DNA from: a virus
Lineage: Duplodnaviria > Heunggongvirae > Uroviricota > Caudoviricetes
DNA length: 7,589 nucleotides
IMG/VR virus record: IMGVR_UViG_2654587571_000012
Coordinates: 1 to 7,589 of that record
Reading direction: 5' to 3' (one strand)
A program made the translations under genes and the position numbers. Under the pieces are notes generated by a model that worked only from the letters and a program-made list of their open reading frames with translations, made no database searches and had not been told where the DNA came from. Shown here one piece after another: positions 1 through 7,589 of the stretch. Position 1 is the first letter of the stretch; every line of letters starts with the position of its first letter.

Positions 1-165
1 AAAATGCCAGATAACATTCCGGCCTCCCCTGATTCAGGTTATAAATGACACAATATCTTGACAACATCCGTCACTGTCTGTCAGAAAATGTACTGCCATA
101 TAGAAGCAACATGTGAAGTACATCTATCCTTTTGAGCCAGCACCTCTCCACCGAAAGTCAGTGCT
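1..165 (+). repeat. Copy 1 of a ~165-bp structured element, cut at its 3' end by the IS
   Basis: 1..165 aligns by eye with 6779..6943. The first ~66 nt are identical, a central block is diverged with one indel, and the last ~27 nt (agcacctctccaccgaaagtcagtgct) are identical. It contains TTGACA (58..63) and the 5' arm of a hairpin (135..143). The matching 3' arm is interrupted after gtgct (165) by the IS end. Confidence 0.7.
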
Positions 166-2428
<2,263 letters not shown>

Positions 2429-2457
<29 letters not shown>

Positions 2458-2938
2458 CGAGTAAATCCGGTAATTTATCCCCTGCCCGCGCACACTGATT
2501 TGCCCCCTTAGCAATAAGGGTTTTCAGATGGTCAAGATGGCGCGGTGTTAAATCAGGAAACTGTCGCTGCATGGATAAAGGGATGGAATCAAGCGTACTG
2601 GATAACGCCATTGCCAGCTTACTGAGGGCAAAAATACAGAACCCGGTGTCAATAAGTTTTCCTTTTGACACCTCATTTTTTAACTGCTGTGTAACAGCCT
2701 GTTCTGCTGTCAGTTCCCATCTGGCAATAAGCAATTTCTCCTCATAGTCGTCTTCGCTATCGCCATCAGGCACATCGTTTTTACTTCTCCTCAGATACGA
2801 TATGTAAAAATCGCGCCAGGCATCCAGATCCAGTTGCCCTCGCTTATTCGATATCGGGGCACCCGGCAATTTCTGCAATCTGCGAAGCTGGCGATCGGTC
2901 AGACTTAAATGCCTGGCAACTTCAGTCTGCGTAGCCAC
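2429..2938 (-). CDS. nu1: Terminase small subunit (Nu1-like)
   Basis: 169 aa with a GTG start at 2938 and GAGG upstream. The C-terminal half resembles lambda Nu1 (FCIFALSKLA..., LDSIPLSMQRQFPDL). The N-terminal DNA-binding region differs from lambda. It overlaps the terminase A start by about 29 nt, as in lambda. Confidence 0.75.
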
Positions 2939-2984
2939 TCCTCACCTCGCAAAAACTCTCACCTCACAATCACAACAAAACCGG

Positions 2985-3084
2985 TCATGTCCGGTTTACA
3001 TGTCTGTTTTTTGTTCATGTCCGGTTCACAGAAGACCTGTTTTTATATTTTTCATATAGTTAACTTGAAGAGAAACCGGACATG
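2985..3084 (-). promoter_or_regulatory. cosB: three terminase-binding R repeats with an A/T-rich spacer (possible IHF bend site)
   Basis: TCATGTCCGGTT at 2985..2996 and 3015..3026, and the inverted copy AACCGGACATG at 3074..3084. An A/T-rich stretch at 3040..3060 separates the inverted copy from the other two. The repeats sit between cosN and the Nu1 start. Confidence 0.7.
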
Positions 3085-3121
3085 GATCCCGGAAAATTTT
3101 CATAAATAGCGAAAACCCGCG

Positions 3122-3133
3122 AGGTCGCCGCCC
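3122..3133 (-). other. cosN: lambda-type 12-nt cohesive end sequence
   Basis: The + strand AGGTCGCCGCCC is the reverse complement of the lambda cohesive end GGGCGGCGACCT. The adjacent ~35 nt (CGCGGGTTTTCGCTATTTATGAAAATTTTCCGG on the minus strand) also match my recollection of the lambda left end. The cosQ side (3135..3170, cgtaacctgtcggatc.ccggaaagg) likewise looks lambda-like. Confidence 0.8.
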
Positions 3134-3340
3134 CGTAACCTGTCGGATCGCCGGAAAGGACCCACGAAAATGATAATAATTATCATCTACATGAGGTTTA
3201 TCACGACATGTGTGTACGCCATCAAACCACGAGAAATAATCAATTATTACGCAGGTATCGTATTAATTGATCTGCATCAAATTAGCGTAAAAGCAACTTC
3301 AGATAATACAAATCAGCAACACTGAATACGGGGCAACATT

Positions 3341-3565
3341 ATGTCATCAAAGAACAGAACCCGCAGAACAACAACCCGCAACATCCGATTTCCAAACCAG
3401 ATAATTGAACAAATTAACATCGCTCTTGACCTAAAAGGTTCAGGTAATTTTTCAGCGTGGGTTATTGAAGCCTGCAGAAGAAGATTAATTAATGAAAAAT
3501 ATTCTCAATTTGTACCCAACAAAGACAAACACGACCAGAGCACCTGTTCAGACAGGTTTACTTAA
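3341..3565 (+). CDS. DUF3950 / YlcI-YnfO-like small protein (cos-proximal moron)
   Basis: 74 aa, MSSKNRTRRTTTRNIRFPNQIIEQINIALDLKGSGNFSAWVIEACRRRL... It occupies the same position and has nearly the same N-terminal sequence as the small ORF at the lambda right end, as I recall it. The upstream DNA (3135..3340) is also lambda-like. Confidence 0.8.
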   Translation: MSSKNRTRRTTTRNIRFPNQIIEQINIALDLKGSGNFSAWVIEACRRRLINEKYSQFVPNKDKHDQSTCSDRFT

Positions 3566-3584
3566 ACGACTTATATATGACACA

Positions 3585-3612
3585 AAAAGCGACCACTAAA
3601 GTCGCTTTTTCT
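3585..3612. terminator. Bidirectional intrinsic terminator between convergent genes
   Basis: Stem AAAAGCGAC (3585..3593), loop cactaaa, stem GTCGCTTTT (3601..3609). It is flanked by an A-run on one side and a T-run on the other, so both transcript orientations end in a hairpin plus U-tract. It sits between the stops of the 3341..3565 and 3647..3961 genes. Confidence 0.6.
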
Positions 3613-3646
3613 TATGGTAACAGGCAATAACTCTCTCAGATATTTT

Positions 3647-3961
3647 TTAGCATTTTTTTGACCGCGCGTTTCCGGACGTATTCTGTTCTCCTGTCCCTTT
3701 ATATCGTCGGAATACCCGCCGCTCTTCAAATCCCATTCCCAACTCAGAATGTAGTCTGTTGACCGCTTGTTTTATTTCGGTCAGGTTCACCGGTGAAACC
3801 GGAGTCCGGCGCGCCTTACGCAAACACTCTGCTCGTTTCTGTGCCGCCACTTTTCTTTTCTGGTCATCACTTAGCTGTACCATCACTTTTGCCCATCGTT
3901 CAGCTGCTCTCCGGTACAGTCCTTTTTTCTCCAGACATTCTGCCACGTGATCATGTAGCAT
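3647..3961 (-). CDS. Small regulator-like protein, possibly ANR (AraC negative regulator) family
   Basis: 104 aa with ATG at 3961 and a strong GGAGGT Shine-Dalgarno 5 nt upstream. The N-terminal ~50 aa (AECLEKKGLYRRAAERWAKVM...RKVAAQKRAECLRKAR) fit my recollection of the ANR helix pair. The C-terminal half is unassigned. Family assignment is from memory only. Confidence 0.6.
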   Translation of the reverse strand: MLHDHVAECLEKKGLYRRAAERWAKVMVQLSDDQKRKVAAQKRAECLRKARRTPVSPVNLTEIKQAVNRLHSELGMGFEERRVFRRYKGTGEQNTSGNARSKKC

Positions 3962-4426
3962 AAGTGACCTCCGATTATCTACAGACTGCCATCCTGAATT
4001 TACCTTCCCTTAATGAAATAACAATAAAAAACAAACCACGCAAAAACAATAAAACAACACACAAAAAAAACTAAATAATAAACAAAAATAATCACCTTAT
4101 TTTATTATTTTTTGAGGGAGCAATTACTGAACAAAAAACGCTGACTATATACTCAAAACCAAACAACTATTCTGCCAATCAGGTATCATGGCAACACACG
4201 GAATTACCGTGTTTTTGCCTTCTCTGCCCATACAATACGGGCATATACTTCATTCTCTATTGTAATATTTCTATCCATGTGCCCCACTCCATTTACCTGT
4301 AAATAATATTCAAAATATTTATCACAGAAATCGTTTTTGGCCATGAACTGAGCACACTATAAAGTCCGGAACTGACTCTTTGTTAAATTACCTTAACGTT
4401 ACCAGTAACACCTTCATAACAAAACA

Positions 4427-4894
4427 TCACGGTATACACTGGGTACGGATATATTCCTGTGCTCCTTCCAGTTGCTTCTGCATTGCCATCAGCCGTTCTC
4501 TGAGGATGAAATAATCCCGTTCAGCGGTGTCTGCCAGTCGGGGGCCGGTTGCATTATCCACGCCGGAGGTGCCGGTGGCTTCACGCACGGTACCGGAGCA
4601 GGTGGCGTTGATCCGCAGGCGCTTACGACCAGCGGCAACATCAGCACGCAGAGTTTCATTTTCAGCTCTCGCATCGGCTAATTCCCTCGAGTATCTGGCA
4701 TCAAGTGCAGCGACATCACGCTGGCGTATCTGCATATCAGTAATTGTCGCGTTCGCCAGCTCCAGCTCACTGGCTTTTTTATCGCGCTGCTCTTTGTAGA
4801 TGATGGCGTGATCACGGTAATGATTCAGCCCCAGACTAAGCGCACCACAGGCCACCAGCAGGACAATGATAACCACGCACAGAACACGGTTCAT
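4427..4894 (-). CDS. Rz: Rz i-spanin
   Basis: Start at the ATG at 4894 (MNRVLCVVIIVLLVACGALSLGLNHYRDHAIIYK...) with GGTGG upstream. Close to lambda Rz throughout from memory (DMQIRQRDVAALDARYSRELADA, ADTAERDYFILRERL, MQKQLEG). N-terminal transmembrane segment present. The 4951 start in the ORF track is a TTG and is not used here. Confidence 0.9.
   Translation of the reverse strand: MNRVLCVVIIVLLVACGALSLGLNHYRDHAIIYKEQRDKKASELELANATITDMQIRQRDVAALDARYSRELADARAENETLRADVAAGRKRLRINATCSGTVREATGTSGVDNATGPRLADTAERDYFILRERLMAMQKQLEGAQEYIRTQCIP
4489..4674 (-). CDS. Rz1: Rz1 o-spanin (lipoprotein embedded in Rz in the +1 frame)
   Basis: 61 aa, MRELKMKLCVLMLPLVVSAC... with a lipobox Cys and a proline-rich mature part (PPAPVPCVKPPAPPAWIMQPAPDWQTPLNGIIS) very like lambda Rz1. 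Entirely nested in Rz. Confidence 0.8.
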   Translation of the reverse strand: MRELKMKLCVLMLPLVVSACGSTPPAPVPCVKPPAPPAWIMQPAPDWQTPLNGIISSSENG

Positions 4895-4895
4895 A

Positions 4896-5009
4896 TCACC
4901 ACCAACGGATTGCCCAGACCAGAACAGCAATGGCCACAATACGAATGGCAAAAGCTGCCGCTCTTGTTAAATCCAGACTGGCTGGCGTCTCCACTTCAAT
5001 GCCTTTCAT
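4896..5009 (-). CDS. Possible 37-aa hydrophobic small protein between endolysin and Rz
   Basis: Translated by hand: ATG at 5009 with GAGG 9 nt upstream, MKGIEVETPASLDLTRAAAFAIRIVAIAVLVWAIRWW, stop TGA at 4896..4898, one nucleotide before the Rz ATG. It is below the ORF-track length cutoff. It could be a frame left open by the Rz ribosome-binding region. Confidence 0.25.
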   Translation of the reverse strand: MKGIEVETPASLDLTRAAAFAIRIVAIAVLVWAIRWW

Positions 5010-5102
5010 AATGGACAACCTCAGAAAGAATCTTTTATACTTCCTCACAGGGAAAGTACCTCCCTACCCATAATTTCTCCCTTGCCTTACTCAAGGTCAG
5101 AA

Positions 5103-5150
5103 AACACAAAACCCCGCTTGCTGCCAACAAACGGGGTTTTTACTTTTATT
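5103..5150. terminator. Bidirectional hairpin terminator inside the lysis cassette (between endolysin and Rz)
   Basis: Stem AACCCCG (5110..5116) and CGGGGTT (5132..5138) around a 15-nt loop. On the + strand it is followed by TTTTTACTTTTATT. On the minus strand it is followed by UUUUGUGUUUUC. Confidence 0.6.
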
Positions 5151-5229
5151 CACTTAGGTTTTACCAGTTTTCAGGATTTCGTGTTATCCACCCGCGTTGG
5201 CCAACGTCATTTTTCAGGAAAATATTCTG

Positions 5230-5763
5230 CTATCTGTCGATGTCCCAGCACGCCAGCGCGCTCTCCTGGTCACGCCGTGAGACCTGACCGTAGCAATTAT
5301 TTGAACGGATACGGCAGTCTCTGCCACCGTCCTTAATCCACCAGCGAATCGCCTCACAGGCACCTTTTCGATCGCCTGCATTAATTCGTTTATAAAACGT
5401 CGACGGGAAGCACTTACCGGGGCCAATGTTGTACGGACAGAATGACGCGATCCCCGCTTTCTGGGGTTCGGTCAGCGGCACCCGGATGTTTTTCTCCACC
5501 CATGCCAGCGCCTTGTCACGTTCGATGGCATTAACCCGGTCGCATTTTTCCTTTGACAGCTTCATGCCAGGAATAACAGGCTTACCATCCACCAGAATGG
5601 CACCACGGCAGATGGTCCAGATCCCCGCACCATCACGGTATGCCGTGGTGTGGTTACCTTCCTTTTCATCCAGAAACTGGTCGAGGATTTCAGGCGCAGA
5701 AGCACCTGCACCAATCAGCGCCAGAACGGCAGCCGACAGGCCGTATTTTATTTTTTCGTTCAT
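5230..5763 (-). CDS. R: SAR-type endolysin (T4-lysozyme fold, signal-anchor-release N-terminus)
   Basis: 177 aa. N-terminal YGLSAAVLALIGAGASAPEIL is a weakly hydrophobic SAR-like segment. It is followed by EGNHTTAYRDGAGIWTICRG, which carries the Glu-Asp-Thr catalytic arrangement of phage 21 R-type lysozymes. It lies downstream of a pinholin. Confidence 0.9.
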   Translation of the reverse strand: MNEKIKYGLSAAVLALIGAGASAPEILDQFLDEKEGNHTTAYRDGAGIWTICRGAILVDGKPVIPGMKLSKEKCDRVNAIERDKALAWVEKNIRVPLTEPQKAGIASFCPYNIGPGKCFPSTFYKRINAGDRKGACEAIRWWIKDGGRDCRIRSNNCYGQVSRRDQESALACWDIDR

Positions 5764-5880
5764 GGGGATTTATCGATTTCTAATCCCTTGATATGTTAGG
5801 TATATAATCCAACACTCATGGTCGCTCTCATAAACATATCCCTTGAGACGCAGCAGATTACAACAAATGAAGCCATATAA

Positions 5881-6195
5881 ATGAACAGTAAAGAAAGTTT
5901 GCGCAGAAGATTTTTACAACTAATGACAGAAAACGTTAAATCAGAGTTACTTCTTCTGATGGCAGATAATAACGAAGCAACAAGCAGCATTCTTGCAGAC
6001 CCTTACGGTAAGATCTCACATAAAACGCTGGATATTATTACCACAACATTAACACCGCTGATGCTTCAACGGCTGAAACATAATATCAACGCATGGGTTA
6101 ATGAAGAATTAAGTCCTCCCTGCTTATGGGATTCTCGTTACGCATGTCAGCAAAAAATGCGAATTTTCAACTTACTATCACCAAAGCTCAGGTAG
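5881..6195 (+). CDS. Hypothetical protein encoded opposite to the lysis genes, between holin and endolysin
   Basis: 104-aa ORF and the only long ORF on either strand in the low-GC 5764..6450 insert. TATATAAT at 5801..5808 lies upstream. A perfect 8-bp inverted repeat AAATCCTG-N14-CAGGATTT (6201..6230) begins 6 nt after the stop. No convincing Shine-Dalgarno and no family recognised. Confidence 0.4.
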   Translation: MNSKESLRRRFLQLMTENVKSELLLLMADNNEATSSILADPYGKISHKTLDIITTTLTPLMLQRLKHNINAWVNEELSPPCLWDSRYACQQKMRIFNLLSPKLR

Positions 6196-6450
6196 CCATA
6201 AAATCCTGCCCTTCATGGCATACAGGATTTCAATGGAATCACAATGACCAACTCTTGCACAGCTGTATCCCTGACTCCCCGACAACTCAGATTTTCAGTA
6301 TCTGCTGCTATCTAAAGAGAAAGCGCACAAATGCAAGGGTCTTTCATCACGTCCTGTTATTGATTGCCTGTGACCTTTTCTTACCTCATGGAACGTTTTT
6401 TCAGTTAGAAATATTCATTTTACAACCAGTTCGTATTGTTTATTCATCGA

Positions 6451-6657
6451 CTACTCTCCCCGCGCCACCTTACGCTTATCTTCTTTAATCTTGAAATAAA
6501 GGTTAGTCAGATACGTCAGCAGGCCAAACAGCAGACTCCCCAGCACACCGATTGCCACCCACTGGGACGGAGAGACTTTGTCCAGCAGCTGCAGTAACCA
6601 GTATCCCGTCCCCACCGCTGACGTGGTGTATGACACACCCGTTGTGATTTTTTCCAT
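6451..6657 (-). CDS. S: Class II pinholin (phage 21 S-like)
   Basis: 68 aa, [68 protein letters not shown]. Two transmembrane segments and a charged C-terminal tail, closely matching S21 as I recall it. GGAGA lies 12 nt upstream of the ATG. Confidence 0.9.
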
Positions 6658-6700
6658 CTGATGTATGTCTCCGTCACCGCCGACAGAAAATGAAAGTAAA

Positions 6701-6737
6701 GAAAAACAAAAAAACCACCAGTGTCACCCACTGACGG
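6701..6737 (-). terminator. Minus-strand-specific intrinsic terminator just upstream of the holin gene
   Basis: In minus-strand RNA, CCGUCAGUG and CACUGGUGG pair as a 9-bp stem with two G-U wobbles around loop GGUGA, followed by UUUUUUUGUUUUUC. On the + strand the same positions are A:C and C:A mismatches, so the structure is strand-specific. Confidence 0.55.
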
Positions 6738-6778
6738 CCAACTCCGGGAGCCGTGATTATGGCATTCAGGCTCTGCTA

Positions 6779-6943
6779 AAAATGCCAGATAACATTCCGG
6801 CCTCCCCTGATTCAGGTTATAAATGACACAATATCTTGACAACACCCGTCACTGTCTGTCAGAAAATATACCGCCAGGCATAAGTATCATGTGAAATCCA
6901 ACTATCCTTCTGAGCCAGCACCTCTCCACCGAAAGTCAGTGCT
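6779..6943 (+). repeat. Copy 2 of the ~165-bp structured element (intact)
   Basis: Direct repeat of 1..165. It carries TTGACA at 6836..6841 and runs into the hairpin terminator at 6913..6956. Its 5' end (6784..6801) can also fold as a short hairpin in minus-strand RNA (GCCGGA/UCUGGC) followed by AUUUUU. Confidence 0.7.
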
Positions 6944-6956
6944 GGCTGTTTTTTTC
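6913..6956 (+). terminator. Plus-strand intrinsic terminator of sRNA-like unit B
   Basis: Perfect 9-bp stem AGCCAGCAC (6913..6921) and GTGCTGGCT (6939..6947) around a 17-nt loop, followed by G and TTTTTTT (6949..6955). The minus-strand reading has no U-tract after the stem. Confidence 0.65.
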
Positions 6957-7003
6957 CTTAATAAAGCATCTGTAACTGAAACAATCCGCATATTGATAAT
7001 ATA

Positions 7004-7103
7004 TTGACAGGCATCATTGCTGTCTGTGAAAAATAAGTCTCTACAAACATATAAGGCCTTTTAGCCAGCGTCTTCTTTCAGGTCAGTCGCTGGCTCTTTT
7101 TTT
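7004..7103 (+). ncRNA. sRNA-like unit C: diverged tandem paralogue of unit B with its own TTGACA motif and terminator
   Basis: TTGACA at 7004..7009, then ggcatcattgCTGTCTGTgAAAAAT (compare unit B's acacccgtcaCTGTCTGTcAGAAAAT). Terminator stem AGCCAGCG (7063..7070) and CGCTGGCT (7088..7095) around a 17-nt loop, then TTTTTTT (7097..7103). The -10 element is not canonical, so the promoter call is tentative. Confidence 0.45.
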
Positions 7104-7104
7104 A

Positions 7105-7589
7105 TTATGCTGCCGGTGCATTTATCTCCAGCACCAGACTTTCTATCTCAACGCCATACGCTGCATTTTTTGTAACATCCGTCAGCGTCAGCGCATTCAG
7201 TCCCAGTGTCAGACCGTCTTTTATAACCTGGAATGCCGGGCCAGCCACTCCATTCAGTTTCGGAGTAACCGTGGCACTGCCGGCGGTGAACACCAGCTCC
7301 AGCGTCTGCCAGTCGTTACCGTAATCGCCGAACTCCCCCAGCTTCGTGTTTCCGGCTTTCCTGTGATGCATCAGATTCACTCTGCCGTCAGTGGTCTGAG
7401 TGAAGTACGACATCAGGAACGGATTACCGGTACCCGTCATCGCCACACCATCAGGAACGGGAGCATCCGTATACAGATAAATCCCCAGCCCGAACTGATT
7501 GTTGGTCAGTGCGCCTGACAGGCGGAACTTACAGGTCAGTCTGCCGCCCTGTGTCAGCAGGGTAATTGCGTCATCCACCGGATGCGTCA
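7105..7589 (-). CDS. C-terminal fragment of a larger late-region protein (continues past the window end)
   Basis: The frame is open to the window edge; the M at 7578 in the ORF track is a GTG. A ~160-aa Gly/Thr/Asn-rich tail that looks beta-rich. Its position immediately upstream of the holin is where Stx-type lambdoid prophages carry a NanS-p-like esterase, but I cannot confirm that from the sequence. Confidence 0.55.
   Translation of the reverse strand, partial: THPVDDAITLLTQGGRLTCKFRLSGALTNNQFGLGIYLYTDAPVPDGVAMTGTGNPFLMSYFTQTTDGRVNLMHHRKAGNTKLGEFGDYGNDWQTLELVFTAGSATVTPKLNGVAGPAFQVIKDGLTLGLNALTLTDVTKNAAYGVEIESLVLEINAPAA

Follow-up and report, generated by a model that had tools for sequence, protein, structure and literature searches.

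A pchA-type regulatory gene at the bor position of a defective lambda-like prophage

The late region and its cos-proximal site

The window, as we call the whole 7,589-nt stretch of DNA analysed here, takes in the late region, encoded on the minus strand, of a lambda-like prophage, in which genes for holin (6451-6657) and lysozyme (5230-5763) are followed by Rz (4427-4951, minus strand; Pfam Phage_lysis, E = 1.2e-48) and by Rz1 (4489-4674), which is embedded in Rz. The Rz protein is 66% identical in amino acid sequence to lambda Rz, and its gene forms the end of the lysis cassette, directly upstream of and on the same strand as the pch cassette described below. On the far side of that cassette, the cosN cohesive end of a lambda-like prophage, GGGCGGCGACCT, occurs as a single exact match in the window (3122-3133, minus strand), with 0 matches in 200 shuffles, so that the region under study starts beside cos and has the Rz stop codon (4427) as its other end. 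Past cos lie Nu1 (2429-2938, minus strand; Pfam Phage_Nu1) and the large-terminase gene, which is interrupted near 1408-1422 by an IS3-family element; none of the complete E. coli genomes in the collection searched contains this junction of IS element and terminase. The gene order is thus S-R-Rz-pch-(DUF3950)-cos-Nu1, and the prophage is defective, its large terminase gene being split by the IS element.

In the DNA next to cos, 387 nt (3089-3475) share 89% identity with lambda. This lambda-like stretch runs from cos into the first ~45 codons, the 5' two-thirds, of a plus-strand gene for a 74-aa protein of the DUF3950, or YlcI-YnfO, family (3341-3565; Pfam PF13132, E = 1.3e-17; NCBIfam NF041551; phrog_949), to which RefSeq gives the name YlcI/YnfO family protein. 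The gene product and the lambda ORF are 89% identical over residues 1-53 (53 aa), as expected from the original prediction, which had called both the gene and its upstream DNA lambda-like; the gene is convergent with pch, and its C-terminal ~25 codons lie outside the lambda-like DNA. Beyond this point a blastn comparison with lambda gave no match between 3475 and 4449, the position inside Rz at which lambda homology returns, at 83% identity.

The corresponding stretch of lambda contains lambdap79, a putative envelope protein and bor. When lambda proteins were compared with the window by tblastn, Bor and lambdap79 found nothing (for Bor, none at E ≤ 10) and lambdap78 found noise only, and 3100-4460 held no lipobox ORF and no lipobox-like signal peptide. 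The block at 3476-4448 (minus strand), which lacks a lambda counterpart and occupies the position of lambdap79, lambdap78 and bor, therefore bears out the view of this region as a cos-proximal moron site in which bor has been replaced. The insertion site is the same as in lambda, extending from Rz to the DUF3950-bearing DNA with flanks that are 83-89% identical, but the cargo is wholly different, and pch is co-oriented with the late operon, whereas lambda bor is opposed to it.

A PerC-family gene identical to pchA

The replacing block carries, on the minus strand and in the orientation of the late lysis genes, a gene for a 104-aa PerC-family transcriptional regulator of the pchA type (3647-3961). 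A minus-strand gene of this size with a strong ribosome-binding site had been predicted, and the Shine-Dalgarno sequence GGAGG is indeed found at 3968-3972 (minus strand), six nt upstream of the ATG. The protein matches the Pfam PerC family (PF06069) with E = 3.8e-44 and 149.3 bits against a cutoff of 22.6, residues 1-89 aligning with model positions 1-89 of 90. It contains all twelve residues of the PerC core (D4, A7, L10, E11, G14, R17, R18, A19, A20, R22, W23 and C46); in an alignment of 70 representatives of the family, A19 and W23 never vary and each of the remaining ten is conserved to at least 90%.

Within this family the protein is 100% identical to PchA (ECs_1091) from prophage Sp4 of E. 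coli O157:H7 Sakai and differs at one position from PchB (Sp11) and at two from PchC (Sp14); outside Pch, even the nearest representatives in the library reach only 40-57% identity over the stretches that match. The likeness extends to the DNA, since the window and the Sakai pchA locus differ at 2 of 890 nt across spacer, CDS and terminator, and window positions 3484-6978 are 99.5% identical to the Sp4 pchA-lysis block. Identical loci are annotated in RefSeq as 'PerC family transcriptional regulator', and the exact sequence is entered in UniRef as 'PchABC family transcriptional regulator'. Judged by its sequence, the gene is pchA: its length, its near-identity and its lambdoid-prophage site downstream of Rz and near cos are those of the group 1 Pch proteins (PchA/B/C). 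The pchABC genes, PerC homologues carried by lambdoid prophages, are needed if the LEE is to be fully expressed (PMC4456613, PMC6265319), and in view of its complete identity to PchA the window protein would be an activator of LEE1/ler. We conclude with high confidence that 3476-4448 is a pch moron cassette of a lambda-like prophage, set between the lysis genes and cos and carrying the PchA gene together with its probable AT-rich control region. The pch cassette is already known and the locus is well studied.

The arrangement recurs in Sakai, where PchA, PchB and PchC (Sp4, Sp11 and Sp14) resemble the window in their Shine-Dalgarno sequence, their terminator and the placement of pch after Rz, and the window spacer is essentially the 465-nt spacer of pchA (1183680-1184144 in Sakai). 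The order Nu1-pch-Rz is that of Sp11 and Sp14 and is also found in E. albertii, and the pch-Rz arrangement is present in Sp4 as well. In Sp4, however, the pchA block is inverted and abuts IS629, whereas in the window the late region is uninverted and retains an intact DUF3950 gene, cos and Nu1, and a different IS element splits the large terminase gene. Of 5,426 complete E. coli genomes, 673 contain a 242-nt block from upstream of pch (median, 3 copies per genome); in 642 of 688 records its identity is 99% or more. Among the carriers listed are O157, O145, O121, O111, O103 and O55:H7 strains, which we take to be LEE-positive serotypes. The founder of PF06069, PerC of EPEC (pEAF plasmid), has the family and the core AE-LE--GLYRRAA-RW...C in common with the window protein, but it is plasmid-borne, in the perABC operon, whereas Pch is a stand-alone prophage moron; both PerC and Pch activate LEE1/ler (PMC4456613, PMC11773190).

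Resemblance to ANR proteins

The original prediction likened the N-terminus of the 104-aa protein to ANR-type small regulators, which act on AraC-family activators by binding them, and found its C-terminal extension untypical of that family. On this reading, the protein would be an ANR-type anti-activator of AraC-family regulators and also of H-NS. ANR proteins have been described as three conserved alpha-helices with a signature of seven highly conserved residues, A10, E14, A22, W26, A29, W43 and R47 (PMC4983702). The AlphaFold model of the window protein (pLDDT 83.9) likewise predicts three helices in the N-terminal 50 aa (5-13, 16-29 and 33-50; pLDDT ≥ 95), and the NCBIfam ANR model (NF033650) aligns with residues 7-47 at model positions 9-49 of 54 (E = 0.046). 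At 13.6 bits against a cutoff of 32 this alignment is sub-threshold, so ANR membership fails, whereas true ANR proteins (Aar and its relatives, used as positive controls) scored 47-66 bits on the same model without a PerC match. The original prediction had itself staked the ANR reading on a significant match in such a profile search, and the search gave none. Nor did BLASTP find a match between PchA and Aar, and hhalign comparison of PchA/PerC with ANR returned probabilities of 0.6-2% (P = 0.024 with a wider ANR alignment).

The resemblance of the N-terminal half nevertheless recurs across the PerC family. An exhaustive HMMER search for the family yielded 82 representatives, 76 of which were aligned; all 76 match PerC, and 56 of these diverse proteins match the ANR model at E ≤ 0.01, colinearly and over nearly the whole model. 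HMM, hhalign and an ungapped identity scan agree on one ungapped register (PchA i = Aar i+7), in which the signature residues A, E, A and W match, a C is shared as well, and R is aligned with K (R in the PerC consensus); the remaining two of the seven are unmatched, A29 and W43 being replaced by V26 and V38. The N-terminal likeness to ANR proteins pointed out in the original prediction is present in the window protein only below threshold, and it recurs as weak colinear matches in the family at large. A LEE-repressing PerC-like PICI protein also bears on the ANR reading, as the authors who described it in 2025 saw ANR matches below the PerC ones and suspected it to be ANR-like (PMC11773190).

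Several other properties separate PchA from ANR proteins. With 104 aa, an estimated ~12 kDa, it is larger than the <10 kDa of an ANR protein, and the C-terminal ~50 aa, formerly regarded as an atypical extension, turned out to be the ordinary second half of the PerC domain, in which the AlphaFold model places a fourth helix (60-73) followed by a disordered basic tail of 30 aa. No AraC-family gene was recognised among the identified genes of the window; in Sakai Sp4, ECs_1087 is annotated as an AraC-family regulator. The identical protein PchA has been shown experimentally to activate the LEE, an output opposite to that of ANR proteins, and H-NS could not be co-precipitated with it (PMC4764244). 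What Pch shares with ANR proteins such as Aar of EAEC 042 is that both are small helical proteins, gained by horizontal transfer, which modulate H-NS-linked virulence regulons, with a predicted three-helix N-terminal module, common A/E/A/W/C positions and a weak, colinear profile similarity that is below the family cutoff and not reciprocal. We consider it very unlikely that the protein is an ANR-type anti-activator; it is a full-length PerC-family protein, and the earlier notion of a host-regulation moron stands insofar as the prophage carries a regulator of host genes, though not one of the ANR type. A weaker relationship can still be entertained, namely a possible distant homology between the ANR anti-activators and the TPR-like module that the three N-terminal helices of PerC/Pch form. 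This is a tentative proposal to which we give less than even chances: the many weak, colinear, same-register profile matches, which lack reciprocal significance, make remote homology of PerC and ANR possible but unproven.

The upstream DNA and the control of pchA

To analyse the surroundings of the gene we aligned seven pch loci: pchA, pchB, pchC, two divergent E. coli variants, the E. albertii locus and, from outside a phage context, a homologue of 78% identity. The Shine-Dalgarno sequence is invariant in all seven. Upstream of it lies a candidate sigma-70 promoter (3997-4024, minus strand), with a -35 element TTGTTA (4019-4024), a 16-nt spacer and a -10 element TAAATT (3997-4002), which agrees with the consensus at 8 of 12 positions; the motifs ATTGTT and GGTAAA(T/C)T are kept in pchA, pchB, pchC, A25 and E. 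albertii, and the -10 element is absent from the 78%-identity homologue. Downstream of the gene, a bidirectional intrinsic-terminator hairpin, AAAAAGCGAC...GTCGCTTTTT (3584-3610), is common to the convergent pch and DUF3950 genes; it can form on either strand, with -12.3 and -14.7 kcal/mol and z about -2.8 in both cases, and is invariant in six pch loci. SOS induction raises the expression of group 1 pch genes (PMC6265319), and the co-orientation of pch with S-R-Rz, together with this terminator after pch, fits that response.

Translation of pchA is known to be masked by pairing of a CDS segment with the ribosome-binding site (anti-SD), which the sRNA DicF unmasks at low oxygen (PMC7873438, PMC7769764). 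As the window sequence is identical to pchA, the anti-SD and DicF sites mapped in pchA apply here too. In our duplex calculations, a tentative candidate for the masking segment, which contains ACUCCGG and could pair with the ribosome-binding site, lies at 3794-3822 (minus strand); the best duplex between ribosome-binding site and CDS has -20.2 kcal/mol, a marginal value equalled by 3.3% of shuffles. A targeted calculation likewise gave a marginal candidate DicF site at 3856-3882 (p about 0.05).

Between Rz and pch we found a putative 46-aa ORF (4204-4344, minus strand), which matches phrog_2157, of unknown function, over its full length, has no Pfam or NCBIfam match and is not annotated by RefSeq; in the locus alignment it is still open in pchC, where it has 7 nonsynonymous changes against 1 synonymous. 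The same spacer contains an extended hairpin, GGCAA..ACACGG-loop-CCGTGT..TTGCC (4188-4218), which is terminator-like on the plus strand and folds with -17.5 kcal/mol on the minus strand (z = -3.1). No minus-strand terminator was predicted in the 465-nt spacer.

The A/C-rich low-complexity tract that had been noticed upstream of the gene, in a block of ~35% GC, was confirmed. It spans 4015-4100, 54-139 nt upstream of the pch ATG, and consists of A57 C16 G2 T11, that is, 85% A+C (T/G-rich in the pch sense), with 21% GC in surroundings of 29-37% GC. No other 90 nt of the 7.6-kb window have as high an A+C content, or as strong a strand skew, as those beginning at 4007, with a fraction of 0.856 against a mean of 0.527 (sd 0.071), about 4.6 sd above it. 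Among the paralogues pchA, pchB and pchC the tract is the most variable block, in which T-richness is kept and the sequence drifts; conserved instead are the distal spacer (4204-4430) and the proximal ATTGTT...GGTAAAyT...CTGTAGATAA-GGAGGT-ATG block. Retention of composition under drifting sequence argues for an AT-rich promoter or regulatory region rather than a base-pairing RNA element. We thus regard the tract, from its sequence, as a probable promoter-upstream regulatory region of the AT-rich kind to which H-NS and activators, LrhA among them, bind, and do not think that it is a coding or base-pairing element; its divergence between pchA and pchB fits the reported differential control of these genes by LrhA. 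It could instead sit within a ~200-nt 5' UTR starting from a promoter-like site at 4194-4166. Intrinsic curvature was rejected as a property of the tract, as its A-tracts are not helically phased (spacing 15.5, 8.5, 14 and 19.5 nt), and so was a structured long leader, whose 261-nt fold does not surpass shuffles (z = 0.26).

We also considered that the tract and the hairpin downstream of it encode a C/A-rich plus-strand sRNA (~4115-4220), antisense to the Rz-pch spacer and acting as a GcvB-type sponge like AgvB, or that the G/U-rich pch leader is itself a base-pairing target. A plus-strand promoter-like site (4079-4108) and a hairpin followed by a T-run (4196-4212) would suit such an RNA, which folds with a 3' stem-loop (-21.1 kcal/mol, z = -1.8), and prophage anti-sRNAs with a CACAACA seed are known in EHEC (PMC4104026). 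The T-run, however, lies partly within the extended stem. Substitutions in the hairpin give no consistent covariation on either strand, since that in A25 preserves pairing on the plus strand only, that in pchB on the minus strand only, and that in pchC breaks both. The candidate has no Rfam family at E ≤ 1, and among the EcOnc candidates (EcOnc01-64) no Hfq-CRAC peak falls in the pchA or pchC spacers, whereas prophage anti-sRNAs of the AgvB/AsxR type are short RNAs marked by such a peak and by a conserved 3' region, and are located at the P_R' moron site, unlike the tract. The exact CACAACA is absent from the tract, its C/A motifs are lost in pchB, and its drift speaks against a seed function. 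We therefore rejected an AgvB-like sponge, found a plus-strand sRNA with its end at the 4196-4212 hairpin to be unsupported, and consider any such base-pairing role extremely unlikely; the tract is better read as promoter-upstream DNA.

On the reading of the locus as a pchA cassette, the published biology of Pch suggests how it would work. Pch disrupts the H-NS/StpA/Hha silencing complex, whereby LEE1/ler becomes active; the AT-rich sites that it binds lie mostly inside H-NS-bound regions, and it has no recognisable DNA-binding domain (PMC4764244). Transcription of pch responds to LrhA, to butyrate via Lrp and to NtrC-sigmaS (PMC4456613, PMC13012123, PMC10714755). In EHEC and EPEC, the published sites of Pch binding are AT-rich sequences at LEE1 and at further virulence loci, and the disruption of H-NS/StpA/Hha silencing there turns on ler and, via Ler, the type III secretion system. 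The strong Shine-Dalgarno sequence of pch would be held off by CDS-RBS pairing until DicF acts at low oxygen, and the T-rich tract, immediately upstream of the conserved core promoter and Shine-Dalgarno block, would serve as regulatory DNA. Because pch runs in the direction of S, R and Rz, with no predicted minus-strand terminator before it, induction of the prophage may be expected to let transcription of the late operon read through and raise pch expression too, consistent with the SOS response of the group 1 pch genes, although the prophage is defective and both Q and P_R' are located beyond the window.

As pchA is a master switch for attaching-and-effacing virulence, naming the gene correctly flags a LEE activator on a prophage fragment crippled by an IS insertion and assigns the adjoining AT-rich stretch to the pchA control region. 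The window locus leaves the current understanding of this system unchanged. Mildly new are that no part of the pchA/B/C loci drifts faster than the tract, in line with the differences reported in their regulation, and that the N-terminal module of PerC bears a faint but consistent resemblance to ANR proteins. If this resemblance reflects common descent, Pch and ANR proteins would form separate branches of a single superfamily whose members are small helical modulators; at least part of the relief of H-NS silencing by Pch might then come from protein-protein contacts of this module, the extra helix and basic tail would supply DNA affinity, and the relationship would also account for the repression of the LEE by some PerC-like proteins.

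Interrupted terminase gene and second EcOnc35 copy

The large terminase gene is interrupted by an IS3-family element (window 174-1422), whose ORFs lie at 1040-1387 and 174-920 (-) and within which Rfam places isrC at 1233-1355 (150 bits). Since the terminase gene is truncated by this element, the prophage in the window cannot package. A search of 5,426 complete E. coli genomes found the IS-terminase junction in none of them, and the matches in these genomes begin at window position 1422. Just past the holin gene (6451-6657, minus strand), window 6865-6938 (+) is 100% identical to EcOnc35 of the Sakai prophage Sp4 (1186583-1186656) and is followed by GCCAGCAC...GTGCTGGCTGTTTTTTT. Published Hfq-CRAC work lists EcOnc35 as a candidate sRNA, and it has a Rho-independent terminator. 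Positions 57-165, the left end of the window on the far side of the IS element, are a direct copy (88%) of the EcOnc35 region at 6835-6943, which points to a join, mediated by the IS element, between this prophage and a second lambdoid one.

Gene order and additional ORFs in the late region

The window has an uninverted pchA-Rz-R-S-EcOnc35 arrangement, unlike Sakai Sp4 (L006), in which this block is inverted as a whole and pchA adjoins IS629. In window coordinates, the inversion sites map to 3376-3484 and 6978, with one breakpoint within the DUF3950 gene. The distal conserved half of the Rz-pch spacer holds a 46-aa ORF (4204-4344, minus strand) that lacks a RefSeq annotation and matches phrog_2157 over its full length; its counterpart at pchC, the Sakai Sp14 paralogue, remains open, with mostly nonsynonymous substitutions. 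A plus-strand ORF at 5881-6195, between the lysozyme and holin genes and antisense to the late operon, has a phrog_1853 match (E=3.5e-47) and is represented in RefSeq by a hypothetical gene of 273 nt; this ORF may represent a further moron.

A PchA homologue, partial Pch matches and the spacer hairpin in O121:H19

A PerC-family gene encoding a 104-aa protein with 78% identity to PchA (loci L010 and L011) resides outside any Rz-cos context, where it adjoins an EspG-family ORF and IS elements, and the AT-rich upstream DNA that it has in common with the pch loci extends for only ~150-170 nt. Three very long proteins, P0054 (7,614 aa), P0088 (768 aa) and P0114 (976 aa), have segments that match Pch residues ~21-80, in P0054 and P0088 several times over; the three may represent repeat proteins, or the similarity may be one of low complexity, and all were left out of the alignments.

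At the O121:H19 pch locus (L003), the counterpart of the hairpin at 4188-4218 has additional T's, so that the pch-sense strand reads CCGTGTTTTTGCC. Judged by these extra T's, the O121:H19 spacer hairpin would be terminator-like in the direction of the late transcript, and could shield pch from read-through in that lineage.

Follow-up and report, generated by a model that had tools for sequence, protein, structure and literature searches.

The DNA that separates the pinholin and endolysin genes in the window (the whole 7,589-nt stretch of Caudoviricetes DNA analysed here) contains an intact 104-aa gene, hereafter X, that is under purifying selection, has kept its position and orientation in homologous prophages and sits in a hot spot for cargo next to the endolysin gene. 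X is an uncharacterised moron-type gene, an ordinary kind of prophage passenger. Morons, in the sense of Hendrix and Juhala, are autonomous extra genes inserted between genes of a phage operon. The account that we favour, with a probability of roughly 0.55, is that X is a moron expressed in the lysogen and left over from a two-gene cargo cassette, the other member of which, hereafter Y, has decayed. The features of the region are as follows, with coordinates counted from the first nucleotide of the window.

5230–5763, minus strand: SAR endolysin gene (R), an ORF matching Pfam Phage_lysozyme (7.6e-24); left edge of the insert
5764–5798, no strand assigned: conserved block GGGGATTTATCGATTTCTAATCCCTTGATATGTTA directly upstream of R; fixed left-hand edge of the region in which cargo varies
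5796–5990, minus strand: 64-aa ORF, rejected as a gene
5803–5808, plus strand: TATAAT hexamer, the -10 of a putative promoter for X, whose start codon follows after 72 nt
5867–5884, plus strand: mini-ORF ATGAAGCCATATAAATGA (MKPYK*), read from the sequence; its stop overlaps the X start codon (ATGA)
5881–6195, plus strand: gene X, 104 aa, identified as an ORF with a PHROG 1853 match, same-length homologs and dN/dS values
6126–6488, plus strand: 120-aa ORF with no family match, rejected as a gene
6196–6450, minus strand: Y remnant ("orf5-like"), recognised from initial codons and a C-domain piece homologous to YdfR/DUF1327-family genes
6201–6230, no strand assigned: perfect 8-bp inverted repeat with a 14-nt loop, just past the X stop codon
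6451–6657, minus strand: class II (S21-type) pinholin gene (S), matching Pfam Phage_holin_2_1 (1.9e-32); right edge of the insert
6913–6956, plus strand: intrinsic terminator, a stem at 6913–6947 followed by a U7 run; the first strong one 3' of X

A preliminary description of this DNA had noted an AT-rich spacer of about 690 bp splitting the two lysis genes. Its coordinates were exact: the gap between S and R spans 5764–6450 (687 bp) and has a GC content of 0.390, compared with 0.384 for X, 0.543 for the endolysin gene, 0.522 for the holin gene and 0.476 for the whole window. X and the gap thus differ in base composition from the flanking lysis genes, as expected of a moron. In loci identical to this one, PGAP names R 'lysozyme' and S 'class II holin family protein'. 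As had been assumed, the two genes do abut in phages without an insert, namely in phage 434 and in the Salmonella prophage locus L077; X therefore lies between genes that are neighbours in relatives, another moron feature. An occupant between S and R is itself common and already known, as in the essQ-ydfR-rrrQ arrangement of the K-12 Qin prophage.

The insert is real, but it is not the single unit that had been described: the 687 bp are a composite of X and the decayed late-strand gene Y. The statement that X is the only long ORF in the gap was also slightly off, given the 120-aa plus-strand and 64-aa minus-strand ORFs listed above. Both were rejected as genes. The 120-aa ORF has no homologs, and its exact sequence is absent from a collection of 15 billion proteins; the 64-aa ORF is broken or startless in four of five diverged loci.

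X itself, by contrast with these candidates, is a genuine and conserved gene on the strand opposite the late operon. Its length is modest evidence, with ORFs of at least 104 aa occurring in 2–4% of composition-matched random 687-mers, and we count X as real because of the comparative data. Homologs of 104–106 aa with 40–79% identity are present in E. coli and Salmonella prophages, dN/dS against five diverged homologs is 0.14–0.39 wherever dS could be estimated, and third-position changes are in excess. Each of the 60-odd lysis-cassette loci that we surveyed has X pointing away from R and against the late genes. The homologs and the dN/dS values also support the frame and start codon as first read. 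The start chosen by PGAP, at 5923, gives 90 aa and is probably 14 codons too far downstream. Phage 86 has Ile in place of the unconserved Met15 and carries a GAGGA Shine-Dalgarno sequence before the upstream ATG.

Judged by homology, the other part of the gap, 6196–6450, is probably a decayed gene of the YdfR/DUF1327 family that the preliminary description had overlooked. Its ATG at 6447 lies 3 nt after the holin stop codon (3–4 nt in intact cassettes) and opens ten intact codons, MNKQYELVVK (6447–6418), followed by TGA. These ten codons are 100% identical to those of the PhiR12_2 DUF1327 gene and too short for the Pfam model PF07041. A stop-riddled C-domain piece at 6243–6374, with two internal stops, is 39% identical to residues 146–186 of a 213-aa protein from locus L004, and the minus strand of the Y region holds no ORF longer than 35 aa. 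The intact orthologous Y of phage 86, orf5, matches DUF1327 (PF07041) at 3.7e-45, and other phages carry an intact Y next to X. The possibility that a minus-strand gene is the conserved one at this position had been raised earlier; such a gene does exist as the neighbour Y, and it leaves X unrefuted because X is conserved too.

The proximity of the two genes raises the question of whether they are a functional pair, with Y a late, lysis-associated protein and X its antagonist or regulator made in the lysogen, which would act as an antidote protein or by way of antisense transcripts that overlap at their 3' ends. The X of the window would then be an orphan. We consider this unlikely, although more probable than the other alternatives. 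In E. coli phages, X stands tail-to-tail with a Y homolog, the two genes overlapping by 4–21 nt or lying 9–20 nt apart, and Salmonella prophages have the same arrangement with X and Y sequences 40–45% and 27–44% identical, respectively, to the E. coli forms. At L077, X and Y stand together upstream of the holin gene and not between S and R, so that the pairing outlasts a change of position. Nevertheless, Y often occurs without X, as in K-12 Qin (ydfR), in Stx2_95 and in the abundant form encoding a 296-aa Y (L081–83); in the latter two, Y directly precedes R and ends 36 nt from it. X in turn is intact without Y in its most abundant lineage and in prophage remnants, and unrelated antisense genes adjoin Y in other phages. 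X is thus independent of Y. As regards a type II toxin–antitoxin system, the two genes are convergent, neither matches a toxin or antitoxin family in Pfam, and each occurs alone. The AF2 model of Y (pLDDT 52) is too poor for a fold search or for interpretation. Against this, the tail-to-tail pairing at a different cassette position in Salmonella hints that X may not be fully independent of Y.

If X is instead a moron expressed in the lysogen, as we favour, it would be transcribed from a promoter of its own. The -10-like sequence noted earlier is present upstream of X, within TATATAAT at 5801–5808, and its TATAAT is conserved in four lineages. Aligned upstream of X, these diverged lineages agree in 61 of 124 columns, and no invariant run is longer than TATATAATCC, which is unchanged in the window, L005/L006, L009 and L010 between flanks that vary. 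From this conservation we infer that X probably has its own sigma-70-type promoter and is probably expressed from the prophage. The best -35 match is 3/6, which explains why a consensus promoter scanner found no full -35/-10 promoter upstream of X. The phage-86 and Salmonella lineages have a GC hairpin in place of the TATAAT, and the promoter model is therefore limited to the lineage of the window.

Downstream of X, the perfect 8-bp inverted repeat that had been pointed out does exist, with arms AAATCCTG (6201–6208) and CAGGATTT (6223–6230), but it fails as a terminator. Such repeats occur here at chance level, three within 800 bp including this one, and the repeat is missing from every diverged homologous locus. 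Since it is unconserved and folds at only -12.8 kcal/mol (z = -2.15) with no U-run behind it, it is not a credible terminator and is probably incidental. X consequently has no terminator of its own, and one defining feature of a moron is missing. Between 6195 and 6913 we found no plus-strand terminator with a proper U-tract; the single call made by the scanner was a 5-bp stem at 6625–6639 inside the holin gene, with a T-run about 8 nt beyond the stem. The terminator at 6913–6956 folds at -16.3 kcal/mol (z = -3.5) and has a counterpart annotated in phage 434. It has a promoter-like unit of its own upstream and matches the published position of Pas sRNA genes, and it more probably belongs to a small plus-strand RNA gene than to X.

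Given that nothing terminates the X transcript before about 6956, read-through from the X promoter would cross the whole holin gene in antisense before ending at this terminator. The RNA could then be the main product, damping leaky expression of the holin gene, and of Y where it is intact, by antisense pairing or transcriptional interference in the lysogen. The 3' ends of X and Y, which converge or overlap in intact cassettes, are consistent with such a role. We nonetheless regard it as improbable. Purifying selection at the protein level, a conserved length and a confident fold all show that the protein matters, and Rho would probably terminate an untranslated 3' extension. The terminator at its far end also has its own promoter-like unit at the Pas site, and a search of the whole window against Rfam returned only isrC, inside an IS element, with no family match in the gap.

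At least 622 complete E. coli genomes carry an intact X beside a dead Y, in copies that are at least 99% identical. So many near-identical copies result from one prophage lineage having spread recently, and they carry little weight as evidence for selection. Sakai Sp4, one of the prophages that carry X, has undergone rearrangement and IS insertion. Clonal spread on this scale would also fit an X that was once useful but is now a silent, inert relic carried along by the prophage, the more so as H-NS commonly silences prophage DNA that is rich in AT. This seems to us very improbable, as purifying selection on X has been long-term and is seen in several lineages, two Y-less remnants from other, related species (L009 and L010) among them. 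In these remnants X is intact, and the holin gene has been lost together with all, or nearly all, of the endolysin gene. In addition, X has remained intact over the same history in which its neighbour Y decayed badly.

In the Sakai strain X is ECs_1097, and in EDL933 its product is called 'unknown protein encoded within prophage CP-933O'; we found no mention of ECs1097 or its neighbours in the papers searched. The preliminary description could name no family for the protein, and our searches agree. X has no match in Pfam, NCBIfam or PADLOC-DB v2, and among PHROGs it matches only phrog_1853, a family with no assigned function, at positions 57–158 of the 159-position profile (E = 3.5e-47). We rejected the idea that X is truncated at its N-terminus, because full-length homologs, including phage 86 orf6, cover the same positions of the profile. 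The 120-aa ORF, the 64-aa ORF and Y likewise match no defence-protein HMM in PADLOC-DB v2. A deep profile search of 1.84 billion representatives recovered only 20 relatives of X, all nameless; a second search added the Salmonella branch, nameless too, and species-representative genomes contained no copy of X. A sequence-profile search of the PDB returned designed helical proteins only.

AF2 predicted with confidence (pLDDT 86) that X is a soluble bundle of five helices, and a fold search with this model found no structural relative. The 12-kDa product has no hydrophobic segment, no lipobox and no signal sequence. Across the family, the pI is 5.0–9.3, the maximum Kyte-Doolittle value over a 19-residue window is 0.66–1.23, GRAVY is negative, and the few conserved residues occupy polar or structural positions only. 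X therefore lacks the transmembrane segment, at least one of which is found in a holin, antiholin or membrane lysis regulator. The least probable alternative is that X serves the lysis of its own phage, perhaps by acting in the cytoplasm on pinholin triggering or on the release of the SAR endolysin: in cassettes its place is invariably within or adjoining the lysis genes (beside the endolysin gene, or a holin-like gene in L077), yet it is on the strand opposite the late operon, where late transcription would oppose it, has neither a transmembrane segment nor a signal sequence, is dispensable in many otherwise similar cassettes, is kept where lysis genes have been lost, and has unrelated alternative genes at its site.

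Those alternative genes bear on the reading of X as a moron. The conserved block that forms the left boundary of the cargo region, and that probably holds the translation initiation signals of R, is common to L003, L004, L071 and L072 as a 48-nt sequence, and L005 and L009 have copies that diverge further; the copy in the window lacks 10 nt found in other loci. Loci that share the block carry unrelated antisense cargo. Behind it, at the X site, at least three other unrelated antisense ORFs occur in other prophages, encoding products of 86 aa (phrog_2572), 95 aa (phrog_10490) and about 210–233 aa (no family, unannotated). The 95-aa gene has a weak partial PADLOC match (PDC-S51, 2.5e-5), the sole such signal among the occupants of the site. 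Because unrelated genes alternate at a single site, X has the character of a classic moron in a cargo hot spot. Its position, orientation, low GC content, conserved -10 and lack of a nameable family all fit the moron arrangement originally proposed.

On our preferred account, the spacer between S and R would be what remains of a cargo cassette that held two genes within the late operon of a lambdoid prophage of the O157 type. Y would have been co-transcribed with the lysis genes and, in the lineage of the window, has decayed to about 255 bp. X, intact and head-to-head with the endolysin gene, would be transcribed against the late operon from its own promoter, and would thus be made in the lysogen while Q-dependent late transcription is off. 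At the endolysin-proximal site it would alternate, from prophage to prophage, with other small genes to which it is unrelated. The absence of any enzymatic, membrane or DNA-binding signature suggests that X most likely acts by binding another protein. Our best guess, based on the architecture and on analogy, is that it benefits the lysogen, through protection against phages or modulation of a host protein, and not the phage's own lysis.

A broader reading can be put forward only speculatively, and taken as a whole we think it distinctly unlikely. The site upstream of the SAR-endolysin gene, with its 48-nt block and often a GC hairpin, would be a dedicated hot spot for antisense cargo in pinholin-type lysis cassettes; X/phrog_1853, phrog_2572, phrog_10490 and the ORF of about 210 aa would be the interchangeable contents of a lysogen-expressed island for defence, anti-defence or lysis control; and X would be the first of a new family of small, lysogen-protecting helical proteins whose target might be the YdfR-family neighbour or its RNase E-linked pathway.

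Several known systems resemble the arrangement in the window. The closest is that of Stx2-converting phage 86, where orf6 (BAF34038; phrog_1853) is a 104-aa homolog with 53% identity to X and, like X, is placed between S and R, where it faces R head-to-head and runs against the late genes. In contrast to the window, Y (orf5) is intact in phage 86, and orf6 is preceded by the GC hairpin and a strong Shine-Dalgarno sequence, whereas X has a TATAAT leader. The Y remnant, which probably derives from the ydfR family, occupies the same slot as ydfR (DUF1327) in K-12 Qin, between the S21-type holin gene essQ and the endolysin gene rrrQ. Unlike X, to which it is unrelated, ydfR points the same way as the lysis genes and is carried on the late transcript, and no antisense gene is present in Qin. 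The lambda bor/Iss-like lipoprotein genes beside Rz, as in phages 86 and 434, are also small genes of the lysis region that run against the late operon, and bor, a textbook moron, is expressed from the prophage. It differs from X in lying downstream of Rz and encoding an outer-membrane lipoprotein, whereas X lies upstream of R and is predicted to be soluble and helical; the two share no sequence similarity. Finally, temperate phages and satellites have cargo hot spots, such as the defence-gene hot spots of P2/P4. In these, as at the X site, a fixed boundary flanks a slot with differing, unrelated small genes, but at the X site no occupant matches a known defence family, the slot is inside an operon and the cargo is antisense. 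A survey of Stx-phage lysis cassettes does not discuss inserts between S and R.

About one in eight complete E. coli genomes (~12%) carries X, and the strains among the matches listed are mostly Shiga-toxin-producing or enterohaemorrhagic (O157:H7, O103:H2, O145:H28 and O111:H8). If X is expressed in the lysogen, it would join the prophage passengers that influence how fit or how phage-resistant these pathogens are, and the alternative antisense occupants of the endolysin-proximal site form a defined set of candidates. Should X prove silent or trivial, the gain would be a better annotation, which shifts the X start 14 codons, adds a pseudogene of the YdfR family and drops the spurious ORFs. 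The mini-ORF immediately upstream of X is also shared with related loci: its ATG-N12-ATGA layout is retained in L005 and L009, and in L010 it is fused in frame with X to give a 109-aa protein, P0005.

The window covers the late region of an O157-type lambdoid prophage, with the lysis genes on the minus strand:

4427..4951 (approximate), minus strand, Rz/Rz1
5230..5763, minus strand, SAR endolysin gene R (Pfam Phage_lysozyme, 7.6e-24)
6451..6657, minus strand, S21-type pinholin gene S (Pfam Phage_holin_2_1, 1.9e-32)

Since the pinholin and endolysin coordinates bound 5764..6450, this interval is exactly the S-R gap, 687 bp in length. The AT-rich separation of about 690 bp noted in the preliminary description was borne out, with a GC content of 0.390 compared to 0.543 in the endolysin gene and 0.522 in the holin gene. 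We found the gap in 631 of 5426 complete E. coli genomes (identity of at least 99% in 623 records), and a megablast search of the phage collection gave no match. The copy in Sakai (O157:H7) lies in prophage Sp4, flanked by the endolysin ECs_1096 and the holin ECs_1100.

The gap carries a + strand ORF, here called X (5881..6195, 104 aa). ORFs as long as X occur in 2-4% of composition-matched random sequences; length by itself is weak evidence for a gene, and it is the comparison between loci that decides the matter. Proteins homologous to X and 104-106 aa long are encoded in other E. coli and Escherichia prophages (64-79% identity), in Stx2 phages (53%) and in Salmonella (40-45%). Pairwise dN/dS is 0.14-0.39 wherever dS is estimable, and third-position changes are clearly in excess. 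Judged by these alignments, the opposite-strand ORF of the preliminary description is a real gene under purifying selection, and its frame is that of the PGAP gene at 5923..6195 (ECs_1097; WP_000138558.1, a 90-aa hypothetical protein). The 104-aa form starting at 5881 is named 'unknown protein encoded within prophage CP-933O' in EDL933. This start is favoured by a conserved N-terminus, MNSKExLRxxFLQLM, in which the PGAP start, Met15, is variable (Ile in phage 86), and by a GAGGA Shine-Dalgarno ahead of the first ATG of the phage 86 homolog. Together these features suggest that X probably starts at 5881 (104 aa) and that the PGAP/RefSeq start at 5923 (90 aa) is 14 codons short. Two further ORFs were rejected as spurious: a 120-aa + strand ORF (6126..6488) has no relatives and is absent from a 15-billion-protein collection, and a 64-aa minus-strand ORF (5796..5990) is interrupted or startless in four of five diverged loci. 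We also observed a five-codon mini-ORF, MKPYK* (5867..5884), with its stop codon overlapping the start of X (ATGA). This spacing, ATG-N12-ATGA, recurs in the homologous locus L005 and in L009, a remnant from a related species; in a second such remnant, L010, the mini-ORF is in frame with X and fused to it, giving a 109-aa protein.

About 60 lysis-cassette loci were surveyed, mostly window-type, and in all of them X diverges from R and runs antisense to the late genes, so that its orientation against the late operon is retained across prophages. In these loci the interval between X and the holin gene is either an intact late-strand gene of the YdfR/DUF1327 family, here called Y, or a remnant interval of 262 bp. 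The adjacency of pinholin and SAR endolysin genes, which the preliminary description had taken as normal, is seen in phage 434 and in the Salmonella locus L077, where the two genes abut. In Stx2_95 and the abundant 296-aa Y form, R follows directly after Y at a distance of 36 nt, with no X. Relative to related cassettes, X is inserted. Elsewhere the same endolysin-proximal place holds unrelated antisense ORFs:

PhiR12_2: antisense 86-aa gene (phrog_2572)
L087-89: antisense 95-aa gene (phrog_10490)
Stx2_14744 and L084: antisense ORF without annotation, about 210-233 aa (L071 2735..3436; L084 about 2735..3430)

A 48-nt block directly upstream of R, which has a 10-nt deletion in the window copy, recurs in the majority of these cassettes as a fixed boundary. 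Given this boundary and the differing antisense ORFs next to it, the site is therefore a cargo hot spot with X as one alternative occupant, and this is the observation most worth pursuing. In Stx2_14744-type prophages R is preceded by an 'empty' gap of 511 bp. The candidate ORF of about 210-233 aa lies there, on the strand opposite to the lysis genes, and runs into the 3' end of the Y-form gene that is annotated; it has no Pfam, PHROG or PADLOC match. In L077, a 97-aa protein with a weak Phage_holin_2_3 match (4398..4691; 6.4e-5) lies between X and the S21-type holin, and X is head-to-head with this holin-like gene, not with the endolysin.

The holin-proximal part of the gap appears to be the wreck of Y. 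Phage 86 (Stx2), Stx2_12E129 and several assemblies have two genes in the S-R interval, an intact Y of 213-268 aa (orf5 in phage 86) that is co-directional with the lysis genes, and an X homolog that converges on it. The N-terminus of phage 86 orf5 matches Pfam DUF1327, the YdfR family (3.7e-45). On the minus strand of the window, 3 nt past the holin stop, we found ATG AAT AAA CAA TAC GAA CTG GTT GTA AAA TGA, in which a stop codon follows ten codons (MNKQYELVVK) that match the beginning of the PhiR12_2 DUF1327 gene exactly. Further on, 6243..6374 aligns to residues 143-186 of intact Y at 36-39% identity with two internal stops. Therefore 6196..6450 is probably what is left of Y, shrunk from about 640-800 bp to 255 stop-bearing bp beside an intact X. 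The essQ-ydfR-rrrQ genes of K-12 Qin provide a precedent for a gap gene, with ydfR a known occupant of the S-R slot, but there all three genes are co-directional and none is antisense.

The preliminary description could name no family for X, and the only match we obtained was to PHROG phrog_1853 (3.5e-47), a family of unknown function; Pfam, NCBIfam and PADLOC gave none. The family is tiny: a set of 1.84 billion proteins contains 20 representatives of it at 50% identity, all unnamed, and GTDB species-representative genomes have no member. The AlphaFold2 model is confident (five helices, pLDDT 86, pTM 0.76), and Foldseek returned generic helical-bundle similarity only, with best E values of 1.9 against the PDB and 0.8 against BFVD; a PDB sequence-profile search gave designed proteins only. 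As these searches yielded no informative relative, no function can be assigned by homology. X is soluble, lacks a hydrophobic segment and has few invariant positions (P41, G43, W72, E76, Q91, K92, L99), and family pI ranges from 5.0 to 9.3. These properties would suit a small partner-binding protein better than they would suit an enzyme, a protein of the membrane or a classical DNA-binding protein. A distant 99-aa relative (31% identical; L079 5001..5300, and L080) lies outside any lysis cassette, near a TraG_N protein and an integrase, with no Y-like neighbour called.

X is AT-rich, runs against the late operon, diverges from R and occupies a site where unrelated cargo genes replace one another. 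Our preferred reading is that it is a moron, an autonomous extra gene inserted between genes of a phage operon, with a probability of about 0.55 for this reading as a whole. The insertion between otherwise adjacent genes, the composition shift and the antisense orientation invoked for it in the preliminary description all hold, while the sequence downstream of the X stop lacks an own terminator. X would be expressed from a promoter of its own at a time when the late operon is off, may act through protein binding and could benefit the lysogen, with phage exclusion, defence or host modulation as candidate benefits. Already databased as a hypothetical protein, X is an uncharacterised gene of a familiar kind, not a new kind of system. 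Its closest relatives, phage 86 orf6 and phrog_1853, belong to the same family and are likewise uncharacterised; in architecture, the nearest analogues are lambda bor and the Iss-like gene next to Rz, which are also antisense to lysis genes but, unlike X, encode lipoproteins.

The main rival, less probable than an independent moron, is that X is an antagonist of Y and the two form a pair. In Salmonella prophages the X homolog is tail-to-tail with a Y homolog of 260-312 aa (27-28% identical to phage 86 orf5 over the full length, 41-44% over the C-terminal domain), and in L077 the pair lies upstream of the holin instead of between S and R, which argues for some linkage. However, Y frequently occurs without X, the dominant lineage keeps X without Y, and X is intact in two prophage remnants from Escherichia-like relatives (84-94% identity to E. 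coli in the flanks), in which holin and Y are lost together with all or most of the endolysin gene. These cases argue against obligate coupling, and X is separable from Y.

The promoter of an autonomous X is a plausible candidate. The -10-like element of the preliminary description, TATAAT (5803..5808), precedes the X start codon by 72 nt. It belongs to TATATAATCC, the longest invariant run of the upstream alignment (only 61 of 124 columns identical), but the -35 is poor and a promoter scanner makes no call. In the phage-86 and Salmonella lineages its place is taken by a conserved GC hairpin, CGCCAGTG..CACTGGCG, with a 4-7 nt loop about 70 nt upstream of X. In Stx2_14744 and PhiR12_2, where the antisense cargo is unrelated to X, the hairpin likewise stands ahead of the cargo gene. 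The loci with this hairpin are L003 (4893..4920), L004, L069, L073, L077, L071 and L072. In the variant CGTCAGTG/CACTGGCG, pairing is preserved only as G-U in the cargo-sense RNA, which suggests that the hairpin acts in that transcript, possibly as a 5' stem-loop, or as a terminator in phage 86, where TTTTT follows. The 8-bp inverted repeat reported after the X stop is real, but we discarded it as a meaningful element: it is unconserved, lacks a U-run, has a folding z of -2.15, and two more repeats of this kind occur in the same 800 bp.

Downstream of X, the nearest terminators on the + strand that convince are those at 6913..6956 and 7063..7104, so an X transcript that does not terminate earlier would run antisense through the entire holin gene. 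Set beside the selection on the X protein, an RNA-level antisense function of the locus is unlikely. Less likely still is an inert relic, in a gap where Y has decayed and X has not, and least likely is a role in the phage's own lysis, X being intact in remnants without a holin.

Both terminators fall within two tandem units, situated between the sialic-acid esterase gene and the holin and similar to one another (77% identical alignment columns):

6825..6960, + strand, unit with terminator 6913..6956 (z = -3.5)
6992..7108, + strand, unit with terminator 7063..7104 (z = -4.1)

Both units combine a perfect TTGACA and the same CTGTCTGT motif with an intrinsic terminator that is strong. Stx1 phages (H-19B) and phage 434 match the interval at 95-98% identity, and the phage 434 record annotates the same two terminators. 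A location between esterase and holin genes is also the one described for the Pas sRNA genes PasA/PasC (bioRxiv 10.64898/2026.05.13.724894). Given the units' own TTGACA elements, the phage 434 annotation and the Pas location, the terminators probably belong to candidate small RNA genes rather than to X. Immediately ahead of the holin gene, the late strand has a terminator-like hairpin (6739..6703, minus strand; GGCCGTCAGTGGGTGACACTGGTGG then TTTTTGTTTT). Its stem is similar to the GC hairpin that precedes X homologs in other lineages, and the phage 434 record annotates a terminator at the equivalent place.

The same late region contains further passengers between the Rz and terminase genes, and an insertion element:

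174..1387, IS3-family element (orfA 1040..1387, orfB 174..920; Rfam isrC match 1233..1355)
3341..3565, + strand, YlcI/YnfO (DUF3950) gene
3647..3961, minus strand, PerC/Pch-family regulator gene, 104 aa (pchA in Sakai Sp4)

The YlcI/YnfO gene is on the strand opposite to the PerC/Pch-family gene. Because the IS3-family element abuts a truncated terminase large-subunit gene (1408..2514), the prophage is probably defective. The IS location differs in other genomes with an identical S-R insert, for example in the endolysin gene of PV15-279. In the remnant L010, the gene directly upstream of the X homolog is of the PerC family.
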